A stretch of DNA of 64,000 nucleotides from Ignavibacteriota bacterium. GTDB taxonomy: Bacteria; Bacteroidota; Ignavibacteria; UBA10030; SZUA-254. Position numbers and translations under genes: made by a program. The notes beneath the pieces were generated by a model. The model made no database searches. It was not told the DNA's origin and worked only from the letters and a program-made list of their open reading frames with translations. Location of the stretch: contig CAVSHI010000006.1 of the NCBI GenBank assembly GCA_963727845.1, positions 3,935 to 67,934 on the forward strand. The letters are read 5' to 3'. Shown here piece by piece: positions 1-64,000 of this stretch. Position 1 is the first letter of the stretch; each line of letters starts with the position of its first letter.

Positions 1-2243
1 CTTCGCTGGGGCTCTATGAGGTCAGACTCAATGGGGTGAAAGTCGGCGATCATGTCCTGGCGCCCGAATGGACCGATTATCAAAAACGCGTCCAGTATCA
101 AACATACGACGTCACCGGTTTGATCAATGAAGGAGAAAATGTTGTCTCGGCAATGCTTGCCGACGGATGGTACATCGGACCTGTTGGCACATTCGATGAC
201 ATCGTGACGGGACGCGGAAAAAACTACGGTTCAGTTGACCGAAAACTGCTTGTGCAATTAGAGATGGAAACAGCCGACGGTCGCGCGGAACAAGTGGTCT
301 CGGATAAAGGATGGCGCGTGTCTCCTGATAGTCCGGTACAGTCGGCCGATATCTACCTTGGCGAGATATTCGACAGCAGAAAGACGCCGCGCGGCTGGGA
401 GATGCCCGGTTATGATGATTCACGGTGGGAGCAGGCCGTAGTGTATCCGGCGCTATCGGCGCGCCGGGTTGCACAGTTGTATGAACCTATCCGTGTGGTG
501 GAAGAATTAAAACCGATCGCAATGACAGAACCCGCGAAGGGGACGTTCGTGTTTGATATGGGACAGAATATGGTCGGCTGGTGTGCGCTGAAGGTCGAGG
601 AACCACGCGGAAAAGAAATTACATTGCGGCACGGCGAAATGCTGGACGATACGGGCAAACTGTATACCGACAATCTCCGCCGGGCAAGCGCGACCGACCG
701 ATTTATCGCGGATGGCCGCGGCGTCCAGGTCTATGAGCCGCGTTTCACGTATCATGGTTTTCGGTACGTGGAGGTGACCGGTTTGAGCAAGAGACCGGAT
801 CTCAGCGCCCTCATCGGCAAGGAAGTCTCCTCCTCCGTCCGGGCCGCGGGCCATTTTGAATGCTCGAATCCGGGGCTCAATAAGCTCTGGAGCAATATTC
901 TCTGGACCCAGCGGAATAACCTCATCGGAATTCCGACCGATTGCCCGCAGAGGGATGAACGCCTCGGATGGATGGCCGATGCCCAGGTTTTTTCTCAGAC
1001 CGCAATATTCAATTGTAACATGCCGGCCTTCTTTACGAAATGGTCGCTGGATATCCGCGATGCTCAGAGCGACGAGGGTCAATATCCGGATGTTGCCCCT
1101 GAACCGCATGCGTTGAAATTCTTCGGCGCTCCGGCGTGGGCGGATGCCGGGGTCATCGTTCCGTGGAGGGTGTACGAGAATTACGGCGATGTCCGCATTC
1201 TCCAGGAGCATTATTCCTCCGCCAAACGATTCGTTGATTATCTTCATTCAAAAAATCCCGGCTTGATTCGCACGGAAGCAGTCGGCAACCAGTACGGCGA
1301 CTGGCTGAACGGGAATACGATCGTTTCGGAGGGCTACCCAAAAGACCACGGACAAGTCCCGCATGCCGTTTTCAATACAGTCTATTTCGCGGTTTCCGCC
1401 CGCCTCCTTTCGCAGATGGCAACGGTTTTGCACTACGATGATGACGCGAGGTTCTATGCGAAACTCACGGACGACATCCGGGATTCTCTTCTGAGCCATT
1501 TCGTCGGCAGCGACGGTGTTGTCACGGGCAACACCCAGGCCGGCTACGCGCTGATGCTGGGCTTCGACCTCCTCCCCGAGAATCTTCGTCCGAAGGCATT
1601 CGAGCATTTGTTGAAATGTGTCGAGGAGTACGACTCGCGCATGTCGACTGGATTTCTGTCGACAATCAAGATGATGGACGAGCTGGTGCGCGGGGGTCGC
1701 TCCGACGTCGCGTATCAGCTTCTGGAAAGCCATCGATTTCCTTCCTGGCTCTATCAGATTGACCAGGGTGCGACCACGATCTGGGAACGATGGGATGGGT
1801 ATGTGAAGGGACGTGGTTTCCAGGACCCGGGCATGAACTCATTCGACCATTATGCGATAGGGTCGGTCGGGGAATGGATGTATAAACACATCGCGGGGAT
1901 TCAATGGACTGACGAACACCCGGGGTACCGGGAATTCATCATCCATCCGCAAATCGGCGGCAGCCTGACGTGGGCGAACGGCGCCTACTCCTCGGTCAAC
2001 GGTGAGATCGTCAGTCGATGGAAACTCGAGGGCGGCGTATTGCATCTTCATGTTGAGATACCTCCGAATACCGTTGCCCGTATTTATGTACCGGCCAGGG
2101 AAGTAAGTTCCGTCAAAGAAAGTGGGAAGATACTCGAAAATGCTCCGGGCGTAAAATTCTTGAAAATGGAAGGACCGGCTGCTGTGTGTGAGGCCGGATC
2201 CGGAGTTTATGATTTCACGTCCGATTATGGGAAAGATAAGTAG
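1..2243 (+). CDS. alpha-L-rhamnosidase, GH78 family; the 5' end is cut by the window edge
   Basis: The reading frame stays open to position 1. The conserved GH78 catalytic-domain motif DCPQRDERLGWMADAQVF is present. The N-terminal region matches the rhamnosidase N-domain (LYEVRLNGVKVGDHVLAPEWTDY). Confidence 0.85.
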   Translation, partial: SLGLYEVRLNGVKVGDHVLAPEWTDYQKRVQYQTYDVTGLINEGENVVSAMLADGWYIGPVGTFDDIVTGRGKNYGSVDRKLLVQLEMETADGRAEQVVSDKGWRVSPDSPVQSADIYLGEIFDSRKTPRGWEMPGYDDSRWEQAVVYPALSARRVAQLYEPIRVVEELKPIAMTEPAKGTFVFDMGQNMVGWCALKVEEPRGKEITLRHGEMLDDTGKLYTDNLRRASATDRFIADGRGVQVYEPRFTYHGFRYVEVTGLSKRPDLSALIGKEVSSSVRAAGHFECSNPGLNKLWSNILWTQRNNLIGIPTDCPQRDERLGWMADAQVFSQTAIFNCNMPAFFTKWSLDIRDAQSDEGQYPDVAPEPHALKFFGAPAWADAGVIVPWRVYENYGDVRILQEHYSSAKRFVDYLHSKNPGLIRTEAVGNQYGDWLNGNTIVSEGYPKDHGQVPHAVFNTVYFAVSARLLSQMATVLHYDDDARFYAKLTDDIRDSLLSHFVGSDGVVTGNTQAGYALMLGFDLLPENLRPKAFEHLLKCVEEYDSRMSTGFLSTIKMMDELVRGGRSDVAYQLLESHRFPSWLYQIDQGATTIWERWDGYVKGRGFQDPGMNSFDHYAIGSVGEWMYKHIAGIQWTDEHPGYREFIIHPQIGGSLTWANGAYSSVNGEIVSRWKLEGGVLHLHVEIPPNTVARIYVPAREVSSVKESGKILENAPGVKFLKMEGPAAVCEAGSGVYDFTSDYGKDK

Positions 2244-2256
2244 GAGGGAAATTCTC

Positions 2257-5200
2257 GTGGCTTCGGAAATGTTGGTGAAGCCGAAGAGGTGGCTCATCTT
2301 TGCGGCGATGATCTGCATTTCTGTTCGCATCGTCGTGGTGCAGAAATTGTTTGCGCAGGAGCTGAAATACACCGTCTCCGCGACGGGCTGGAATTCCGAT
2401 TCCCTCGGTAACCACCGGGCCGTCGTGCATGTCGATACTGCCGGTCGTGCGAATAGCGTGCTCATCCCGTGGAGAAGAAGGGATGGCAGGCCGGAGGATA
2501 AGAATATCATTGTGGAGGACGCGCGCACACATCGGCGGGTGATGAACGTGAAGAGGGATGTGGTCAACCGTGAATTCGGCAAACTTCTGTTCGAGCCGGC
2601 TTCCGGCGCCGGGGACTATTATGTTTACTACATGCCGTACAAATCCAACGGCAGGTCTAGTTATCCGAACAATACGTATCCGAAGCCGGAGCAAACCGCC
2701 GATTCAGCATGGCTTCAGACTGTGGAACGAACCCCGGTCATTCCGGAGGCTTCTGTTGTGGAGATTCAGTCCATCGATGAATTCAATACCTTCTATCCAA
2801 TGGAGGTGATTGCCACCGAGGCGGAAACGCGGGATATCATACAGAAAAATGCGGGTAAGACCTTTGTGGTCTTCCCGGAAGACCGGCTGCATCCCATCAA
2901 AATGACGGAGGATCTGCCACAGCGGTGGATTCCTGAGGGGAACAGAAATTCTTTTTCGGGAGAGGCGCATCGGGGTGAGTACTTTGCCTTTCAGCTTGGC
3001 GTGTATGCCATCCAGGGTCCATGCGATGTGAATATCGAATTTTCGGACCTTGTGTCTCCCTCGGGGAAATCAATTCCAGCGGATTCCATTTCTTGCATCA
3101 ATCTGCGAGGGATCAATTGGAACGGAGAGCCGGTGGCGATAACAATGAACATCCCTCAGAACCGTGTGCAAGCCCTCTGGTGCGGTATCGATGTCCCGCA
3201 GAATATGGAAGCCGGGGTGTACAATGGCATTGTAACCGTCGGCGCCAAAGACAGGGAACCGCAGCGTATCGATTTTACGCTCATAGTTAATGATACGTTG
3301 GCTGTCAACGGCGGCGTGGACGAGCCGTGGAAGCAGACCCGGTTGAAGTGGCTCAACTCGACACTCGCTCAAAAGAACGACGTGATTGCACCGTATACTC
3401 CGTTGATTCTCAAGAAAAGCGCTATCAGCTTGTTGGGAAGGGAAGTGCTCCTCAACAATGATGGATTCCCGAAGCAGATGCAGACCTTCTTCACTCCTGA
3501 GATGACCTCCATCTCGAAAAAACCGAAGAACATCCTCCGGAGGCCGATGGGAATCGTCATCGAAGATGAAAGCGGCATTCCCGTCAGATGGAAGATGGAA
3601 GGATTGAAATTCGTGCGGGTTGATTCCGGGACAATATCATGGACGGCGGTCAATACGTCGGCCGCGTTCCGGATGGACGTGCACGCCTCGTTGGAATTTG
3701 ACGGCTTTGTCTCGTACACTGTTGCGGTAACGGCTCTGAAGGATGTCGCAGTGAACGACATCCGGATGATCATCCCGATGAATCCGGACGCGGCGAAATA
3801 CATGATGGGATTAGGGCAAAAGGGTGGATTCCGCCCTGAAAGGTTCGAATGGGTGTGGGATGTCGCGCACAAGAATCAGGATGGCGCATGGATCGGGGGT
3901 GTCAATGCGGGTTTGCTCTATTCGCTTCGGGCTGAAAACTACTCCCGCCCGCTCAATACAAATTTCTATCTGCAGAAGCCGCTCAACCTCCCTCCTTCCT
4001 GGGGAAACGACGGTAGGGGTGGAATTCGTATTGCTCCGGAAGGAAACACGGTGACCGTCGACAATTATAGCGGTTCGCGTCAAATGAAGAAAGGTGAGAT
4101 ACTCCATTATGATTTCACTCTTCTCATCACTCCGTTCCATGCAATCAACACGGATTTCCAGTGGAGTAACCGCTTTTACCATAAGTACAGTCCGATCGAT
4201 ACCGTGATCGCGAATGGTGCGAATATCATCAACATCCACCATGCGACAAAAATCAATCCGTATATCAACTACCCGTTCATCGCCTACTGGGAGATGAAGG
4301 AGTACATCGATGAGGCGCACCGGAAGGGGCTGAAAGTAAAAATCTACAATACCGTCCGTGAATTGTCGAACAGAACGTACGAGCTGTTCCCTCTCCGCAG
4401 TCTAGGCCATGAAATTTATTCGTCCGGACGCGGCGGCGGTTTTTCATGGCTGCAGGAGCATCTTGGGGATGATTATATCCCGGCGTGGTTTGTGCCGGAG
4501 CTGAAGGACGCTGCCGTTGTCAACAGCGGCATGAGCCGGTGGCATAATTACTACGTCGAAGGCATGAACTGGCTGGTTCAGAACGTCGGCATCGACGGGC
4601 TGTACCTCGACGATGTGGCATTCGATCGCACCACGATGAAGCGCATTAAGAGAGTGCTCACCCGGGACGGACATCCCGGTATCATCGACCTTCATTCCGC
4701 GAACCAGTACAACAAGAACGACGGATTCATTAACAGCGCATGTCTCTACATGGAACATTTTCCGTATCTCAACCGGCTGTGGTTCGGCGAGTATTTCGAC
4801 TACGAGAACAATCCACCGGAATTTTTCCTGACTGAAGTGAGCGGCATCCCGTTCGGCCTTATGGGTGAGATGCTCCAAGGAGGCGGCAATCCGTGGCGCG
4901 GCATGGTGTACGGGATGACGAACCGCATGCCGTGGACCGAAAACAGCAATCCGCGGCCGATCTGGAAAGTATGGAATGATTTCGGCATGACGAATTCGCA
5001 GATGATCGGCTACTGGGTGGAGAACAATCCGGTTACGACGGATAGCAGGGACGTGCCGGTGACAGTCTACAAAAAGAAAGGCAAGGTGTTGATAGCGCTG
5101 GCGAGCTGGGCGAACCAAGACGTTGTCGTGAAATTGCGGATCAACTGGAAAGCCCTTGGCCTGCACTCCAATCGCGCGAAATTGTCCGCGCCGGCGGTGG

Positions 5201-5292
5201 AATCATTCCAACCGGCGTTTACGATAGCACCGACGGACACGTTCACTGTTCCCAAAGGAAAAGGATTCCTCCTGATACTGAGTGAATTATGA
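2257..5292 (+). CDS. secreted hypothetical protein of about 1010 aa with a TIM-barrel glycoside-hydrolase-like C-terminal half; family unassigned, possibly DUF4091/GH123-related
   Basis: It is the long ORF 2188-5292. An AGGAGG sequence lies 10 nt upstream of GTG 2257, and ATG 2269 is an alternative start. The N-terminus is hydrophobic and signal-like (WLIFAAMICISV). The C-terminal half has GH-like segments (GIDGLYLDDVAFDRTTMKRIKRVL). It sits between GH78 and GH27 genes. Confidence 0.5.
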   Translation: MASEMLVKPKRWLIFAAMICISVRIVVVQKLFAQELKYTVSATGWNSDSLGNHRAVVHVDTAGRANSVLIPWRRRDGRPEDKNIIVEDARTHRRVMNVKRDVVNREFGKLLFEPASGAGDYYVYYMPYKSNGRSSYPNNTYPKPEQTADSAWLQTVERTPVIPEASVVEIQSIDEFNTFYPMEVIATEAETRDIIQKNAGKTFVVFPEDRLHPIKMTEDLPQRWIPEGNRNSFSGEAHRGEYFAFQLGVYAIQGPCDVNIEFSDLVSPSGKSIPADSISCINLRGINWNGEPVAITMNIPQNRVQALWCGIDVPQNMEAGVYNGIVTVGAKDREPQRIDFTLIVNDTLAVNGGVDEPWKQTRLKWLNSTLAQKNDVIAPYTPLILKKSAISLLGREVLLNNDGFPKQMQTFFTPEMTSISKKPKNILRRPMGIVIEDESGIPVRWKMEGLKFVRVDSGTISWTAVNTSAAFRMDVHASLEFDGFVSYTVAVTALKDVAVNDIRMIIPMNPDAAKYMMGLGQKGGFRPERFEWVWDVAHKNQDGAWIGGVNAGLLYSLRAENYSRPLNTNFYLQKPLNLPPSWGNDGRGGIRIAPEGNTVTVDNYSGSRQMKKGEILHYDFTLLITPFHAINTDFQWSNRFYHKYSPIDTVIANGANIINIHHATKINPYINYPFIAYWEMKEYIDEAHRKGLKVKIYNTVRELSNRTYELFPLRSLGHEIYSSGRGGGFSWLQEHLGDDYIPAWFVPELKDAAVVNSGMSRWHNYYVEGMNWLVQNVGIDGLYLDDVAFDRTTMKRIKRVLTRDGHPGIIDLHSANQYNKNDGFINSACLYMEHFPYLNRLWFGEYFDYENNPPEFFLTEVSGIPFGLMGEMLQGGGNPWRGMVYGMTNRMPWTENSNPRPIWKVWNDFGMTNSQMIGYWVENNPVTTDSRDVPVTVYKKKGKVLIALASWANQDVVVKLRINWKALGLHSNRAKLSAPAVESFQPAFTIAPTDTFTVPKGKGFLLILSEL

Positions 5293-8200
5293 CAAAAAGA
5301 ACCAGGTTGTTCGCATCGTTTCTTCTCGCTGTTCCATTACTATCATTCTCCCAGAACAATCCCGCCACTGTCAGAGAATACACGAAGACGTTTGTCACCT
5401 ATCCTTTCTCCGACCCTGATCCGGTTCCGGTTGTGGGACTGATTTATCCGTACTACCGGTTCGACATGTTTACCGACAAGCCGTTGAACAAGGAATGGAA
5501 GGTGGTGGAACTTGAAAACGACTATCTCAAAGTGATGATCCTGCCGGAAATCGGCGGGAAAATCTGGGCAGCCATCGAGAAGACCACCGGGAAATCGTTC
5601 ATCTATTACAATCATGTCGTCAAGTTCAGAGATATCGCCATGCGGGGACCGTGGACGAGCGGAGGCATCGAACCGAATTACGGAATCATCGGCCATACGC
5701 CGAACTGCGCGACCCCGGTTGATTACATCACGATAAAGAACGACGACGGAAGCGTGAGCTGCGTTATCGGAGCGCTGGACTTATTGACGAGGACGCCGTG
5801 GAGGCTGGAGATTAATTTGCCGAAAGACAAGGCGTATTTCACCACAACGTCATTCTGGTTCAACGCCACGCCCCTGGAGCAACCGTATTATACGTGGATG
5901 AACGCCGGAATCAAGGCAAAAGGAAATCTGCAGCTTGTCTATCCGGGCACGCATTACCTCGGACACGGAGGCGAATTCAAAGAGTGGAACATCAACAAAG
6001 AGAACGGCAAGGATATCTCATTCTATGAAAACAATGACTTCGGTGGACCAAAATCGTACCACGTGTTCGGCACGTACACCGATTTCTACGGGGCGTACTG
6101 GCATGATGATGATTTCGGGATGGGCCGGTATGCCGCCCACGATGAGAAGCCCGGGAAAAAGATCTGGATCTGGGGGCTTTCGCAACAGGGGATGATCTGG
6201 GAAAAATTACTCACGGACGATGACGGCCAGTATGTGGAAGTCCAGTCGGGAAGATTGTTCAACCAGTCGGCCGGCAGCAGTACCTTTACGCCATTCAAGC
6301 ACCGGGAGTTTGGCCCCTTCGCGACCGAGCGGTGGACTGAATACTGGTTTCCGGTGAAGGAGACCAAAGGATACGTGAAGGCAAACCCCTACGGAGCGCT
6401 GAACGTCCGGCGGGATTCCGGTATCGTCAAAATCGCTTTCTGTCCGCTGCAATACATCGAGGATTCGTTGACCGTTTTTGATAATGACAAAATCGTCTAT
6501 TCGAAGTTGCTGCGGTTGCATCCGCTGGAAACATTTGCCGACGAGGTTCATCAGGATGTGACACCGGAACGGTTAAGAATTACTCTGGGCGATAATAAAC
6601 TTATGTATAATGGCGACCCAAACGCGGATACTCTGGCGCGTCCCCTTGAGACGCCGAAAGACTTTGACTGGAACTCCGCTTACGGGCTATACATACAGGG
6701 AAAAGAGTACGCCAGGCAAAGGTTGTACGCAGAAGCCCGGGAAAAACTTGACGCCTGTCTGCAGAAAGACCGGAACTACCTTCCTGCACTGACGGAAATG
6801 TCGATGCTTCTGTACCGGGACATGGAGTATGCGGGAGCGCTGGATTACGCGCGAAGGGCCTTAAGGATCGACACATACGACGGCGCGGCAAACTACTGTT
6901 ATGGGCTGTCCAATCTGAAACTCGGAAATGTGACCGACGCGAAGGACGGCTTTGACATCGCATCTGCCTCGGTGGAATATCGCAGCGCTGCGTACACCGA
7001 ACTGAGCAAGATCTATCTTAAGGAAAAAAATCTTGAACGAGCGATCCACTACGCCGATAGGAGCCTGGAATATAGCTCCAACAACCTCGATGCCTTGCAG
7101 GTGCTGGCGGTTGTCTACCGGATGCAGAATAATCATGATAAAGCGACGGAGACCTTGAGCAAGATGCTGTCGCTCGACCCCCTTAATCACTTTGCGCACT
7201 GCGAAAAGTATTTGTGGACAGAGCAAGAAACCGACCGGAATGCCTTCACGTCGCTTGTCAGGAATGAAATGCCGGATGAAACATTCCTGGAGCTTGCCAT
7301 CTGGTACTATGACGTTGACTGCCTGAGAGAATGTGAAAAAGTCCTCGCGCTTGACGCACATAACCCCGAGATGCTGTACTGGATGGCGTTCGTGTTGAAT
7401 AAACTCCATGATCCATCGTATGCTGTCCAGCTAAAGAATGCAGATGATGCGTCTCCGGATCTCGTCTTTCCATTTCGTCCCGAAACAGCGGATGTGCTAC
7501 GGTGGGCCGTCGGAAACGACGATCGTTGGCAACCTAAATACTATCTCGGGCTGATTTACTGGAGCATGAATAATAAAGAGAAGACAAAACTACTGTTCTC
7601 GCAGTGCGGGATGTCGCCCGGATACGCGCCATTTTACGCCGCCAGAGCAGAAGTCTTCAAAGGTGAAGAACAGTATATTTTAGATTTGCGGCACGCAGCG
7701 AAATTGGACGGCAAACAGTGGCGCTACGGGCGCATGCTGGCAAATTACAGCATTGAAAGAAAACACTTCGACGAAGCATTGAAGATCGCAGACCAGTATT
7801 ACCATATGTCTCCCGACAACTATATCATGGGGATGCTGTACGCAAAGGCGCTTCTGCTCAACGGGAAATATGAACAGTGCGTCCGGCTCCTCGGCAAGCT
7901 GGACATCCTGCCATACGAGGGTGCGATCGATGGACGGCTCCTGTACAGAGAATCGAAATTGATGCTCGCGCTCCAGCGCATGCAATCAAAGAGTTTTCGG
8001 GAAGCGCTGCACGAGGTTGATGACGCCCGGCTCTGGCCGGAGAATCTGGGTGTTGGGAAACCGTATCCGCAGGACGTTGATGAACGATTGGAAGATTGGC
8101 TCGCGCTGAAGTGTTACGAACGGCAGAACGCGTCCAGTGAAAGCGACAGTCTTATGAAGAAAATAATTTCGACGGGGAATAACGGATATGGGACGGGGAC

Positions 8201-8405
8201 CCTTGTTTCTGCCTGGGCGCTTCAGTGGGCCGGCCGGCAAACGGACGCTGAAAATCTCTTCAAAGCATGGCTGGCCGCAGAACCGGAGAGCGGGTTGGCA
8301 AAGTGGTGCCTGGCTGCGTTCAAAGGAGACAGCGGGCAATTCTCGGGTGACGTGTCCGGCGATGAGGGTTTCAGAGTCCTGAAGGAATTGCTGTCAATTC
8401 ATTGA
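5289..8405 (+). CDS. secreted DUF5107-like protein with C-terminal TPR repeats
   Basis: Its ATGA start overlaps the stop of the upstream gene. It has a signal peptide (MTKRTRLFASFLLAVPLLSFSQN). The C-terminal third has TPR-like 34-residue repeats (YARQRLYAEAREKLDACLQKD...). Size and context match the DUF5107 proteins found in glycan-utilisation loci. Confidence 0.55.
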   Translation: MTKRTRLFASFLLAVPLLSFSQNNPATVREYTKTFVTYPFSDPDPVPVVGLIYPYYRFDMFTDKPLNKEWKVVELENDYLKVMILPEIGGKIWAAIEKTTGKSFIYYNHVVKFRDIAMRGPWTSGGIEPNYGIIGHTPNCATPVDYITIKNDDGSVSCVIGALDLLTRTPWRLEINLPKDKAYFTTTSFWFNATPLEQPYYTWMNAGIKAKGNLQLVYPGTHYLGHGGEFKEWNINKENGKDISFYENNDFGGPKSYHVFGTYTDFYGAYWHDDDFGMGRYAAHDEKPGKKIWIWGLSQQGMIWEKLLTDDDGQYVEVQSGRLFNQSAGSSTFTPFKHREFGPFATERWTEYWFPVKETKGYVKANPYGALNVRRDSGIVKIAFCPLQYIEDSLTVFDNDKIVYSKLLRLHPLETFADEVHQDVTPERLRITLGDNKLMYNGDPNADTLARPLETPKDFDWNSAYGLYIQGKEYARQRLYAEAREKLDACLQKDRNYLPALTEMSMLLYRDMEYAGALDYARRALRIDTYDGAANYCYGLSNLKLGNVTDAKDGFDIASASVEYRSAAYTELSKIYLKEKNLERAIHYADRSLEYSSNNLDALQVLAVVYRMQNNHDKATETLSKMLSLDPLNHFAHCEKYLWTEQETDRNAFTSLVRNEMPDETFLELAIWYYDVDCLRECEKVLALDAHNPEMLYWMAFVLNKLHDPSYAVQLKNADDASPDLVFPFRPETADVLRWAVGNDDRWQPKYYLGLIYWSMNNKEKTKLLFSQCGMSPGYAPFYAARAEVFKGEEQYILDLRHAAKLDGKQWRYGRMLANYSIERKHFDEALKIADQYYHMSPDNYIMGMLYAKALLLNGKYEQCVRLLGKLDILPYEGAIDGRLLYRESKLMLALQRMQSKSFREALHEVDDARLWPENLGVGKPYPQDVDERLEDWLALKCYERQNASSESDSLMKKIISTGNNGYGTGTLVSAWALQWAGRQTDAENLFKAWLAAEPESGLAKWCLAAFKGDSGQFSGDVSGDEGFRVLKELLSIH

Positions 8406-8630
8406 GTCAGGTGACGCAGAAGCATCATTCTTAGTGAAAAATTCCAAATCGGAATTCCTAAGACCCAAACAAATCTCAAATCCGAATATCGAAATCCTAA
8501 TCCAACATGTTACCCAGCATAACAAGCCTTTTGGCGCAGGATTTTGGAGATCTAACATCGTTTTGCGTAACGTCAGTCAATTAAATCTTCCAAAGAATTA
8601 GTTCATCGCTTGTTTGATGGAAAGTTGCTC

Positions 8631-10320
8631 ATGAAACGCATCGTTTTGATCGCCCTGATGTGTTGTGTTCTCTTCGGTTGTCTCGAAGCCCGGATTCGCC
8701 GTGAGGGAGAAATCAAGGCTGGATTGTTCGACGAACTGACGGAGCTGTATCCCGATACACGAATGCAGCAACCCGTAAAATCCCTTTCCGTTGACGCAGC
8801 CCGGGGAACAATCGCGGGAGTCCATCTCTTGATTACGGGGCTGAGCCGGAAAGCAACTGTGAGTTTCCGGGTGACCGACAGCAGCGGAACGCCGATGCAC
8901 GATGCCCGGTGGTACCGGATGATCGATGTTTTTGTGGGAGAGAACACTGGTCTCGACCTGGGCCACTGAAAAATTCAGCGGAATGATAAATCCTTACGTG
9001 ATCCGCCGGGCGCCTTTCAGAATTTATGACGCTCTCGATCCGATCGTGCCGCCTCTGGAGGTCGATTCCGGGACGACCGCCATACGACTGGAAGTGCCCG
9101 TCGATTCAACTCTCAAACCGGGAGAGTATTCCTACAAAATCCGGGTTGACGTGGGCAGCGAGACCGAAATGTTTGATTTCAACGTGCATGTCCATCGGGC
9201 TACGGTTCCGCCGGTTAGCCGGTCGACAATTTCCTACATAAACTGGATGAACCTGGACAACGTTTGCAAAGATCATGCAGTGGAAAAGTGGAGCGAACCG
9301 TTCTGGAATATGATGAGAAAGTATGCCGGTCTGATGGCCCGGGGACGCCAGAACACTTTCTGGTTCTTATGGCAGGATTTTTTTACATTTGACACATCGG
9401 GGACAATCGCCGAGTTCCGCAGGGACCGGCTGGAGAGGTTCATCCGCACGTTTCTTGATGCCGGATTCCGAACAATTCATGGCGCGCCGATTGCCCGACG
9501 GAAGGATTGGTTGTCGAATGATATGTTGTTGACGGTGAACCTCCCCGACGGAAAAGAAATTCCGGCCGTTTCAGACAAAGGCAAACGCATGATACTGGAA
9601 ATGGCCGGACGTATTGTCGCCATGATGAAAGAGAATCAATGGGATAACCGCTGGCTGCAGGGGATCTTTGATGAACCGACTGACGAGTTTGTGGATCGCT
9701 ACAAAGAAATAGTGGCGCTTCTGCGAGGAGCAAAACCGGACCTCGCCATCCTTGAGGCCACGATGACTGTCAAATTGAGCGGCTCAATTAATGTGTGGTG
9801 TCCCCAGGTGCAGGAATACCAGGCGCAACGCGAGTTCTTTGACCGGCGCAAAGCATCCGGAGACAGGGTGTGGGTATACACGTGCCTTGCGCCGGGCGGA
9901 CCCTGGCTCAACCGTTTATGCGACGAGGAACGTCTGCGGCAGGTGTACATCGGATGGGCGTGCGCAAAATTTGACCTGCAGGGATTCCTCCATTGGGGAC
10001 TCAATTTCCACGGCGACAAACCTTTCGAGGAACTCGTGAGATTTCATGCAGCGCCAAATACATTCCTGCCGGCAGGGGATTCCCACATCCTGTACCCCGG
10101 GAAAGACGGGCCGCTGTCGAGTCAGAGGTTCGAGGCGCATCGGATCGGGATGGAGGACTATGAACTCCTTGCCCAGCTGAAAGCTCGTGACACAGCGAAA
10201 GCACTCCTGATAATTGATAAGATTTTCCAGTCCTTTGACCGGTACAACAAGAATGTTGACGAATACCGGAGAGCAAAGGCTGTCCTGCTCGAATCGGTTG
10301 ATGCTTTTTCAGCCGAATAG
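8631..10320 (+). CDS. DUF4091/GH123-like lipoprotein, interrupted by an apparent +1 frameshift; it is spread across ORFs 8610-8969 and 8926-10320
   Basis: ATG 8631 starts a lipoprotein signal (MKRIVLIALMCCVLFGC). The two ORFs overlap by 44 nt in adjacent frames at a T5 run (8929-8933). The downstream frame carries a DUF4091-like C-terminus (TCLAPGGPWLNRLCDEERLRQVYIGWACAKFDLQGFLHWGLNFHGD). Confidence 0.5.
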
Positions 10321-10435
10321 GTTCGCGTCGTTGATAACCGCGCGCCGACCGATGGAGGTATCGCCGGATCGAGGGAAAAAGAAACATTAGTGTTTGGATA
10401 TTCGAAATTATGACATCGGAAAAATATAGAGGCTT

Positions 10436-10506
10436 GTCATTCTGAGGAGCGAAGCGACGAAGAATCTCATCCCGGTTTTGTCAGATCCTTCGCTCCGCTC
10501 AGGATG
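10436..10506. repeat. palindromic hairpin-pair repeat, family A copy 1 (unit GTCATnnTGAG..GAGCGAAG..AnnATCTC); its second arm is cut by the IS insertion and resumes at 11594
   Basis: The two arms are gtcattctgaggagcgaagcgacgaagaatctc and, inverted, gatccttcgctccgctcaggatg(ac). The same unit recurs at 15841-15911. Confidence 0.7.
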
Positions 10507-11586
10507 GGTATAATGTCCAAATTGTGTTGCTGTTTTTAGTGTGTGCATAATGACAAATACCACTGAAAGTATGCTGGACGGTGACGCTGTGCGAGACCTC
10601 GATGCTGACGATAGCGTTGTTTGAGTCGTGAGAAATACCCTTCCAAGGCATTGGTGGAACTTGCGATGAGTGGATTGTTCAGGTAATGAAACATGTTTGG
10701 AAGAGCTGCCAGTAACATGCTGCGGGCTCGTTTTAGATCGCTAAAGACGTATCCGTGCTCAGGAGTTACGGCGATATGGACGCCGTAGGTATGTTCCCAG
10801 GCATCTACACGCTTAAGAAAGTTTTTTCGATCCAATGATGAATGGATCGTTGTTACATCAAGGAAGATCTGGCGTAGATGTTTTGCGTCCGTGCGCTTGG
10901 GCATTCGTCGACACCAACTTAAGCCTTGACGCTGGATATGAACCAGGCAGCGCTGTAAAACGATTGTGGGCCATTGTCGACGTAATGCTTGGCTTAACGC
11001 CGGATTGCCATCAATAGTGGCATATTCTAGGGATAATCCCTGCTGTGCAAGGCACTGGAACAGTACACCCAAGTCTTGTGGTTGTTCCGAGACATTGTAC
11101 GCACCATGGAGCATTGTATGATTGGTCGCGTTCATGACGGCAAGGATCCCTTTGCGACGATTGATGAATGTCCCATCAACAATTGCGTAAACAGATTGAC
11201 CCAAGGATGGATGTGGTCCCGGCGGCGGTTGTTGCAGCCAGTACTCGATAATACGACGGATGGTTGATACACTGTGTACACTTTGTCTGGCAAGTTGACG
11301 TAGCGTGTATCCTTCAACCAGCCATCGTTGGAACCACACAAAGCTTCGTAGGCGTTTATTCGTTTTGTTTTGCCAGACGAAGGAGTGTTGACATGAATGA
11401 CACAACCATCGTTGACGCTGTGGGCGCAGTGTTCCATTACGTTTAACATGGACTGAGCCGCAATGAGGACAATGTTTTTTTCATAAATAATGGTCAATCA
11501 TTGAACCGTTTTAACCTTAGTATCCGTAAACGAATACAGGAACACAAATTACAGTCATCCGAGCAACACTTTTTGAGCATTATACC
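10507..11586 (-). mobile_element. IS1595-family insertion sequence, 1080 bp, with 9-bp perfect terminal inverted repeats (GGTATAATG / CATTATACC) and a 7-bp target-site duplication CAGGATG
   Basis: The terminal inverted repeats are at 10507-10515 and 11578-11586. The direct repeat CAGGATG flanks them at 10500-10506 and 11587-11593; it extends to 8 bp with one mismatch. The element carries a DDE transposase gene and has lower GC than its flanks. Confidence 0.75.
10536..11484 (-). CDS. IS1595-family DDE transposase (Zn-ribbon CPHC..CHSC, HTH, DDE domain); frameshifted in an A7 run right after the start codon
   Basis: ORF 10536-11405 has an HTH (GYTLRQLARQSVHSVSTIRRI) and the IS1595-type C-terminal motif TNALEGYFSRLKQRYRQHRG. 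The same frame continues upstream as KKHCPHCGSVHVKRNG...WLCHSCQ with no start codon. ATG 11484 lies in the adjacent frame just before the A7 run (11475-11481 on the + strand). Confidence 0.7.
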
Positions 11587-11649
11587 CAGGATGACAACTC
11601 CCTTAATAACTCCACGGAACTCCACTAATAATATAAGGAAACATCTCCC

Positions 11650-13668
11650 ATGACGATATGGATGTCAATTCGAAAGATTACCGTAGTGGTGGCTTATCTT
11701 CTTGCCGCGGTCGCAAACTCCGGATTTGCCGGGCAGAAAGTCACATGGCCTGATACGGTCTGGCTCACTTCATTAGATTTGACCAAAATGCATCAAGGGT
11801 GGGGGCAGCCGCAAAAGGACAAATCTGTTACTGAAAGACCATTGTCCATTGCAGGTCACAAGTTTCAGCGCGGAGTCGGCACGCACGCAGTAAGCCGGTT
11901 GTGGGTTGACCTGGGTGGAAATGCGGAGATGTTTCTTGCTTCCGTGGGGGTCGACGACGATGCATTGAATAATCCGGGTTCCGTCGTCTTCAAAGTTGTG
12001 GGAGACGGTAAGAAGCTCTGGGAGTCAGAAATCAAGAGGCCGGGCGATGCGGCAAAAAAAGTGAGCATCGACATCCATGGGATCAAATATCTCGTGCTTC
12101 TGGTCGGGGACGCCGGCGACGGAGTCAGCTATGACCACGCTGATTGGGCGGACGCGATGTTTGTCATGCATCGCGGGAAACCGGAAGCCATTGAACCACC
12201 CGGAGAAGAAAAAGTTATCTTGACTCCCCGACCGGGGGCAAGACCGCGCATTAATGGCGCTAAGATCTTCGGTGTTCATCCGGGCGCACCTTTTCTCTTT
12301 ACGATACCCGCAACGGGTATGCAGCCGATGAAGTATGCGGTGAAAAATCTGCCGACCGGCCTGGCCGTAAATTCTGAAACCGGGCAGATTACAGGGTCTC
12401 TCGACAAACCCGGTAAGTATTTCGTGAAGTTCGTGGTATCGAATGACTCGGGCGTTGCCGAGAGAGAATTCAGAATTGTTTGCGGCGACACGCTGGCCCT
12501 CACGCCTCATATGGGATGGAATAGCTGGTACGTTTGGGAGAACCACGTCACCGATGGAATCATGCGCGCCGCCGCCGATGCAATGGTGAAAACGGGCATG
12601 ATTAATCACGGTTACATGTACGTCAATGTTGATGATTGCTGGGCAGTGAAACCCGGATCCGACGATTCCGCTCTCGGGGGGCCGCCGAGAGACTCCCGCG
12701 GGATGGTTAATTCCAACAAGCGTTTTCCCGATATGAGAGCGCTGACCGCGTACATACATTCGAAAGGTCTGAAGGCGGGGATCTACACGTCGCCGGGACC
12801 GACGACCTGCGCCGGCCATGTCGGTGCGTACCAGCATGAGGAGCTTGATGTGCAACGCTTTGTCGAATGGGGATTCGATTTTTTGAAATACGATTGGTGT
12901 TCGTACGACGACGTTGCCCGCAGCCACAACCGCGAGGAATTGCAAAAGCCCTATCGGCTCATCGGAGGGATCCTGAAAAAGCAGAATCGCGACATCGTGT
13001 TAAACCTCTGTCAGTACGGCATGGGGAATGTCTGGGAGTGGGGCAGGGACGTGGGTGGAAACAGCTGGCGTACGGCAGGCGACCTCGGCGGCTCGTTCGA
13101 GGGAATCGCTGCCGCGCTGTTCCGCGATGGATTCGATGTCTATGCCAGGAACGACCTCCACCGGTATTCGGGTCCCGGCGGATGGAATGATCCGGATTAT
13201 CTCCTGCTGGGCTATCTGAGCAACTGGCATGGAGAGACGGTCCCCACACCGCTGACGCCGAATGAACAATACACTCATGTTTCACTCTGGTGTTTGCTCT
13301 CCGCTCCGCTCATCTTCAGCGGTGATATTACGCGGCTGGATGAATTCACTTTGAGTCTGCTGACCAATGACGAGGTCATTGAGGTCGACCAGGATCCGAT
13401 GGGAAAAGCGGGGAGACGCATCTGGCAGGATGAAGACGTTGAGGTCTGGGCAAAGGACCTGGAGGACGGTTCGAAGGCGGTCGGCTTATTCAACCGCGGC
13501 GAATTCGAGTCGACCGTGACTGCCAAGTGGAACGATCTGACTCTCGCCGGCGACCAGCGCGTCCGTGACCTCTGGCGGCAAAAAGACCTTGGAGTTTTCA
13601 AAAGCGAATTCTCTTCAGCGGTTCCCCGGCATGGAGTAGTTCTCCTGAGGATCTGGCCGGCGAACTAG
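11650..13668 (+). CDS. GH27 alpha-galactosidase / alpha-N-acetylgalactosaminidase with an N-terminal NPCBM (NEW2) carbohydrate-binding domain
   Basis: It has a signal peptide and an NPCBM-like N-terminal domain (GHKFQRGVGTHAVSRLWVDLGG...DHADWADAMF). The GH27 signature LTPHMGWNSWYVWENHV...VNVDDCW is present. Confidence 0.85.
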   Translation: MTIWMSIRKITVVVAYLLAAVANSGFAGQKVTWPDTVWLTSLDLTKMHQGWGQPQKDKSVTERPLSIAGHKFQRGVGTHAVSRLWVDLGGNAEMFLASVGVDDDALNNPGSVVFKVVGDGKKLWESEIKRPGDAAKKVSIDIHGIKYLVLLVGDAGDGVSYDHADWADAMFVMHRGKPEAIEPPGEEKVILTPRPGARPRINGAKIFGVHPGAPFLFTIPATGMQPMKYAVKNLPTGLAVNSETGQITGSLDKPGKYFVKFVVSNDSGVAEREFRIVCGDTLALTPHMGWNSWYVWENHVTDGIMRAAADAMVKTGMINHGYMYVNVDDCWAVKPGSDDSALGGPPRDSRGMVNSNKRFPDMRALTAYIHSKGLKAGIYTSPGPTTCAGHVGAYQHEELDVQRFVEWGFDFLKYDWCSYDDVARSHNREELQKPYRLIGGILKKQNRDIVLNLCQYGMGNVWEWGRDVGGNSWRTAGDLGGSFEGIAAALFRDGFDVYARNDLHRYSGPGGWNDPDYLLLGYLSNWHGETVPTPLTPNEQYTHVSLWCLLSAPLIFSGDITRLDEFTLSLLTNDEVIEVDQDPMGKAGRRIWQDEDVEVWAKDLEDGSKAVGLFNRGEFESTVTAKWNDLTLAGDQRVRDLWRQKDLGVFKSEFSSAVPRHGVVLLRIWPAN

Positions 13669-13689
13669 TAGGATCTGTGCAAACAGGGA

Positions 13690-13924
13690 TGTAGAGTCCG
13701 GTTCGAAACCGGACAACGGTAACGAAGAAGGATTTTCTGCTCTGTCCGATTACGAATCGGACTCTACCAAGCATAACTGGGGCTCGTTCCCAAATTCCAT
13801 TTGGGAAGACGGCGGACAGGTGTGCTCCCGACGTGCGTAGAGTCCGGTCCCCCGACCGGACATCCAATGTTGTCTTCTTGCGAGCGCGAATGTGCAACGC
13901 CGTCCGTTTACGAAACGAACTCTA
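13690..13924. repeat. cluster of four hairpin repeats of about 24 nt (family D, GTAGAGTC-CGnTT-loop-AAnCG-GAC) in alternating orientation
   Basis: Units lie at 13690-13713 (+), 13743-13766 (-), 13835-13860 (+) and 13901-13924 (-). The stems differ between units by compensatory changes: CGGTT/AACCG, CGATT/AATCG, CGGTC/GACCG, CGTTT/AAACG. Confidence 0.65.
13781..13806. repeat. 26-nt palindromic element, family C copy 1: GCTCGTTCCCAAATTCCATTTGGGAA
   Basis: It is a perfect 9-bp inverted repeat TTCCCAAAT-N3-ATTTGGGAA. The identical 26-mer occurs in reverse orientation at 61554-61579. Confidence 0.7.
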
Positions 13925-14278
13925 CGGCAAACTCGCTGGGAGGGAGCTTTGCTCCCGACCTGCCCCGGAAACGTCCATTTTCTGCAATGGTGGCGAGTGC
14001 GCTTGCTGGCCATCTCTGTGGGAGAACTCCGACCCACGACCAGCTCGCCGGAGTGGGCAAATGGGCAAAGAGTTCCGCTAGAACTCACGTGTGTGGTTCG
14101 GGCATGCTCTGGCATCCCGGAATTAAAATTTTCCCAGCATCTTCATTTTCGATTAAACCTTTCGAATCGGTGTGGGTCTGATAACATAGAAGCAAACTCA
14201 TAATGAGGGTTGTCAGTACTCCATAAACAATTGAAAGAGGTTCTGCAAAACATCGCGAATTTCAAGAAATTCTGAATA

Positions 14279-14345
14279 AAATCCCGTTTTTGAGATCCTC
14301 CAGTGTTCGCACTGTCCCCCTCCCAGTGCAGCACGAATCAAAAGC
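14279..14345 (+). other. long imperfect hairpin (16-bp stem AAAATCCCGTTTTTGA / TCAAAAGCGGGATTTT with a loop of about 44 nt) followed by a T-rich tract, upstream of the ArsR-family gene
   Basis: The inverted repeat is visible in the sequence. The loop has internal complementarity (CAGTG..CACTG). The element is not a canonical terminator. Confidence 0.4.
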
Positions 14346-14455
14346 GGGATTTTTATTTTTCCGAGGCCGACCTTAGTTCCTTCCTTGCTCACTGATCCCA
14401 ATTTGCATATTTGTCGATTTATTTCGATATTGATAGAAATAGATTTGGAAAAGCA

Positions 14456-15037
14456 ATGTCAGAGAATGAAATAACCACTGAACTTCTAACTCTCCTCAAA
14501 GGCCTGGCCGACAAGAACCGCCTCAAGATCATCGGCCTTCTGTCCCAGCGGCCGCGTGCGGTAGAGGAACTCTCCGCGTCTCTCAAACTGGGCGCCTCCA
14601 CAGTGTCCCATCATCTTTCCGTTCTGGGGAAAGCGGGACTCGTCGCGGGAAGGGTGCAGGGATACTATAGCATTTATTCCCTCCAGTCGGGCCCGCTGGA
14701 GGTAATGGCGAAACGGTTCTTGAAACGCGAAGAGCTGAAGGGATTAGCCGAGGATGTGCCCGGGGATGCGTACGACAAGAAAGTGCTCGCTGCATTTACG
14801 ACGCCGGAAGGCCGGATCAAAACCTTTCCGATGCAGGAGAAGAAATTTCTGGTCCTTGTTCGATACGTTCTTCGTGCGTTCGAGCCGGGTGTCCGGTATG
14901 CCGAGAAGCGCGTCAACGAAATTCTTTCCCGATTCAGCGAGGATACCGCGCGGCTCCGGCGGGCGCTTGTAGAGCATCGCTTCATGGCCCGGGAGGGCGG
15001 CGGCGGCGAGTATTGGCGTATCGATGTGGATAATTGA
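14456..15037 (+). CDS. ArsR-family transcriptional regulator fused to a DUF2087-like C-terminal domain
   Basis: The ArsR HTH is LKGLADKNRLKIIGLLSQRPRAVEELSASLKLGASTVSHHLSVLGKAGLV. The C-terminus matches the DUF2087 pattern (FPMQEKKFLVLVRYVLRAFEPGVRYAEKRVNEILS...LRRALVEHRFMAR). ATG 14456 is preferred over the TTG at 14411. TAGATTTG at 14440-14447 resembles an FCB -7 box. Confidence 0.75.
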   Translation: MSENEITTELLTLLKGLADKNRLKIIGLLSQRPRAVEELSASLKLGASTVSHHLSVLGKAGLVAGRVQGYYSIYSLQSGPLEVMAKRFLKREELKGLAEDVPGDAYDKKVLAAFTTPEGRIKTFPMQEKKFLVLVRYVLRAFEPGVRYAEKRVNEILSRFSEDTARLRRALVEHRFMAREGGGGEYWRIDVDN

Positions 15038-15306
15038 ACATTTTGAAGGAGAAAAAATCCGTGGACAAATATGTGAAAGTGATTGAATTCGAGAACGTGG
15101 CGGAAGCGACGTTGATTCAATCCATACTGGAAAATGAGGACATTCCATTCATCATACGGTCGTACCGCGATTCAGCGTACGATGGGTTGTTCCAATTTCA
15201 AAAAGGATGGGGTCGCCTGGAAGCCCCGGAAGAGTTCAAGGAACGGATTCTACTGTTGTACAAGGATATGAATCAGCAGGGTGGAAAGGAAATTCCCGGA
15301 GTATGA
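15034..15306 (+). CDS. DUF2007-like small protein (putative signal-transducing domain)
   Basis: It is 90 aa and matches the DUF2007 pattern (VKVIEFENVAEATLIQSILENEDIPFIIRS). Its ATGA start overlaps the stop of the previous gene. Confidence 0.5.
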   Translation: MNILKEKKSVDKYVKVIEFENVAEATLIQSILENEDIPFIIRSYRDSAYDGLFQFQKGWGRLEAPEEFKERILLLYKDMNQQGGKEIPGV

Positions 15307-15716
15307 CAATTAACTCTTCCCTGGAACGATTCGAGCTTCCTATCCAGGTCGTGCCTTCGGATATCGATCAACTCGGCCATGTGAACAACGTCGTCTACCT
15401 GCGATGGGTGCAGGATGCGGCTGTCGCCCATTGGCAGTCGGCCGCAACGGCGGCACAACAGGCGGCGGTTTACTGGGTCATCGTGCGCCACGAAATCGAC
15501 TACAAGCACCCCGCCCGGATGGGAGATTCGATCATTGCGCGCACCTGGGTTGGGAAAGGTGCACTCCACACCTTTGAACGCTATACTGAAATTCTGCGGG
15601 CACGTGACCGCCGCTTGCTGGCGCGTGCCTTGACATTATGGTGCCCCATTGATGCTCGAACGGGCAAGCCTGCCCAGGTGGGCGCCGACATCCGCGAACG
15701 GTTTTCCATTCCCTAA
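15303..15716 (+). CDS. acyl-CoA thioesterase, hotdog fold, 4-hydroxybenzoyl-CoA thioesterase/YbgC-like
   Basis: The start overlaps the upstream stop (ATGA). Hotdog thioesterase motifs are present (PSDIDQLGHVNNVVYLRWVQDA ... WVIVRHEIDYKHPARMGDSI). Confidence 0.7.
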   Translation: MTINSSLERFELPIQVVPSDIDQLGHVNNVVYLRWVQDAAVAHWQSAATAAQQAAVYWVIVRHEIDYKHPARMGDSIIARTWVGKGALHTFERYTEILRARDRRLLARALTLWCPIDARTGKPAQVGADIRERFSIP

Positions 15717-15751
15717 GAGATATTGTCCGACCATCTCAGGATTTGACGAAG

Positions 15752-15770
15752 AGGGGTTTGCCCCTTTTTG
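15752..15770 (+). terminator. candidate rho-independent terminator (AGGGG-TTTG-CCCCT followed by TTTT) after the thioesterase gene
   Basis: A 5-bp GC-rich stem, a tetraloop and a T-run lie 36 nt past the stop codon. Confidence 0.45.
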
Positions 15771-15840
15771 TCATAGTGACTTGTAACGTCCTGATTCCAC
15801 CACCCCTTTTGTCGAGGCTGTCCAAAAAGTCTCTTGTCTT

Positions 15841-15911
15841 GTCATGTTGAGCGAAGCGAAACATCTCTATGCACGAAAACGAGTGAGATTCTTCACTCCG
15901 TTCAGAATGAC
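15841..15911. repeat. palindromic hairpin-pair repeat, family A copy 2
   Basis: The two arms are gtcatgttgagcgaagcgaaacatctc and, inverted, gagattcttcactccgttcagaatgac. The unit is the same as at 10436-10506, with covarying stem dinucleotides. Confidence 0.7.
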
Positions 15912-16015
15912 AATTCCTTTTTCTTACTTTTTGGACGGCCCCTGTATAGACTTGGGAGATGGGGATAGAGGGGAGGTTTTACTTCTTGCGATGTCAATGT
16001 GATTCAAGTTCCATA

Positions 16016-16096
16016 ATCCGCAACCCTCACCCTGTCACTCCGTGACATCCCTCTCCCACTGGGAGAGGGAGCGAGGGTGAGGGTTGAAATGCGGAT
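16016..16096. repeat. nested palindromic repeat, family B copy 1 (CCCTCACCC ... TCCCTCTCCC-N4-GGGAGAGGGA ... GGGTGAGGGTT)
   Basis: The inner perfect palindrome is at 16048-16070. It is bracketed by the outer pair CCCTCACCC (16024-16032) and GGGTGAGGG (16075-16083). The element lies between convergent genes. Confidence 0.65.
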
Positions 16097-16153
16097 GACA
16101 TAACGACCCAAGGACTTATCAAAACCACTGGCGTGACACGATAGCGACTTCAC

Positions 16154-18412
16154 TCAGCTCCTGATCAGGTACTGAAGCTTCAAGAAGTATTGCCGGGCGG
16201 TCTTCGTTATACCGTACGGCTCCCCAAAATCTGAAAAAGTGTAGGTCGACCCCGCGTAAAATATTGTGTACGGGTTGAGTTTGTAGCTCACGAGCGGATA
16301 GAAGTCGATTTCCCCCGAGAATTCATCATACTGCCCGATCACGCGCAGGAACACTCTATTGGTAAACTGATAAATGCCGGTTGCCCTCGCGATATACCCG
16401 TCATAGAAAAGGTCTCCGGTCGTGATGCTCGCCAGCCGCGCCCGCGAGTAGGAAAGGTCGGCCTCCAGTTGTGATGTGAGCTTGACCTGTGCCGTCGTGG
16501 TGATCGTATGGCCTCGTCCCACGTCAGCTTCGTCAACGCGCTTGATGAATTGCCCGAACGAGCCGTCGAAATAAAGCGTGAGAACACTTGAGGGACGGGA
16601 GTTGACGGTTATCTCTGTCCGGTTGACCGCGGTGAACCAGACACCTTTGTATAGCTCATCATTTACAGCGAGGTAGTTGATACTAATATTCGTCTGACCC
16701 TTGAACTGAGCGTACAAACTGGGAACGGCCCAGAGCTCCTTGCGAACTCCATCGTAATTATAGTGGAGACCATTGTTGAGTGAGATCGACCATTGGTCGA
16801 GCCATGCATTGTTGGGATACCACGAATACTGCTGCTGGAGATAGGTCGTGCGGAGATTATTGTTCGGTATGAAACCGTCCTGCGCCTGGAACGTCGGGCC
16901 GCGATCCTGGTATTGGATGCCAAAGCTATAGTCGCGTGCGTTGCGTTGGAGGCTGAGCATCGTCGACGATCCCGAGTAGTGCTCTCCATTGAATGCAGCA
17001 TCATTACCGGTGCTGCCGAAGCTTCGCGTATCCGAAAAGACGGAGGTGTCATTCACTTCCTTCGTATCCGCATAAAATACCTCTCCGCTGAAATAGTAGT
17101 TTTCCCAGAATTTGTATTTCCAGTCGACTCCGCCCAGGTAGTTGTGGGCAGCCCCGGTGTTGCGTGTCGTAACCATTCCTCCGAGAAAGTCTTCCTTACC
17201 AAAATCATAGCGCGCCCGGGCCACATTTGAATATGACTGAAGGTCCGTCGCGATGTAATCGCTCGTTTCTTCGCCGGGGATGATGAAGGGGGTATTCCGG
17301 TCGGATGCTGCCAGGTATGCAAACGAGAACGAGCCTGATTTCCCGATCACACGTGCCGCGCCGAGCGGGTTGTTGATGGTGCGGGAGTAATACGTCTGTG
17401 TCTGATTTTGAAACATATCGGCTCCCACGAGAAAAAAGGGTCGCTTCTCGGGATAGAACAGCGCGAAGTTGGAGTTGACGCTAATTTGCGTCGCATCCGA
17501 CTCAACCTGACTGAAGTCCGGATTGTATACTCCTTCAACTGCAAAATCGGGAGTCGGGGCATAACGGACGCCGCCTCCCGCCCGTCCCGCTGACCTGCCA
17601 TTCTCAAACCCTGAAGCGGGATTGGAAGCGTCGTTGAGCGCTCCGCTCTGCTGGCCGACAACGTAGGGGAGAAGCTCGACGGAAGTGGATCCCTCCACAT
17701 CCCTGATCCCCACGATCGTGCCTGCCTGACACGGGAGGCATGGGTTGTTGCGGTCGATTGGAACCCACGATATCTTTACCTGGCTTGCTCTCGGGTAATT
17801 CCTGATGAACTCAGCGACCCAACGTTGAACGGACTTCGACGGGAACCTCAAGCTCTTGAAAGGGAAAGCCATTACTGCCGTCCAGCCGGAGTCGTCGATC
17901 GCCGCAGCGGATTCCCACACCGCGTCGAAGCTTGCGTCCTCGTTGCTTCCCGTTCGAAGTAGGTCCCCCTGAATTCCATAAGGGTTTACCGCCATTTCGT
18001 ACGATCGCTGGTAGTCCCCATACGTGTCCAGGATGACCATGACCCAATCATCATCAAAGAGCTTGTCCCGGTCGGTGATGTGAGCCCGGATATCCGACGG
18101 ATGACTGTCTTTGCATTCGAAACCGAAATAAATGTAGCGCGCGTTGTACATCACGCGGACGGTCGTCTGCTGGGTGGCCGGTGTATTTTCCCCGGGCGTC
18201 ACTTCATAGCTGATCTCCGACGGTCGTGACAGATTCCAGCGCGGGTCGTCCAGCTTGCCCGAAAGTTTGATGTCCTCGTTTATCCTTATGGCCTCAATAT
18301 GTATCCTGGAAGAATCCATCACCTCGGCCGCGACTCTTTCCGCCTGAAAGAAGATGGAGACAAGGAACAGCGCTACAAGGAATCGTTGATATGTCGACGA
18401 TTGTGACATCAT
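16154..18412 (-). CDS. DUF5916-family secreted protein (CBM9-like N-terminal domain plus beta-rich C-terminal region)
   Basis: It has a signal peptide. The N-terminus matches DUF5916 family members (DDPRWNLSRPSEISYEVTPGEN ... DDDWVMVILDTYGDYQRSYEMAVNPYGIQGD). ATG 18412 (MMSQSS) is preferred over 18451. Confidence 0.7.
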   Translation of the reverse strand: MMSQSSTYQRFLVALFLVSIFFQAERVAAEVMDSSRIHIEAIRINEDIKLSGKLDDPRWNLSRPSEISYEVTPGENTPATQQTTVRVMYNARYIYFGFECKDSHPSDIRAHITDRDKLFDDDWVMVILDTYGDYQRSYEMAVNPYGIQGDLLRTGSNEDASFDAVWESAAAIDDSGWTAVMAFPFKSLRFPSKSVQRWVAEFIRNYPRASQVKISWVPIDRNNPCLPCQAGTIVGIRDVEGSTSVELLPYVVGQQSGALNDASNPASGFENGRSAGRAGGGVRYAPTPDFAVEGVYNPDFSQVESDATQISVNSNFALFYPEKRPFFLVGADMFQNQTQTYYSRTINNPLGAARVIGKSGSFSFAYLAASDRNTPFIIPGEETSDYIATDLQSYSNVARARYDFGKEDFLGGMVTTRNTGAAHNYLGGVDWKYKFWENYYFSGEVFYADTKEVNDTSVFSDTRSFGSTGNDAAFNGEHYSGSSTMLSLQRNARDYSFGIQYQDRGPTFQAQDGFIPNNNLRTTYLQQQYSWYPNNAWLDQWSISLNNGLHYNYDGVRKELWAVPSLYAQFKGQTNISINYLAVNDELYKGVWFTAVNRTEITVNSRPSSVLTLYFDGSFGQFIKRVDEADVGRGHTITTTAQVKLTSQLEADLSYSRARLASITTGDLFYDGYIARATGIYQFTNRVFLRVIGQYDEFSGEIDFYPLVSYKLNPYTIFYAGSTYTFSDFGEPYGITKTARQYFLKLQYLIRS

Positions 18413-18646
18413 CCTGATTGAAGTGGCATGTAGCTGAAGTACGCAAAACATCCGAACTTTGTTGCAGTGATAGATAGCGGATACCGTTCGTTCTCGCGGA
18501 ATACGAACCGAACCGGATCTATTCTCAATGAACCATCAATAGGATTCGCCTTCAATTTGGTCTTTGCCTGAGGATTTGCTAAGTTTGTATGGCAATCGGC
18601 AGGGGGCGACGCGTATGTCTCTTTAAATGGCCGTTTTCTCAGCAAA

Positions 18647-18678
18647 TTTGATCGTTCACCTCCACCACTGTAACTTTA
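18647..18678 (+). promoter_or_regulatory. FCB-group-type promoter-like motif TTTG-N20-TAACTTTA immediately upstream of the DUF2723 gene
   Basis: TTTG lies at 18647-18650 and TAACTTTA at 18671-18678. The start codon is at 18688. This matches the Bacteroidota -33/-7 consensus (TTTG / TAnnTTTG) for spacing and sequence. Confidence 0.3.
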
Positions 18679-18687
18679 AAGGATAGT

Positions 18688-21582
18688 ATGAGCAATAAGT
18701 TTTTCCACCGTTTCATTGCGGCTTCAGTCTTTCTGATCTCGCTGATTCAATTCTTCATGACTGCCCAGCCATCGGTCTCCTTCTGGGACCCGGGTGAGCT
18801 CTCTGCTGCCGCGTACGCTCTGGAGGTGCCGCATCCTCCCGGTGGTCCGCTGTTCTCGCTCGTCGGACATGTATTCTACTTGTTACCGCTTCCGGGTAAT
18901 ATCGGATTCAGGATGAATACCCTTTCTGTCGTTGCCAGCGCATTCTCAGTGTTGTTGCTGTATCTCATTGCAGTCCGTCTCATGAAACTTTATAAAGGTG
19001 CGGAACCTCAGAATGTGCTCTCCGCGTGCGGCACATATTTTTCTGCGGCAATAGGCGCCCTGGCGTTTTCATTCTGTGATTCGGTTTGGTTCAACGGTGT
19101 CGAGAGCAACTACTTTGCGGCGAGCACACTGTTGTTCTCGCTCATCGTGTGGTTGACGCTCGTGTGGTATGAAAAGTCGGACGAACGCAAAAGCGGGAGA
19201 TACCTGTTGTTGATCGCCTACCTCATCGGACTTTCCACGGGTGTGCATCTCATGAGTGTCCTCTCGATTTTCGCAGTTGTCATGATTGTAGTTTTCAAAC
19301 GCTACGTTGCCGACGATCGTCATTGCAAGACAACCGCCTTTATTTTTCTCGGGCACATCATCGTGTTAGTCGCAATTGCACTTGCGATGTGGAATAATGA
19401 GACGTCGCAACAGCCGCCGAACCCCGACGAATACAAAGCATACGACATGAACTTCATTTTGATCATGGGCGCGGTGAGCGCCGTCATCGTCGGCCTCTTC
19501 TGGAAAAAGGTTCTCAAGAAGGATTCTTTTTATTCGCCCATCATATTCGGCGCGATTGCTCTTGCTTTCACTTTCGGCGGCATCTTCAAGTTGTTGCCGG
19601 ATCTGCTGCGCCTCCTCGCAGATGACAGCAGTTTGAAAGGGATTGTCGTCCTTGCCATTTTCCTGGCTGTGCTCTCCTACATCGTCTACTGGTCAATTAA
19701 GAACAAGAAAACACTTCTGGCCATCGTCGTATTTTCCGTCATCCTGAACATAGTTGGGTTTACGACCTTCACAACGACAATCATCAGGGCAAACCAGCAT
19801 CCTGCCATGAATGAGAATGCACCGGTGAGCTTCTCACGCCTGGTCGAATACCTCAACCGCGAACAGTACGGTGATTGGCCGATATTTAAGCGGCGATGGT
19901 CCGGTGAACCTCAGCATCAGCGCACGTGGGCGAATTACAAAAGCGATCTTGATTTCTTTTTGCGCTACCAGATCGACCATATGTACAATCGCTACCTGCT
20001 GTGGAATTTCGCCGGGCGGGAGTCGACAATCCAGGACACGGGGGTAAACTGGAAACAGTTATACGGTATACCACTCCTGGTGGGATTGTTGGGGTTGTAT
20101 TTCCATTTTCGGAAGGACTGGAAAATTGCGTCCTCATTTCTTGTGCTATTCATTTTCATGGGATACGGTATTCTCTTCTATCCTAATGCGCAGGAAATGC
20201 AGCCCCGGGAGAGGGATTATTTTTATGCAGGTTCTTTCTTTGTGTTCGCGCTCTGGATCTCGCTGGGCATCCGGGGCTTACTTGATGAAATCGAGAATAA
20301 ATCCCTTACCACGGGTAAAGCAACGTCGTTGTTTGCCGGCATCCTTGTTCTTGGAACGATCCTCATTCCCGGGAGGATGCTGCAGACGAACTACTTCACG
20401 CATGACCGGTCGAGGAACTGGGTCCCGTGGGACTATGCCTACAACCTCCTGCAAACCTGTGCCCCGAATGCAATCCTGTTTACGGGCGGTGACAACGATA
20501 CATTCCCTCTATGGTATCTGCAGGACGTTGAAGGGATCAGGCGCGATGTCCGGATCGTCAACCTGAGCCTCGTCAATACCGGATGGTATGCCAAGCAGTT
20601 GAAACACGAGACTCCGTACGGCACCGCGGCGGTCAAAGTCAACTTGAGCGATGATGTCCTTGACAGACTCCAGCCGATGCAATGGACGGCGCAGCAAGTG
20701 AAGCTTCCCGTGCCCCGCGAGGTCATCGATCAGTATCAGGTTACTGATACGGCGGTCATCAGAACGGGTGCGATCACATTTACCATGTCGCCCACATTAA
20801 ACTACGGAAGCGTCGGCGCGATCAGGATGCAGGATATCATGGTGCGTGAGATCGTCCTGGCGAATGCGTGGCAGAGACCCATATATTTTGCGAGCACCAG
20901 CGGGGAGGATGTTAAGATCGGTTTGGGTGACTATCTGAAGATAGAAGGACTTGCGAGCCGGCTCGTTCCTGTAAAGAGGAACCTCGCGAGCACGATGCGT
21001 TACTCCATCGATGAACCGAGGATGCATAAGAATCTTCTGGAGGAGGCTCCGAATGTGAGTAAGACATTCCAGCCGGGTTTTCTCTTCAGAGGGTTGAATG
21101 ACAGCACGATCTTCTACGACGAAAATGAGGAGCGGATGGTGCTCAATTATAGAGGTTCGTTCTTGATGCTCGCGTCGTACTACATTTCCGAAGCGCATGA
21201 TAAAGATATGTGCCTTAAGACCCTGGATCGCATGGAACAGGTCTCTCCGGAAAATGTAGTGAAGATGGATTACATGCAGGAATACTACACGGCATCCATG
21301 TATTATGCCTCCGGAGCTACCGCGAAATATCGGGTGATCGCTGACAAGGTTGCAGAGTCCGTACTCGCGAGGCTCGGTGACAATCCCACGGATGTGAACG
21401 AGGTCAACAGTCTTTACCAGATTCTCCTTGAGACATACGACAAGACCGCCCAGTACTCGAAAGCCGAGGAAATGCTCGAGCGACTTCTTCCCAGTTATCC
21501 CCAGGATGCAGGTTTGAAGCAGCAAATCGAACGATACAAAGGGCTGGCAGCACAACAGAAGAGCGGGAAATTGCCCCAGTGA
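18688..21582 (+). CDS. DUF2723 (PMT/GT39-like) integral membrane protein with a C-terminal TPR-like soluble domain
   Basis: The DUF2723 signature sits at the N-terminus (SFWDPGELSAAAYALEVPHPPGGPLFSLVGHVF). There are about ten hydrophobic segments in the first 550 aa. Confidence 0.75.
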   Translation: MSNKFFHRFIAASVFLISLIQFFMTAQPSVSFWDPGELSAAAYALEVPHPPGGPLFSLVGHVFYLLPLPGNIGFRMNTLSVVASAFSVLLLYLIAVRLMKLYKGAEPQNVLSACGTYFSAAIGALAFSFCDSVWFNGVESNYFAASTLLFSLIVWLTLVWYEKSDERKSGRYLLLIAYLIGLSTGVHLMSVLSIFAVVMIVVFKRYVADDRHCKTTAFIFLGHIIVLVAIALAMWNNETSQQPPNPDEYKAYDMNFILIMGAVSAVIVGLFWKKVLKKDSFYSPIIFGAIALAFTFGGIFKLLPDLLRLLADDSSLKGIVVLAIFLAVLSYIVYWSIKNKKTLLAIVVFSVILNIVGFTTFTTTIIRANQHPAMNENAPVSFSRLVEYLNREQYGDWPIFKRRWSGEPQHQRTWANYKSDLDFFLRYQIDHMYNRYLLWNFAGRESTIQDTGVNWKQLYGIPLLVGLLGLYFHFRKDWKIASSFLVLFIFMGYGILFYPNAQEMQPRERDYFYAGSFFVFALWISLGIRGLLDEIENKSLTTGKATSLFAGILVLGTILIPGRMLQTNYFTHDRSRNWVPWDYAYNLLQTCAPNAILFTGGDNDTFPLWYLQDVEGIRRDVRIVNLSLVNTGWYAKQLKHETPYGTAAVKVNLSDDVLDRLQPMQWTAQQVKLPVPREVIDQYQVTDTAVIRTGAITFTMSPTLNYGSVGAIRMQDIMVREIVLANAWQRPIYFASTSGEDVKIGLGDYLKIEGLASRLVPVKRNLASTMRYSIDEPRMHKNLLEEAPNVSKTFQPGFLFRGLNDSTIFYDENEERMVLNYRGSFLMLASYYISEAHDKDMCLKTLDRMEQVSPENVVKMDYMQEYYTASMYYASGATAKYRVIADKVAESVLARLGDNPTDVNEVNSLYQILLETYDKTAQYSKAEEMLERLLPSYPQDAGLKQQIERYKGLAAQQKSGKLPQ

Positions 21583-21640
21583 GGAGTTTTCACTCAAGGT
21601 GAATTGACAGGCATCGCGGTCATACTAAACAGATATTTCC

Positions 21641-22174
21641 ATGAAAAGAACAGCAGCCTTGCTGGTGATGATCTCCCTGGTGACGTTGGGTTGCGGGGAC
21701 AAATCGGAGAAGCTTGTGAAAGCACAGCCTCCGGTTAACCCGTACTATTCTCGCACAGACACAACCGTTCTTGACCTCCCGGATTCCGCCTGGAAGGCCA
21801 TCCTGCCCGACAGCGTTTACCAGGTCGCCCGCAGTAAGGCCACCGAGGAAGCCTTCACGGGCAAGTACTATAAGTATACGGGCATCGGCACATACTATTG
21901 TGCGGCCTGCGGGAATGCGTTGTTCCGCTCAGATGCAAAGTTCGCCAGCACATGCGGCTGGCCGAGTTTCTTCGAGACTATTCGAAAGAACAGCGTCAGA
22001 TATCAGCCGGATACTTCGTACGGTATGAACAGGATGGAGGTACTCTGCGGTCGATGCGGTGCCCACCTCGGGCATTTGTTCGATGACGGCCCGCCGCCGA
22101 CGGGGAAGCGGTATTGCATGAATTCCATCGTGCTTGACTTCTCGCCGGACAACAAGGACACGCCCGGACATTAG
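21641..22174 (+). CDS. msrB: peptide-methionine (R)-S-oxide reductase MsrB, lipoprotein
   Basis: A lipobox is present (LVTLGCG). The SelR motifs are GWPSFFE ... CGRCGAHLGHLFDDGPPPTGKRYCMNS. Confidence 0.9.
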   Translation: MKRTAALLVMISLVTLGCGDKSEKLVKAQPPVNPYYSRTDTTVLDLPDSAWKAILPDSVYQVARSKATEEAFTGKYYKYTGIGTYYCAACGNALFRSDAKFASTCGWPSFFETIRKNSVRYQPDTSYGMNRMEVLCGRCGAHLGHLFDDGPPPTGKRYCMNSIVLDFSPDNKDTPGH

Positions 22175-22198
22175 CGGAGCACACCAGAACTCAATCGG

Positions 22199-23503
22199 TC
22201 AGCAAGCGATGCGGGCCAGTACTTCGGGTCCCCGCTGTTGGATTGACCGCCCTGAAATCATTTCTATTTTTCTCTGCACCGAACGCAAGTAATCGAAGCT
22301 GAACGGGCTGTGCGGCTCAAGTTCGTCGATGTACGAACGCGTGAAGAATTTTCCCCCCCGGGCTACGGCTTCGAATATGAGCACCCTGCAACACGACAAA
22401 CTGAAATCGGACAACGTCCCGGCGTCCGGGCCTGAGAACACATCCTTCGCGCAAAAAATTTGTTGAGTGAAATTGAATAATCGATTTGTGGTTTGCTCAA
22501 TCGACCGCTGCCCGGGATGCTTCGAGAAAATTGTGATGTGGGCGTTACCAAGATCCTGCTCTATGTCCTGCAGGTCGTCGATGAATTGCAGGGCAACGCC
22601 GTATCCGAACATAAATTCGGCAACATTTTCGGGAAGGTTTCCGGCGGTCAGGTAGGCATCTGCTAGAACGGAGGCGCCCCCTTTTCCCATGCTCACACCG
22701 AGAATCTCGCCTGTCGTCGGGGATATGCCATAATCTTGTTGTTCCAGGCTTTGCCTTTGAGCCCGATGAATCGCCAGGAGACTCTCGTACACCATCGCGT
22801 GCGATGCCCGTGGAAACTCCGTCTCAATGTATTCGAGCAAGCGCTGGATCTTCTTCAACCGGGGGGATGTGAGGTGCACTTCTGTGCCTGCGAGGAGTTC
22901 TTCCACCGTGGAGAGGAATCTCCGCTTGTCCGGGCGGGTTACATTTGGGTCGTCCAGCAAATTGTCGGTGTACGGGTACAAAAGGCTGTAGGCAAACGCC
23001 GACGGTGTCAGCGTCGCCTTTTTGCCCAGGTATGTCTGGATGCTGTTGACGATCAAAACATTTCTCAGGGCTTGATAAAGGTCCTCCTGAGAGAGTTGGG
23101 GATCAAACGCCGTCGCCCGGCGGACGAATTCGACTGCAGATGAAAAGTAACTGTCCAGAATATCCGCGGGCAGTCCGTGGCGCCCCGCGTGGGATGACCC
23201 CGACATGAACGGAACCACAAGTTCTTTTATCCGCTCCGGATGGATCTGTTCAGCGCCGTTCCATGCCTGTATTTCAGAGCGGGCTCTCGCGAGGAGCCTA
23301 TCGAGATCGTTTTGGTGTATCTTCTGCTCTTCTGAGGAGTAACGCTTCTCAAGACAAGGTTTCTGGGAGGGAGTGTTTTCCCAAAGTTCCGAGAATTTCT
23401 TCTTCAGATCACGAATCGTGGTCGTGGTGCCGTCGCCGGGGACAGCCACGGTGCTTTTTCGTGTCGTCGTGAGTTCTCTCTCGTGTTGTCTGAGCTCAAA
23501 CAT
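22199..23503 (-). CDS. terpene-synthase/isoprenoid-synthase-fold protein; candidate YtpB-like large terpene synthase (DUF2600-like)
   Basis: It has two Asp-rich motifs about 140 aa apart: PYTDNLLDD...RPDKRRF and GVALQFIDDLQDIEQD. The first resembles the DYLDNLxD motif that replaces DDxxD in large terpene synthases. The second resembles a second Asp-rich motif (G-AFQ--DDxxD). Confidence 0.4.
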   Translation of the reverse strand: MFELRQHERELTTTRKSTVAVPGDGTTTTIRDLKKKFSELWENTPSQKPCLEKRYSSEEQKIHQNDLDRLLARARSEIQAWNGAEQIHPERIKELVVPFMSGSSHAGRHGLPADILDSYFSSAVEFVRRATAFDPQLSQEDLYQALRNVLIVNSIQTYLGKKATLTPSAFAYSLLYPYTDNLLDDPNVTRPDKRRFLSTVEELLAGTEVHLTSPRLKKIQRLLEYIETEFPRASHAMVYESLLAIHRAQRQSLEQQDYGISPTTGEILGVSMGKGGASVLADAYLTAGNLPENVAEFMFGYGVALQFIDDLQDIEQDLGNAHITIFSKHPGQRSIEQTTNRLFNFTQQIFCAKDVFSGPDAGTLSDFSLSCCRVLIFEAVARGGKFFTRSYIDELEPHSPFSFDYLRSVQRKIEMISGRSIQQRGPEVLARIAC

Positions 23504-23651
23504 GCATTGATAAGGGGATGTCTCCGTGAATATACGACGGGGCGTTGATAAAGATTCATTGACAGGCCAGAGCGTGGGAGTCCGATGGACTTCTCCCGGG
23601 TAAGTTGCAGGGGCATGAGGGAATTACGACGAGCTCGCGTCCCTACAACTA

Positions 23652-23708
23652 CCCTCTCCCCTTCAATTCCCCTCTCCCGCAAGCGGGAGAGGGGAAAGGG
23701 GTGAGGGT
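23652..23708. repeat. nested palindromic repeat, family B copy 2 (CCCTCTCCC ... CCCTCTCCC-GCAAGC-GGGAGAGGG ... GGGTGAGGGTT)
   Basis: The inner palindrome is at 23670-23693. The same GGGTGAGGGTT tail occurs at 16075-16085. Confidence 0.65.
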
Positions 23709-23797
23709 TAAAGGCCAGAAGAATTAATCAATCCGTTTCTGAGGCAGGGCGCTAGAAGATACGGTTTCCTGACTCACAATCATTTGTTGGGACGGCA

Positions 23798-25897
23798 TTA
23801 CTTCTGGAGGTTTTTCCCCTGCAGCTCATCCGCCAGCGGACCCGCGTCGTACAATTTGCGCAACGCTTCGATCATTGCCTGGCTGTGTACGGCTACCGTC
23901 CGGTTTTTTTCTTCGTCATAAACGTACGTTCCGACAAGGCTTTCGATATTCCCGTCGAACACCAGTCCGACGAGCTCGCCTTTTCTATTGATAACGGGAG
24001 AGCCTGAATTTCCGCCGACGACATCGAGCGACGCGACGAAGTTCAGCGGCGTGGAAAGATCCAGCTTGTTCTTTCCATCGATATAGCGTTGTGCGAGGTC
24101 GAACGGGGGCTGCATGTTGAAACTATTCGCACGGTCGTACAAACCGTAAAACGTTGTTTTTGGGGGAGCGACTGTCCCGTTCATCGGGTAACCGCTCACT
24201 TTTCCGTACGTCAGCCGTAGCGTGAAATTAGCGTCGGGGTACGTTGATTTTCCGTACACGGCAAAGCCCGCTTTTCCGACTTTTTCACCCGCAACCGTTT
24301 CGTTGGCCTCAACGTCCTTCTCGTAGGTTTTCCTCATCTCCCGGACCATCGGGTCGACGGCGCGGGCCGCGACGATCATTGGATCTGCCGACTTCTGGAC
24401 GGTCTTCACGCCGCCTTCGACCAGCGATTTCCGGAACTCCGGATCTGCCATCTTTGTGCCCGCGAACAGTTCTTTTGCAAAATCTTCCGGACTCTTGCCG
24501 TTCAACACGGCTTTCACAAAGGGATCGTCGCTCCCGAGCTCGTCGAGCGTCTCGTGCAGTCCGTCAGTTAATCGGAATTCCTCGAGTTTCGGATACACGG
24601 GTGCCGGTGAAAAGAGGCTGAACTTGAAGGACTCGAGCTGTGCATCGTGGAATCCTTCGAGCCGCTCTCCATCGGGTTTCTTAATTTCGGACACATACTG
24701 GACAATGAGGAGCGCCATCTGTGCCATCCTCGACCCGCGAAGTCCTCTGAAGAACATGGGCTTGACCAGGTCGGCGTGTTTCTTCTTTGCCGCAGCAATC
24801 ACGTCCCAGGCATCTCCGAAATCTTTCTGCCACTGCGGGTTGGCATTGATCTTCGCGCGGAAATCAGTTTCTTCCTGTTGCTTCTTGGCCATGATATTTT
24901 TGTCGAGCAGGCCCTCGTATTCGCCCTGGCTGGCCTTCAGGGAGTTCTCGAGTCCGAAGATCAAGGAGGCGGCCTGGCGTGTTTCCTCTTTCCCTTGTTT
25001 GGAATACTGTTCCAGACCATCGATGCGGCTTTTGAGCGCCTTGATTACTGTGGGGAAATTATAGTCCCGCATGAATTCCAGTTGCGCCATGGTGCTCGAC
25101 CGCTGGGTGGAACCGGGATTGCCTGATACGAATACGAGCTCGCCGTCATCCGCGCCTTTTTCACTCCACTGCAAGTAGTTTTCCGGGCGAATGGGCTTAT
25201 CGTTTTCGTAAACACGGAAGAGCGCCATGTCCAGGTCGTAGCGCGGATACGTAAAGTTATCCGGATCGCCGCCGTAGAAAGCAGCGCCTGCCTCGGGAGC
25301 AAAAACCAGTCGCACATCCGTGTATTTCTTGTACCGGTATAACCAGTATTCACCGCCGTTGTAAAGCGTAATGACATCTGAGCGCAAGCCCGTTTTCTTG
25401 AGGCTCTCCTTTTCGATCTTCGCCGATTCGGCTTTCCGCATTTCGAGGGCTTCGTTATCGGTCTTGGCCTTTGAAACGGCTTTCATGATGCGGTCCGTCA
25501 CGTTATCGAGCGACTGGAGCACGTTGAGCTCGAGATCCGGACACTTGATTTCTTCCGATGGAGTCCGGGCGTAGAAGCCATCCTTCACGTAGTCTTTCTC
25601 CTGGGTCGACATTTTTTGGAGCTGTCCCCGGGCGACATGGTGGTTTGTGAGCGCAAGTCCATCCGCGCTGACGAAGGAACCGGAACCGCCGTCGTTGAAC
25701 CGGACGCTTGCGAGGCGAATATGGTCGAGCCATTGCTGTGTCGGCTCGAAACCGTACCTCTCTTTGAGCAATTTCAGCGGGGGGTTGTCAAAAGTCCACA
25801 TTCCTTCATCCGGACGCGGAGGTGAAGCATTCAGGAAGAGCAAGCAAATGAAGCCGGCGAGCGCCGCTCCAACAAAATGACGATTTAAGTGTTTCAT
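23798..25897 (-). CDS. S46-family serine peptidase (dipeptidyl-peptidase 7/11-like)
   Basis: It has a signal peptide and the motif GMWTFDNPP...ALTNHHVARG. The C-terminal catalytic Ser region is GGNSGSPVINRKGELVGLVFDGN. ATG 25897 (MKHLNRHF) is preferred. Confidence 0.85.
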   Translation of the reverse strand: MKHLNRHFVGAALAGFICLLFLNASPPRPDEGMWTFDNPPLKLLKERYGFEPTQQWLDHIRLASVRFNDGGSGSFVSADGLALTNHHVARGQLQKMSTQEKDYVKDGFYARTPSEEIKCPDLELNVLQSLDNVTDRIMKAVSKAKTDNEALEMRKAESAKIEKESLKKTGLRSDVITLYNGGEYWLYRYKKYTDVRLVFAPEAGAAFYGGDPDNFTYPRYDLDMALFRVYENDKPIRPENYLQWSEKGADDGELVFVSGNPGSTQRSSTMAQLEFMRDYNFPTVIKALKSRIDGLEQYSKQGKEETRQAASLIFGLENSLKASQGEYEGLLDKNIMAKKQQEETDFRAKINANPQWQKDFGDAWDVIAAAKKKHADLVKPMFFRGLRGSRMAQMALLIVQYVSEIKKPDGERLEGFHDAQLESFKFSLFSPAPVYPKLEEFRLTDGLHETLDELGSDDPFVKAVLNGKSPEDFAKELFAGTKMADPEFRKSLVEGGVKTVQKSADPMIVAARAVDPMVREMRKTYEKDVEANETVAGEKVGKAGFAVYGKSTYPDANFTLRLTYGKVSGYPMNGTVAPPKTTFYGLYDRANSFNMQPPFDLAQRYIDGKNKLDLSTPLNFVASLDVVGGNSGSPVINRKGELVGLVFDGNIESLVGTYVYDEEKNRTVAVHSQAMIEALRKLYDAGPLADELQGKNLQK

Positions 25898-26302
25898 AGC
25901 TGAATACCTTGTTTGTGTAAGTTTGAGTGGGATAATGACAAGTTTGGGTATTGTACGAAAATGAATTCTTGTTTGCAAAAGACTGATCACCGGCAAGCCG
26001 GGTTCGAGGACAAAGCATAAGGCTTGGGCATCAGCTTTAGCATGTTGGCTCGTGCGAAAAGTCCGCGAAATGTGTCCTCCGTGACCATAATTCTGCGAAC
26101 CCTGATTCTGCCGCCGATGCGATTTGACATTAGATCAAAAATCCTTATCTTATCAAAATTCGTCACAGGCGGCCGACATGCCTTGATTCCATTGTTGTCG
26201 GGCCACAGGTCTCCAAAAAAACAACTGCAGAGTTATCTTTGAAAAATGCATGATTCTTGTTAATGTCTCCCAGTTTTTTCAGAGATCGAAGAGCGTCAAC
26301 GT

Positions 26303-29146
26303 ATGAAACAAACCCGCAACGTTGATTCCTCTTGTTGTGCTGTTTTCCTCCGGAGGATTTCCCTCGGTATATTTATCCTTCTGGCCGGATATGTCTCTTT
26401 TGTGTTCGCAGGCAACACCGGCAAGATTGCCGGCAAAGTGACAGACGCGAAGACGAAAGAGGCGCTGGTTGGAGTGAATGTGATTGTTCAAGGAACGACA
26501 CTGGGCGCCGTGACGAATCTTGACGGTGATTACACAATTCTCAATATTCCTCCCGGCGCGTATACGTTAAAGGCGTCGATCCTGGGATATGACCTCGTGA
26601 CGGTCAATGAGGTCCGGATTTCCATCGACCTGACTACTCGTCAGGACTTTGCGCTGACTGAAACGGTTATGGAACAAAAGGAAGTTGTGATAACAGCACA
26701 GCATCCTCTTGTTCAGAAAGACCTTACTGCGACCACCGCGGTCATCGGGAAGGAGGAGATTGCGGCGCTCCCTGTGACAGAAGTGTCTCAGCTGTTGAAT
26801 CTCAAGGCGGGGTACGTCTCGGGTAGCCTCCGTGGAGGACGTACGGGTGAAGTCGCCTACTGGATCGATGGGGTACCGGTAACGAACGCCTACGACGGAA
26901 GCCAGGTGGTTGAAGTAAACAAGAATATGGTTCAGGAAATGCAGGTCGTTTCCGGCGCGTTCAATGCCGAGTACGGTCAGGCGATGTCGGGTATCGTCAA
27001 CATAGCGACGAAAGAGGGCGAGAGTAAATTTCACGGAGGACTGAGCGGGTATGGCGGGCAATATGCCACGTCATCCGATGCCAATTATGATCAGGAGGGT
27101 CACGAGATTTCAGAGCTCTTCCCGGGGCTCAACCGTTTTCAGCCTACCGCGATCCATGACATCGAGGGCAACCTCAGCGGTCCACTGATTGGAGATGCAT
27201 TGACGTTCTTCGCAAACGCCCGCTATATTTATTTCGGCGGTGATTTTTACGGAATCCGCCGTTTCAATCCTCAAAACGTCGCTTACTTCGACAGCAGCAA
27301 TAATTATCACCTCTATAGAGATCCATCGGGCAAAGGAGACAGCTCATTTGTCCCGATGAACTGGAGCGAACGGTCGTACGCACAGGGCAAGTTGACCTGG
27401 CATATCAATCCTACGCTGAAGCTCACCGGCAATTTCATCTACGACGACGACGTGGCGAAGGCCTACGACCGGACCTATTTTCTCGACCCGGACGGAAAGG
27501 GCAATAACTACAATGTAAGCAATACGTTTATCTTCCAGCTCACGGACATGCTCAGTCCAAGCACGTTTTGCACGCTCGGTGGGTCGTACTTCGACAAGGA
27601 CTTCCAGTACTACCTCTATCAGGATCCGCACGACCCGCGGTATGTGAATCCCGGCGTGGCTATTTCCACGGAGCCGTACAGCTTCCTGACGGGCGGCACG
27701 GATCTCGGGAGGTCTCACCAGGTGACGATCACGAAACTTTTGAAGTTCGACCTCTCGAGCCAGGTCAATCAGAACAATCTCATAAAAGGCGGAGTGGAGT
27801 TTCGCCTGCATCATATCTATGATGAGAATATGACTCTCATCCCGGTGCAATCCGAGGTGGCCTTCAACCGGGTGACGAGCAACCCGTACATCCAGACGGA
27901 AATTCCGGATCTCGGGACGGTAAATCATGATATGTACAATCACAGTCCCGTGGAACTCTCCGGATACATTCAGGACAAGCTTGAGTTCAGTAGTTTCATT
28001 CTGAACATTGGTATCCGGTATGATTATTTTGATCCCAATGCCCTGGTACTCAACGATGCCCATCCGGATCCGAACGACCCTCTTCACCATATGTATACGG
28101 TCGATGACCCGGACATCTATTCCCCTATAACTCCCCAGCACCTGGCGGACAATCTAAGCATGAGGGAGACGTATTGGTATAAGAAAGCCTCGGTCAAGAC
28201 TCAGTTGAGTCCGAGGATAGGCGCATCGTTTCCGATCACGTCCACGGGTGTCGTACACTTTTCGTATGGTCATTTCTTCCAGATCCCCAACTTCCAACGG
28301 CTATATGAAAACCCGCAGTTCGTTCTGGGTCAGGGTACCGGAAACCAGGGCTTGTTTGGGAATGCCGACCTGGCAGCCGAACAAACGACCAACGGTGAGC
28401 TTGGCATACAGGAGCAGGTGGCGGAGGGCCTCTCGATGGACCTGACTGCCTATATTCGCGACATCCGGAATCTTACGAGCTCCAACAGCCAAACGGTCAT
28501 CTACGGTGGCTCCGCGATGTATACGCAGTATCAGAACAGTGATTTCGGGTATGTCAAGGGAGTTGTCCTGACGATGAAGAAAAGGTTCAGCGAAAAATTA
28601 TCGGCCACTTTGGATTACACATACCAGATAGCACGGGGCACGGCCTCCGACCCGACGCAGGCTCGCACGGCCCTTATTGGCGGTGCGCTGCCGGAGGTCC
28701 AGATTGCACCGTTGAACTGGGACCAGCGGCACACCGCGAATGCAACATTGTCCTACGATTCGCATCCGTGGGGGTTCGGTCTTATCGGGCAATACGGCAG
28801 CGGTACTCCATACACGCCGCAAACCATCGCCAGCGACATCAGTACGATCCTGACAAACAGCGAATCGAAGCCGACGTTCTTCGACCTGGACGCACAGGCG
28901 TATTATGAATTCCAGACGCACCCCGTAAAGGTTGTCCTTTTCGCGCGCGTCATCAACCTCCTCGACATACGCAATGAAACCGGCGTGTTCCCCCTGACGG
29001 GAAGGGCGGATTTCACTCCCGAGGAGCAATTAGCGTACTCGACCAATCCCGCCCAGGATGTGAATACTGTCGATCAATACTATCGGTATCCCGACCATTT
29101 TTCCGAGCCAAGACGTATTGAAGTCGGTTTGAATTTTGATTTCTAA
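26303..29146 (+). CDS. TonB-dependent outer-membrane receptor with an N-terminal carboxypeptidase-regulatory-like domain
   Basis: The CarbopepD_reg-like segment is GKIAGKVTDAKTKEALVGVNVIVQGTTLGAVTNLDGDYTI. It is followed by a plug region and a long beta-barrel. TATCTTTG at 26234-26241 is a possible -7 box. Confidence 0.75.
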   Translation: MKQTRNVDSSCCAVFLRRISLGIFILLAGYVSFVFAGNTGKIAGKVTDAKTKEALVGVNVIVQGTTLGAVTNLDGDYTILNIPPGAYTLKASILGYDLVTVNEVRISIDLTTRQDFALTETVMEQKEVVITAQHPLVQKDLTATTAVIGKEEIAALPVTEVSQLLNLKAGYVSGSLRGGRTGEVAYWIDGVPVTNAYDGSQVVEVNKNMVQEMQVVSGAFNAEYGQAMSGIVNIATKEGESKFHGGLSGYGGQYATSSDANYDQEGHEISELFPGLNRFQPTAIHDIEGNLSGPLIGDALTFFANARYIYFGGDFYGIRRFNPQNVAYFDSSNNYHLYRDPSGKGDSSFVPMNWSERSYAQGKLTWHINPTLKLTGNFIYDDDVAKAYDRTYFLDPDGKGNNYNVSNTFIFQLTDMLSPSTFCTLGGSYFDKDFQYYLYQDPHDPRYVNPGVAISTEPYSFLTGGTDLGRSHQVTITKLLKFDLSSQVNQNNLIKGGVEFRLHHIYDENMTLIPVQSEVAFNRVTSNPYIQTEIPDLGTVNHDMYNHSPVELSGYIQDKLEFSSFILNIGIRYDYFDPNALVLNDAHPDPNDPLHHMYTVDDPDIYSPITPQHLADNLSMRETYWYKKASVKTQLSPRIGASFPITSTGVVHFSYGHFFQIPNFQRLYENPQFVLGQGTGNQGLFGNADLAAEQTTNGELGIQEQVAEGLSMDLTAYIRDIRNLTSSNSQTVIYGGSAMYTQYQNSDFGYVKGVVLTMKKRFSEKLSATLDYTYQIARGTASDPTQARTALIGGALPEVQIAPLNWDQRHTANATLSYDSHPWGFGLIGQYGSGTPYTPQTIASDISTILTNSESKPTFFDLDAQAYYEFQTHPVKVVLFARVINLLDIRNETGVFPLTGRADFTPEEQLAYSTNPAQDVNTVDQYYRYPDHFSEPRRIEVGLNFDF

Positions 29147-29152
29147 ATAGAA

Positions 29153-32100
29153 ATGATCAACAGCAAAATACAAATAGTTGCAGCCGCACTTGCCATAGCG
29201 CTCCTGTCGACGCCGGCGTGGACTCAGCAGGGCCAGAGTGGCGCCTCCTATCGAAAAATCAATATTCATAATGCCAACCAGGTCCGAACCGTTTTCGGAA
29301 ACTGGGGTGTTATTGGTCAGCCCTGTAGCGGTGGACCGCGCGGCGCCTGGAGATATGATAATGACGGTTATCTCGGTGATGTGAGTCCGCTTGTAGGCGC
29401 CGAAATCACTTCACAGGGAACGACATTCCATTGTGTTGAGGGCTCTCCTGTCGACCGGCCCACGACGGCGACGGATACGGATCCGCGCACCGGTAAGTAC
29501 TGGACGTTCGAGCCGGTGAATGGTTACAATAATCCGAACGGACAGGTCCTTGCAATGAGCACCGACCCGACCTCCTGGCCGCCCTCTTGGCCCGATAAGG
29601 CCGCCGATCCCCTCGATCCAGGATGGCGAGGAGAGTGGAACGGCTACTTCGGAAAGAACGTCATGAACGCCGACCAGGAAAGCTATTTCGTGATGGACGA
29701 TAACAACAATGACCGTTTCAATTATAGCGTGAACAACTCGTTTAATGTCGCCTTTAAACCGGATTCAACTGACTCTACCAGGAATGGACTGGGGCTGGTC
29801 ATGAGCGTTCGCGGGCTCCAATGGGCGCAGTTCCTTGCAAAGGATAATATTTTCTGGCTGTACGAGATCGACAACACTGGAACGACAAATTACACGAAGG
29901 TCGTTTTCGGGCTGCTTGTGGGTACGTATGTCGGCGTCACGGGGTGCAACGACGCGCCGATGGAGTACGATAACGATTGGTCATTTTATGATGTTCAAAC
30001 CAACCTGACGTACACCGGGAATTATCCGCCCACGCAGATGAAAAATCCCCTCTGGATCGGCAACGTTGGGTTGGTCGGATATGCCTTTCTCGAGAGCCCC
30101 GGGAATCCCTACGACGGCATCGATAACGATGGAGATGCCGACTCAAGTATCACGGGCAAGGCAGCTCCACAATTTCAGGAAAGCGATTTCAGCGACTCAA
30201 CGTTGGTCGTACCGGGCACAAAGCTCATCCTCATCGATACGAACTATGTCCGGAGCATCTATACGGTGCCGAACGTGGATTCGGTTCTCGTCCACACGCG
30301 CGGATTCTCCATGATGCTTTACCCCCATGCCATTCCTTCTCAGTACATCAAACCGGAGGGGAACGTCCTGTACGACGCGGCCCACAATCCATACGTCAAT
30401 CCTAATGCGTATGATGGAGTCGACAACAATTTCAACGGACTCATCGATGAGAATTACTACCTGCATTATCATCAGATCAAGAAAGATCCCAAAACAGGTC
30501 ACGTCCTCATCGATATTCTGCGACCCCTTCGGCACATCAATTACCTTACGGGTGCCGGGAGCGATCCCTATAGTATGATCGACGAACGGCGGGATGACCT
30601 GATCGACAACAACCTCAACTGGAACATTAAGTTCGACGACGTCGGGATCGATGGTGTACCGAATACCGGGGACTACGGGGAAGGGGATGGTCTGCCCACG
30701 TCGGGATATGCACGGCCGCTGTTAAATGAACCGGGTGAGCCGCATGTCGACAAGACGGATGTGGATGAATCGGACCAGATCGGTCTGACGAGTTTCTATT
30801 ACTTTACTCCTGCCAACAATCTTTCCCTTGCCGACAAGGAAGGTCTGTGGAAAGATGTGGCTCCCGGTTATTTCGACGTTCCCACATCGATCGTGAACAA
30901 TAGGCCGCAGGGGGGCGAGGACGGAGACTTCATGTATTCTTCCGGCTATTTCCCGCTCCTGGCCGGCAAGACGGAGCGCTTTTCCCTCGCGCTTGTCTAT
31001 GGAGGACTCACCGATGACATCGATGCAAACCTTGCAGATCTGCTGAAGCACAAAATAACCGTCCAGAACATTTATAATGCAAACTATCAATTTCCGAAAC
31101 CCCCGGACAAGCCCACTGTGACGGCGGTCGCCGGTGACGGACAGGTAACGCTTTATTGGGACAGGAAAGCCGAGCAGACAATCGATGCCGTGCTTCATGT
31201 CAAAACGTTTGAAGGATACAAGATCTATCGCTCGACGGAATCGAACTTCGCCGACATCTTTACGATCACCGATGCGAGCGGGGATCCGGTGGGCTACAAG
31301 CCTCTGGCACAATTCGACCTGAAGGATGGGATCACCGGTTACTTCATCGCTCCGCCGGACCTCTTCCAGGATAACGCCGGGTATACGTACTATCTGGGGA
31401 ACGATACGGGCATTGTCCATACGTATGTCGACAAAACTGTTGAAAACGGTCTAAGATATTTCTACGCTGTGGTTGCATACTCCCGCGGCGACAACACGCT
31501 CGGAATTTTTCCGGCCGAGAATGACAAGTTCGTGAGCATAAACTCTTCCGGAGTGATCACTCATGGCATTAATGTGGCGGTGGTGACTCCCTCGGCCCCT
31601 GTCGCAGGGTATGTGCCCCCGACAACCGCCGTTCCGGTTACACATATAGCCCGCTACGGCACCGGCGAAGTCTATTACAACGTTGTGAATCCATCCACAA
31701 TCATGGGTCATACGTACAGAGTCGAATTTTTCGACACTGAAATTGACAGTGTTGATGCGGCCGGAAACCCGGTCGTGAACACGACCGATTCTACCACATG
31801 GACGCGCCTCACGACGCTGTATTCTGTGAGGGACCTTGCGACAATTTCGGAGAATTTCGTAAGCCTGGACACGGTACTGGTCTATCTCAGCAACCAGAAT
31901 CTGGTCGCCTCGACGGTTGTCGTGAGTGACAGCAGGGGCAACGTCGTGTCCCCTTCGAAATATCACCTCGATGTAACGCGGGGAACGATAAAATCTGCAA
32001 CTCCCGGGAGTCTCCCTGTGGGGAACTACCATGTGTCGTACCAGCATTATCCGGTCTACCGAAGTGCGAACATTCTCGGTTCACCTTTTGTGAACGAAGC

Positions 32101-32974
32101 CAAGGATGCGGATATTTTTGACGGTCTCAAGTTAGGCTTCAACAACGCCTGGAACATCACTGAGATTGATAGTTTGTCGCGTTGGATAGGGCTCAATCCG
32201 TATGTGTTCAGTTTCACTCCGTTGAATATTTCGAACCCCTCGATGCTTGGATACCGGCGGCCGGCGGACTACGAATTTCGGTTCTCCGACCATATTGTAG
32301 ACACATCTGTGGCGAGTACGGCCCTTTTTCTTGGCGCCACTCCGACCAATTTCAGGGTTTATAACTTGACGGAAAGCACCTATGTGAAGTTCTATTTATC
32401 CCAAACTCGTTTCTTCAATAACCAGCTATCCCCCGGGGATGATGTTGTTTTCCTCGAAAAGAGTCCAAGGGGTGACTACGTTCCGACATGGGATGTCCCT
32501 TTTGACAGAAAAGCCAGTGACAAGAACGACTCCGTATACAATTTAACGGTGGGCGATACGCTTCGAATCAGAACAACCAAGCCGTTCCATTACGGCGACA
32601 TCATGGAGTTTACACCGATTTTGCAACGGGTCAGTCAGGATACGGCCAAGAATACTCTTTCCCGCATCAAAGTCGTTCCCAACCCGTACGTGACTGCTTC
32701 CTCCCATGAACTGCCGTTGCCGCCGGGAATTACGAGCGGCCGCGGGGATCGGAGGGTCGAATTTATCCACGTCCCGGCCAGCGCAAAAATACAGATATTT
32801 ACATCCCGGGGAATCCTCGTGCGTACGCTGTACCAGGATGGGAATATTGAAGACGGAACGGTCGTATGGAATCTCAAGACGGATGAGAACCTGGATATCG
32901 CGTTCGGTGTATATTTTTATGTTGTGCAATCCAGCGTGGGATCCAAGACCGGGAAAATCGCGATCATCAAATGA
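29153..32974 (+). CDS. large secreted surface protein (1273 aa) with Ca-binding DxDxDG-type repeats, an Fn3-like domain and a T9SS C-terminal sorting domain
   Basis: It has a signal peptide. The repeats are GIDNDGDAD, DGVDNNFNGLIDEN and DVGIDGVPNTGDYGEGDG. The Fn3-like segment is KPTVTAVAGDGQVTLYWD...GYKIYRST. The C-terminal 100 aa match the T9SS sorting-domain pattern (VVPNPYV...GVYFYVVQ...KIAIIK). Confidence 0.65.
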   Translation: MINSKIQIVAAALAIALLSTPAWTQQGQSGASYRKINIHNANQVRTVFGNWGVIGQPCSGGPRGAWRYDNDGYLGDVSPLVGAEITSQGTTFHCVEGSPVDRPTTATDTDPRTGKYWTFEPVNGYNNPNGQVLAMSTDPTSWPPSWPDKAADPLDPGWRGEWNGYFGKNVMNADQESYFVMDDNNNDRFNYSVNNSFNVAFKPDSTDSTRNGLGLVMSVRGLQWAQFLAKDNIFWLYEIDNTGTTNYTKVVFGLLVGTYVGVTGCNDAPMEYDNDWSFYDVQTNLTYTGNYPPTQMKNPLWIGNVGLVGYAFLESPGNPYDGIDNDGDADSSITGKAAPQFQESDFSDSTLVVPGTKLILIDTNYVRSIYTVPNVDSVLVHTRGFSMMLYPHAIPSQYIKPEGNVLYDAAHNPYVNPNAYDGVDNNFNGLIDENYYLHYHQIKKDPKTGHVLIDILRPLRHINYLTGAGSDPYSMIDERRDDLIDNNLNWNIKFDDVGIDGVPNTGDYGEGDGLPTSGYARPLLNEPGEPHVDKTDVDESDQIGLTSFYYFTPANNLSLADKEGLWKDVAPGYFDVPTSIVNNRPQGGEDGDFMYSSGYFPLLAGKTERFSLALVYGGLTDDIDANLADLLKHKITVQNIYNANYQFPKPPDKPTVTAVAGDGQVTLYWDRKAEQTIDAVLHVKTFEGYKIYRSTESNFADIFTITDASGDPVGYKPLAQFDLKDGITGYFIAPPDLFQDNAGYTYYLGNDTGIVHTYVDKTVENGLRYFYAVVAYSRGDNTLGIFPAENDKFVSINSSGVITHGINVAVVTPSAPVAGYVPPTTAVPVTHIARYGTGEVYYNVVNPSTIMGHTYRVEFFDTEIDSVDAAGNPVVNTTDSTTWTRLTTLYSVRDLATISENFVSLDTVLVYLSNQNLVASTVVVSDSRGNVVSPSKYHLDVTRGTIKSATPGSLPVGNYHVSYQHYPVYRSANILGSPFVNEAKDADIFDGLKLGFNNAWNITEIDSLSRWIGLNPYVFSFTPLNISNPSMLGYRRPADYEFRFSDHIVDTSVASTALFLGATPTNFRVYNLTESTYVKFYLSQTRFFNNQLSPGDDVVFLEKSPRGDYVPTWDVPFDRKASDKNDSVYNLTVGDTLRIRTTKPFHYGDIMEFTPILQRVSQDTAKNTLSRIKVVPNPYVTASSHELPLPPGITSGRGDRRVEFIHVPASAKIQIFTSRGILVRTLYQDGNIEDGTVVWNLKTDENLDIAFGVYFYVVQSSVGSKTGKIAIIK

Positions 32975-32981
32975 TGCCGCT

Positions 32982-34016
32982 ATGAATTCGTTCAGACGAG
33001 AAATTGTGCGCATTGCGTTGTTTGCCATGACCCTCTGGATCATTCTGGCAGGAGCGGCGTCCGGCCAATCAAAAGTTGGTACGACGGCGGCACAATTTCT
33101 GGGGATTGCCGTCGGCCCGCGCGCGATAGCCATGGGCGGCGCGAGCGTGGCTTCGGCGGAGGACGTGTCTTCGCTGTACTGGAATCCGGGAGCATTCGCG
33201 CAGGCGGGGAGATCCGAGGTGATGTTCACGAACTGTGAATGGTTGGCAGGCACAAAATTCCGATGGCTGGGATTGATGTACAACCTTGACGGGACCAACG
33301 CAGTGGGGGTGAGTCTCACGCAGCTCGATTACGGCGACGATGAGGTAACGACGACGACGAGCCCGGAAGGAACAGGACTGCGCTGGTCTGCAGAGGATGT
33401 CGCCATAGCCCTTTCCTACTCCCGCCGATTGACGGATATGTTCTCGCTGGGGGGCACAGTCAAGTATGTCGACCAGTCAATCTATAACGAATCGGCGAGC
33501 AGCTTCACATTCGATTTGGGACTTCTGTACGTTACGGACTTCAACGGGTTGCGCCTGGGAATGTCGATGTCGAATTTTGGCGGCGATCTCACGTTGGACG
33601 GTCAGGATTTGTACCAGCCCGTGGACATTGACCCTAACGATCCCGGTGGGAATAAGACCCTCGTCGCCAAGCTGAAAACTGATGCGTTTCCACTGCCGCT
33701 TCTCTTCCGCGTCGGAGTTGCAATGGACGTTGTGAAAACCTCCGATGTAAGGATGACCTTGGCCGCCGACGCGGAACACCCGATTGATGATGTTGAATCG
33801 GTCAATCTGGGCGGCGAGATTGGATGGCATGACATGCTGTTCCTGCGTGGCGGGTATATGTCGCTTTTTGACGTGAATTCACAAGAAGGTCTTACGCTGG
33901 GAGCCGGTGTGAAGTATTCGATGGAGGGCGGCGGTTCGCTTGAAGTGAACTACGCATTCAACAAATTCGGGGTTTTCGATAATCTCAATACGATCGGGCT
34001 TGCAATTGGTTTTTGA
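32982..34016 (+). CDS. PorV/PorQ-family outer-membrane beta-barrel protein (T9SS-associated, FadL-like)
   Basis: It has a signal peptide. The family signature is TTAAQFLGIAVGPRAIAMGGASVASAEDVSSLYWNPGAF. ATG 32982 lies 8 nt past the upstream stop. The upstream 92 codons of ORF 32706-34016 overlap the previous gene and are not coding. Confidence 0.65.
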   Translation: MNSFRREIVRIALFAMTLWIILAGAASGQSKVGTTAAQFLGIAVGPRAIAMGGASVASAEDVSSLYWNPGAFAQAGRSEVMFTNCEWLAGTKFRWLGLMYNLDGTNAVGVSLTQLDYGDDEVTTTTSPEGTGLRWSAEDVAIALSYSRRLTDMFSLGGTVKYVDQSIYNESASSFTFDLGLLYVTDFNGLRLGMSMSNFGGDLTLDGQDLYQPVDIDPNDPGGNKTLVAKLKTDAFPLPLLFRVGVAMDVVKTSDVRMTLAADAEHPIDDVESVNLGGEIGWHDMLFLRGGYMSLFDVNSQEGLTLGAGVKYSMEGGGSLEVNYAFNKFGVFDNLNTIGLAIGF

Positions 34017-34138
34017 TTCGGGGAATTGATATATTGATAGATTACGGGTGCCGCAGAGAGATGAGGTGCTTTCAAGCTTGGATTCGCTGTTTTCCTAATT
34101 TCTTAACTCACAAAACACAACTCATTCAAGGAGATATC

Positions 34139-36166
34139 ATGAAAAGATTGCTTCCATTGCTGCTGGTGGTCTTGGCCGCAGGCCTGGTACCGCTATCAGT
34201 TGCGTTTGCACAAACGACGAGCGTGACATTCATGCTGAATACGTCGACAGTGCCGGACACGTTGACTCCGATCTCGAGTATCGTCGTTATTGGTGCCGGG
34301 GATTCCCTCACCAACTGGTCGACGGGTAGACCATTGACCAATCTCGGCGGCGACTATTGGTCGGGAACGGTTAAAATCCCAACAGGGGATACTCTTCAAT
34401 ACAAGTTCCGGGTCGGCAGCGGCGGCTGGGAAGAAAATATCAACGGACCTTTTAGCGATCATACGACACGCAACATCATTGTCGGGGCAACCGATACTGT
34501 TTTGCCTGTGGCGTACTGGAACAATGGGCATTTTGCCAGTGGTAAGAACCCTGGGGAGTACGATGCACCGTGGCCTGTTGCCGCTGATACCTTCTTCAAC
34601 GTGTATTTTCGTGTGGATATGCAGGGTGTTTCTGACGCAGGCTCGTTTGGTTTCGACAAGACCAAGGATACCGTGGCGGTCCGCGGTGGTGGGAATTCCG
34701 ACCTCACGTGGGGTGCCAACCTCTGGTTGAAGCAAGAATCTTCACCCACCAGCAACGCTGGCGCGTTCGCTGTCGATCCTACGAATTTTTGGTCGGGTCG
34801 CGCGAGGATATCCAAGAACCAGGCACATCCCGGAGATACGATCCAATACAAATTTCTCATCGGCTACACTTGGGGCCACGATGAACAATTAGCATCAAAC
34901 CGCTTCTTCGTGGTTCCCACGAACTACAAGGACACAACTCTGTACTACGCTTACTATAACAACCAGAGACCTATCGTTCGTTCAAATGCGGATACGGTGG
35001 TTGTTACATACCTTGTCGACATGGCAAGTGCCATCCAGAACCGAGGCTTTGCGATCGGGGATACCCTTCAGATAACATCGGGCTACTTCGTCACTGCTCA
35101 GGCCCAGACTACAAGCACTCTGAATCGTATTGGCCTTTCAACTAAGTACACGGCAAAGGACACTGTTATCACTTCGCTGTCGAAAACGTTTGACTACCAG
35201 TTCTACATAGTGAAGAATGGCACGTCGTACCGAGAGGTCTATTATAATTTCAATTATGCGGGCGGCACTGCCAGTGAAGCGGAACGTCGCCAGGTCGTCA
35301 TTTCATCGAAGACCCAGACAATTGCTGACACCGTGAGTAGCATCTCAAGCTCGCGTCGTCAACCCTCGTTCCAGAACCAAACACTTGTCGCCCAAAATCT
35401 GACGGTGAAGTTTACTGTCGACATCCGACCTGCGATTTACGCAGTGAAAGCAGGCAAGACATTGGTCGACGGGCAGGGGCCATGGACAGTTGTATATGCT
35501 GACAGCATCTTTAAGTGGGGTGTCGCAATCAACGGACCGGCCACGGATACCACCAATGGGTGGGCATCATGGGGCGCTTCCCTCATTAACGACACTACGC
35601 ATCGGATGTACGATGACGGCACACACGGCGATGCAGTGGCTCATGATTCGATCTTCACGCGCATTTACACATACAGAGCCGGTAAGGATATCGTTGGTCA
35701 GGAATTCAAATTTGGTATCGGCGGTGGCGACAACGAAGGCGGGTACGGGAATAACCACATCCAAAATCTCGATGACAGCCAGCCCACCTCCACACTTGCA
35801 TCGCAGTTCGGCAGCATCGACCCGATTTTCTATTCGGCCTGGAATTACGACTGCGGTTGTCCGGCAAGTCCCAATGCTGTGGATGTACCGAAAATCAAAC
35901 CGGTGACATTTGCCTTGCACCAGAATTATCCGAATCCATTCAACCCGTCGACGAAGATTGAATACACTATCCCGAACGATGCGGTTGTGATGCTGAAGGT
36001 GTACAATATTCTGGGTCAGGAAATCGCAACGGTTGTGAATGAGAAACAATTCGCCGGCGCCCACTCGGCCGTCTTTGACGCGTCGAAGCTGAACAGCGGC
36101 GTCTACTTCTACAGGATCACTGCTGGTACATACTCAAGTACCAAGAAGATGTTGCTCATTAAGTAA
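34139..36166 (+). CDS. secreted protein with several CBM-like beta-sandwich repeats and a T9SS C-terminal sorting domain; candidate surface alpha-glucan-binding protein
   Basis: ATG 34139 starts a signal peptide (MKRLLPLLLVVLAAGLVPLSVAFAQ). Three or four CBM-like modules with W/Y-rich sites repeat along it (GGDYWSGTVKIPTGDTLQYKF; TIQYKFLIGYTW; DYQFYIVKNGTSY). The T9SS C-terminal domain is LHQNYPNPFNPSTKIEY...GVYFYRI...KKMLLIK. Confidence 0.65.
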   Translation: MKRLLPLLLVVLAAGLVPLSVAFAQTTSVTFMLNTSTVPDTLTPISSIVVIGAGDSLTNWSTGRPLTNLGGDYWSGTVKIPTGDTLQYKFRVGSGGWEENINGPFSDHTTRNIIVGATDTVLPVAYWNNGHFASGKNPGEYDAPWPVAADTFFNVYFRVDMQGVSDAGSFGFDKTKDTVAVRGGGNSDLTWGANLWLKQESSPTSNAGAFAVDPTNFWSGRARISKNQAHPGDTIQYKFLIGYTWGHDEQLASNRFFVVPTNYKDTTLYYAYYNNQRPIVRSNADTVVVTYLVDMASAIQNRGFAIGDTLQITSGYFVTAQAQTTSTLNRIGLSTKYTAKDTVITSLSKTFDYQFYIVKNGTSYREVYYNFNYAGGTASEAERRQVVISSKTQTIADTVSSISSSRRQPSFQNQTLVAQNLTVKFTVDIRPAIYAVKAGKTLVDGQGPWTVVYADSIFKWGVAINGPATDTTNGWASWGASLINDTTHRMYDDGTHGDAVAHDSIFTRIYTYRAGKDIVGQEFKFGIGGGDNEGGYGNNHIQNLDDSQPTSTLASQFGSIDPIFYSAWNYDCGCPASPNAVDVPKIKPVTFALHQNYPNPFNPSTKIEYTIPNDAVVMLKVYNILGQEIATVVNEKQFAGAHSAVFDASKLNSGVYFYRITAGTYSSTKKMLLIK

Positions 36167-36184
36167 CATGTAGTTTACCAATGA

Positions 36185-36224
36185 AAGCAAGGCGGGAATC
36201 GTTTCTCGCCTTGCTTTTTTATTC
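36185..36224 (+). terminator. rho-independent terminator (10-bp stem AAGCAAGGCG/CGCCTTGCTT followed by TTTTTT)
   Basis: A perfect inverted repeat and a T-run lie 19 nt after the stop at 36166. Confidence 0.7.
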
Positions 36225-36273
36225 TCCGAGGCCTAACCGGCCATGAGAGAATTTGCCGGGATTCTTTGAGTAC

Positions 36274-38089
36274 ATGATGGTACTGGTTCTCATTATCTGG
36301 TCCATGTTCGCATCCTTGCCCTTCCCGGGGCGGGAGAAATCCGATGATGTTCTCGCGCGGGCGGGCAATGTCTTTATCGGCAAGCAGGAATTTCTCGAGC
36401 GATATGAATTGTTGCCGGGACTCTACCGCCATCGCAAGCCTCAACTGGAGGGTTCGAAACTTGAATTGTTGTATTCCATGATCGCCGAGAAATTGCTCAG
36501 CCGGGAGGCGCAGGCTCGGGCATTGGATCGCGATTCGATGTACATATTTGCAATGGATGCTGTGCGGAAAGCTCTCGGCAGAGACGAACTCTACCGGGAA
36601 GAAATCGCGCAAAAAGTCCACGTTTCCGAACGTGAAATCTCACGCGGCATCGCCAAAGCTCAGCGGCAACTACTCGTCGCCTACTTGTACTCGGAACGCA
36701 GAAGCGATGCCGATTTCCTGCGCATGCAAATGCGCAACGGGGATGACTTTGACAGGTCGGTGGTGGATTCGTCTGCCGGGGTTACGCGGGACACGGCAAC
36801 CGTCATCTGGGGTGATGCAGAGCCCGCCGTAGAAGACGCGGCTTATGGACTGCGCCGGGGCGGGGTATCGCCGGTTATCCAGGCGGGGGACGGATACTAT
36901 ATCCTGAAAGTTGAAGGTGCGAAGCGCAGTGATTATTTTTGCTCACTGCCACCCGACGCGCTGCACGATCGTGTTGAGTCGATTCTTAGGACGAGGAAGG
37001 AAAAAGCCCGGTTGAATGAATTTCTCGAAAAGGCTCTCAAGAATAAGACCGGCTATGCTTTGCCTCGAACGTTTCTCGTCCTCGGGAGGGCGATTGATGA
37101 AGTTTACCGGGGAAGGAAAACGCAGGCGAAGCTTTCAATGGACCGGTCAATGTATGAAGAAATCAGAAACAGATGCGCCGCTTCACTTCTCGACACTCTT
37201 GCGATAGCGGGCCGAATTCCCTGGACCGTCAATGATGTTCTTGCCCGCCTCTACGAATCCGGATTTGAAATTGACAGCGGGGATATGAAGCATCTCCCGG
37301 CACGCTTAAATACTCAACTGAAGGTTTGGGTTCAGCAAGAAGTGCTGGCCCAGGAAGCCCTGCGGCGGTCACTGGATAAGAAACCCGGGTTGCGGAAACA
37401 ACTTGAGATGTGGTCGCATTATTATCTTGCAGGACTCATGAAAGATTACCTCAATGAGCATGTCGCAGTTTCCGACTCGGAAGCATGGTCGTTTCTTCAA
37501 TCAAAGGAGAAGAAAGACATAATCCCGCAAGTGAGGATTCGGGAACTTCGGACCGCCACAGCGGATGAAATGAAAGAGGCTGTGTCCGACCTTCAGAATG
37601 GGATGTCGTTTGAGAATGCGGTGGAGAAGTATTCAAACGACCTCAAAGCGAAATTGTCCAAGGGCGTTTCGGACTTCTTCCCGGTCACGGAACATCCCCC
37701 GATAGGTGAGATTGCTTCGCAAATGGAAATCGGCCAGCGGTATGGTCCTGATTATCGTCAAAGGGGGGATCGATTTCTTCGAATTACTGGACAGGAAGAT
37801 ACCGGCGATCATTGACACGCTGCCTCTGGCGAAGAGGAAACAGGCCGCCGGCAATGAATTGCTGGCAATGAAACGGAAGAGAACTCTCACATTGTTTCTT
37901 GCTCAGGTTGCAAAGGAGCGGGGATACGAAATCGACCAGGACAAATTGCAGGCAACAGAGGTCACCACGATACCAATGATGACGTACAGGATCCTCGGGT
38001 TCGGCGGTCGAATGTGGGCAGTTCCGTTTGTCGATAAACAACTGGACTGGATAAATGTTGAACCTCCGTCCACACCGATCATACCATAA
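36274..38089 (+). CDS. SurA-like periplasmic chaperone / PpiC-type peptidyl-prolyl isomerase; apparent +1 frameshift near 37706-37745 (ORFs 36253-37815 and 37706-38089)
   Basis: The N-terminus is hydrophobic. The PpiC-like domain is split across frames: frame A ends ...MSFENAVEKYSNDLKAKLSKGVSDFFPVTEHPPIGEIASQMEIGQ, and frame B continues SGMVLIIVKGGIDFFELL, which is GYHIIKV-like. Confidence 0.5.
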
Positions 38090-38101
38090 GGAACCGGTCC
38101 C

Positions 38102-39580
38102 ATGCGCAGAATCGTGAGCAAAACGCTGCTTGTGCTGAGTGTATGTTGGTGGACACATGCTTTCGGGCAATCCGCCGATAGCACAGTACACGTTCCTGCC
38201 TGGGTGAAGGATGCTGTTTTCTATCAGATATTCCCCGAACGATTTGCGAATGGGGATACAACCAACGACCCGCCGGACGTCCAGCCATGGGGTGGAGCTC
38301 CAACGTCAACAAATTATTTCGGCGGCGACCTCAAGGGAATTATCGACCATCTTGACTATCTCCGGCGGCTCGGTGTCAATGCGCTCTATCTGAACCCTAT
38401 CTTTGAATCGCCCTCGAATCATAAGTACCATACCTCCGACTACATGAAGGTCGATCACAATTTTGGCGATGAAAAGACGTTCAAGAAGCTCCTTGACGAG
38501 TGTCATGCGCGCGGGATGCATGTCGTCATCGATGCGGTGTTCAATCATACCGGCGTCCATTTCTGGGCGTTTGAAGATGTCAAGAAGAACGAGGCAAAAT
38601 CGAAGTATCTTCATTGGTATAATATCCATGGCTTTCCGGTCGGGCCGCCGGATAAACCGAATTATGAGGCCTGGTGGGGAATGGGAGATCTGCCAAAGCT
38701 CATGACCGACTCGCCGGAGGTCCGCCAATATCTGTTTGATGCAACATCGCATTGGATGAAACTCGGCCTCGATGGCTGGCGGCTGGACGTGCCCAACGAG
38801 ATGTCGCATAATTTCTGGATTGAATGGAGAAAACTGGTCAAGGCCGAAAATCCCGATGCCTATATTGTTGGAGAGATTTGGGATGACGCCACGCCGTGGC
38901 TCAAGGGCGACCAGTTTGATGCCGTCATGAACTACCGGTTCCGGGGAGCCTGTGTGGGTTTCATCGCACTTGAGAATTTGAACGCGTTCCAGTTCGATTC
39001 CATTCTGCAGGTGCAGCGTTCTCAGTATCCGCCGGAAGTGAACTTCGTTCTTCAGAACCTCATCGGCAGTCATGACACCGAACGGTTCCTCACCCTCTGC
39101 AAGGGGGATATCAATAAGCTCAAGCTCGCCGTGCTGATGCAGATGACATACGTCGGCGCTCCGATGGTGTACTATGGCGACGAAATTGGGATGGTGGGCG
39201 GGAAAGACCCCGATTGCCGCCATACAATGATCTGGGATTCAACGAAGTGGAAGGGAAACCTGCTGGCATGGTATCGAACCATGTGCAGGTTGCGGGATGA
39301 ACATCCCGTCTTCAGACGGGGAACGTTCAAAACTATTCTGGTCGATACGACAAATAAACTCTTTGGCTTTGTCCGCGAGGACGGGAGTTCGAAGGCAATA
39401 GTGATTCTCAATAACAGCATTACTGCACATTCGGTCACCGTTCCGCTGGAACCGGGAAGGAAATGGTATGATGCTATGGATCAAAAGAAAATGACGTTAG
39501 GCAGGGAAACGTCGGGTGCCATGAGTGTCCCGGCCCGTTCCGGGCGTGTGATTATTTCCGACGAAAGCGGGGAAAAATGA
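38102..39580 (+). CDS. GH13 alpha-amylase-family enzyme (neopullulanase/cyclomaltodextrinase-like), secreted
   Basis: It has a signal peptide. GH13 motifs are present: VFYQIFPERFANGD; GGDLKGIIDHLDYLRRLGVNALYLNPIF; region I DAVFNHTG; region II GWRLDVPNE; region III EIWDD. Confidence 0.85.
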   Translation: MRRIVSKTLLVLSVCWWTHAFGQSADSTVHVPAWVKDAVFYQIFPERFANGDTTNDPPDVQPWGGAPTSTNYFGGDLKGIIDHLDYLRRLGVNALYLNPIFESPSNHKYHTSDYMKVDHNFGDEKTFKKLLDECHARGMHVVIDAVFNHTGVHFWAFEDVKKNEAKSKYLHWYNIHGFPVGPPDKPNYEAWWGMGDLPKLMTDSPEVRQYLFDATSHWMKLGLDGWRLDVPNEMSHNFWIEWRKLVKAENPDAYIVGEIWDDATPWLKGDQFDAVMNYRFRGACVGFIALENLNAFQFDSILQVQRSQYPPEVNFVLQNLIGSHDTERFLTLCKGDINKLKLAVLMQMTYVGAPMVYYGDEIGMVGGKDPDCRHTMIWDSTKWKGNLLAWYRTMCRLRDEHPVFRRGTFKTILVDTTNKLFGFVREDGSSKAIVILNNSITAHSVTVPLEPGRKWYDAMDQKKMTLGRETSGAMSVPARSGRVIISDESGEK

Positions 39581-42500
39581 AAAACTTTGCTCTGCTTATG
39601 ATGTGCCTGGGACTCCAGGTTGCTTATTCCCAGGACAGCGTTGACGTGTATTTCATGTACAAATCTCCATCAAATCCGAGTATCGTGTATCTCCCAGGCG
39701 AATTTAATAACTGGGCGGACAATAACAGCGGGGTAATATATCCCAGTTCACAATGGGACATGACAAAAGATAGTGTTTCGGGGATGTGGTACAAATGGTT
39801 GCGGTTGAAGGTTGGAGGTGGTCCCACGAGTCAGGTTGCCGGCGCCTATCAGTACAAGTTCAATGAGAATGGTTGCTCTACATGCTGGCTGAATGACCCG
39901 CTGAATCAGCATGTCAACAACTCGGACAACAGTAATTCACTTATCTATGTCAAGGATCCTACGATCTTTCACTTCCTTCCGAACCAGCGCCAGCCCATTG
40001 TGAACACCGCAATGCCGGAGATATCGGCGTACATTTTCCCAAAGGTCGGGACATCGGTAGACACGGCATCCATCTCGCTGACGATTGACACGTCCACCTT
40101 CACGAATATGGGATCGGACTATAACTTCAGCACACATCGACTCATTTTCACACTTTCTTCCGCGCTTACGAACGGAAGTCATACGGCGATCCTGTATGCC
40201 CGGTCGCTGGCAGGAGGGGCGAATGCCGATACAGTCGTGTTTTACGTTGAAAGTGGATTTGTGCAGCTGCTCAATCAATCTCCACTCTCGACATGGGAAT
40301 CCAAATGGACGCTTTATGGAAGCGTGAACGACAGTACCATCACATCGGTGAACATAATTCACAACAGCACCGATACGTTCCTGGTCCCGGTAGCCGGAAA
40401 ATCGTTCACATATTCTGCATCCCTTCTGGAGGGTGCGAACGTTTTCTCCGCCGTAACGGACTCAGCTGGATCGCCAAGGGTTTCGGCGCCCGTAACGATT
40501 ATCCGTGAGGTGAATCACTCACCCTGGGCCACCATATCGCTTTCGGATTCAAGCGGCGGAATCCAGTTGAGTGCTCTCTCGAGCAGTGACCCGGATTCAG
40601 GTCAGTCGACGTTGCTCACGTACTCCTGGTCGGTCGACGCTGCAAACCCCTCTGTCATTGCCGGCGTCTCCGGTTCGACCGCGGGTCAGATTTTAGTCTC
40701 CAAACCCTCAATTCCCGGAGAATACTACTTTGGTCTCATAGCCACCGACCCTAACGGCAATAAGGATACGACGAGGAACTACTTCACTGTCAACGGCGAC
40801 GGAACTGTGTCCTATCCAACGCTGGCCAGTAATCCTTCCTGGTTGAATCGGGGCCGGATGTACCTGCTCTTTTTTAAATCGGCCACGGCAGCGGGAACGA
40901 TCAATGCCGCGTTGCCATTGCTCGACTATATCAAGGCCATGGGATACAATATCATCTGGATCATGCCTGTCATGAAGAATGCCTCTCCCATGGATAACCT
41001 GTACGGGACGGGATACAACATCGTTGATTTTTACAACGTCGCTCCGGAATACGGTTCAAATGTAGATTTCCAGAACTTTGTAGCAAGAGCGCACCAGCTG
41101 GGCATTCGAGTGATTCAGGATATCACTCCGAATCATACCAGCTCGATGCATCCGTTCGCCGGCGACATCCAGAACTTTCGGAAGAGCTCGAGGTACTGGA
41201 ATTTCTATGAGCATCAGCTCATCACGAATCCGAACTACCACCCCGACCTTACGGAGGGGTACACGGATGACAGCCTGTTCGTAGTATACTCTGCCTTCGG
41301 CGACATGCTGTTAAACTACAACTGGTCCGACCTCGATGCCCGCAAGTACATGATCGGTGTGTACAAGTGGTGGGTGAAAGAAATGGGCGTCGACGGCTTT
41401 CGCTTCGACGTTTATTGGGGACCGCACAGCCGGGCAGACGGCGGCAATGGCGGTGAGGATGAAATGGGACAGCCGGTGCGCGCGGCACTCAAGCACATCA
41501 AGCCCGACATATTTATCCTCGGAGAAACGGACGGTACCGGCATTGGCACGGAGGTCAATTATGGCGACCGGAACGGCGGTATCGACGCGGGCTATGACTG
41601 GAATCTGTTCCATAATGGCATTCAAAATTTCTATTCATCCGGTCCTCAGATCAGTGCGCTGAATTTCTACCTTCTCAACGGCGGCTCGACAACCATGGGT
41701 TTTGAGCCGGGGCCGAATGCATACTTCATGCGATTCCTGGAAGACCAGGATGAAGACCGTATCGCTTACGTCTACGGCTCACTTGCGAAGACGATGCCGG
41801 TGTCGACCATTGTGCTGACCTCTGTGGGGATTCCCCTGGTCTATTCGGGGCAGGAGCTCGGTTGGGGGCTCGGAATACCGGGCGCGAAAGAGGCGCGCAG
41901 CCGCAGCGTGATCGACTGGAACTACAGCGGGAAATCGACTCTCCAGCCGCATTATCAGAAGCTCGCCCAGATACGATCCCTGTTTTCTCCGCTCTGGACG
42001 CAACAGCAAATCAGCGTGAGTACGGGCAACGGTTTTGTCATGGGCTATACACGGCCCTTGAATGACCTGAACTGCATCGTACTTGCGAATTTTGATGCCA
42101 GTTCGCACATGTCGAGCGTTGCTCTCACGGTGGGTGGAACACCGAACGTGTTCTTCTCTCATGGCGTGGTGAACGGCCGCACGTACTACGCCAGCGACCT
42201 TTACAATGACACTGTGTACGATGTCACGTTCAACGCGGGGTCGGCGACGCTTTCCGTGAACCTTCAGGCATACGGCTCGGCCGTCATCGTACTTGACGAA
42301 ACGACGCACACACTGCTTCTTCCACCAATCACAGATGTGAAAACATCGGGGGTCGGCGTTCCCCGGCAATTTGCACTGTACCAGAATTATCCCAATCCGT
42401 TCAATCCGACGACAACAGTGTCATTTGCGATTAGTCATTCGTCATTTGTGACACTCAAGGTGTATGATGTATTGGGGCGGGAAGTCACCGCACTTGTGAA

Positions 42501-42627
42501 TGAGGTAAAGCAACCCGGCGAATACACTGTTAGGTGGAATGCGGAAGGGGTCGCAAGCGGCGTGTACTTCTACCAGCTCACATCGGACAATGCCCGGCTC
42601 ATGCGGAAAATGCTGCTTATCCGTTAA
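39577..42627 (+). CDS. GH13 alpha-amylase with an N-terminal Ig/CBM-like region and a T9SS C-terminal sorting domain
   Basis: Its ATGA start overlaps the upstream stop, and it has a signal peptide. The GH13 core is YNIIWIMPV ... region I DITPNHTS ... GVDGFRFDV ... ILGETDG. The C-terminus is FALYQNYPNPFNPTTTVSF...GVYFYQL...RKMLLIR. Confidence 0.85.
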   Translation: MKNFALLMMCLGLQVAYSQDSVDVYFMYKSPSNPSIVYLPGEFNNWADNNSGVIYPSSQWDMTKDSVSGMWYKWLRLKVGGGPTSQVAGAYQYKFNENGCSTCWLNDPLNQHVNNSDNSNSLIYVKDPTIFHFLPNQRQPIVNTAMPEISAYIFPKVGTSVDTASISLTIDTSTFTNMGSDYNFSTHRLIFTLSSALTNGSHTAILYARSLAGGANADTVVFYVESGFVQLLNQSPLSTWESKWTLYGSVNDSTITSVNIIHNSTDTFLVPVAGKSFTYSASLLEGANVFSAVTDSAGSPRVSAPVTIIREVNHSPWATISLSDSSGGIQLSALSSSDPDSGQSTLLTYSWSVDAANPSVIAGVSGSTAGQILVSKPSIPGEYYFGLIATDPNGNKDTTRNYFTVNGDGTVSYPTLASNPSWLNRGRMYLLFFKSATAAGTINAALPLLDYIKAMGYNIIWIMPVMKNASPMDNLYGTGYNIVDFYNVAPEYGSNVDFQNFVARAHQLGIRVIQDITPNHTSSMHPFAGDIQNFRKSSRYWNFYEHQLITNPNYHPDLTEGYTDDSLFVVYSAFGDMLLNYNWSDLDARKYMIGVYKWWVKEMGVDGFRFDVYWGPHSRADGGNGGEDEMGQPVRAALKHIKPDIFILGETDGTGIGTEVNYGDRNGGIDAGYDWNLFHNGIQNFYSSGPQISALNFYLLNGGSTTMGFEPGPNAYFMRFLEDQDEDRIAYVYGSLAKTMPVSTIVLTSVGIPLVYSGQELGWGLGIPGAKEARSRSVIDWNYSGKSTLQPHYQKLAQIRSLFSPLWTQQQISVSTGNGFVMGYTRPLNDLNCIVLANFDASSHMSSVALTVGGTPNVFFSHGVVNGRTYYASDLYNDTVYDVTFNAGSATLSVNLQAYGSAVIVLDETTHTLLLPPITDVKTSGVGVPRQFALYQNYPNPFNPTTTVSFAISHSSFVTLKVYDVLGREVTALVNEVKQPGEYTVRWNAEGVASGVYFYQLTSDNARLMRKMLLIR

Positions 42628-42644
42628 TCGTCCGACGCTTTCAC

Positions 42645-43898
42645 TTGTCTGCGAAGATTACATCTTGCCACGTTTCCGGACCCCTCAAGGGACTTCTCTT
42701 TCTCCTTGTGATAGTTTCGCTGAACGCCTGCACGCGCCACGTTGACCCGCATCGGATTGTCATCTGGCATCAGATGCGCGTGGACGAGCGCGAGATTCTC
42801 GAAGACCAGATGAACCAATTCATGAAACTCCACCCCGATGTCCGAGTTGAGGCCGTCTACAAGGAGACCGAAGAATTGCGTTCCGGCTTCATTGTTGCCG
42901 CGATTGCAGGCCAGGGCCCCGATTTGGTGTACGGTCCATCCGACCAGGTCGGCCCGTTCCAGGTAATGAACATCATCGTTCCTCTGGACACTCTTTTTGA
43001 AAAAGCGTGGCTGGATTCATTTAATCCCAAGGCGCTGACGTGGTACAAGGGACATCTCTACCAGATTGCCGATAAGCTGGGGAATCATCTTACGCTTGTG
43101 TACAACAGGAAAATTGTCCAGAAACCGCCCGAGACGGATGTCGAGCTGATCGATCTGTGCAAGAAGCTCATGGTGTATAAAGACGGCAAGGTTGAGCGGT
43201 ACGGTTTGGTCTGGAATTACACCGAGCCCTACTTCTACATACCGTTCCTGAGCGGTTTCGGGGGATGGGTGATGAATGACAGCGGCGTCCCGACGCTTAA
43301 CTCTGAGAGCAATATCGAAGGATTACAGTTTATCAAGGATCTCCGCGACAAGTACCAGATCATTCCTGCCGAAGCCGATTACAACGTCGCGGATGCGCTT
43401 TTCAAAGACGGGAAAGCGGCAATGATCATCAACGGTGATTGGTCCTGGTCGGGATACCGGAAATCGGGAATCGACATCGGGGTCGCGCCGCTTCCGAAAA
43501 TCAGCAAGACCGGTCTGTGGTGTGCGCCGATGATTTCTCCGAAGGGATATTCGATCAACATCAATGTCCCCAGGGAAAAACTCCCGTTGATTGTGGAGTT
43601 CCTGAAATTCATGATGCAACCGGAGATTCAATTGCAGACGGCGAAGGCGCTCACAACAATGCCGACGCGGACGTCGCTCTACGACGATCCGTTCATCAAA
43701 AACGACGACATTCTCATCAATTCGGAGAAACAAATCGAGCGGGGCAGACCGATGCCGGTTGTGCCTGAATTGCGCGCAATCTGGGATGCGATGAGGCCCA
43801 GTTACCAGGCCGTCCTTGGCGGTGCGATAACGCCGCGGCAGGCCGCTTATGACATGCAGATCACGGCAATACGAAAGATCGCGGAGATGAATGAGTAG
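42645..43898 (+). CDS. malE: maltose/maltodextrin-type ABC transporter substrate-binding lipoprotein (MalE-like, SBP family 1)
   Basis: It has a lipoprotein signal (LLFLLVIVSLNAC). The fold is family-1 SBP-like across the protein. The likely start is TTG 42645 in frame; the earlier part of ORF 42534-43898 overlaps the previous gene. Confidence 0.7.
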   Translation: MSAKITSCHVSGPLKGLLFLLVIVSLNACTRHVDPHRIVIWHQMRVDEREILEDQMNQFMKLHPDVRVEAVYKETEELRSGFIVAAIAGQGPDLVYGPSDQVGPFQVMNIIVPLDTLFEKAWLDSFNPKALTWYKGHLYQIADKLGNHLTLVYNRKIVQKPPETDVELIDLCKKLMVYKDGKVERYGLVWNYTEPYFYIPFLSGFGGWVMNDSGVPTLNSESNIEGLQFIKDLRDKYQIIPAEADYNVADALFKDGKAAMIINGDWSWSGYRKSGIDIGVAPLPKISKTGLWCAPMISPKGYSININVPREKLPLIVEFLKFMMQPEIQLQTAKALTTMPTRTSLYDDPFIKNDDILINSEKQIERGRPMPVVPELRAIWDAMRPSYQAVLGGAITPRQAAYDMQITAIRKIAEMNE

Positions 43899-44118
43899 TT
43901 AGGTCGTTGAATAGTTGGGTAGTTAAGTAGTTGAGATAAAGAGATGCCAGAACATTTTTTAATTTTTCATTTTTAATTTTGAATTGTTAGCAAAAAGCTC
44001 AAGGCCAGAACCAGGAACTAATGACCTATGAATAATGAGCAACGAGTAAAGCCAAATGACTAATGACCGATAACGAAGAACCAAGAACCAATAACCAAGA
44101 ACGCTTCTTCACAATGAC
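43899..44118. repeat. AT-rich low-complexity spacer between malE and malF, with a 15-bp tandem direct repeat (CATTTTTTAATTTTT / CATTTTTAATTTTGA) and reiterated TAGTT and AACCAAGAAC motifs
   Basis: The repeats are visible in the sequence. The composition contrasts with the flanking GC-rich DNA. Confidence 0.5.
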
Positions 44119-45012
44119 ATGAACAGAGTGTACCGAAATATTTTCATAGTGTTGTTTGTCGCGCCGGCGTTCCTTATCCTTTTCGGGGTCGTGTTCTATC
44201 CGTTTCTGTACAACGTCGTTATCTCCTTTTCCAATATGAACCTGAGCCATATCAAGGATTGGCATCTCATCGGGTTCAAACAATACGCCAAGGTGTTTAC
44301 GGAGACCACGGAACCGAATTTTTATCAAATTTTCGTCAAGACGATCATCTGGACGGTGGTGAATGTTTTGTTCCATGTCGTGTTCGGCGTTTTCCTTGCG
44401 CTGCTGCTGAATCAGAAGATCCGAGGCCGATCGGTGTACCGGACGCTCCTAATCCTGCCATGGGCGATTCCACAGTACATTGTTGCATTGACGTGGCGCG
44501 GAATGTTCAATTATGAGTACGGTTCCATTAATCTCGTCATCACAAAATATCTTCATTTGCCTGCGGTAGAATGGCTCAAGAGTCCGACCGAGGCATTTCT
44601 CGCCTGCATTTTCACAAATGTCTGGCTCGGCTTTCCGTTTATGATGGTTGTTGCGCTCGGGGCGCTCCAGAGTATCCCGCATGAATTGTATGAGGCCGCG
44701 GATATTGACGGGGCTTCCTGGTATCACAAATTGCGCAACATAACGCTTCCTCTCATTCGGCCTGTCATGGTCCCGGCAATCACGCTGGGGATCGTGTGGA
44801 CGTTCAATAATCTGAATATCGTTTGGCTGGTCAGCAATGCCGGCGAACCGTCCGACAAGACGCACATTCTCGTCTCATTTGTGTACAAAGCCGCATTCAA
44901 TCTGTACCGGTACGGGTATGCAGCGGCAATGTCGATGGTTATATTCTTCATTCTCCTGATCTTCAGTGTGGCATTCATGCGAAAAGCACGGGCCACGGAG
45001 GCGGCGTACTGA
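44119..45012 (+). CDS. malF: carbohydrate ABC transporter permease (MalF-like)
   Basis: It has six TM segments. The ABC permease EAA-like loop is ALQSIPHELYEAADIDGASWYHKLRNITLPLIRP. Confidence 0.8.
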   Translation: MNRVYRNIFIVLFVAPAFLILFGVVFYPFLYNVVISFSNMNLSHIKDWHLIGFKQYAKVFTETTEPNFYQIFVKTIIWTVVNVLFHVVFGVFLALLLNQKIRGRSVYRTLLILPWAIPQYIVALTWRGMFNYEYGSINLVITKYLHLPAVEWLKSPTEAFLACIFTNVWLGFPFMMVVALGALQSIPHELYEAADIDGASWYHKLRNITLPLIRPVMVPAITLGIVWTFNNLNIVWLVSNAGEPSDKTHILVSFVYKAAFNLYRYGYAAAMSMVIFFILLIFSVAFMRKARATEAAY

Positions 45013-45061
45013 TGATCTCGGATTGTGGAATGAGGATTGTGGATTACAAGAACTGACGAAG

Positions 45062-45904
45062 ATGAAAGCGAGAAAAATAAAAAGGCTCTCTGTCAGGATA
45101 CTGACGCACATTATCCTTCTTGTGTTTGTTGTTATCGCGGTCTATCCCGTGCTTCAGGTCGTGACGATTTCTTTGCGCCCTACGGATAAACTCCTCTCGA
45201 CCTCCCTGGAGATCATTCCCCGCGGGGCGACACTGAGATCCTACGTGTCGCTCTTTACCGAACGGCCGTTCCTTCTCTGGGTAAGCAACAGCGCGCTCGT
45301 ATCCGTTACCGTCACGCTCACCGGAGTCATCTTGGCGGCGATGGCCGGCTACGCATTTTCCCGGTTCAGCTTCATCGGCAAGAGGGCGGGATTGTTGAGC
45401 CTGCTCGTCACACAGATGTTTCCTGCCACGATGCTGCTGCTGCCGCTGTACATTATGTTGATTTACTTCGGGTTGATCAACACCTATTTCGGCTTAATCG
45501 TCACGTACACGGCGACGGCGCTTCCATTTTGCATCTGGACGATGAAGGGATACTACGATACGATTCCAACAAGCCTCGAAGAAGCCGCCCGCATTGACGG
45601 GTGCAATCAATTCCAGGCATTCTACAAGATCATTTTGCCGCTCGCGGCCCCGGCACTGGTGATCACCGGGTTGTTTTCGTTCATGACGGCGTGGTCGGAG
45701 TACATCGTTGCAGCTCAGATATTGCAGGATTCGGCGTTGTGGACTCTTCCGCTCGGGCTGAAGTCGTTTGAGTCCAACATGTCGACCGAGTGGGGATTGT
45801 ACGGTGCGGCATCCCTCGTTGTGATGGTTCCGGTGGTTGTTCTGTTTCTTGTCCTGAGCCGGTGGCTGGTTTCCGGACTCACGCTCGGGAGCGTAAAGGG
45901 GTAG
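45062..45904 (+). CDS. malG: carbohydrate ABC transporter permease (MalG-like)
   Basis: ATG 45062 (MKARKIKRLS) is preferred. The EAA motif is LEEAARIDGCNQFQAFYKIILPLAAP. Confidence 0.8.
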   Translation: MKARKIKRLSVRILTHIILLVFVVIAVYPVLQVVTISLRPTDKLLSTSLEIIPRGATLRSYVSLFTERPFLLWVSNSALVSVTVTLTGVILAAMAGYAFSRFSFIGKRAGLLSLLVTQMFPATMLLLPLYIMLIYFGLINTYFGLIVTYTATALPFCIWTMKGYYDTIPTSLEEAARIDGCNQFQAFYKIILPLAAPALVITGLFSFMTAWSEYIVAAQILQDSALWTLPLGLKSFESNMSTEWGLYGAASLVVMVPVVVLFLVLSRWLVSGLTLGSVKG

Positions 45905-45907
45905 GCC

Positions 45908-47101
45908 TCAACGGGCCGGAAAGAAGTACTCCAGAATCTCTCTGATTTTTGCCCGCCAGTTTGTCCAGTTATGCCCTTCGGGGAATTCCGCGTAGTGCAC
46001 GCGGGCGCCTCTCCGCTCCAGCAAGTTGCTGACAAGCCTCGCTTCAATTTCGGTGTCGTGAATTGTTCCTGTTCCGATGTAGGCGTTGATATCGGCTTTT
46101 GAAATTGTCCGAAGGAGCTTGATGACCGCGCTATCGGCCTGGAAGTACGCCGGAGATTGCGCGGCAAAGTTAACGAATTGTTCCGGCTGTTTTAGCGCGA
46201 TGTACGTTGCCATCAGACCTCCCATCGACGCCCCCATGATCGCGCGCTTGCCTGCCGAATCCAGTGCCAGGTAGTTCTTGTTGATGAACGGAATAAGCTC
46301 CTGTGACAGGAAAAGCAGGAATGTGTCGCTCGCCCCGTAATCCGACATGCGATAGTTCGTGGTGCTGTTGTGCAGGTCGGTTCGAGGGTCGACGAATATG
46401 CCGAGAACTGGCTCAATCTTATGCGCGGAGATCAGATTGTCGAGGACAATGTTCATCCTGCCCAGCGAGAGATATTCGCCTCCGTCAAGGACGTAGACTG
46501 CCGGGAGTCCTTTCCTTCCGGATTCGCCCGGGGGGACATAGACGAAGACCGGATGGGTCCGGTTCAAAATCTTGCTGACAAACCAGATCGTATCGATTCT
46601 TCCGTGGGGGACATTCTGGCTCTCCTCAATGTCTTTCGCCGGAATATACTCGGGCATCCACAGGTCCGAATTTTCTCCGAGTCCGCCAACTGACCGCAGC
46701 GGGTTCAGGGGATCAAGGATCCAGGTGCTGTCGACCCACAACTTGTACTCCACTCTGCCGTCGATCGGAATTTTTTCCTTACGCAAAAAGAGATCGGTCT
46801 CCTCGACGCGGTGCATCATCGCAGCGGAAGGATTCCAGTGGTTCAATTCACCCGGGACTGCCACGGCGTGGCCGTGCCCGCGGTAGAGAAAATACGCAGT
46901 GTTGCCCTCAACGACCGGAACTTTCGCATTGGCAAGATACTCTGTAATGAGTTGGGACCTTGAGACACTGTCGTGGGCTTCATGAAGTTTGGCGAGAAAC
47001 GATTCGAACGATTGACCCGCCCCGCCGGGGGGGGCTTGCAGGTTGGAACCTTGAGCGATAGCGAGAAGCGATACGAACATCGCGAAAAGCCCTCTTATCA
47101 T
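45908..47101 (-). CDS. secreted esterase (esterase-D/enterochelin-esterase-type alpha/beta hydrolase) with an N-terminal glycogen-binding-like beta-sandwich
   Basis: It has a signal peptide. The N-domain is AYFLYRGHGHAVAVPGELNHWNP ... VEYKLWVD. The catalytic region is AIMGASMGGLMATYIAL. Confidence 0.7.
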   Translation of the reverse strand: MIRGLFAMFVSLLAIAQGSNLQAPPGGAGQSFESFLAKLHEAHDSVSRSQLITEYLANAKVPVVEGNTAYFLYRGHGHAVAVPGELNHWNPSAAMMHRVEETDLFLRKEKIPIDGRVEYKLWVDSTWILDPLNPLRSVGGLGENSDLWMPEYIPAKDIEESQNVPHGRIDTIWFVSKILNRTHPVFVYVPPGESGRKGLPAVYVLDGGEYLSLGRMNIVLDNLISAHKIEPVLGIFVDPRTDLHNSTTNYRMSDYGASDTFLLFLSQELIPFINKNYLALDSAGKRAIMGASMGGLMATYIALKQPEQFVNFAAQSPAYFQADSAVIKLLRTISKADINAYIGTGTIHDTEIEARLVSNLLERRGARVHYAEFPEGHNWTNWRAKIREILEYFFPAR

Positions 47102-47292
47102 GGTTGGGTAATTATAGCAACTTCAGGATAGAAATGCAAGTGGTTCAGAATGCGTCGAGCGGGAAATCGCTGTTTTCACTTCCGTGCTGGAAGTCTCGGG
47201 ACCCATCGTGGAACGGTTTCGCGATAATCCTCGTACAACTGAGAACCTTCATCCCGTCCGGTCTCCATGTGGGTTAACGGGAGCTCGCAGTA

Positions 47293-48450
47293 CTAGTAGA
47301 GGAACATCGGCTTTCCGAGCAGGTGGACGACTCTCGGACGGTAATGATCTTTGTCGTACAGCTCGTCCACGTCGACCCGCTTTTTGCCTTCTGTGATGAT
47401 GTTCGCGGAGACGGTCGTGTATTTCCCGTCGCGTAACGCTACCATCCGGCCCGATTGCTTTTTCAGCAGGAGGTCGGTCGCAAGATATCCGTAGCTTGTC
47501 GAAACCATCCGGTCGAGTGCGTCGGGTTCGCCGCTGCGCATCAGGTACGCAAGCTGCTGGAAGATTGTCCTGACGCCCGATCGCGCTTCAATTTCCTTGC
47601 TTACGTAATCTCCGATGCCGCCGAGTTTTTTATGTCCGTAAGCGTCTGCCTCGCCCGACATGACCATCTCTCCGCCCACCGGCTTCGCGCCTTCTGAAAT
47701 TGTCATGATGGCGTAGTGGCTGGGATTGTTCGCCCGGTCATCGAGGAGGAATTTCACGAGCCTGTCGACATCAAATTCCACCTCTGAAATAATCGCGCGG
47801 TCGACACCGGCCAGGTAGGCTGAAATGAGCGACGTCTCGCCGGAATATCGCCCGAAGAGCTCGATGACTGCGATGCGCTCGTGCGAGCCGGTGGGAGTGC
47901 GAAGGGAGTGGATGAAATCCACGCTTCGCGTTACCGCGGTCGAGAATCCGAGGCAGTAGTCTGTCCCGTATACATCGTTGTCCATCGTTTTTGGAATGCA
48001 CACGACCGGAAAGCCTTCTTTGTGTAGCCGGACAGCGTAGCTCAGGGTATCGTCTCCGCCGATGGCGATCAGAGCGTCGAGCTTCAGATGTTCGAGCACC
48101 CGGAGTGCATGCTTTGTGCAATCGATGGGGCTGTCTTTGTCTGTCCCCCCAAATGTGGCTTTCAAGAACTCCGGCAGCTCCTTGGGTTTCACTTTCCCCG
48201 GGTTGGTACGCGACGTGTGAAGATAGGTGCCCCCGGTTCTGTCGATCGTTCTCGTATTTGATTTCGTCAAGGGTATGATATGTTGTTCCTGGGATTGTGG
48301 ATCGTCGGGATCGAAATGCAGCAACCCGGCCCAGCCGCGCCTGAATCCGAACATCAGATGATCTTCATCCGTGGCACGATAAACAGCCGCTTTGATACAC
48401 GGGTTAAGCCCCGGTACGTCACCGCCGCCTGTTAATATTCCAATACGCAT
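47293..48450 (-). CDS. pfk: 6-phosphofructokinase (PFK family; the GGDD motif suggests a PPi-dependent type)
   Basis: PFK motifs are present: [19 protein letters not shown]; IGGDDTL; PKTMDNDV. Confidence 0.85.
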
Positions 48451-48570
48451 AAATTTCCTCTGTTAGTTAGTACTTTGTTTTCAAAAGATAGTGGATACTC
48501 GATGCAAAAGTGTGTGAACACGGTACCGAATAGAGGTTACCAACTGTAATTTAGCTTAAAATCGAGACTT

Positions 48571-49101
48571 CTACAAATTGCCCGGTGAGTCGATCTTGAG
48601 TGCCAGCCTTCTGGCGAGATACCACACGATTGCGATATTCACAATTAATAGAACTGTCCTGGGTATTCTTAGATGAATTGATACTTCATAGATTTCCGAT
48701 GGTATAAGGAGAGCCGTCGTAGCCACGGTGAGGTATTCCGCCCACCGTTTTTTCATCAGCAACCCGATGCCCTCGACGGTGAAGATCGTCGCGTAGACGA
48801 ACGACCCGGCGCCGATCGCTTCGAGGTTCCGCGGGTCGAGCAGGGTGAGTTTCGTCATTAGCTTCTGAAGGTATCGATTCCCGGGGTCGACATGGATGAA
48901 CGCCACCCATTTCCCGACCTCTTCTGCGATATCCCTGTTTACCAGACTCAGAGCTCCCACGGCCACGATAGCCAACAGCACGGCTTTGAAAAGTTTGAAA
49001 AGCGCGATGAGGAAAATTACTCTGAAACTTTTGGCTGAAGATGGGTGAGAGTGAGATTCAATCCGTTGCTGGATCACGTTCATCCATTCGGCATCATTCA
49101 A
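48571..49101 (-). CDS. DUF2127-like small membrane protein
   Basis: It has four hydrophobic segments. A conserved C-terminal segment (AEYLTVATTALLIPSEIYEV) is typical of the family. Confidence 0.5.
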   Translation of the reverse strand: MNDAEWMNVIQQRIESHSHPSSAKSFRVIFLIALFKLFKAVLLAIVAVGALSLVNRDIAEEVGKWVAFIHVDPGNRYLQKLMTKLTLLDPRNLEAIGAGSFVYATIFTVEGIGLLMKKRWAEYLTVATTALLIPSEIYEVSIHLRIPRTVLLIVNIAIVWYLARRLALKIDSPGNL

Positions 49102-49112
49102 ATCATTCCTTT

Positions 49113-49150
49113 ATCAGCGTGATCAGCGGTCATCAGCGGTCTCAGCGGTC
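49113..49150. repeat. four tandem copies of a 10-bp repeat (ATCAGCGGTC) in the divergent promoter region between the DUF2127-like and aldo/keto-reductase genes
   Basis: The copies read atcagcgtg, atcagcggtc, atcagcggtc, tcagcggtc. Confidence 0.7.
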
Positions 49151-49288
49151 AAATATACGGAAACATTCTTTCGTTATCAATTTGACGGGAATTTGGCGGG
49201 ATACCGGCGTGAGGGTTGTAATTAAACCCAAAGTTCAGTACATTTTCTAGGGCATTGTGTCTCGACCGTTCATCGGAAGGAATATGAA

Positions 49289-50302
49289 ATGAAAATGAGG
49301 TTTCTCGGCAAAACGGGAATAAAGGTCTCGGAGTTGTGCTTCGGCACGATGACCTTCGGCGGCAGCGGCTACTGGAAGGTGATAGGGGAGCTCGGGCAAA
49401 AAGAAGCAGACAAACTTGTCGGAATGGCGCTGGATGGAGGAATAAACTTCTTTGACACGGCCGATGTTTACTCGGACGGAGTCTCCGAAGAATTGCTTGG
49501 CAAAGCCCTGGGGGTGAGGCGCAAAGATATCGTTCTGGCAACGAAGGTCCGGGGACGAACCGGTCCCGGTCCGAACGACATAGGCCTTTCCCGCCATCAT
49601 ATCATTGAGGGATGCCATGCCAGTCTGAAAAGACTCGGAACAGACCACATCGACCTTTATCAGGTGCACAGCTTCGACCCGTCCACTCCACTGGAAGAGA
49701 CGCTTGGAGCGCTGGATGACCTGGTGCGACAGGGAAAAGTACGCTACATTGGCTGCTCGAATTACAGCGGCTGGCAGTTGATGAAAGCTCTCGCACTGTC
49801 CGAGAAGCGCAACCTCGAGCGCTTTGTTACTCTTCAGGCTTACTATTCACTCATTGCACGCGAGCTGGAGCATGAGCTGGTTCCCCTTTGCCTCGATCAG
49901 GGACTGGGGATCCTGCCGTGGAGTCCGCTGGGGGGTGGTTTTCTCACCGGCAAGTACCGCCGCGGACAGCCGAGGCCCCAGGGTTCCCGCCGGAGCGACC
50001 CCGAACATCAGTTTCTCAGGTTCGATGAAGAAAAAGGATTTGATATCGTCGATGAACTCGACAGAATATCAAAAGCGCACGGCGCCACGGTGACGCAGGC
50101 AGCTCTCAACTATCTCCTTCGGAAGCCCGCAGTTACCTCGATCGTTATCGGCGCACGCACGCCGGAGCAGCTCGCCGATGAGCTCAAAACTTCCGATTGG
50201 GACATGACGGCGGAGGAAGTTGCCCGGCTCGACGAGATGAGCAAGCCGCCCCGGGTCTATCCGTACTGGATGCTGGAATTTGGCCGCCAGGAGCGCATGT
50301 GA
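49289..50302 (+). CDS. aldo/keto reductase
   Basis: AKR signatures span the protein (MKMRFLGKTGIKVSELCFGTMTFGG ... IDLYQVHSFDPSTPLEETL ... IGCSNYSGWQ). Confidence 0.85.
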   Translation: MKMRFLGKTGIKVSELCFGTMTFGGSGYWKVIGELGQKEADKLVGMALDGGINFFDTADVYSDGVSEELLGKALGVRRKDIVLATKVRGRTGPGPNDIGLSRHHIIEGCHASLKRLGTDHIDLYQVHSFDPSTPLEETLGALDDLVRQGKVRYIGCSNYSGWQLMKALALSEKRNLERFVTLQAYYSLIARELEHELVPLCLDQGLGILPWSPLGGGFLTGKYRRGQPRPQGSRRSDPEHQFLRFDEEKGFDIVDELDRISKAHGATVTQAALNYLLRKPAVTSIVIGARTPEQLADELKTSDWDMTAEEVARLDEMSKPPRVYPYWMLEFGRQERM

Positions 50303-51240
50303 AACAGTACGATCTGGCAATCGCATGGAACTGGGAGTACGATGAAGACTACATCGGCGGCATTCAGCGGGAATGCGAACAACGGAGAGTATCAGTGTTG
50401 CAAATCAAGCCCGGGAACCTCAACGAAATATTGGAGAATCTTCGGAACGGAACCGTGGGCTTCCGCGCGCTTTATGACCGCGCCTCGGATGCCGACGAGG
50501 CATTCGTACCCCTTGTAACATTGCTTGGGCAGGATTCCGTTCGCGTTATTAACCCGCACGAACGGGTGCGGCCCGCGATCGATAAGGCAACGATGCACCT
50601 GGAATTCTTCGCCCACGGCCTTCATGTTCCCCAAACGATCATCCTCCCGCCGTACAACAAGAAAATGCAGATTGAGATTGTGTTGTCGGAATTGGATGGT
50701 CTCGGAAAGCCATTCGTCATCAAGCCGGCCAATACAACCGGCGGAGGGACGGGCGTTGTGCTCAACGCCCGGACAGTTCAGGATATTGTCGACGCTCGCC
50801 AGCATCACAAAGACGACAAGTACCTGCTCCAGAAAAAGATCGAGCCGGCAAACCTCGATGGGAAACGAGCTTGGTTCCGCGTTTACTATGCCTTCGGAGA
50901 GATCATCCCATGCTGGTGGGACGATATCACGCACATGTACAGCCAGCTCGTTCAGACCGACGAGGAACGATTCGGCCTCGGCCCTCTGCGCGATAGCATG
51001 CGGACCATCGAACAAATTTGTAAGCTCGATTTCTTTTCATCTGAAATCGCGATGACGACAGACAGGACGTTCATCGTGGTCGATTACGTCAACGAGATTT
51101 GCGACATGCGCCTGCAATCGAAATTTCATAATGGCGCCCCCGATGCCGTGGTGAATCGCATCCAGATGCTTCTCGCACTCGCGGTAGAACGACATGTACA
51201 TAGTGAAACGCATCAGGAATTCATCGGACACAGCGGGTAG
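50299..51240 (+). CDS. ATP-grasp-fold protein (RimK/glutathione-synthetase-like) of unknown substrate
   Basis: GTG 50299 overlaps the AKR stop (GTGA). The ATP-grasp core is [20 protein letters not shown] ... [10 protein letters not shown] ... [12 protein letters not shown]. Confidence 0.55.
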
Positions 51241-51245
51241 CCGTC

Positions 51246-52535
51246 ATGGATAACGTGCTTTCCATCATCCTTGGAGGAGGGCGCGGAGCGCGGCTGTACC
51301 CGCTCACGAAGTACCGCGCAAAGCCGGCGCTGCCCCTGGCCGGAAAGTACCGCCTTATCGACATTCCCGTCAGCAATTGCATCAACTCGGGCATCGAAAA
51401 GATGTTCGTTCTTACGCAGTTCAATTCCGCCTCGCTGAATCAACACGTCTCCAATACCTATCGCTTTTCTCAGTTTTCCAGAGGGTTCGTCGAGGTCCTT
51501 GCAGCCCAGCAAACCGAGATCAGTCCGGACTGGTTCCAGGGCACCGCCGATGCTGTCCGGAAGGCTCTGTGGGTCATCGAGCCGTGGAAGGTATCGGAGT
51601 ATCTGATCCTGTCCGGAGATCACCTGTACCGGATGGATTATCGGTCGTTCATCGAGAACCATCGCGCTACCAAAGCGGATATTTCCGTTTCCGTGATTCC
51701 GATGGATGAGGAGACAGCGTCCAGCTTCGGGTTGGTAAAGACCGACAGCTCGGGCCGGATCGTTGATTTCAGGGAAAAGCCGACGGGCGAGGCGCTCAAT
51801 GCCATGCGCGTTAACCCCAGGGAATTAAGTCCCAAGGCTCCGCCGCCGACGGAGGCGCCGTTCATTGCCTCCATGGGCATCTATGTCTTTTCGAGGGAAG
51901 TGCTCGTCGAGCTGCTCAAGCGCTGTCCCGAACATACCGACTTTGGCAAGGATGTGATTCCGTTTGCCATCAAGGATTACCGAGTGCAGGCATACCTGTT
52001 CCAGGGTTACTGGGAAGATGTCGGTACCGTCGAGTCATTTTATAACGCAAACTTGCGGCTGGTCGAGCAACCCAACCCTCCGTTCAGTTTTTTTGACGCC
52101 CGTTTTCCCATCTATACGCGCCCCCGCTCATTGCCTCCGACGAAAGTCCTCCGCAGCTCGGTGAGAGAGTCCATGATCAGTGACGGGTGCATCATCAAGG
52201 CGTCGAGGATTCGGAATTCGATCGTCGGAGTGCGCTCACGTATTGAAGAAGGATCGGTGATCGAGAACTCTTTGCTCATGGGGGCGGATTATTACCAATC
52301 GATGGAACAGCATGATGCCGATATCTCTTCGGGGATCCCGCCTGTCGGTATCGGGACGAATAGTACGATACGAAACGCGATCATCGATAAGAATGCCCGT
52401 ATCGGGAACAATGTAAAAATTATCAATGCGGGCAAAGTGGAAAATGCCGAACGGGAGAAGGATGGATACTGGATATGCAACGGGATTGTTGTCATCATCA
52501 AAGGAGCGATAATTCCGGATAACACGGTAATCTGA
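51246..52535 (+). CDS. glgC: glucose-1-phosphate adenylyltransferase
   Basis: The N-terminal motif [42 protein letters not shown] is present. Confidence 0.9.
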
Positions 52536-52559
52536 CGAACAGACAGCGAGGAGTGAGCT

Positions 52560-54119
52560 ATGAACGACGAGCGACATCACGTTGTGATGGTGGCGTCGGA
52601 AAACGATGCCCTCATCGGAGGCAAGGCCGGCGGCGTTGGCGACGTCATCAAAGGTTTGCCGAATGCGCTGGCAGCGTTGGGCTGGCAGGTCACGGTCATT
52701 ACTCCTGCGTACGGTTTCCTTCATAAGAACAATCCATCGAAACTGCACTCGACCGTGCGTTTTCCGTTCTACGGCAGAACATATGAGGGTGAAATCTGGA
52801 GCGCCAGCGCCCAGCAGCCCGTCGACGGCGTCTCTCACCTCGTTTTCGAGCATGCCGACATCCGGGGAGAACCTATCTATGTGAACGATCCACCCGAGAC
52901 CCCCTTCCGGCGGGACGCGACGAAATACGCTCTCTTCTGTTCCGCCGTCGGTGTTTTCCTGAAGTCCATCAAGACTCCCTACATCCTTCATCTCCACGAT
53001 TGGCATGCCGCGACGCTGTTGTTACTCAGAGAACTCCATGAAGATTTCTATCACATGAGGGGCGTCAAGACCATTTTCACGATTCACAATCTTGCAATTC
53101 AAGGGACCAGGCCTATGCAGGGCGATGAGTCGTCCGTGGAGAGCTGGTTCCCCGAATTGTTCAGGAATCAATCATGGATGGCAACCTGGAAGGACCACCG
53201 GTACGAGGTGCCATGTTACACGCCAATGGCGGTCGGCATCCTCCACTCCGACGCGATTAACACGGTCTCGCCGAATTACGCAGAAGAAATTCTGAGGCCG
53301 GGCGATCCCGCCATCGGCTTTCACGGAGGCGATGGTCTTGAAGAACTGCTACAGGGTGTCAACAACCGGCAACGCCTGTTCGGGATCCTGAATGGATGCG
53401 ATTATGAAAATTCCGATCCGCCCAAGAAATCATTCGGTGAGTTATGCGACCTCATCAAGCGTGAATTCACAGAGCAGAACGAAAAAGTACCAAACCCATC
53501 GTTGGCCGAAGTACTGCGCCGGATCGACCGCTTCGAGGCCGATGTGCCAAAGATCGTCCTGACCAGCGTCACGCGCATTGTGGAACAAAAGGTGCGCTTG
53601 ATGCTGGCAAAGGCCGGAAGGTCCGGGACGGCGCTGGACAGAATTCTCGACAAGCTTGAGGAATACGGCGGGGTCTATATCGTTCTGGGGACGGGAACTC
53701 CGGATTTTGGACATAAGCTCTCCGAGGTATTCAAACGCCATGAGCGATTCATTTTCATCAACGGCTATTCCAGCTCGGTTGCTGAGGCGCTGTATGCAAA
53801 CGGAACACTCTTCCTCATGCCAAGCATCTTTGAACCCTGTGGAATCAGTCAGATGCTGGCAATGCGCGAGGGGCAGCCCTGCGTTGTCCACCGTGTCGGA
53901 GGTTTGCGCGATACCGTCATTGACAACATGAACGGTTTCAGTTTTTCCGGGAGAACAGTGAAGGAGAAAGCCGAAAATTTCGTTCAGACGGTTGAACGCG
54001 CAATCAAAATATGCGTCGGTGACCCGCAACTATGGAAAAGCTTTCAGGAGGAAGCCGCGCGCGCGCGATTTACATGGAAGGCTAGCGCCAAGAAGTACGT
54101 TGGATTGATGTACTGCTGA
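52560..54119 (+). CDS. glgA: glycogen (starch) synthase, GT5
   Basis: An AGGAG sequence lies 8 nt upstream. The N-terminal motif SENDALIGGKAGGVGDV is present, with a GT-B fold and a C-terminal GT1-like domain. Confidence 0.8.
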   Translation: MNDERHHVVMVASENDALIGGKAGGVGDVIKGLPNALAALGWQVTVITPAYGFLHKNNPSKLHSTVRFPFYGRTYEGEIWSASAQQPVDGVSHLVFEHADIRGEPIYVNDPPETPFRRDATKYALFCSAVGVFLKSIKTPYILHLHDWHAATLLLLRELHEDFYHMRGVKTIFTIHNLAIQGTRPMQGDESSVESWFPELFRNQSWMATWKDHRYEVPCYTPMAVGILHSDAINTVSPNYAEEILRPGDPAIGFHGGDGLEELLQGVNNRQRLFGILNGCDYENSDPPKKSFGELCDLIKREFTEQNEKVPNPSLAEVLRRIDRFEADVPKIVLTSVTRIVEQKVRLMLAKAGRSGTALDRILDKLEEYGGVYIVLGTGTPDFGHKLSEVFKRHERFIFINGYSSSVAEALYANGTLFLMPSIFEPCGISQMLAMREGQPCVVHRVGGLRDTVIDNMNGFSFSGRTVKEKAENFVQTVERAIKICVGDPQLWKSFQEEAARARFTWKASAKKYVGLMYC

Positions 54120-54124
54120 AGCTC

Positions 54125-56191
54125 CTACTCTTCCATCAGAATCGCACCCGACGTCGCAGGGATGACAGTTTTTCCGGAGGCGGTTCCAAGCCTGCCGTCC
54201 AACGCGACACCCTTCGCGTTCGCTACAATGGTCCACCGTCCGTCGGGGAGGGCGAAATCAAAAGGTTGCTTCGGGTTGCCGTTAAGAATCACAATAAAAC
54301 TCTTCTGTTCCTTCAATGATTTGTCCGGGCCCAATCTGAAGGCGATAAGAAATTCGTCTTTCGTTTCCAGGAACTTCAGAGTCCTCTTTGGCGCACTCCC
54401 GAAAACGGAGTGGTGCCGCCTCAGTTCGATTAATCCTTTGTAATAGTCGTATAACTCCCGGTTGATTCCCCGGTGCGCGTAGTTCAAATAATTCGTTGCG
54501 TTGTCTTTTTCATAACTATTGTGATCCAGCATTCCTACCTTCGGATCCGGCGACGGTGTGGGGGAGATGACTTTGCTGCGCGCGAATTCCTGCCCCTCGT
54601 GTATCATGACGGGTCCCTGGGATGCGAGGAGAAAAAGCGCGGCGAGCTTGTGGAGAGCAAGTTGTTGTGGCGTCAGGCGCACGAAGGAATCGACATCGGT
54701 TATGACCTGATTTTCACGCGCGTCGCCGAGTCCTATCCGGACAAAATCGCCTAACGTGTAGTTGTCATGCGATTCAAGGTAGTTGATGGAGTGCTCTTTT
54801 TTCAGAAACATCCCGCCATCCTCCCGCAGGGTTCCGGTCAAAGCGCTCATGAGGGATTTTCTTGTGTTTTTCCCCTGGAATTTTCCGAAAATAAAACCGA
54901 GGTCCGTCCTGGGGTTTTGTCCTTTCACGCCGTTGCGGAACCAGTCGTTCCACGCCGCCCAACCGATGTCGCTGAACCCCGGCGGGTCCCATTTCCCCCC
55001 TCCCCACGGCTCGGCTATGAGCGCGACGGCGGGATTGATTATTCTTGCTTCGGCCGCGATCTCCTTGCACGTTTCACGGTCGATCATCGTTGCAATATCG
55101 AACCTGAATCCGTCAATATGATACTCCGTCATCCAGTATTTGATGCAATCGACGATCATCCGTCGTGACATCGGCCTGTCGGTCCGGAAATCATTTCCGC
55201 ACCCCGAGGTCTTTATGAACCTACCCGAAGAATCAATATGGAAATAGTAGAATTTGTCGATGTACTTGAACGGATTGTAGTCGTACTGGGAGGCGTGATT
55301 GAACACAACATCCAGTATCACCGCGATACCCTCGCGGTGAAATGCCTTCACCATATCTTTGAATTCTCTGACGGCCCGGCCGTCGCCGCCGTTATACTTG
55401 TCCGGTTCCATCGTCCCGCCGGTGGCGTAATAGGTTTCGGGAGCGAAATAGTAACTCGTCATATATCCCCAGTGGTTCCGGCCGTACGGATTCCACGTAT
55501 TGTATTCACCCTCTTCGGTGCGGGTGGCGCTGTCGGCGAAGGGAATCTCGATGTTGCCGAATTTCTGCATCGGCAGGAGCTCGATCGCGTTAATGCCGAG
55601 GTCCTTCAGATACGACATGCCGCCGGTCTGGCCCTGCTTCGTCAGCCCGAGATACGTCCCCCGTGCGGAAATTCCCGACGAAGGGTGGGCGGTCAAATCG
55701 CGCACATGGGCTTCGTAGATAATGAGCTTGTTATGGTCGGGTGGAATAACGTACGTATCGCCCTCCCAGTCGTACGAGGTATCAAGGATGAGCGTTTTCG
55801 CAGGATGGTGGTAGTTGTTTTTGGTGACAACAGCTTTCGAGTACGGGTCGCCGATAACAACGCGGTTGTCGAACATTTCTCCTTTGCCCGCGGGACCGCT
55901 GACGCGGTAACCGTAGAACCTGCCCGTAAGGTTTTTTGGAATAACGTGGCTCCAAACCCCGTTTCGGTCACGCTTCATGGTGAATTCCTCACCCTTCTCC
56001 TGATCGTATTTCTGAAATAAGACCAGTTGAACTCCCGTGGCCCTGGGAGCGAAAACGTGGAATGTCGTTCGTCTCTTTTCGACAATGCAGCCGAGCTTTT
56101 TGCTCGAAGCAAGGGAATCAAAAACTCTGGAGTGGGAGCTTTCGTGCGAAGTTGGCTGCGAAGATGCTGATTCGGTGACGATGGTACTCAT
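54125..56191 (-). CDS. cytoplasmic pullulanase-type debranching enzyme (GH13 with a CBM48-like N-terminus)
   Basis: There is no signal peptide. CBM48-like and GH13 motifs are present: NPYGRNHWGYMTSYYFAPE ... region I LDVVFNHAS ... GFRFDIA ... EPWGGG. Confidence 0.75.
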   Translation of the reverse strand: MSTIVTESASSQPTSHESSHSRVFDSLASSKKLGCIVEKRRTTFHVFAPRATGVQLVLFQKYDQEKGEEFTMKRDRNGVWSHVIPKNLTGRFYGYRVSGPAGKGEMFDNRVVIGDPYSKAVVTKNNYHHPAKTLILDTSYDWEGDTYVIPPDHNKLIIYEAHVRDLTAHPSSGISARGTYLGLTKQGQTGGMSYLKDLGINAIELLPMQKFGNIEIPFADSATRTEEGEYNTWNPYGRNHWGYMTSYYFAPETYYATGGTMEPDKYNGGDGRAVREFKDMVKAFHREGIAVILDVVFNHASQYDYNPFKYIDKFYYFHIDSSGRFIKTSGCGNDFRTDRPMSRRMIVDCIKYWMTEYHIDGFRFDIATMIDRETCKEIAAEARIINPAVALIAEPWGGGKWDPPGFSDIGWAAWNDWFRNGVKGQNPRTDLGFIFGKFQGKNTRKSLMSALTGTLREDGGMFLKKEHSINYLESHDNYTLGDFVRIGLGDARENQVITDVDSFVRLTPQQLALHKLAALFLLASQGPVMIHEGQEFARSKVISPTPSPDPKVGMLDHNSYEKDNATNYLNYAHRGINRELYDYYKGLIELRRHHSVFGSAPKRTLKFLETKDEFLIAFRLGPDKSLKEQKSFIVILNGNPKQPFDFALPDGRWTIVANAKGVALDGRLGTASGKTVIPATSGAILMEE

Positions 56192-56230
56192 TGCCGGAGC
56201 GGTTGTGATGAGCGGAATGCCGGATTCGAT

Positions 56231-57760
56231 TCAAATTGAGATTTCCGGTGCCTGGGGCTTTGGGGGCCGGTCATACAACTCTGCCAGACTCCTCAGCTCA
56301 CCCGCGAGCGATTTGGAGGTTTGATCCCATGTGAATCGCCAGGTCCAATTGCCGCCGAGCTTCCCGGGGAAATTCATCCGCGCCTCCGTACCGAGATTCA
56401 AGACATCCTGCATCGGAATGATTACGGTATTCGCTACTGAAGCGTAGGCGGCCCGGATGAGCGCCATGCGTATGTCATCCCCCGCGTAGTTCAAATATCG
56501 TTGGGTTGATGCAAGAATATCGTTGTTGTCGTGCTTCGCCTTGTCAAAATACCCCCGCGTGGTGTCGTTATCGTGCGAACCGGTATACACCACGCAGTTT
56601 GCCTCAAGATTATGCGGCAGGAACCTTCGTTCCATGTTTTTCCCGAAAGCAAACTGGAGAATCTTCATCCCGGGGAAATCAAATTCATCTCTCAACGCCC
56701 TGACGGATTTCGTAATGAGTCCCAGATCTTCCGCGATGATCGGCAATTCACCCAGGTGTTTCTTGACTGTCGAAAAGAATTTCTTGCCGGGGGTTTTGAC
56801 CCACCGGCCTTTTTCGGCCGTCGGGGCGTCGCCGGGAATCTCCCAGTAGGCATCAAAACCACGAAAATGATCGATGCGAATAATATCCACGAGTTCAAGG
56901 AGTTTGGAAATTCTGCTTCGCCACCAGGGGAAATCTCCCTTTGACATCGCATCCCAACGATAGAGCGGATTGCCCCATAGCTGGCCCGTCGGACTGAAAT
57001 AGTCCGGCGGCACGCCAGCCTTTGTCAGGAGGATGCCGTTCTTGTCGATGTCGAAGAGTTCCTTGTTCGCCCAGACGTCGGCGCTGTCGTAGGCTACGAA
57101 AATCGGCAAATCGCCGACGATCTTGATGCCCTTGCCATTCGCGTACGTCTTCAGCTCATTCCATTGCTTGAAAAAGATGAACTGGACGAATTTGTAGAAC
57201 ATGATGTTATCTGAGAGTTTGCGTACAGCGTCGTGAAGGGCTGCTTCTCTCCGCGCAACGAGGGCCGGTTCCCACTGTGCCCAGTGACCTCCGCCATGCT
57301 GGTCCTTGAGTGCCATGAACGTAGAATAATCCTCAAGCCAGTCTTCATTAACCGCACAAAAGTTCTTGAAAGCGACAGTTCGTTCGCGAACAGTTCTTGT
57401 GCTGAAGTTCCGGGATGCCTTGTTCAGCAATCCCATTTTGTATCCGATAACCTTCCCGAAATCCACGCATTTTGGGTCGGAGTCCGGCACCTTTTCGCAG
57501 TCCTCATGGTCGAGAAGGCCGTCCCCCATCAATTTTTCAGGGCTTACGAGGAGTGGATTCCCGGCGAAGGCGGAGAACGTTTGATAGGGTGAATCGCCAA
57601 AACCCGTGGGGCCGAGGGGAAGAACCTGCCAGAGGTTCTGTCCCGCCGCTTCCAGGAAGTCGACAAATCTGAATGCGTCGCTCCCCAGGTCGCCGATCCC
57701 GAACTTTCCGGGAAGTGATGTGGGATGGAGGAGAATTCCGGCTGAGCGTTCAAATTTCAT
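56231..57760 (-). CDS. malQ: 4-alpha-glucanotransferase (amylomaltase, GH77)
   Basis: The N-terminal motif SAGILLHPTSLPGKFGIGDLG is present. The GH77 motif IVGDLPIFV is present. Confidence 0.9.
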   Translation of the reverse strand: MKFERSAGILLHPTSLPGKFGIGDLGSDAFRFVDFLEAAGQNLWQVLPLGPTGFGDSPYQTFSAFAGNPLLVSPEKLMGDGLLDHEDCEKVPDSDPKCVDFGKVIGYKMGLLNKASRNFSTRTVRERTVAFKNFCAVNEDWLEDYSTFMALKDQHGGGHWAQWEPALVARREAALHDAVRKLSDNIMFYKFVQFIFFKQWNELKTYANGKGIKIVGDLPIFVAYDSADVWANKELFDIDKNGILLTKAGVPPDYFSPTGQLWGNPLYRWDAMSKGDFPWWRSRISKLLELVDIIRIDHFRGFDAYWEIPGDAPTAEKGRWVKTPGKKFFSTVKKHLGELPIIAEDLGLITKSVRALRDEFDFPGMKILQFAFGKNMERRFLPHNLEANCVVYTGSHDNDTTRGYFDKAKHDNNDILASTQRYLNYAGDDIRMALIRAAYASVANTVIIPMQDVLNLGTEARMNFPGKLGGNWTWRFTWDQTSKSLAGELRSLAELYDRPPKPQAPEISI

Positions 57761-57817
57761 GGCAGATTGAATATAGGGAATTGCGTGGAGTTGAACAAGA
57801 AAAAACCTGGATGAGAC

Positions 57818-58675
57818 TTACGCTCGCGGACTGACGATAGGGTCGTCCGCATGTCGCGCTGCTATTCTCTCGAGGAATGTCTCAACCTGATACTTGCTTT
57901 GTTCAGCGTTTTCAAGGATTGAATTGAAGGATTCGAATTGAACTCCCGTTTTTTCCCTCGCATCCGTTATTGATAGATCGTTGGATTCAAAGGTCTGGAT
58001 GGCGGACACGATAAAAATCCAGCCAAGGATCTCCTCGAAACGTTCTTTGTTGAACCAGAGCACATTGTCCCACCGGTTTACCATGAGGAATTCTCTGACG
58101 TGCGGGTCGACCATCGCGAACGCTACCATTGAAACCAGCTCAGCACCATGAGGCTCATGGAATCTTTCCAGCGCCTTCAGAAGCCGAAATTCCCGATTGG
58201 CCTGGCCTTCGTCGATTCCGCTCCGGACGAATGAATAGATGAGCGGCTTTGCGAGCCTCCAGCGGTCGAAGAGGTCATCCTGCCAGTCGTTCTCTTCGAA
58301 TATCGACTCGCTCACATGACTCACAACTATCCAGGAGAGAATTGTTCGCCAGCCGTCCAGACGTTCCTCGTCGTGATTGGGGAACTTCTTTAGAATGAAT
58401 TCCTGCCAGATCTCCTTCTTCGAACCTTGTTCGGCGGACTGAATTAACTGCTGAAGTGAGATGAATTCCTTTCGAGCTTTCAGGGTCACATCAACGGATT
58501 TCAGCGGTTTGTGCTCAACTTCCGCGGTGGCTTGCGCGACCGAACGAATTGAATGGTCGAGTGAAGCAAGTACCCCGGAGGTGACGTGTCCGTCCTTCCA
58601 TCCCGACTTGAGAGATCGCAATCGTTCGGGCGACAGTGCTTCCCGGATAGCTGAGTGGAGTGGAGTCAACTGCAT
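57818..58675 (-). CDS. hypothetical protein (286 aa); possibly the displaced C-terminal region of the upstream 921-aa GH13 through a +1 frameshift
   Basis: ATG 58675 lies 2 nt after the GH13 stop. The same frame stays open and third-position GC is high for about 30 codons upstream (KSTKDAPYDVLATSLNGQGVPSVGEALLD). The last 25 codons in the GH13 frame are Arg-rich and low GC3, so they look out of frame. Confidence 0.45.
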   Translation of the reverse strand: MQLTPLHSAIREALSPERLRSLKSGWKDGHVTSGVLASLDHSIRSVAQATAEVEHKPLKSVDVTLKARKEFISLQQLIQSAEQGSKKEIWQEFILKKFPNHDEERLDGWRTILSWIVVSHVSESIFEENDWQDDLFDRWRLAKPLIYSFVRSGIDEGQANREFRLLKALERFHEPHGAELVSMVAFAMVDPHVREFLMVNRWDNVLWFNKERFEEILGWIFIVSAIQTFESNDLSITDAREKTGVQFESFNSILENAEQSKYQVETFLERIAARHADDPIVSPRA

Positions 58676-58676
58676 A

Positions 58677-61442
58677 TCAAGGAGAGCTTCTCCGACCGAC
58701 GGCACGCCCTGACCGTTGAGCGACGTTGCGAGCACGTCGTAGGGCGCATCCTTTGTGGACTTCGACTTCCCGGAAATCGAGGAATACGTGATACTTGAAA
58801 GCGTCCAATTCGATGTACAATCCCTGATGTCGCAGCTCGCGGTCGGAACGGATGTACTCGAGTCCGGAGATGGCATCGCGAAAGATAGAATACAACCGGG
58901 AATTGTCGTTGAGACCGAGTCCATCGGCGAGTTGCCGTTGGATGAGCCCCCCTCCGGGGCCCGCAAATGCGACCGAAGTCTTGATCCATCCGGACGTATG
59001 GGTGAATCTGTTGTTGTACACGATCAGAGAACGCTCGTTATTGTATCGATTGCTGTAAGCGAAGACATCTTCGTTCACGATTCCCTCTTTCGTAAAGAAA
59101 TCGTAGAGCAAAAAGTTATCGACGTTGGCGAAAAGATGCCGTTTCTTGACCAATGGGAATATTTCTCTTTCATGGCGGTCAACGAGATGCCGATTGGGCT
59201 GTTCATCGTAGTAAGCGCGACGGTATTCCATTCCATATTTTTCGCCGAAGCCCTCGATCTGTCCGTGACCGAACATCGGAAGCCCTGGGAGGGTTACCAT
59301 GAGGACGCATACGCCGAAGTACTTGTTGTCTTTTCCAAACTGTGCAACCGCGGTTTCTTCGTCCGGATTGTTCATGAAGTTCACAAACCGCTTGAGGATT
59401 TGCGGATTGAATTCGAGGACATTCTTCATCACAGAGCGGTAGTTCGCGTTTTCTTCCTTTTTCAACATGTTCATGAACGCGCTGTTGTACACGCGGTGCA
59501 TGCCGAGGGTTCTCACGAAATATCCCTCCATCAGCCAGAATGCTTCCGCGAGAAGGAGTGTGTCGGGGGCTTCCTGCTGCACACGGTCCACGACTTCCCG
59601 CCAGAATTCCTGCGGCATCAATGAGTCAAGTTGTGCCCTTGTCATCGCGTAGGACGCGCGGGAAGGGATTGCCCCACCGGTGCCGGGTTCAGGAAACCAG
59701 AGTCGCTGAAAATGTTTCTTCGCGAGGGTCATTGCTGCATCGAAGCGAATCACCGGAAACAACCTGGCAACATGGAGGATCGTTTGTATGACTGCCTCAC
59801 GGACATCGGACCTGAGGAAGTTCAACTGTGCCGTGTCATTCCAGGGCATATGTGTGCCGTCGTTGCCGTGATACAGGTATTTAACATCTCCGGTCCAGCG
59901 GTCGAGGCGCTTGAAAACTACCGCCGCATCCGTTTTCCGCCAATAGCCATCCTCGATGAAGATACCGACGCGGTCGTTATCGCTGAGATCCGGTCCCGCA
60001 AACGTGTAGTTCGGGAAGGGGGGATAATCGCTTTGAACAAACCAGTCCGGATGGTTGATCACCCACGACGAATCGATTCCCATGTGATTCGGGACCATGT
60101 CACTCGCAAGGCGTATGCCTCGCCGGAAAGCCCGATCGCGCAATCGTTGAAATGCTTGTTCGCCGCCGAATTCAGGGGCGATGTCATAATTCAGGAGAGA
60201 ATACGCGGAGGCGAGAGCTTCCGGATTTCCTGAAAACCTCTTGATGCGTTCTGAAGCGCGACTTCGCTGCCAGATGCCGATGAGCCAGAGCCCTGTGATG
60301 CCGCGCCGGGCCAGGGCGTCGAGTTCCTCGTCCGGGATTTCATCAAGGCGGGAAATGCGGCGCTGGTACTGTTTACTCAGTTGATCGAGCCAGACAAATA
60401 TGTTCTTTGCAATGAGCACAAGCCGGGGCATCCAGTCAAGGTCGGTGCTAAACCTCTCCGGTTCAAACTCGTAGAGCGGGCCTGTGAATGAGGGCACGAT
60501 GGCGGATTCTTTGTCGCCGGCACCGAACTTGTTGAGGCGACCGAGCACGGGTTTTCTCAAGCGGTCGGCTTCGGCCTGAGCGCGCATCAGCAGGTATTTC
60601 CCTTCCTCCCGTATGAAATCCATCGCTCCCAGGAGTTTCGTCAAAAGTTGAGAGCCTGCAAGTATCGAAATCCAGTGCGTCTTTATGAATTCCAGTTGTC
60701 CCATGATCGAGTCGGGCGATGAAGCCGCGGGCGCAAGGAGCATCTCGATCAGAGGTTGATTCGCGGGTCCGTAACCGGGTTGCGTTCTGAAGAATGCCTT
60801 CGCCTTGCTGATTGCATTGTCATAGACAGTTCTTTCCGCGAGTTCACGGTCGTCAACGAGCTCGATAACCGACTGGAACGCGGGGTTTCGATTTTGCAGC
60901 CACACGAGGAACATCTCTTCGAGAGAGATTTGACGGTTCGGAATGCTGCCACTCCTGCCACGGAGATACTCAGCGGGTGATTCATCCTTCTTGTAAACTG
61001 AAAGAGGTGGAAATTCAATGGTCAATGTCTTCAGGAGGTCATCGAAGGGCTGAGCGCCCAACCCGGTCTTGAGGTCAATATCACATTTTGGCAGGACATC
61101 AGGATTGCGTTCCTGTCTGTAGCGGTCAATAACAAAGTGAAGGATTTCGTGCCAGAGCCCCATCGCATAGATCTCAGACGGCAGCACAAGGTCATTTGCT
61201 TCAGCACCCTTCGTCCGTCGCTGCTGATTGATATATTCGGCGAACATCTGGGCAGCCCGGAAGTTGGAGAGGACGAGATCTCCCTGGATTGAAAAGAACG
61301 TGTCTTTGAACTGGAATTCATCACGCGCACGGCGCGAGATGTGAAACTCGAATCGTTGTGCGCCGTTGTGACTTCTGTTTCGGGCAATTCCGCAATAAAT
61401 GGTGCTCATACCATGAAGAAAGTACGCAAGAAATGAAACCAA
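58677..61442 (-). CDS. cytoplasmic GH13 alpha-amylase-family protein (921 aa, region I motif DMVPNHMG); subfamily undetermined
   Basis: There is no signal peptide. The GH13 regions are GITGLWLIGIW (beta2); DMVPNHMG (region I); RFDAAMTLAKKH (region II); LLLAEAFW (region III); FVNFMNNPDEE (region IV). Confidence 0.75.
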   Translation of the reverse strand: MVSFLAYFLHGMSTIYCGIARNRSHNGAQRFEFHISRRARDEFQFKDTFFSIQGDLVLSNFRAAQMFAEYINQQRRTKGAEANDLVLPSEIYAMGLWHEILHFVIDRYRQERNPDVLPKCDIDLKTGLGAQPFDDLLKTLTIEFPPLSVYKKDESPAEYLRGRSGSIPNRQISLEEMFLVWLQNRNPAFQSVIELVDDRELAERTVYDNAISKAKAFFRTQPGYGPANQPLIEMLLAPAASSPDSIMGQLEFIKTHWISILAGSQLLTKLLGAMDFIREEGKYLLMRAQAEADRLRKPVLGRLNKFGAGDKESAIVPSFTGPLYEFEPERFSTDLDWMPRLVLIAKNIFVWLDQLSKQYQRRISRLDEIPDEELDALARRGITGLWLIGIWQRSRASERIKRFSGNPEALASAYSLLNYDIAPEFGGEQAFQRLRDRAFRRGIRLASDMVPNHMGIDSSWVINHPDWFVQSDYPPFPNYTFAGPDLSDNDRVGIFIEDGYWRKTDAAVVFKRLDRWTGDVKYLYHGNDGTHMPWNDTAQLNFLRSDVREAVIQTILHVARLFPVIRFDAAMTLAKKHFQRLWFPEPGTGGAIPSRASYAMTRAQLDSLMPQEFWREVVDRVQQEAPDTLLLAEAFWLMEGYFVRTLGMHRVYNSAFMNMLKKEENANYRSVMKNVLEFNPQILKRFVNFMNNPDEETAVAQFGKDNKYFGVCVLMVTLPGLPMFGHGQIEGFGEKYGMEYRRAYYDEQPNRHLVDRHEREIFPLVKKRHLFANVDNFLLYDFFTKEGIVNEDVFAYSNRYNNERSLIVYNNRFTHTSGWIKTSVAFAGPGGGLIQRQLADGLGLNDNSRLYSIFRDAISGLEYIRSDRELRHQGLYIELDAFKYHVFLDFREVEVHKGCALRRARNVAQRSGRAVGRRSSP

Positions 61443-61470
61443 AGCAAATCAGAAAAAATCGGTGGGACAG

Positions 61471-61521
61471 AACCTTCACAAGGTTTTCGATGTTTGTCCC
61501 AGGCTGAACCTTGTGAAGGTT
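61471..61521. other. hairpin with a 15-16-bp stem (GAACCTTCACAAGGTT ... AACCTTGTGAAGGTT) and a 21-nt loop in the intergenic region
   Basis: The perfect inverted repeat is visible in the sequence. An A-run (T-run on the minus strand) lies 12 nt away. Confidence 0.5.
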
Positions 61522-61553
61522 TGGCGGCTTCCCCCGGCCCCCTGCTAAGAACA

Positions 61554-61579
61554 TTCCCAAATGGAATTTGGGAACGAGC
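61554..61579. repeat. 26-nt palindromic element, family C copy 2 (reverse orientation)
   Basis: The sequence ttcccaaatggaatttgggaacgagc is the exact reverse complement of 13781-13806. Confidence 0.7.
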
Positions 61580-61694
61580 ATGGCCACGCACCTCCTCGTA
61601 CCATCTCCAGCGCACGCCCGCCAATTTCAATGCTCGATACAGCTGTCCCTAGTAGCGGAGAAGGCGGGAGGAGAGTCAAGGAGACGATTCTGTA

Positions 61695-64000
61695 TCACTC
61701 CTCCCAGTAAAACGGCGCCCGTAGCCGGGGATGATTGCCGATTTCGTTCATCGTCGCGCCATCGTACAACCTTCCGTTCTTCATGACGTAATGGATTGAC
61801 TCGCTGTTGCGGATATTTTCGAGCGGATTCTTGTCCATGACGATGAGGTCGGCCAGTTTTCCCGCCTCGAGCGAACCGAGATCGTTGTCGAGGCCGATAT
61901 ATTGCGCTCCGTACAGCGTTGCGCATCTGATGGCTTCCATCGGGGTCATGCCGCCCTGCGCCAGCATCCATAATTCCCAATGTGCCCCGAGTCCCTGGAG
62001 CTGCCCGTGCGCGCCAAGCTGAACCTTTGTGCCGGCGTCGAGGGCAGCCTTCACAGATCGTGAGTTGTCGATGTAGTTGAAGTCATCTTCTTCTGCCATC
62101 AACCGTCTGCGGGATCGCGCGTCGATGAGTTCCCGCGGGAAGAACTTGAGCAAACGTTCATTCTCCCAGACTTTTGTCTTCATGAACCAGTAATTCTCTC
62201 CCCACAATCCGCCGTAGCTGACAATCAGCGTCGGAGTGTAACCGCTCTGGCTTTTGCCAAAGAGTGTGAGCACATCTTTGTAGAGAGGAGAGACTGGAAG
62301 CGAATGTTCGATTCCCGTATGGCCGTCGAGTATCATCGAGACGTTCCAGAAGAACGTCGAACCGCCTTCGGGCACGACCATCATTTTAAGGTTGCGGGCC
62401 GCCTCAATGATTTGCTGGCGTTCATCGCGCCGCGGCTGGTTATAGCTTTTTACGGAGAACGCGCCGACCGCTTTCATGCGCCGGAGGTGAGACATGGCAT
62501 CATCAAAGTTGTTGATGATCGCTTTGAACGGCGCTTCGGCCCCGTATATAATTGTGCCGGTCGAATAGAGTCGCGGTCCTACAAGCATTCCGGCTTTCAA
62601 CAGCTCGGAGTTCGAAAATACCATTTCGGTGTTGGACGAAGGGTCGTGGGCCGTCGTGACGCCGAACGCAAGGTTGACGTAGTACGGCCAATGGGTCTGG
62701 GGAACGATATTGCTGCTTCCGGTTGGAATGTGCGCATGGACGTTGATGATCCCCGGCATGATGTATTTCCCCGCGACATCGAGTTTGTAGGCGTTCGCCG
62801 GAACGTGAATGCTCGAAGAGGGTCCCACGGCTTTAATACGGTTTCGCTCAATGAGTATCGTTGCATCCGGGATGACCTCATCGCCTTTCATGGTGATCAC
62901 GTTGGCTCCGACCAGGGCGATTGATCCGGTCGGGTTATCTGTCAATGCCGGGAAACTGATGTTGAGTCCTGTCGTATCCGGTTTTTCCTGCACGCTGTCC
63001 AAAGCGCCTTCGACGAATTTGAACGTGTTGGTCAGATCGCGGGAATACAGCTCCGGGCCGAGCGACCAGTGAAGCGTTCTGCTGTCGGGCGACCAGTGGA
63101 GATACGTGCCGGCATCCCGGGTAACCCGTTTGACCGGGTAGTCCGAGGTGCCCGGACCAATCATGACCGCCTGTCCGGTCTTGGGAAAAACCGCGATGTA
63201 TGCGTTGAATCGTTCAACGAATGCGACCCACTGCTCGTCGGGCGAGGGGACAATTTCTTCGGCATTGTCGGAGAGAAGGTGGACGCGCCGTTGCTCTCCG
63301 CTGAGCCCGACACTCACGAGCGCTGTTTTGTCGTTTTCACCGGAAAGGAGAAAAATCCCGTCGCCATTTTTGTTGAACATCGGCCGGGAGCCTTCTTCTG
63401 TGACGAGGGTTGCTTTGCCGCCCGAGGCCGGCATCAGGTAAACGCCTTGTTCGTGGGTGTATTCTTCGCCCCGGAGATTATCTCCGCCTATCCTCCTGAA
63501 AACGATTTTTGAACCGTCACGCGAAAATGCCGGTTCGACATAGTGTCCTTTGCGGACAGTCAGTTTCGTCTGGGATGAACCATCGGTCTTGATCTTCCAG
63601 AGAGAACCCAGCTCCTCGTCGTTCCATGTCGCGTAGACGATCCATTTGCCGTCGGACGAGAATGCGGGAAATAGTTCAAACCGTTTTTCATCGTTGGTGA
63701 GGCGATGAGGAGTTCCCTCCGGGAGGGATCGTATCCACAATTTGCCGAGAGCGTTATAGATAACGGATTTCTGGTCAGGGGAGACAGTCACCCAGCGCAG
63801 CATTTTGACATCGAATTTCTCCGGGGCGACCTCCTGGGGAAAACGGACTGCGTTAGTGATCGTCTGCCTGACATGCACCTTGAAAGGAATTTGCGTCGCC
63901 TCCTTCGTGCGCACATCGATCATCCAGATGTGACCTTTGGCTGATATAACGATGCGCTTCCCGTCGGGCATCCAGGAAAAGCCCGGATGGACGCCGAACA
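61695..64000 (-). CDS. amidohydrolase-family protein with an N-terminal TolB-like beta-propeller; the 5' end runs beyond the window
   Basis: It has beta-propeller repeats (DGKWIVYATWNDE; SRDGSKIVFRR). The amidohydrolase metal-binding motif is PGIINVHAHIP. The frame stays open to the window end. Confidence 0.7.
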   Translation of the reverse strand, partial: FGVHPGFSWMPDGKRIVISAKGHIWMIDVRTKEATQIPFKVHVRQTITNAVRFPQEVAPEKFDVKMLRWVTVSPDQKSVIYNALGKLWIRSLPEGTPHRLTNDEKRFELFPAFSSDGKWIVYATWNDEELGSLWKIKTDGSSQTKLTVRKGHYVEPAFSRDGSKIVFRRIGGDNLRGEEYTHEQGVYLMPASGGKATLVTEEGSRPMFNKNGDGIFLLSGENDKTALVSVGLSGEQRRVHLLSDNAEEIVPSPDEQWVAFVERFNAYIAVFPKTGQAVMIGPGTSDYPVKRVTRDAGTYLHWSPDSRTLHWSLGPELYSRDLTNTFKFVEGALDSVQEKPDTTGLNISFPALTDNPTGSIALVGANVITMKGDEVIPDATILIERNRIKAVGPSSSIHVPANAYKLDVAGKYIMPGIINVHAHIPTGSSNIVPQTHWPYYVNLAFGVTTAHDPSSNTEMVFSNSELLKAGMLVGPRLYSTGTIIYGAEAPFKAIINNFDDAMSHLRRMKAVGAFSVKSYNQPRRDERQQIIEAARNLKMMVVPEGGSTFFWNVSMILDGHTGIEHSLPVSPLYKDVLTLFGKSQSGYTPTLIVSYGGLWGENYWFMKTKVWENERLLKFFPRELIDARSRRRLMAEEDDFNYIDNSRSVKAALDAGTKVQLGAHGQLQGLGAHWELWMLAQGGMTPMEAIRCATLYGAQYIGLDNDLGSLEAGKLADLIVMDKNPLENIRNSESIHYVMKNGRLYDGATMNEIGNHPRLRAPFYWEE

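Follow-up and report, generated by a model that had tools for sequence, protein, structure and literature searches.

An IS256-superfamily insertion sequence whose transposase gene starts out of frame at a conserved A run and whose copies share a stem-loop repeat as target

A mobile element in the 64-kb window (the whole stretch of DNA that was analysed, 64,000 nucleotides) carries a transposase gene with no start codon of its own and interrupts a hairpin. The locus raises the question of how such a gene is expressed and of what determined the site of insertion. The element is flanked by genes for a GH123 glycosidase and an alpha-galactosidase, and its outer parts are the following.

10507-11586, minus strand: insertion sequence of 1080 bp, IS256 superfamily (IS1249-like, zinc-ribbon type)
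10507-10532, plus strand: terminal inverted repeat at the 3' end of the transposase gene, GGTATAATGTCCAAATTGTGTTGCTG, with 21 of 26 positions complementary to the other end and the first nine perfect
11561-11586, minus strand: terminal inverted repeat at the 5' end of the transposase gene, GGTATAATGCTCAAAAAGTGTTGCTC
10500-10506: target-site duplication CAGGATG, left copy, matching the right copy at 7/7 positions
11587-11593: target-site duplication CAGGATG, right copy

The 1080-bp length, the perfect 9-bp ends and the CAGGATG repeats, all given in a preliminary description of this DNA, were confirmed with their coordinates by direct reading, GGTATAATG being found at 10507-10515 and its complement CATTATACC at 11578-11586. 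Beyond the first 9 bp the inverted repeats are imperfect (21/26 from the GG ends, or 27 nt at 85% with flanking bases counted). Because all targets carry an outer C and G, the duplication can be read as either 7 bp (ends GG..CC) or 5 bp (GGG..CCC). IS256 elements, as defined in ISfinder, have terminal inverted repeats of about 24-41 bp and a duplication of 8-9 bp; the inverted repeats of our element fit this definition, but the duplication of 7 (or 5) bp, which was found in 44 loci with perfect repeats, is shorter. The DNA identity of the window element to two metagenome copies, L001 and L003, is 97-98%. We conclude that the element is an intact, recently inserted IS256-superfamily insertion sequence of a zinc-ribbon lineage near IS1249.

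The preliminary description had placed the element in the IS1595 family. This membership was not upheld: there is no DDE_Tnp_IS1595 domain, and the catalytic region instead matches PF00872, IS1249 and the Zn-variant of IS256. A Pfam scan of the transposase gave no match to PF12762 (DDE_Tnp_IS1595, ISXO2-like), and no IS1595 family model was present among its NCBIfam matches, whereas PF00872 (Transposase_mut) matched residues 141-231 with 26.8 bits (cutoff 21). The best NCBIfam models were IS1249 (1e-41) and the IS256 Zn-variant (1.4e-33). The whole-protein cutoffs were missed for NF033544 IS1249 (143.4 versus 300), NF048019 IS256_Zn_var (116.4 versus 150) and NF033543 IS256 (53.8 versus 150). 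Since all three of these equivalog scores are under cutoff, the element represents a separate lineage within the IS256 superfamily. A PDB profile search matched 6xg8, a 'Mutator family transposase' (E 1.7e-4). When an AlphaFold model of the transposase (pLDDT 89.3) was submitted to Foldseek, the top five matches were ISCth4 transposase chains (E 5.5e-8 to 1.2e-5, probability 1.0, TM up to 0.52 over ~300 columns, and 0.51 at E 5.5e-8), followed by retroviral integrases at E > 2e-4; the best structural match of the predicted fold is thus the IS256-family ISCth4 transposase. The zinc ribbon scored above cutoff both with NF050000 (IS1/IS1595 Zn domain; 44.6 bits versus 28) and with NF048018 (IS256_N_4Cys; 42.8 versus 27), and below threshold with the Zn_ribbon_IS1595 Pfam model PF12760 (E 0.033, 14.6 bits versus 25.4). 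By these profile matches, likeness to IS1 and IS1595 is confined to the N-terminal zinc ribbon, which is of the type shared by these two families; the overall size is also similar to that of IS1595, but the catalytic domain is of the IS256 type and the predicted fold matches the ISCth4 transposase.

In the transposase, a 4-Cys zinc ribbon forms the N terminus; the other parts are a helical region for DNA binding and a DDE core of the Mutator type. In a 24-sequence alignment (A1), residues D103, D158, E281, C179 and H182 are invariant (numbers refer to the 315-residue recoded product). D103, D158 and E281 are candidate catalytic residues, with a C179-x2-H182 motif, as assigned by position and family signature rather than by superposition. 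The Mutator-type core and a CxxH after the second Asp are shared with the IS256 family (the IS1249 group, NF048019; ISCth4, PDB 6XG8/6XGW/6XGX). So are a single transposase gene and inverted repeats of ~25 bp starting with GG, and the N-terminal 4-Cys ribbon is like that of IS1249. Identity to IS1249 is, however, only 27%, and its transposase has 392 amino acids as compared to 315 here. The IS1249 element is also longer, ~1.3 kb in ISfinder versus 1080 bp, and its gene begins with an ordinary in-frame ATG without an A run, in contrast to the out-of-frame start and A7 of our element. The start region and the coding frames are laid out as follows.

10536-11480, minus strand: transposase open reading frame, 314 codons plus stop (KKHCPHCGS...LSLCTH), with no start codon of its own
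11482-11484, minus strand: ATG start codon, one base out of frame with the transposase frame
11475-11481, minus strand: A7 run (T7 on the plus strand), the proposed recoding site
11443-11484, minus strand: unshifted product, a 13-codon open reading frame (MKKTLSSLRLSPC, then a stop)

On the minus strand, the start region reads TT ATG AAAAAAA CAT TGT CCT CAT TGC. The transposase frame through it reads L-stop-K-K-H-C-P-H-C-G-S and is sealed by a TGA overlapping the ATG (the last two bases of the ATG and the first A of the run); upstream of the first Cys codon, this frame has no ATG, GTG or TTG. With one A less, the run would read MKKHCPHCGS, and a gain of two A's also joins the ATG to the transposase frame. 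The start-less frame, with the ATG at 11484 in the adjacent frame and A7 between them, is as the preliminary description had it. A scan of positions 10400-11700 for σ70 promoters and terminators gave background level only. A conserved GATACT box, read by eye 17 nt past a TTG-N3 hexamer, is under the threshold of the promoter scan.

Nine copies, the window element together with L001-L007 and L046 (66-98% amino acid identity), share the arrangement ATG/GTG, A7, CAT/CGT, TGT with the same one-base offset; the start codon is ATG in eight and GTG in one (L046). Each of the nine frames is exactly 314 codons long, with no indel or stop. Overall dN/dS is ~0.1-0.2; by pair, it is 0.06-0.5 in the first 27 codons, which lack an in-frame start, and 0.10-0.17 in the remainder, for those pairs that are diverged enough to be estimated. 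A7 is invariant even though synonymous sites approach saturation, with pS of 0.4-0.8 for the more distant pairs. In a wider survey, an in-frame ATG was found in 4 out of 104 full-length relatives (46 clusters at 70% identity). The remaining relatives have an A5-A9 run after an out-of-frame start, which is nearly always ATG and in a few cases GTG, at an offset of one base (n = 57) or two bases (n = 41), and both offsets are present within one 70% cluster. The distance from start codon to run is zero to three codons (0-9 nt), and the run abuts the first Cys codon in ~100/104 relatives; Chloroflexota relatives have C5A5 instead of a plain A run. A stop at most four codons from the first Cys seals the transposase frame at 72 of 117 loci, and the length of the unshifted frame varies from 6 to more than 100 codons. 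An in-frame ATG with the run retained occurs in L133 (A8, with a real extra upstream ATG) and L052-54; L012 is a further in-frame allele.

The same out-of-frame design is present on a finished isolate plasmid from Emticicia (NC_018749). Out-of-frame copies have also been active recently, giving multi-copy sets in a Nitrospirales chromosome (seven copies), a Zixibacteria MAG (four) and a Falkowbacteria MAG (four); copies within a genome are 99.7-100% identical, each has its own duplication, and all are out of frame. Judged by these comparisons, the A7 run is a conserved design common to ~100 relatives in many bacterial phyla, and not an error or a mark of a decayed gene. The preliminary description had offered a +1 slip or a sequencing error. 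The direction of the slip was right, while the error is refuted by the occurrence of start and A7 in eight independent copies (ATG in seven, GTG in L046) and by the ~100 out-of-frame relatives. Two further candidates were rejected. Long ATG-frame reading frames in high-GC copies (327-555 codons), considered as an alternative product, are stop-poor overlaps. Database 'full-length' homologues, considered as proof of ordinary in-frame starts, proved to be an artefact with TGA read as sense in one case and the real extra upstream ATG of L133 in another.

As an explanation of the whole, we favour, with good though not full confidence, an IS256-superfamily element that has a slippage-gated transposase and homes to a stem-loop repeat. 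Translation would begin at the out-of-frame ATG, with the A run zero to three codons downstream, and full-length transposase would come solely from a minority of messages or ribosomes, those with a change of frame in the run. Since unshifted translation gives only a short peptide, the run would act as a built-in throttle on transposase supply and may thereby limit transposition. The conserved arrangement argues for programmed recoding, most likely by RNA polymerase slippage, so that the frame would be changed at the run and at the RNA level, here by loss of one A (MKKHCPHC...) or gain of two. The N-terminal peptide would be MKKHCPHCGSVHVK if one base is lost or the ribosome shifts by +1, and MKKKHC... 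if two bases are gained or the ribosome shifts by -2. Two points count against the model: a run of seven A's is at the short end of efficient slippage in E. coli, and in some relatives the run is no longer than A5 or A6. In IS1447, slippage on A runs goes both ways and needs no more than seven A's (PMC6211511), and among users of A-run slippage the IS elements form the largest class (PMC1088944).

The frame could instead be changed by the ribosome, through a +1 or -2 movement of tRNA-Lys on AAA AAA A after initiation in our element and, in the offset-2 relatives, a classical -1 shift on A_AAA_AAA/G. Shifting on A-rich heptamers is well established (PMC3711429), tRNA-Lys re-pairs perfectly in each frame of the run, and many offset-2 relatives have A8-A9, which contains A_AAA_AAA in any phase. 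Two mechanisms would, however, be needed for two offset classes that interconvert within one 70% cluster, while polymerase slippage accounts for both classes by one feature, and the +1 class lacks the adjacent stop or rare codon typical of known +1 sites, the next codon being ACA. No stimulatory structure was found either: the seven close copies have no conserved RNA stem-loop beside the run (consensus energy -0.24 kcal/mol), and because this search gave no support, no stimulator is claimed. We therefore consider a ribosomal shift unlikely. Still less credit is given to a phase switch at the DNA level, whereby replication slippage would make a rare 'on' allele that mobilises 'off' copies in trans and is then purged, so that surveys see 'off'. 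Such a switch would agree with homopolymer runs being classical phase-variation sites (PMC3711429), with the presence of A7, A8 and A9 within one cluster, and with the rare in-frame alleles L133, L012 and L052-54. It is at odds with the three multi-copy sets (7, 4 and 4 copies, 99.7-100% identical), which include no 'on' copy, with the 4/104 relatives in frame where free length drift predicts one third, with the invariance of A7 in the nine-copy clade despite near-saturated synonymous sites, and with the stop that abuts the run and actively seals the transposase frame at 72/117 loci.

If A7 came from an error in sequencing or assembly, or from a new inactivating mutation, the copy would be ordinary (A6) or dead. 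Homopolymers are indeed error-prone, and one A less gives a perfect MKKHC... start, but eight independent assemblies, made from different samples, repeat A7 and its offset in diverged contexts, the reading frame is intact and under purifying selection, and the duplication is perfect; we give this reading almost no weight. It is also most improbable that there is no recoding and that translation starts at an internal TTG (11405, MCHSCQ..., with the first CxxC lost) or at a non-canonical codon in the transposase frame. Gene callers do choose internal starts (P0001, 289 aa; many 302-aa calls), and a truncated CDS is annotated by RefSeq in Emticicia; yet purifying selection in the transposase frame acts on the 27 codons before the TTG, where both CxxC pairs are kept, and the interval from the TGA to the first Cys holds only AAA AAA CAT, none of which is near-cognate to AUG.

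Polymerase slippage, the preferred mechanism, is known from other elements with A runs, namely IS1447 of the IS3 family, Deinococcus and Nostoc insertion sequences and a Roseiflexus IS630 element. As here, the run stands at a frame junction and is kept amid divergence, and the C5A5 of the Chloroflexota relatives resembles the T5C5 motif of the Roseiflexus element (PMC5009743). In those elements, however, a mid-gene shift fuses a functional orfA (DNA-binding or regulator) to orfB, whereas in our group the shift would occur zero to three codons past the start, no separate product comes from the upstream 'ORF', and the entire transposase, its DNA-binding ribbon included, would depend on the shift. 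A 2016 recoding review gives frameshifting for IS1, IS3, IS5 and IS630, and not for IS256; a literature search for IS1249 or IS256 with frameshift or slippage found no relevant paper. A start-proximal recoding throttle is thus not recorded for the IS256 family. If the model is true, IS256-type elements would join the short list of frame-change families (IS1, IS3, IS5, IS630), with a shift gating the entire protein at its first codons, and would provide a simple testable model of a slippage throttle.

The insertion site consists of two units of a repeat, one of which is interrupted, and a second hairpin of the same family lies further along in the window.

10436-10468, plus strand: repeat unit 1 (arm 1 of the large hairpin), GTC-ATTCT-GAGGAGCGAAGCGACGA-AGAAT-CTC, itself a small stem-loop whose ATTCT/AGAAT stem covaries in the family
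10484-10506, minus strand: most of repeat unit 2 (arm 2), interrupted by the element; joined to the AC at 11594-11595, its minus-strand sequence is GTCATCCTGAGCGGAGCGAAGGATC
11594-11595: AC, the final two bases of the hairpin tip, separated from the rest by the element
15841-15911: two-unit hairpin of this repeat family without an insertion, a paralogous 'empty' target (GTCATGTTGAG...CTCCGTTCAGAATGAC)

When the element is removed and the flanks are joined, a two-armed hairpin, TTGTCATTCTGAGGAGCGAAGCGACGAAGAATCTC...GATCCTTCGCTCCGCTCAGGATGACAA, is obtained. As single-stranded DNA the rejoined site folds at -17.6 kcal/mol, compared to -9.1 +/- 2.4 kcal/mol for 200 shuffled sequences, none of which equalled it (z = -3.55). 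Sequence and folding energy thus agree with the earlier claim that the joined flanks restore a palindromic hairpin. The hairpin arm pattern has three matches in the window versus 0.46 expected, and the 64-kb window contains only two hairpins of the family. An Rfam scan of positions 10300-16000 revealed nothing relevant, with one chance miRNA match at E 0.49.

All reconstructed targets of related copies (50/50) fit GT-CAYNNYG-AG at the base of a small stem-loop repeat, with the consensus GT-CATTNYG-AG (counts, n = 50: G49 T50 C50 A50 T47 T40.. G50 A49). The window copy fits the pattern too. The same insertion point in all 50 sustains the view that the element targets a REP-like palindrome and belongs with the repeat-hunting insertion sequences. 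Target choice is nearly absolute. Among 74 loci with defined ends, the duplication is 7/7 in 44 and 6/7 in eight; 14 metagenome loci are under 6/7, and their mismatched flanks are probably due to chimeric assemblies or recombination between copies. Insertions are in one orientation in 26 cases and in the other in 18, while seven have flanks fitting both and one is unclassified. The exact complement of the 5-base core occurs within 60 nt downstream in 37/51 targets, versus 5/51 upstream (control), and the target stems fall into five covarying types. The large two-armed hairpin was rejected as the conserved target: the two-armed test failed in most loci (only 5/52 ungapped and 9/51 gapped passed), and the single-unit test succeeded. 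The conserved target is therefore a single small stem-loop unit. From this pattern, the ten bases GTCATTNYGA, where the stem of the repeat unit begins, would be the motif that the transposase recognises through some part of the protein (repeat unit: GTC-stem-GAGCGAAGCGA-stem'-CTC; written out, GTCATTCTGAG, also GTCATTCTGAGCGAAGCGAAGAATCTC); insertion would be between GT and C in either orientation, with a 7-bp duplication CAYNNYG.

Known REP-targeting insertion sequences include IS1397/ISKpn1 and ISPsy8 (IS3), ISPpu9/ISPpu10/ISPa11/IS621 (IS110), ISRm22 (IS4) and, with a looser association, ISRm5 of the IS256 family (PMC1525189). In common with them, independent copies of our element are found at one fixed position of an intergenic palindrome, in harmless sites with near-identical flanks. 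The repeat is different, however, and is found in many phyla rather than in one genus; the insertion point is the stem foot and not the loop, the enzyme is of the DDE type, the duplication is 7 bp, and both orientations occur. Such strict site specificity also sets the element apart from the IS256 family. The intergenic position of the repeat units makes them a safe landing place for the element. A literature search gave no published name for the repeat, the matches to its sequence being primers only, and no Rfam family matches it. On balance, we lean towards the existence of a cross-phylum IS256-type group whose start-less transposase gene would be expressed only by a polymerase or ribosome slip on an A run at most three codons from an out-of-frame start, and which homes almost absolutely to a ubiquitous, unnamed stem-loop repeat. 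Homing to one cross-phylum repeat would, if this reading is true, imply long co-evolution of the lineage and the repeat family. In hosts ranging from Bacteroidota to candidate phyla, a DDE enzyme that recognises ten bases where a stem-loop begins would amount to a compact natural site-specific integrator, and the insertion pattern points to an abundant repeat family.

An empty site (hairpin without the element), proposed in the preliminary description as a check, was not found at the orthologous locus. The orthologous GH123 to alpha-galactosidase spacers of two close relatives, L129 and L130 (106-107 bp; gene products in one 90% cluster), have neither hairpin nor element. Neither the two flanking proteins nor P0121 had an exact match, and cluster members were used instead. 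L131 has a different repeat arm.

The out-of-frame design also bears on annotation. Pipelines call such genes truncated, split or pseudogenes, and a rule that takes the A run into account would correct hundreds of records. The RefSeq start of the Emticicia copy is ~90 codons late, and many database entries start past the first CxxC or read the TGA as sense.

The element at 10507-11586 of the window is explained as an ordinary kind, an insertion sequence in a repeat, and its family, conservation and target were established computationally. Two properties are unusual: a start-proximal slippery run that is kept out of frame by the whole lineage, and the targeting of one stem-loop repeat with near-absolute precision across hosts of many phyla. 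Each is a variation on a known principle. The features of the locus are as follows.

End at 10320: GH123-type glycosidase gene, flanking the element
10500-10506: CAGGATG, directly outside the left end
10507-10515: left terminal 9 bp, GGTATAATG
10538-10536, minus strand: stop of the transposase ORF (314 codons, open back to the codon after ATG)
11578-11586: exact complement of the left terminal 9 bp
11587-11593: CAGGATG, directly outside the right end, followed by AC
11650-13668: NPCBM alpha-galactosidase gene, starting at 11650 and flanking the element
15841-15911: uninterrupted hairpin with two units of the target's repeat family (GTCATGTTGAGCGAAGCGAAACATCTC ... GAGATTCTTCACTCCGTTCAGAATGAC), the sole other copy in the 64-kb window

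At the level of sequence anatomy, the preliminary description of a 1080-bp element with 9-bp terminal inverted repeats and flanking CAGGATG is confirmed in every detail: the coordinates hold on reading the sequence, and the two 9-bp ends bound 1080 bp. The inverted repeats extend imperfectly beyond this (21/26 from the GG ends, or 27 nt at 85% with flanking bases counted). Excision of the element and one CAGGATG yields the junction TTGTCATTCTGAGGAGCGAAGCGACGAAGAATCTC...GATCCTTCGCTCCGCTCAGGATGACAA, and the rejoined site folds as single-stranded DNA at -17.6 kcal/mol versus -9.1 +/- 2.4 for shuffles (z = -3.55), in agreement with the earlier statement that joining the flanks restores a hairpin arm. 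The site consists of two repeat units in inverted orientation, with the element in the outer foot of the second unit.

Membership in the IS1595 family, originally proposed because of a CxxC...CxxC ribbon, is not upheld. The ribbon does match the IS1/IS1595 type (NF050000, 44.6 bits versus a cutoff of 28), and it also matches the NCBIfam model of the IS256 N-terminal 4-Cys domain. In the catalytic part, Pfam matches were to Transposase_mut (PF00872, above gathering score) and a MULE domain, with the IS1595 DDE domain absent from the Pfam matches of the transposase. The top NCBIfam models, IS1249 (1e-41) and "IS256 family transposase, variant Zn-binding type" (1.4e-33), both scored under their curated cutoffs. 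A profile of 24 homologues matched PDB 6xg8, "Mutator family transposase", and the best five Foldseek matches of an AlphaFold model (mean pLDDT 89.3) were ISCth4 transposase chains (E down to 5.5e-8, TM about 0.5), with retroviral integrases ranking lower. Residues D103, D158, E281 and C179-x2-H182, which are the Mutator/IS256 signature, are invariant across the homologue alignment. Based on these domain, profile, structure and signature data, we conclude that the element is a distinct lineage inside the IS256 superfamily, and a small one (1.08 kb, 315 aa). It has an IS1249-style ribbon but is just 27% identical to IS1249, and IS1249 proper has an ordinary in-frame ATG without an A run, whereas the window lineage has an out-of-frame start and a run.

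To characterize the target, element ends were placed in 74 related copies, of which 44 had a perfect 7-bp duplication and 8 matched at 6/7 positions. The aligned targets (n=50) read G49 T50 / C50 A50 T47 T40 N Y G50 / A49 G33, that is, a motif GTCATTNYGA with the insertion point after GT. Insertions were found in both orientations (26 one way, 18 the other, 7 with flanks fitting both, 1 unclassified). The five inner bases of the duplication occurred in five main versions (ATTCT, ATTGC, ATCCT, ATTTC, ATTCC), and their exact complement lay at most 60 nt downstream in 37 of 51 targets, versus 5 of 51 in the upstream control; spacing in the commonest form was 10 nt. From these downstream complements and the covarying stems, the target is a small stem-loop with the layout GTC-[stem]-GAGCGAAGCGA-[stem']-CTC. 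Since all targets have C/G at the two outer positions of the duplication and the element runs from GG to CC, the duplication could be 7 bp or, equally, 5 bp with GGG/CCC ends. Unequal flanks, each of them a repeat foot, were seen at 14 loci and suggest recombination or inversion among copies, or metagenome assemblies that are chimeric over the repeat. At locus L007 (about 600-1720) the feet are inverted (CGCAATG, element, CATTGCG); flanks with two different feet also occur at L002, L003, L058 and L080. REP targeting is known in IS3, IS110, IS4, IS5 and, loosely, IS256 members (PMC1525189), but the repeat, the insertion point and the cross-phylum spread are different here. No Rfam family matched the repeat, and no published name for it was found in the literature.

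An empty site, i.e., the hairpin without the element, was not found at this locus in four relatives (L129-L132). The target reconstruction, and with it the initial reading that the element targets a palindrome, is instead supported by the paralogous hairpin at 15841-15911 and by fifty equivalent insertions at other sites. A database protein encoded on a 570-kb contig matches the alpha-galactosidase at 100% identity, and the 90% cluster of the latter includes proteins of other assemblies, one of which is named as a Bacteroidota MAG. In two of these relatives, L129 and L130, the spacer between the flanking genes measures 106-107 bp and contains no hairpin and no element; both were therefore added in the window's lineage. 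In L131 (1-60), a REP-like arm of another kind (...GGCTCAGGGTGAC) precedes the orthologous alpha-galactosidase gene, and a further inserted sequence is present in L132. The spacer attracts repeats, different ones having gathered in different lineages. The alpha-galactosidase genes of L130 (about 4085-4220) and L132 (about 455-600) carry, just after the signal peptide, an in-frame insertion of ~156 nt with internal palindromes (ccccttggtaagggga..., cccccttt..aaggggga) that the window gene lacks; it resembles a small mobile repeat that the coding region tolerates.

Read on the minus strand, the start of the transposase gene is TT ATG AAAAAAA CAT TGT CCT CAT TGC. The transposase frame is closed upstream by a TGA that joins the last two ATG bases to the first A of the run, and has no ATG, GTG or TTG ahead of the zinc-ribbon cysteines; the start-less frame, with an ATG in another frame across A7, was thus correctly described before. 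The suggestion of a sequencing error did not survive comparison with eight close copies from other samples (amino acid identity 96% for L001, 78% for L002, 98% for L003, 84% for L004, 66% for L005-L007, and 78% for L046, a Bacteroidota MAG). All eight have ATG (GTG in L046), A7, CAT or CGT, and TGT, and keep the one-base offset and the TGA seal. Together with the window copy, they form nine ORFs of exactly 314 codons with zero indels or stops. Synonymous divergence in the more distant pairs is high, up to near saturation (pS 0.4-0.8). Where divergence sufficed for an estimate, dN/dS was 0.10-0.17 in the gene body and 0.06-0.5 in the first 27 codons, which have no start codon of their own; this stretch must therefore be translated in the frame of the transposase. 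AAA is kept at both lysine codons in 9/9 copies. The A7 run is thus a conserved design and no sign of damage.

More distant relatives extended the comparison to 117 start regions (drawn from two scans of the collection, one annotated plasmid and two additional look-ups), in two groups: one at 30-35% identity, of the KKRCWACGS type, and one at 37-62%, from MAGs of Nitrospirales, Zixibacteria, Ignavibacteria, Chloroflexota, Falkowbacteria, Gracilibacteria, Syntrophaceae and Omnitrophota. An in-frame ATG was present in only 4 of 104 full-length ORFs, in 3 of 46 clusters (70% identity); this fraction, 4%, compares with one third expected under free drift of run length. The remaining ORFs have an out-of-frame start codon (nearly always ATG, in a few cases GTG) 0-9 nt upstream of five to nine A's abutting the first Cys codon. 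Among the 104, repair requires minus one base in 57 and plus one base in 41, and one single 70% cluster holds both offset classes, with A7, A8 and A9. The transposase frame is stop-closed within 4 codons of the first Cys at 72 of 117 loci, the stop frequently overlapping ATG (ATGA) or the run (TAAAAAA). Copies within a genome (7 in a Nitrospirales chromosome, 4 in a Zixibacteria MAG, 4 in a Falkowbacteria MAG) are out of frame, 99.7-100% identical per genome and at separate sites, most with their own perfect duplication; out-of-frame copies are thus the mobile ones as well.

In Emticicia oligotrophica DSM 17448, a finished plasmid (NC_018749.1; L126, 19234-20181) has the same out-of-frame design, with ATG followed by A8, which rules out an assembly artefact as its source. 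RefSeq annotates only the last 222 codons there, starting ~90 codons past the zinc ribbon; the annotation pipeline missed the out-of-frame ATG and A8 start further up. The database protein P0019 (L134, 100-135) seems to have an intact N-terminus, MVRSWEKKTC..., because TGA was taken as sense; the DNA has the usual out-of-frame ATGA and A7, and some "full-length" family entries in protein databases are therefore artefacts. P0044 (L133, 395-430), which has an A8 run, shows an additional ATG four codons further up and in the transposase frame, and also keeps the usual out-of-frame ATG adjoining the run; the in-frame state is rare. In five Chloroflexota MAG copies (L069, L084, L091, L092, L100), C5A5 (ATGTCCCCCAAAAAC) replaces the long A run and the gain of one base is needed, which recalls the T5C5 slippage motif of a Roseiflexus IS630 element from the same phylum.

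A switch of frame is needed after the ATG and ahead of the first Cys codon, an interval in which the A run is the sole conserved feature. We favor slippage of RNA polymerase, which shortens and lengthens runs, so that one device would serve both offset classes; in IS1447, seven A's suffice for slippage in both directions at about 16% each (PMC6211511), and IS elements are the largest known user class of A-run slippage (PMC1088944). Productive messages of the window element would be A6 (MKKHCPHC...) or A9 (MKKKHC...). A ribosomal shift is a distinctly weaker candidate: it would be a classical -1 shift on A_AAA_AAA in the other class but +1 or -2 in the window element, so that two mechanisms are needed, and the +1 class is without the stop or hungry codon usual at such sites. 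A DNA-level phase switch with mobilization in trans is also less likely, given zero "on" copies among the near-identical out-of-frame genomic copies and a strictly invariant A7 in the close clade.

We infer the frame change itself, the level at which it would act (RNA or ribosome) and its regulatory role. The shift would cap the transposase supply and produce no second functional protein, because the unshifted product is a short peptide (13 codons in the window element) of variable length among relatives. A comprehensive review lists frameshifting only in IS1, IS3, IS5 and IS630 (PMC5009743); there, a mid-gene shift fuses a regulator to the catalytic domain, whereas here it would be a start-proximal limiter only. 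A literature search for IS1249 or IS256 with frameshift or slippage returned nothing relevant. A conserved RNA hairpin adjoining the run was looked for and not found, and no stimulator is therefore claimed. In most family members a small conserved palindrome, TGAAAC-N2-4-GTTTCA or AAACCGGTTT, does precede the start codon by ~12-25 nt (window 11507-11520, minus strand TTAAAACGGTTCAA; equivalent position in L005-L126). Its distance from the run is too great for a slippage hairpin; the transposase or a protein of the host may bind to it.

Follow-up and report, generated by a model that had tools for sequence, protein, structure and literature searches.

The BIMEs of E. coli are composed of alternating Y and Z REPs, with stems of about 13-14 bp that contain bulges. 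Three REP types (Y, Z1 and Z2) are distinguished in this species. REPs of RAYT (TnpA-REP) systems have a cognate Y1/HUH transposase gene in the genome, usually with the same REPs on its flanks (REPtron). In REPINs, whose arms pair into a long hairpin copied as one unit, two inverted REPs surround a short spacer (Bertels & Rainey 2011, PMC3116915). GTAG-tagged REPs are 20-40 bp long in total, carry an unpaired GTAG (GT[AG]G) at one end and fold with stems of mostly 6-9 bp and loops of 2-4 nt, and their sub-families differ by complementary stem changes (Di Nocera, De Gregorio & Rocco 2013, PMC3733652). In their dimers the GTAG ends lie outside ('HH') and are spaced by 20-100 bp. They are extragenic, dispersed through the genome in many copies and mostly found just downstream of ORFs, in unidirectional or convergent gene pairs; their clusters include duplicated flanking DNA and their GTAG ends supply TAG stop codons (PMC3733652). 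Only CGTC-type repeats were listed for Bacteroidetes and Chlorobi in that survey.

The repeats described here probably belong to this known, probably mobile kind of GTAG-tagged palindromes. Like its members, they display an unpaired GTAG, an 8-bp stem, a 3-4-nt loop and compensated stem variants; they form head-to-head dimers (27- and 40-nt spacers) in a post-ORF position with duplicated flanking DNA, and GTAG is used as a TAG stop at one locus of another genome (L071). Unlike them, they were confined to one gap in ~150 kb, carry one additional unpaired A between GTAG and stem and come from an uncultured lineage labelled 'Bacteroidota'. With E. coli BIMEs they share strict alternation in one intergenic cluster and dimer arms of different sub-types, whereas the stem is only 8 bp long and no conserved linker motifs were seen between the units. 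As in REPINs, two inverted units surround a short spacer and one of the two dimers (dimer 1) can be folded as one long hairpin; unlike REPINs, mutual complementarity is lacking between the arms of dimer 2, the inner stems of the arms differ within each dimer and no populations of near-identical doublets were seen. Clustering at few loci instead of dispersal is also known from family GTAG-23 of Thermomicrobium roseum (PMC3733652), which however forms large blocks where only four units were found here, and which differs in sequence and host phylum.

Composition of the island

The window, which is the whole 64-kb stretch of DNA analysed here, contains an intergenic island of about 790 bp (13669-14455). 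The first-pass annotation had described it as non-coding and as situated between a GH27 gene and an ArsR regulator gene, and both flanks were confirmed by Pfam search. The structures reported inside it were found again: four hairpins of about 24 nt (family D) in strictly alternating orientation (24-25 nt, + - + -, 13691-13925), a 26-nt palindrome (family C) between the second and third of them, a motif, TGCTCCCGAC, occurring twice, and a long hairpin upstream of the regulator. The features are as follows.

11650-13668: GH27/NPCBM alpha-galactosidase gene, upstream flank
13691-13714, + strand: REP-like unit 1, GTAGA followed by hairpin GTCCGGTT-CGA-AACCGGAC, left arm of dimer 1
13744-13767, - strand: REP-like unit 2, right arm of dimer 1
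13691-13767: dimer 1, 77 bp, 27-nt spacer, head-to-head
13782-13807, + strand: family C palindrome GCTCGTTCCCAAATTCCATTTGGGAA, 26 nt, 9-bp stem, 3-nt loop
13818-13836, + strand: left copy of a 19-nt direct repeat with TGCTCCCGAC, abutting the GTAG of unit 3
13837-13861, + strand: REP-like unit 3, inner stem GGTC/GACC, loop CCCC, left arm of dimer 2
13902-13925, - strand: REP-like unit 4, right arm of dimer 2
13837-13925: dimer 2, 89 bp, 40-nt spacer, head-to-head
13945-13963, + strand: right copy of the 19-nt direct repeat with TGCTCCCGAC
13964-14151: window-specific stretch, G+C about 0.59
14152-14372, + strand: conserved non-coding block, core 14229-14348
14257-14272: palindrome GAATTTC-AA-GAAATTC
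14274-14360, + strand: long RNA hairpin; base A/U-rich, core AUCCCG/CGGGAU, inner stem 12 bp
14403-14408 and 14426-14431, + strand: predicted promoter, TTGCAT and GATATT separated by a 17-nt spacer
14420-14425 and 14436-14441: putative operator, inverted repeat TATTTC-N10-GAAATA, overlapping the -10
14456 (start): ArsR-HTH + DUF2087 regulator gene, downstream flank
61554-61579, - strand: second exact copy of family C, 48 kb away

Four unrelated parts, rather than one element, make up the island: along the gap, a variable repeat cluster is followed by a conserved RNA hairpin and then by the promoter of the regulator. Three readings had been offered (REP/BIME cluster, structured non-coding RNA, regulatory module); each of them held for a different sub-segment and none for the island as a whole. 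The REP/BIME reading applied to 13691-13925, with its GTAG-tagged hairpins, head-to-head dimers, variable unit number and units in other genomes. The structured RNA reading was retained for the proximal plus-strand hairpin, but not for the repeat cluster, in which unit number varies, nor for the entire island; and the regulatory reading was limited to the promoter/operator of the regulator in the proximal part. A GTAG-tagged REP cluster, family C, an RNA element and a promoter/operator, put together, formed our best overall explanation, in which we have moderate confidence. A long 'structured' intergenic island is hereby split into parts of opposite evolution, fast-turnover GTAG palindromes versus a constrained RNA hairpin. 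Current understanding is not overturned by any of these findings.

Hairpin units and dimers

The window was searched with the pattern GTAGAGTNCG-N6-14-CGNAC, chance level being taken from shuffled sequences. Four units matched against 0.01 expected, and no further copy was found elsewhere in the 64-kb window. Their cluster starts 22 nt past the GH27 stop codon. Each unit is composed of an unpaired GTAGA, an 8-bp stem (GTCCGnnn/nnnCGGAC) and a 3-4-nt loop, for a total of 24-25 nt. Fold z-scores as DNA were -4.0, -4.3, -4.2 and -1.7 for units 1 to 4, respectively. The GTAGA start was unpaired in the folds of all four, and units in L208, L066, L071 and L090 also begin with GTAGA.

The compensatory stem changes noticed earlier were borne out, as the inner three pairs vary between units while complementarity is kept. 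When 14 units of the window and of other genomes were compared, 109 of the 112 stem cells were paired, the other-genome units having partly been chosen for pairing; stem positions 6-8 alternated among GC/AT/TA, TA/CG and TA/CG/AT. Five units retrieved with a pattern in which the inner three pairs are unspecified displayed complementarity at all of them (15/15). A tRNA-like reading of unit 1, whose loop TTCGAAA resembles a T-loop, was rejected since the loops of the other units are unrelated.

The GTAG ends of both dimers face outward, and within each dimer the inner stems of the two arms differ. Complementarity between the arms of dimer 1 reaches 88%, and the fold of lowest energy joins them in a single long hairpin (z = -5.8). 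Those of dimer 2 fold separately; dimer 2 is not a classical REPIN hairpin because its arms are not complementary to each other. Both copies of the TGCTCCCGAC motif are contained in the 19-nt direct repeats, which are 84% identical and flank dimer 2 on both sides, and the 19-nt sequence is single copy in the relative L120. Judged from the structure and arrangement of its units, 13691-13925 is probably a small GTAG-tagged REP cluster made of two head-to-head dimers, or REPIN-like doublets.

Distribution of the units

Unit number varied at the syntenic GH27-ArsR gap, with none in L120 and L121, one in L208 and L210, two in L122 and four in the window. An orthologue of unit 1 with the same left flank was encountered in L122 and in L208/L210; it differed at one of 24 nt between lineages, whereas its left flank matched at only about 14 of 23. 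This higher conservation suggests a locally selected function and not a purely selfish insertion. Unit 3 was absent from all relatives and dimer 2 from the closest one, L122 lacking dimer 2. No clean pair of an empty and a filled site was found for the dimers, their flanks being rearranged in every relative. The first-pass annotation had held that relatives devoid of the island and with no transcript would point to passive repeat accumulation; such absence was seen for the repeat part (L120/L121, with one unit in L208 and two in L122), but the proximal 300 bp persisted.

Beyond this gap, no unit was detected in the 64-kb window and ~88 kb of L120, L122, L208, L211 and L213, which together represent ~150 kb of the lineage. 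The REP density of E. coli or Pseudomonas would predict more than 10 units in a stretch of that size. A scan of 596 Gb of public genomes with the pattern GTAGAGTYCG-N9-10-CGGAC was too unspecific, most of the at least 119 matching stretches being chance matches; among the matches listed, 12 of 121 had three inner pairs, versus about six expected. Loci were accepted as real only when an adjacent inverted partner was present. Head-to-head dimers of the same unit were in this way found in at least three other MAGs, next to unrelated ORFs:

L066, Ignavibacteriae MAG: dimer between same-strand ORFs
L071, Bacteroidetes MAG: dimer between convergent ORFs
L090, Ignavibacteriota MAG: dimer between same-strand ORFs

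Both convergent ORFs in L071 end on the TAG of the GTAG heads. None of the five dimers (two in the window and those of L066, L071 and L090) displayed a target site duplication. A phmmer search with the E. coli RayT (L207) yielded no relative among 12,026 ORFs from the window and ~1.4 Mb of fetched loci. Unit structure was the sole basis on which membership of a REP/RAYT system could be proposed, because no unit occurred outside the gap in ~150 kb and the RAYT search covered ORFs of the window and fetched loci. Should a genome-wide distribution of the family be confirmed, a Bacteroidota/Ignavibacteriota-like lineage, for which the survey cited above gave only other repeat types, would join the hosts of GTAG-type REPs and, implicitly, of RAYT activity, and the family would offer a low-copy case for how such families persist.

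Conserved block and long hairpin

The proximal 300 bp of the island were conserved among syntenic relatives far above the near-neutral rate. The core 14229-14348 displayed 116/120 and 113/120 identities with L120 and L122 (94-97%), as compared with 71-75% at third codon positions; nucleotide identity between the flanking genes of the window and those of close relatives was 87-88%. A long hairpin with a 16-bp stem had been claimed here, and 16-nt arms (14278-14293 and 14338-14353) were indeed present, 94% complementary and with 44 nt between them. The fold at 14274-14360 favoured the plus strand (-42 kcal/mol, z = -3.8) over the minus strand (z = -0.3). Its apical loop is an invariant, C-rich sequence of 9 nt, UCCCCCUCC, and the hairpin is followed by a UUUUUAUUUUU tract that provides a terminator-like end. 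The four distinct sequences available comprised 40 pairs with one compensatory change and four changes keeping a wobble or standard pair; most stem substitutions (GU to AU, UA to UG, UG to UA, AU to GC) retain pairing in RNA. Conservation and folding mark the block 14152-14372 as a probable lineage-restricted RNA element under strong constraint.

The hairpin was not called by a scan for the intrinsic-terminator consensus, because its apical part exceeds the 8-nt loop limit of that scan. For the conserved block, neither a sigma-70 scan nor inspection of the alignment by eye revealed a promoter, no conserved -35/-10 pair being seen. In a search for further copies of the hairpin, an nhmmer profile and a covariance model (R1) retrieved only the four syntenic relatives. 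Rfam at gathering scores gave no match in the whole window, and in 13600-14520 there were no more than two matches, both at chance level (E about 2).

Small RNAs with C-rich loops are represented by RsaE/RoxS of Firmicutes. The element shares with them an exposed invariant C-rich loop, UCCCCCUCC being complementary to GGAG-type ribosome-binding sites, and with intrinsic terminators a stable hairpin followed by a U tract; in contrast to both, it has a stem of unusual length (a total of about 85 nt) and is confined to a few very close relatives. Terminator and small RNA are the two roles for which the block is a candidate. Most likely it would form the true 3' end of transcripts from this region, and it may be a small RNA, with the exposed loop pairing to Shine-Dalgarno-like GGAG. 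A more specific proposal is possible but doubtful: the block would be a new small RNA, free-standing or derived from the GH27 3'-UTR, with UCCCCCUCC as anti-Shine-Dalgarno seed, and the hairpin units would represent a GTAG-type REP family, the first in its host group (an uncultured Bacteroidota/Ignavibacteriota-like lineage), that persists at low copy number whether or not a dedicated RAYT is present. In any case, the conserved hairpin provides a concrete small RNA or terminator candidate in a group with almost no RNA annotation.

Promoter and putative operator of the regulator gene

The segment 14403-14441 is predicted to be an autoregulated ArsR-DUF2087 promoter with a putative operator. This promoter/operator motif was found conserved in front of over 15 distant ArsR-DUF2087 homologues located in unrelated gene neighbourhoods, and more distant ArsR-DUF2087 loci shared with the island only its last 50 bp, that is the promoter. 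As in ArsR/SmtB autoregulated promoters, an inverted repeat, the putative operator, overlaps the -10 of the regulator's own gene and is conserved with that gene across distant homologues; unlike ArsR/SmtB proteins in general, the regulator encountered here carries a C-terminal DUF2087 domain. The long hairpin is located upstream of this promoter and is therefore not part of the regulator's leader.

Alternative explanations

It is unlikely that the hairpins are a locus-specific cis device of the GH27 transcript (a 3'-UTR stabiliser, terminator or protein-binding site) which grew by duplication and is selected and non-mobile. Confinement of the units to one gap and the better conservation of unit 1 than of its left flank would agree with such a device, as would the direct repeats around dimer 2, which indicate local duplication, and the very stable fold of the distal region as RNA (z = -6.0). 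It is opposed by the head-to-head dimers (GTAGAGTCCG...CGGAC) at unrelated loci of other MAGs and by relatives that lack any unit; moreover, the inner stems of dimers 1 and 2 differ at several compensated pairs although L122 lacks dimer 2, which is hard to obtain through recent local duplication. Even less probable, and very unlikely on the whole, is that the dimers are MITEs of a DDE-type insertion sequence with the 24-nt units as terminal inverted repeats. Both are indeed bounded by 24-25-nt inverted repeats over 77-89 bp, and a candidate source lies 2.3 kb upstream in a Mutator/IS256-like remnant (transposase fragment 10536-11405, - strand) within an insertion absent from relatives. However, no unit was seen near this remnant, target site duplications were lacking at all five dimers, L208 harbored a lone single unit and, unlike ends of DDE transposons, each supposed terminal repeat folds perfectly into a hairpin of its own and varies in a compensatory manner.

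That the whole 790-bp island might be one structured non-coding RNA, or riboregulator, of the downstream regulator gene is extremely improbable. Both halves fold well as plus-strand RNA and neither contains a credible ORF, but the distal 480 bp are not conserved, with units and spacers varying among close relatives; the island is not a leader of the regulator, given that the terminator-like hairpin precedes the ArsR promoter; distant ArsR-DUF2087 loci retain just the promoter end; and no Rfam family matched. Variation of the units among relatives, together with dimers at unrelated gene ends elsewhere, argues for a variable repeat part and against any island-wide structured RNA. A hidden small protein gene or pseudogene, for which the G+C-rich 13926-14140 and a 14-21-codon ORF ending (TGA/TAA) just before the hairpin are candidates, is highly improbable as well. 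G+C content reached 0.59 at 13900-14100, as in coding DNA, and a plus-strand micro-frame ...VLQNI(A/S)NFKKF* kept its stop (TGA or TAA) in 4/4 lineages; for this micro-ORF, though, neither a start codon nor a ribosome-binding site is conserved, and its 5' half is deleted in L208. The earlier view that the island ORFs are non-coding was upheld: they displayed no Pfam match and no similarity to GH27, their codon-usage scores (-0.08 to -0.35, except +0.035 for 14213-14401 on the - strand) were at or below spurious-ORF level compared with +0.07 to +0.31 for held-out real genes, and no ORF of the proximal block (14140-14455) remained open in all relatives.

The four-part composite is thus named here as the preferred explanation. 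A RAYT-type Y1/HUH transposase presumably copies, or copied, the repeat units in the form of single-stranded hairpins and would recognise the GTAG tag together with the stem base. After insertion the units may be co-transcribed with GH27 and, as 3' hairpins, protect or end its mRNA. Dimer 2 more likely originated from another donor copy than from local duplication, because its inner stems are unlike those of dimer 1 and because it is missing from the closest relative.

Family C and the window-specific stretch

The window-specific stretch (13964-14151) had no match elsewhere in the window, in syntenic relatives or in any fetched locus. Weak inverted matches to the 3' end of GH27 raised a possible GH27 pseudogene at 13750-14115 (- strand), which was rejected for lack of protein similarity and of a significant DNA match. 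Affiliation of family C to CGTC-type REPs was also discarded: stem length and A/T-first pairs fit, but tag, loop length and tail do not. Family C is a second, unclassified palindromic repeat family conserved downstream of GH27; at this locus it was retained in L120 and L122 and degenerate in L208.

Organization of the GH27-ArsR gap

The 787-bp gap separating the GH27 gene from the ArsR regulator gene is overall a patchwork of element kinds that are already known. Its main features and flanking genes were as follows.

11650-13668, GH27/NPCBM alpha-galactosidase gene
13691-13714, plus strand, unit 1
13744-13767, minus strand, unit 2
13837-13861, plus strand, unit 3
13902-13925, minus strand, unit 4
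13691-13767, dimer 1, spacer of 27 nt
13837-13925, dimer 2, spacer of 40 nt
14403-14408, TTGCAT, followed by a 17-nt spacer
14426-14431, GATATT (-10)
14456-15037, ArsR-HTH + DUF2087 regulator gene

As stated in the first-pass annotation, none of the ORFs in this island looked coding: they were devoid of Pfam domains, their codon-usage scores were negative in all but one (14213-14401, minus strand, +0.035, with held-out genes scoring higher), and none was kept across relatives within the conserved proximal block. An Rfam search of the island returned no match.

Hairpin units and dimers

The pattern GTAGAGTNCG-N6-14-CGNAC retrieved four units, against 0.01 expected in shuffles, and no further copy across all 64 kb. 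In each fold, GTAGA was left unpaired ahead of an 8-bp stem capped by a 3-4-nt loop. The previously noted alternating orientation and compensatory stem changes were both recovered: the units follow a + - + - order, forming two inverted dimers with GTAG ends outward, and the outer five stem pairs (GTCCG/CGGAC) were nearly constant while the inner three varied yet stayed complementary. When 14 units, drawn from the window and from other genomes, were pooled, 109 of the 112 stem cells paired; inner pairs were complementary in 15 out of 15 cases in the five units found without an inner-pair requirement. Dimer 1 could fold as a single long hairpin. In dimer 2 the two arms were mutually too divergent, and each folds alone. 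No target site duplication flanked any examined dimer.

The motif reported to occur twice, TGCTCCCGAC, was located in both of two 19-nt direct repeats (13818-13836 and 13945-13963). These are 84% identical and enclose dimer 2 together with a further 19 nt on its right-hand side (13818-13963); they correspond to a single-copy sequence in L120, a syntenic relative. Target duplication is not an expected outcome of Y1-type transposition.

The 26-nt palindrome of family C, GCTCGTTCCCAAATTCCATTTGGGAA, was indeed present between units 2 and 3 (13782-13807). Elsewhere in the window, at 61554-61579 on the minus strand, an exact second copy likewise follows a gene end by about 115 nt, and its orientation with respect to that gene is unchanged. 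At the GH27 locus, family C was kept in L120 (two changes) and in L122, and was degenerate in L208; its role is perhaps that of a 3'-end hairpin. Assignment to a CGTC-type family did not fit. The second copy occupies a gap between two minus-strand genes, beside a perfect 15-nt inverted repeat, AACCTTCACAAGGTT / AACCTTGTGAAGGTT (61471-61521).

The gap in syntenic relatives

Four syntenic lineages were reached via homologues of the regulator and GH27. Their coding DNA was 87-88% identical to that of the window, third codon positions being 71-75% identical.

Table. Units and gap length in syntenic lineages
L120/L121: no units; gap 495 bp
L208/L209/L210 (NCBI GCA_049515655.1, 'Bacteroidota bacterium'): one lone unit; gap 475 bp
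L122: dimer 1 only; gap 590 bp
Window: dimers 1 and 2; gap 787 bp

On its left side the lone unit of L208, GTAGAGTCCGGTTCGTAACCGGAC, has the same flanking sequence as unit 1 in the window and in L122. Unit 2 of L122 was partly decayed, and its unit 1 was interrupted by a 24-nt palindromic insert, resembling the long-loop variants of some GTAG families. This nested insert, CCTGCCAGCCGTCCGTTTGGCTGG (L122 2208-2254), directly follows the GTCCGG of the unit 1 orthologue.

Dimer 2 and a ~190-bp stretch (13964-14151) were restricted to the window among the lineages compared. Since dimer 2 is missing from L122 yet displays several compensated stem differences from dimer 1, we infer that it would have come from another donor copy and not from a recent local duplication. 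As units vary among relatives, the repeat-bearing half turns over quickly. By the first-pass annotation's own criterion, the structured-RNA reading proposed earlier fails for this half; it may hold for a putative plus-strand hairpin in the proximal half.

Gene content downstream of the regulator also differed among close relatives: L120 displayed an extra hexapeptide-repeat gene (10617-11162), and L208 a ~6-kb block (13744-19701; aldo-keto reductase, SnoaL-like proteins, Por-secretion-tail protein) before the thioesterase gene.

Classification of the units

The unit pattern was too unspecific for a public-genome scan, and most matches listed were due to chance. Among them, however, at least three loci held a dimer, two adjacent units in inverted orientation, an arrangement not attributable to chance: L066 (Ignavibacteriae MAG), L071 (Bacteroidetes MAG) and L090 (Ignavibacteriota MAG). 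These dimers displayed outward GTAG ends and 9-39-nt spacers and adjoined unrelated ORFs. In L071 (2594-2653), the head-to-head dimer lay between convergent ORFs, with the TAG inside each GTAG head serving as their stop codons.

GTAG-tagged REPs carry an unpaired GTAG as tag, stems of mostly 6-9 bp with loops of 2-4 nt, and complementary stem residues among sub-families; 'HH' dimers (GTAG outside) predominate, 20-100 bp apart. They sit just 3' of ORFs, their clusters take in duplicated flanking DNA, and GTAG termini often supply a TAG stop codon (Di Nocera et al. 2013, PMC3733652). All seven structural features were displayed by the units described here, and the T. roseum GTAG-23 family offers a precedent for clustering at few loci. 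The units were therefore filed, structurally, as a GTAG-type REP family.

RAYT/TnpA-REP transposases recognise GTAG plus the hairpin (PMC6006769), and inverted REP doublets are known as REPINs (PMC3116915, PMC3337134). Beyond this gap no unit turned up in the window, in the 88 kb covered for the nearest relatives (L120, L122, L208, L211, L213), or in 510 kb surrounding less closely related ArsR homologues; E. coli RayT as query found no relative in the window and fetched loci. We infer RAYT-driven mobility for the units. The earlier BIME-like reading was essentially right for 13691-13925, but not for the island as a whole.

Conserved proximal block and regulator promoter

From about 14152 on, the four lineages aligned without large gaps, and no frame was open in all of them. 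Positions 14229-14348 displayed 116/120 identities to L120 and 113/120 to L122, a constraint at the level of first and second codon positions. The 16-nt-arm hairpin noticed upstream of the regulator gene was found here (arms 14278-14293 and 14338-14353). It forms part of a plus-strand fold, a long hairpin spanning 14274-14358 (z = -3.8), after which comes UUUUUAUUUUU; folding of the minus strand was no better than that of shuffles (z = -0.3). Of 40 predicted pairs in the four-sequence alignment, one was a double substitution (AU to GC); pairing, standard or wobble, was retained through four changes (GU/AU, AU/GU, UA/UG, UG/UA), and two cells broke. These substitutions fit pairing of a plus-strand RNA and would give mismatches on the opposite strand.

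The 9-nt apical loop, UCCCCCUCC, was invariant in the four lineages; as GGAG precedes the relatives' start codons, an anti-Shine-Dalgarno role of the loop is conceivable. Profile and covariance model searches encountered the element in the four syntenic lineages only. No promoter was recognised for the conserved block. In L122 a canonical terminator (CCTCCCC-TAAAA-GGGGAGG, then a T run) lies between GH27 and the block, which hints that the latter may be a separate transcription unit. On comparative evidence from four sequences, this lineage-restricted, strongly constrained putative RNA hairpin appears to be the most interesting residue of the island.

The final 50 bp before the regulator gene were also kept ahead of ArsR-DUF2087 homologues whose gene surroundings are unrelated. 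With TTGCAT, GATATT and an inverted repeat TATTTC-N10-GAAATA overlapping the -10, they have the layout of a typical autoregulated ArsR-type promoter with a putative operator. The hairpin lies upstream of this promoter and is therefore not the regulator's leader. A regulatory module, as suggested before, is retained for these 50 bp and not for the whole island. A perfect 7-2-7 palindrome, GAATTTC-AA-GAAATTC (14257-14272), also occurs in the conserved block; it shares ATTTC/GAAAT half-sites with the putative ArsR operator at a different spacing. It may represent an additional binding site, or the resemblance may be coincidental.

Neighbouring region upstream

The GH123 and GH27 genes were separated by a ~1.2-kb insertion (10384-11620), against a gap of just 106-107 bp in L120 and L208. 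Within the insertion lie a transposase ORF of the Mutator/IS256 family, truncated and on the minus strand (10536-11405; Pfam Transposase_mut, E = 2.5e-6), and, at ~10436-10506, a GC-rich motif present as two inverted copies, GTCATTCTGAGGAGCGAAGCGACGAAGAATC and GATCCTTCGCTCCGCTCAGGATG, apparently a further kind of palindromic repeat. The GH123 ORF (8926-10320) encodes 464 aa versus 562-564 aa in L120 and L208; the open frame lacks the N-terminal ~100 residues, suggestive of a truncation or a frameshift.

Follow-up and report, generated by a model that had tools for sequence, protein, structure and literature searches.

A widespread family of predicted class I isoprenoid-fold proteins, mostly from anaerobic bacteria, that is separate from the BalTS/YtpB large terpene synthases

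The 434-residue protein examined here, from an Ignavibacteriota bacterium, is best read as a member of a deep, separate and previously uncharacterised branch of the class I isoprenoid-synthase (trans-IPPS/terpene synthase) superfamily. We put at roughly 55% the probability that the ORF encodes a soluble, ~49-kDa enzyme that depends on Mg2+, ionises a prenyl diphosphate and represents a new branch of this superfamily. The protein is not a class IB enzyme (BalTS/YtpB, DUF2600), the group that a sequence-only reading had suggested. Within the window, the whole 64-kb stretch of DNA that was analysed, its gene is one ordinary member of a widespread family.

The gene and its conserved residues

The features discussed below are as follows; percentages refer to 250 homologues.

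22199..23503, minus strand: ORF of the class I isoprenoid-fold family (434 aa, ATG start, stop codon at 22199-22201)
23670..23693, no strand assigned: palindrome with a perfect 11-bp stem, in the gap separating the 434-aa ORF from the S46 peptidase gene upstream of it
23174..23503, minus strand: N-terminal appendage, residues 1-110 (three predicted helices, lower pLDDT, poorly conserved)
22202..23173, minus strand: predicted catalytic core, residues 111-434 (class I isoprenoid-synthase alpha-fold model)
23060..23074, minus strand: QALRN block (Q144, A145, R147 and N148 at 99-100%)
22949..22990, minus strand: motif 1, YSLLYPYTDNLLDD, Y172-D185 (recognised by invariance and helix-end position)
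22925..22927, minus strand: K193 (97% conserved, 13 residues past D180)
22748..22771, minus strand: IHRAQxxS block (I245 and Q249 invariant; H246 and S252 above 90%)
22658..22684, minus strand: KGGASVLAD block (K274, G275, G276 and S278 invariant; D282 98%)
22553..22600, minus strand: motif 2, GVALQFIDDLQDIEQD, G302-D317 (family consensus GxxLQxxDDLQDxxxD)

Translation confirmed the coordinates of the ORF, and because public data hold an exact copy of the protein as well as homologues with E-values down to 1e-198, it is a real gene. The gene stands alone: the claim that no isoprenoid gene lies nearby holds across the whole window, in which Pfam searches of about 35 large ORFs returned only glycoside hydrolases, T9SS cargo, peptidases and glycogen/starch genes. 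The palindrome upstream suggests that the ORF is transcribed on its own; a scan for sigma-70 promoters and terminators around the gene gave background-level signals only.

The two aspartate-rich strings on which the sequence-only reading was built, PYTDNLLDD (residues 177-185) and QFIDDLQD (residues 306-313), are both present in this ORF, at a separation of 129 residues rather than the approximately 140 first given. Among 250 homologues D180, D184, Q306, D309, D310, D313 and D317 are 100% invariant, so the motifs are not products of chance; N181 is conserved at 98% and D185 at only 66%. In the AlphaFold models the two motifs cap the C-terminal ends of two helices. Motif 1, with the family consensus YS(M/L)LYPY(T/S)DNxLD, ends a helix spanning residues 167-184 that is kinked at P177 and that also carries the aromatic residues Y172, Y176 and Y178; D180 and D184 are its predicted Mg2+ ligands. 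Motif 2 fits both the second Asp-rich motif of the E-IDS (SARM: QxxDDxxD) and a CrtM/NSE-like triad with the spacing D-x3-D-x3-D.

About 20 residues are invariant in the family over nine phyla. The polar ones include Q144, N148, Q156, S173, Q249, S278 and T324, and the conserved single basic residues are R147, K193, R232 and K274. R147, in the QALRN block, is a candidate diphosphate-binding residue. K193 is the sole conserved residue within the RPDKRRF string that begins at residue 190; E-IDS carry RRG at this position, 13 residues after D180. The IHRAQxxS block is collinear with the 'GQxxD' region of E-IDS, and the KGGASVLAD block lies 30-32 residues ahead of Q306, comparable to 'KT' in E-IDS and 'AGT' in CrtM. 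In the N-terminal appendage only W41 is near-invariant. Comparison of residues 111-162 with 163-232 gave no internal repeat, and comparison of the mid-segment, residues 161-300, with E-IDS and CrtM was likewise negative.

Predicted fold, distribution and neighbourhoods

The alpha-helical isoprenoid-synthase fold anticipated from the sequence is borne out by two AlphaFold models, one of the full-length protein (pLDDT 86.6, pTM 0.87) and one of the core alone, residues 111-434 (pLDDT 93.9, pTM 0.91), together with Foldseek searches. As modelled, the protein is all-alpha with a class I isoprenoid-synthase fold. All 100 listed Foldseek matches (the top 50 for each model, PDB entries for the full-length one) are class I isoprenoid enzymes, with a probability of at least 0.96 over both models and of 1.00 for every one of the 50 core-model matches. 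The latter include CrtM, OPPS, FPPS, GGPPS, Sat1646, HpnC and hydropyrene synthase, with TM-scores up to 0.63. Likeness to solved enzymes is moderate (TM 0.55-0.63 at about 12-17% sequence identity, or 10-18% when all solved enzymes are counted), and removing the N-terminal appendage did not lower the target-normalised TM-scores.

Clustering at 50% identity divides the family into at least 1,042 clusters, and its members come from no fewer than 577 species of nine phyla, mostly anaerobes, among them Clostridia, Anaerolineae, Bacteroidota, Ignavibacteriota, Acidobacteriota and candidate phyla. Tissierella simiarum, Clostridium acidisoli, Leptolinea tardivitalis and a Proteiniborus sp. are cultured hosts, and the family can therefore be tested directly. 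HMM searches with the query and 42 members found no Pfam or NCBIfam model that claims the family, and literature searches found no paper on it, while a few NCBI records already label members 'class 1 isoprenoid biosynthesis enzyme'. Searches of PADLOC and PHROGs and a plasmid tblastn returned no matches. The gene is accessory, patchily distributed and mostly monocistronic, and its sequence changes more quickly than those of neighbouring housekeeping genes (71% versus 87-93% identity).

Neighbourhoods were compared at 85 loci using our own ORF calling and all-versus-all clustering. No E-IDS gene lies within 10 kb on either side at any of these related loci, no neighbour family is adjacent in more than four of them, and no partner is linked to the gene at 54 of 83 loci. 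Several candidate associations were set aside: the ABC-exporter 'cluster' seen at 15 loci mostly does not adjoin the gene, linkage to YebC reflects simple synteny within one Bacteroidales lineage, MsrB lies 3-4 kb away at two loci, and a UbiA plus methyltransferase context is unique to one locus (L006). At four Clostridial loci, where the family proteins share only 50-58% mutual identity, a gene for a small PspC-domain envelope-stress protein lies 4-30 bp upstream. PspC also occurs within ~1 kb at two further loci (L033 and L064), where the family proteins are ~40% identical to the four Clostridial ones. NUDIX hydrolase genes neighbour the family gene at two loci, as do pairs of ABC exporter genes at two. 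Overall, the neighbourhoods offer no guide to the reaction.

Proposed reaction and competing readings

Our proposal starts from the modelled class I fold and from the two helices that end in the invariant D180-N181-x-x-D184 and Q306-x-x-D309-D310-x-x-D313-x-x-x-D317. The two acidic motifs would coordinate a Mg2+ cluster, to which an allylic prenyl diphosphate from primary metabolism would bind through its diphosphate group; R147, K193, R232 and K274 may aid diphosphate binding. With the diphosphate gone, an allylic carbocation would remain, enclosed by a pocket that the invariant Y172, Y176 and Y178 would line. The least certain step is the last, in which the cation would be quenched intramolecularly or by water or a base. 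A terpene-synthase-type, non-elongating outcome that yields one conserved product is our tentative preference, held at somewhat less than even odds. That the family consensus, by inspection, lacks the E-IDS IPP/diphosphate-site motifs GGKRxR, RRG and GK favours a non-elongating reaction, and the invariance of about 20 residues over nine phyla points to a single conserved product, not to a varied range of them.

The main competitor, which we regard as possible but doubtful, is that a second substrate traps the cation, making the protein a prenyltransferase that performs coupling or prenyl transfer rather than a cyclase. Candidate acceptors are IPP, in a divergent chain elongation, another prenyl diphosphate, or a polar non-isoprenoid; models for such reactions are the head-to-head or irregular coupling of CrtM/SQS and CqsB4, a CrtM-like carbazole prenyltransferase. 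The only above-chance sequence signals point this way. The IspB hhalign score of 33.5 was reached by none of 60 shuffles, and the signals for IspA and CrtM by one of 60 each, that for CrtM (score 24.8) being too weak for membership. A PDB profile search gave a SARM-type match to octaprenyl-PP synthase (E=0.016). Likeness to the E-IDS (PF00348; IspB/OPPS, IspA) extends to the class I alpha-fold (TM 0.55-0.63) and to the string Q-x-x-D-D-x-x-D-x-x-x-D, which is the SARM residue for residue: Q306, D309, D310 and D313 of the pattern (F)QxxDDxxD are invariant and align to the SARM of OPPS/IspB. The Q and K landmarks are collinear with matching spacing (69/25/32/3 here, 74/23/39/3 in IspA and 65/21/38/3 in IspB).

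Several properties separate the family from these enzymes. Its first motif, D180-N181(98%)-x-x-D184, does not have the DDx2-4D form of the E-IDS FARM, and in the best IspB alignment the FARM falls on residues 113-141 rather than on D180-D184, so motif 1 may belong to an insertion particular to this family. Global hhalign alignments forced onto IspA and IspB were uninformative outside the second motif. The protein is ~130 residues longer, with the 110-aa N-terminal appendage, and whereas E-IDS genes are housekeeping, the present gene is an accessory orphan with no linked acceptor-pathway gene. The missing IPP-site motifs also count against a transferase.

CrtM brings its own likenesses. It is the top Foldseek match of the core model (E=7.9e-4, TM 0.59), CqsB4 is among the full-length matches, and two D-x3-D motifs can be read in the family, as in CrtM and HpnC (PF00494). 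The arrangement G-T, 30 residues, Q-x-x-(N/D)-x3-D-x3-D has identical spacings in CrtM, including the G-to-Q distance of 30. Unlike the squalene/phytoene synthase family, the present family has neither YxxxVAGxVG nor NIxRD, and unlike PF00494 enzymes it has no hopanoid or carotenoid gene context. Sub-threshold matches scatter over these families: PF00348 in two of 42 members (best E=0.05), PF00494 in one (E=0.077, below the gathering score), the HpnC model in one (E=0.037) and a polyprenyl transferase NCBIfam model. They agree with a prenyltransferase, but no member reaches a curated threshold. The presence of about ten more invariant polar residues, in addition to those of the Asp motifs, suggests that there is a second, defined binding site; if Q144, N148, Q156, S173, Q249, S278 and T324 mark a polar second-substrate site, a transferase would be favoured.

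Canonical terpene cyclases (PF19086/PF03936; pentalenene and selinadiene synthase) have the same fold (Sat1646, TM 0.56/0.61) and a similar orphan context, and accessory, patchy, monocistronic orphan genes are typical of bacterial terpene synthases. The spacing of the motif 2 acidic triad mimics their NSE/DTE. Yet the family lacks DDxx(D/E), has DDxxDxxxD as motif 2 and lacks the conserved C-terminal RY pair in its consensus; its conservation over phyla is much above the cyclase norm. The terpene-synthase model Terpene_syn_C_2 matches one of 42 members (E=0.014), and pentalenene synthase reaches an hhalign probability of only 0.2-0.3% against the family profile. Classes ID, IE and IF offer a parallel as class I-fold enzymes that sequence models miss, that were found by structure and that often lie outside gene clusters (Abe et al. 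2024, PMC11234867). By their published description alone the family is set apart from these actinomycete proteins, which have other motifs; those of class ID are D(N/D), ND and RxxKD, the first two ~194 residues apart (PMC11234867).

A further reading, improbable in our view, is a YisP-type phosphatase or hydrolase acting on prenyl diphosphates, which would release a prenyl alcohol and adjust membrane or lipid-carrier pools when the envelope is stressed. YisP itself is the precedent: it has a squalene-synthase-like fold and only cleaves off the diphosphate, leaving a prenyl alcohol. The PspC genes close to the family gene, the NUDIX and ABC exporter neighbours at two loci each, and the resemblance of the modelled core to CrtM/HpnC are consistent with it, but the PspC linkage is confined to one clade and to at most six of 83 loci. 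YisP is not known to retain its second Asp-rich motif, whereas both motifs are invariant here. Mechanistically, such an enzyme would be a subset of the ionisation model and inseparable from it by sequence.

Less probable still is the class IB assignment, in which a YtpB/BalTS-type enzyme would turn C25-C35 head-to-tail prenyl diphosphates into sesquarterpene-type products. The family and BalTS/YtpB do have in common a class I fold without canonical DDxxD/NSE, non-canonical Asp motifs, a stand-alone gene and the substring Y-x-D-N-L-x-D. The resemblance to DYLDNLxD noticed earlier is therefore real as a short string (YxDNLxD), but it is no sign of family membership. PF10776 (DUF2600), carried by all 120 listed true BalTS homologues, matches neither the query nor any of 42 members even at E<=10. 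Profile-profile alignment gave a probability of 0.35% with BalTS and of 0.16% with a profile built from 25 class IB sequences; in greedy mode it was 1.3%, with the first motifs not aligned. The BalTS score of 16.4 lies within the range of shuffles (15.5±2.8) and was reached by 20 of 60. In the structural comparison, BalTS (5YO8) was not among the top 50 Foldseek matches of either model. Homology to class IB was thus detectable at none of the levels tested (HMM, profile-profile and structure search), and the forced global alignment was uninformative outside the second motif.

The motifs themselves differ as well. BalTS carries DYLDNLxD and DY(F,L,W)IDxxED, in which each of six Asp is essential (PMC5939612). 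In the register P177-Y-T-D180-N-x-L-D184 the first of these Asp corresponds to P177 (98% Pro), and in the FIDxxxD register of motif 2 L305 takes the position of the BalTS first Asp. In the hhalign register D309, D313 and D317 can be paired with BalTS D249, D253 and D257, a D-x3-D-x3-D pattern that E-IDS and CrtM have too. The Asp motifs are 129 residues apart here versus 161-165 in class IB, and the listed class IB matches are from Bacillaceae whereas the present family is mainly from anaerobes. In E-IDS, a bulky residue four positions before the Asp motif limits chain length; by analogy, the invariant Y176, four residues before D180, would argue against long substrates. A large C25-C35 substrate, C35 included, is not indicated.

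The least probable reading of all, that of a non-isoprenoid helical protein with a superficial fold likeness and acidic motifs for another metal or ligand, could appeal to TM-scores of at most 0.63, the low identity to solved enzymes and the lack of a family model, but runs against the uniformly class I structural matches, the exact reproduction of the SARM-type motif and its spacing, and an IspB score far above shuffles.

Implications

Terpenoid biosynthesis is usually considered scarce in anaerobic bacteria. Should the family prove catalytically active, it would constitute a new class I isoprenoid subclass of more than 1,000 clusters that conventional terpene-synthase and prenyltransferase HMMs miss completely, and would disclose isoprenoid chemistry in Clostridia, Anaerolineae, Bacteroidota, Ignavibacteriota, Acidobacteriota and candidate phyla, groups in which it is little known. 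We propose YSxLYPY(T/S)DNxLD, followed by KGG(T/A)S and then LQxxDDLQDxxxD, as the family signature. From conservation this unusually strong, a single defined product that serves the cell's physiology seems more likely than a diversified secondary metabolism. It is conceivable, though we would not count on it, that the family is a functionally distinct subclass making a single conserved isoprenoid in anaerobes of at least nine phyla. Its chemistry, be it cyclisation, irregular coupling or transfer, would then not be predictable from the known classes, and its product might possibly be a membrane-active lipid linked to envelope stress.

An orphan gene of a widespread family

The open reading frame singled out by the sequence-only reading is real: its checked translation encodes 434 aa, and public data contain an identical protein. 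The features of the window that concern us are these.

22199-23503 (-): the query gene; its protein has PYTDNLLDD from residue 177, RPDKRRF from residue 190 and QFIDDLQD from residue 306
23670-23693: perfect palindrome, CCCTCTCCCGC-AA-GCGGGAGAGGG, 11-bp stem, found once in the window between the stop codon of the upstream S46 peptidase gene and the query start; it looks terminator-like, though without a T-run
Elsewhere: rhamnosidase/GH123 hydrolases, T9SS-sorted amylases, S46 and other peptidases, a TonB-dependent receptor, MsrB, a TMEM260-like glycosyltransferase and glycogen genes
10536-11405 (-): 289-aa ORF, probably what is left of a transposase (weak match to the Mutator family, E=2.5e-6); the GH123 cluster and an alpha-galactosidase gene flank it
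29153-32974 (+): 1273-aa ORF immediately after a TonB-dependent-receptor-like gene (26303-29146); no Pfam match; the syntenic loci L001 and L002 have a conserved counterpart of ~1300 aa
38102-61442: starch/glycogen block with two T9SS-tailed alpha-amylases, a sugar ABC transporter, PFK, GlgC, a GlgA-like synthase, a pullulanase and GH77; its ORFs 50197-51240 and 57818-58966 have zero Pfam matches

The nearest relatives of the query (71-75% identity) come from Bacteroidota MAGs, in which the order of genes is the same. Family proteins are typically 400-450 aa. Scoring the 8,000 best word-sharing candidates gave more than 1,159 matches among 90%-identity clusters; there are 1,042 representatives at 50% identity (524 with E<1e-30), and at least 577 species genomes carry the family. 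The best 80 loci, mostly from anaerobes, span nine phyla: Bacillota/Clostridia (35), Chloroflexota/Anaerolineae (15), Bacteroidota (10), Acidobacteriota (9), Ignavibacteriota (4), Actinomycetota (3), KSB1 (2), Verrucomicrobiota (1) and Bipolaricaulota (1). No member carries a precomputed Pfam domain, and the query and 42 aligned members had no match at threshold in Pfam, NCBIfam, PADLOC or PHROGs. A few members are already named 'class 1 isoprenoid biosynthesis enzyme' in NCBI records; our literature search found no paper on the family.

As the sequence-only reading had supposed, Pfam scans of about 35 large ORFs of the window reveal no other isoprenoid gene, and the flanks of the 85 family loci analysed contain no trans-isoprenyl diphosphate synthase (E-IDS). 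When all ORFs of 85 loci were clustered, no neighbour family was adjacent in more than four, and a tightly linked same-strand partner is absent at 54 of 83 non-redundant loci. Recurrent Pfam domains among 49 putative operon partners are PspC (5), ABC exporter (4 proteins, 2 loci), NUDIX (2) and GNAT (2). At four Clostridial loci (PspC gene at L020, 9489-9941; L037, 9470-9988; L063, 9426-9944; L066, 7067-7603), whose family proteins share only 50-58% mutual identity, a small membrane protein with a PspC domain is encoded 4-30 bp upstream; at L033 and L064, with family proteins ~40% identical to those four, its gene lies within ~1 kb. This linkage, confined to one clade, hints weakly at a role in the membrane or envelope. 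At a metagenomic locus (L006, 9921-13032), genes for a methyltransferase, a 474-aa uncharacterised protein and a UbiA prenyltransferase stand immediately downstream of the family gene, a methyltransferase/UbiA arrangement seen at 1 of 85 loci.

Between the window and a syntenic Bacteroidota relative (family gene at L001, 8001-9296), neighbours are 87-93% identical, MsrB 79% and the TonB receptor 58%, whereas the family protein is 71% identical; it has thus evolved faster than most of its neighbours, which fits an accessory enzyme.

Predicted fold and invariant residues

The full-length AlphaFold model (42-sequence alignment; pLDDT 86.6, pTM 0.87) is all-alpha, with helix 167-184 terminating in motif 1 and helix 292-312/314-319 in motif 2. 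All 50 top Foldseek matches in the PDB are class I isoprenoid enzymes (maximum target-length-normalised TM 0.57), including octaprenyl-PP synthase (OPPS), FPPS, GGPPS, CrtM and CqsB4 as well as trichodiene, linalool and aristolochene synthases, so the isoprenoid-synthase fold proposed earlier stands. A core model of residues 111-434 (70 sequences; pLDDT 93.9, pTM 0.91) resembles three branches about equally: head-to-head (CrtM, E=7.9e-4, TM 0.59; HpnC, TM 0.59), head-to-tail (OPPS, TM 0.59; FPPS, TM 0.63) and terpene synthases (Sat1646, TM 0.61). Deleting residues 1-110 never lowered target-normalised TM (5ze6_C, 0.56 to 0.59; 3lvs_B, 0.57 to 0.63), so the canonical fold is contained in residues 111-434 and the first 110 residues form an appendage.

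Across 250 aligned members, Q144, R147, N148, Y172, S173, Y176, D180, D184, I245, Q249, K274, G275, G276, S278, G302, Q306, D309, D310, D313 and D317 are 100% invariant; N181, K193, R232, D282 and T324 are at least 95% conserved, and D185 only 66%. The two expected Asp-bearing motifs are present, 129 residues apart rather than about 140; of the supposed RPDKRRF motif only K193 is conserved. The true signatures are YS(M/L)LYPY(T/S)DNxLD, KGG(T/A)SVLAD and LQxxDDLQDxxxD. Such invariance over nine phyla argues for a single defined reaction.

Relationship to known class I enzymes

The query had been likened to the class IB large-terpene synthases BalTS/YtpB. Their first motif is DYLDNLxD, as the sequence-only reading gave it, and their second is DY(F,L,W)IDxxED (PMC5939612). 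PF10776, which marks 120 of 120 BalTS homologues among the matches listed, has no match at threshold in the query or 42 members. The family had an hhalign probability of 0.35% against BalTS (sequence from PDB 5YO8), or 0.3-0.4% in the calibrated comparison, and its score of 16.4 was reached by 20 of 60 shuffled BalTS sequences (15.5±2.8). Against a class IB profile of 25 of the listed homologues the probability was 0.16%, the sole local match placing family motif 2 on class IB motif 1; greedy mode gave 1.3%, with class IB motif 1 on residues 112-120, not YTDNLLDD. BalTS is missing from the Foldseek top 50 for both models, the essential first Asp of DYLDNLxD corresponds to P177, and motif spacing is 161-165 residues in BalTS versus 129 in the query. 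On these grounds we reject class IB membership; the shared Y-x-D-N-L-x-D is coincidence of a short string, or convergence. Nothing points to a C25-C35 substrate.

Signal is instead found towards E-IDS and CrtM. E. coli IspB scored 33.5 (shuffles 15.0±2.9, 0 of 60 reaching it; probability 12-27%), S. aureus CrtM 24.8 (1 of 60; 2.4-3.6%) and E. coli IspA 24.7 (1 of 60; 3.3%); pentalenene synthase, compared by probability alone, gave 0.2-0.3%. In a PDB profile search, motif 2 falls on the second Asp-rich motif (SARM) of octaprenyl-PP synthase (E=0.016), and the IspB stretch YLGTAFQLIDDLLDYNAD pairs with the family's GYGVxLQLIDDLQDxxxD. The spacing D180-Q249-K274-Q306-D309 is 69/25/32/3, against 74/23/39/3 for equivalent landmarks in IspA and 65/21/38/3 in IspB, and G276-Q306-D309-D313-D317 (30/3/4/4) is identical to CrtM G135, Q165, N168, D172 and D176. 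Together, the calibrated scores, SARM match and spacings suggest that the family branches deeply and separately within the trans-IPPS/class I superfamily.

The first motif aligns less simply. The best IspB alignment places the E-IDS first Asp-rich motif (FARM) helix on residues 113-141 (EFxxxAxxFDP...D; DNA 23081-23167), not on the invariant D180-D184 helix; no similarity to E-IDS or CrtM could be detected in segment 161-300, nor was there an internal repeat in the query. By spacing, invariance and TM on N-terminal deletion, D180/D184 is the more likely functional first motif.

Candidate reactions

The enzyme would bind and ionise an allylic prenyl diphosphate in a Mg2+-dependent manner, with R147, K193, R232 and K274 as candidate diphosphate-binding residues and Y172, Y176 and Y178 putatively lining the carbocation pocket. 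Head-to-tail and head-to-head synthases have a common second metal-binding motif, which the family keeps. Its first motif is D-N-x-x-D, and the IPP-site motifs that chain-elongating enzymes carry are missing from it. Given those missing motifs and the accessory, orphan character of the gene, we tentatively favour a terpene-synthase-type, non-elongating fate for the cation (probability about 0.4). Coupling or prenyl transfer after ionisation would accord with the E-IDS/CrtM-like signal and the numerous invariant polar residues; the missing IPP-site motifs speak for the non-elongating reaction, and we think coupling or transfer somewhat less likely. Hydrolysis, for which YisP is a precedent, seems very improbable. 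Our overall reading of the query is a genuine enzyme from a known superfamily.
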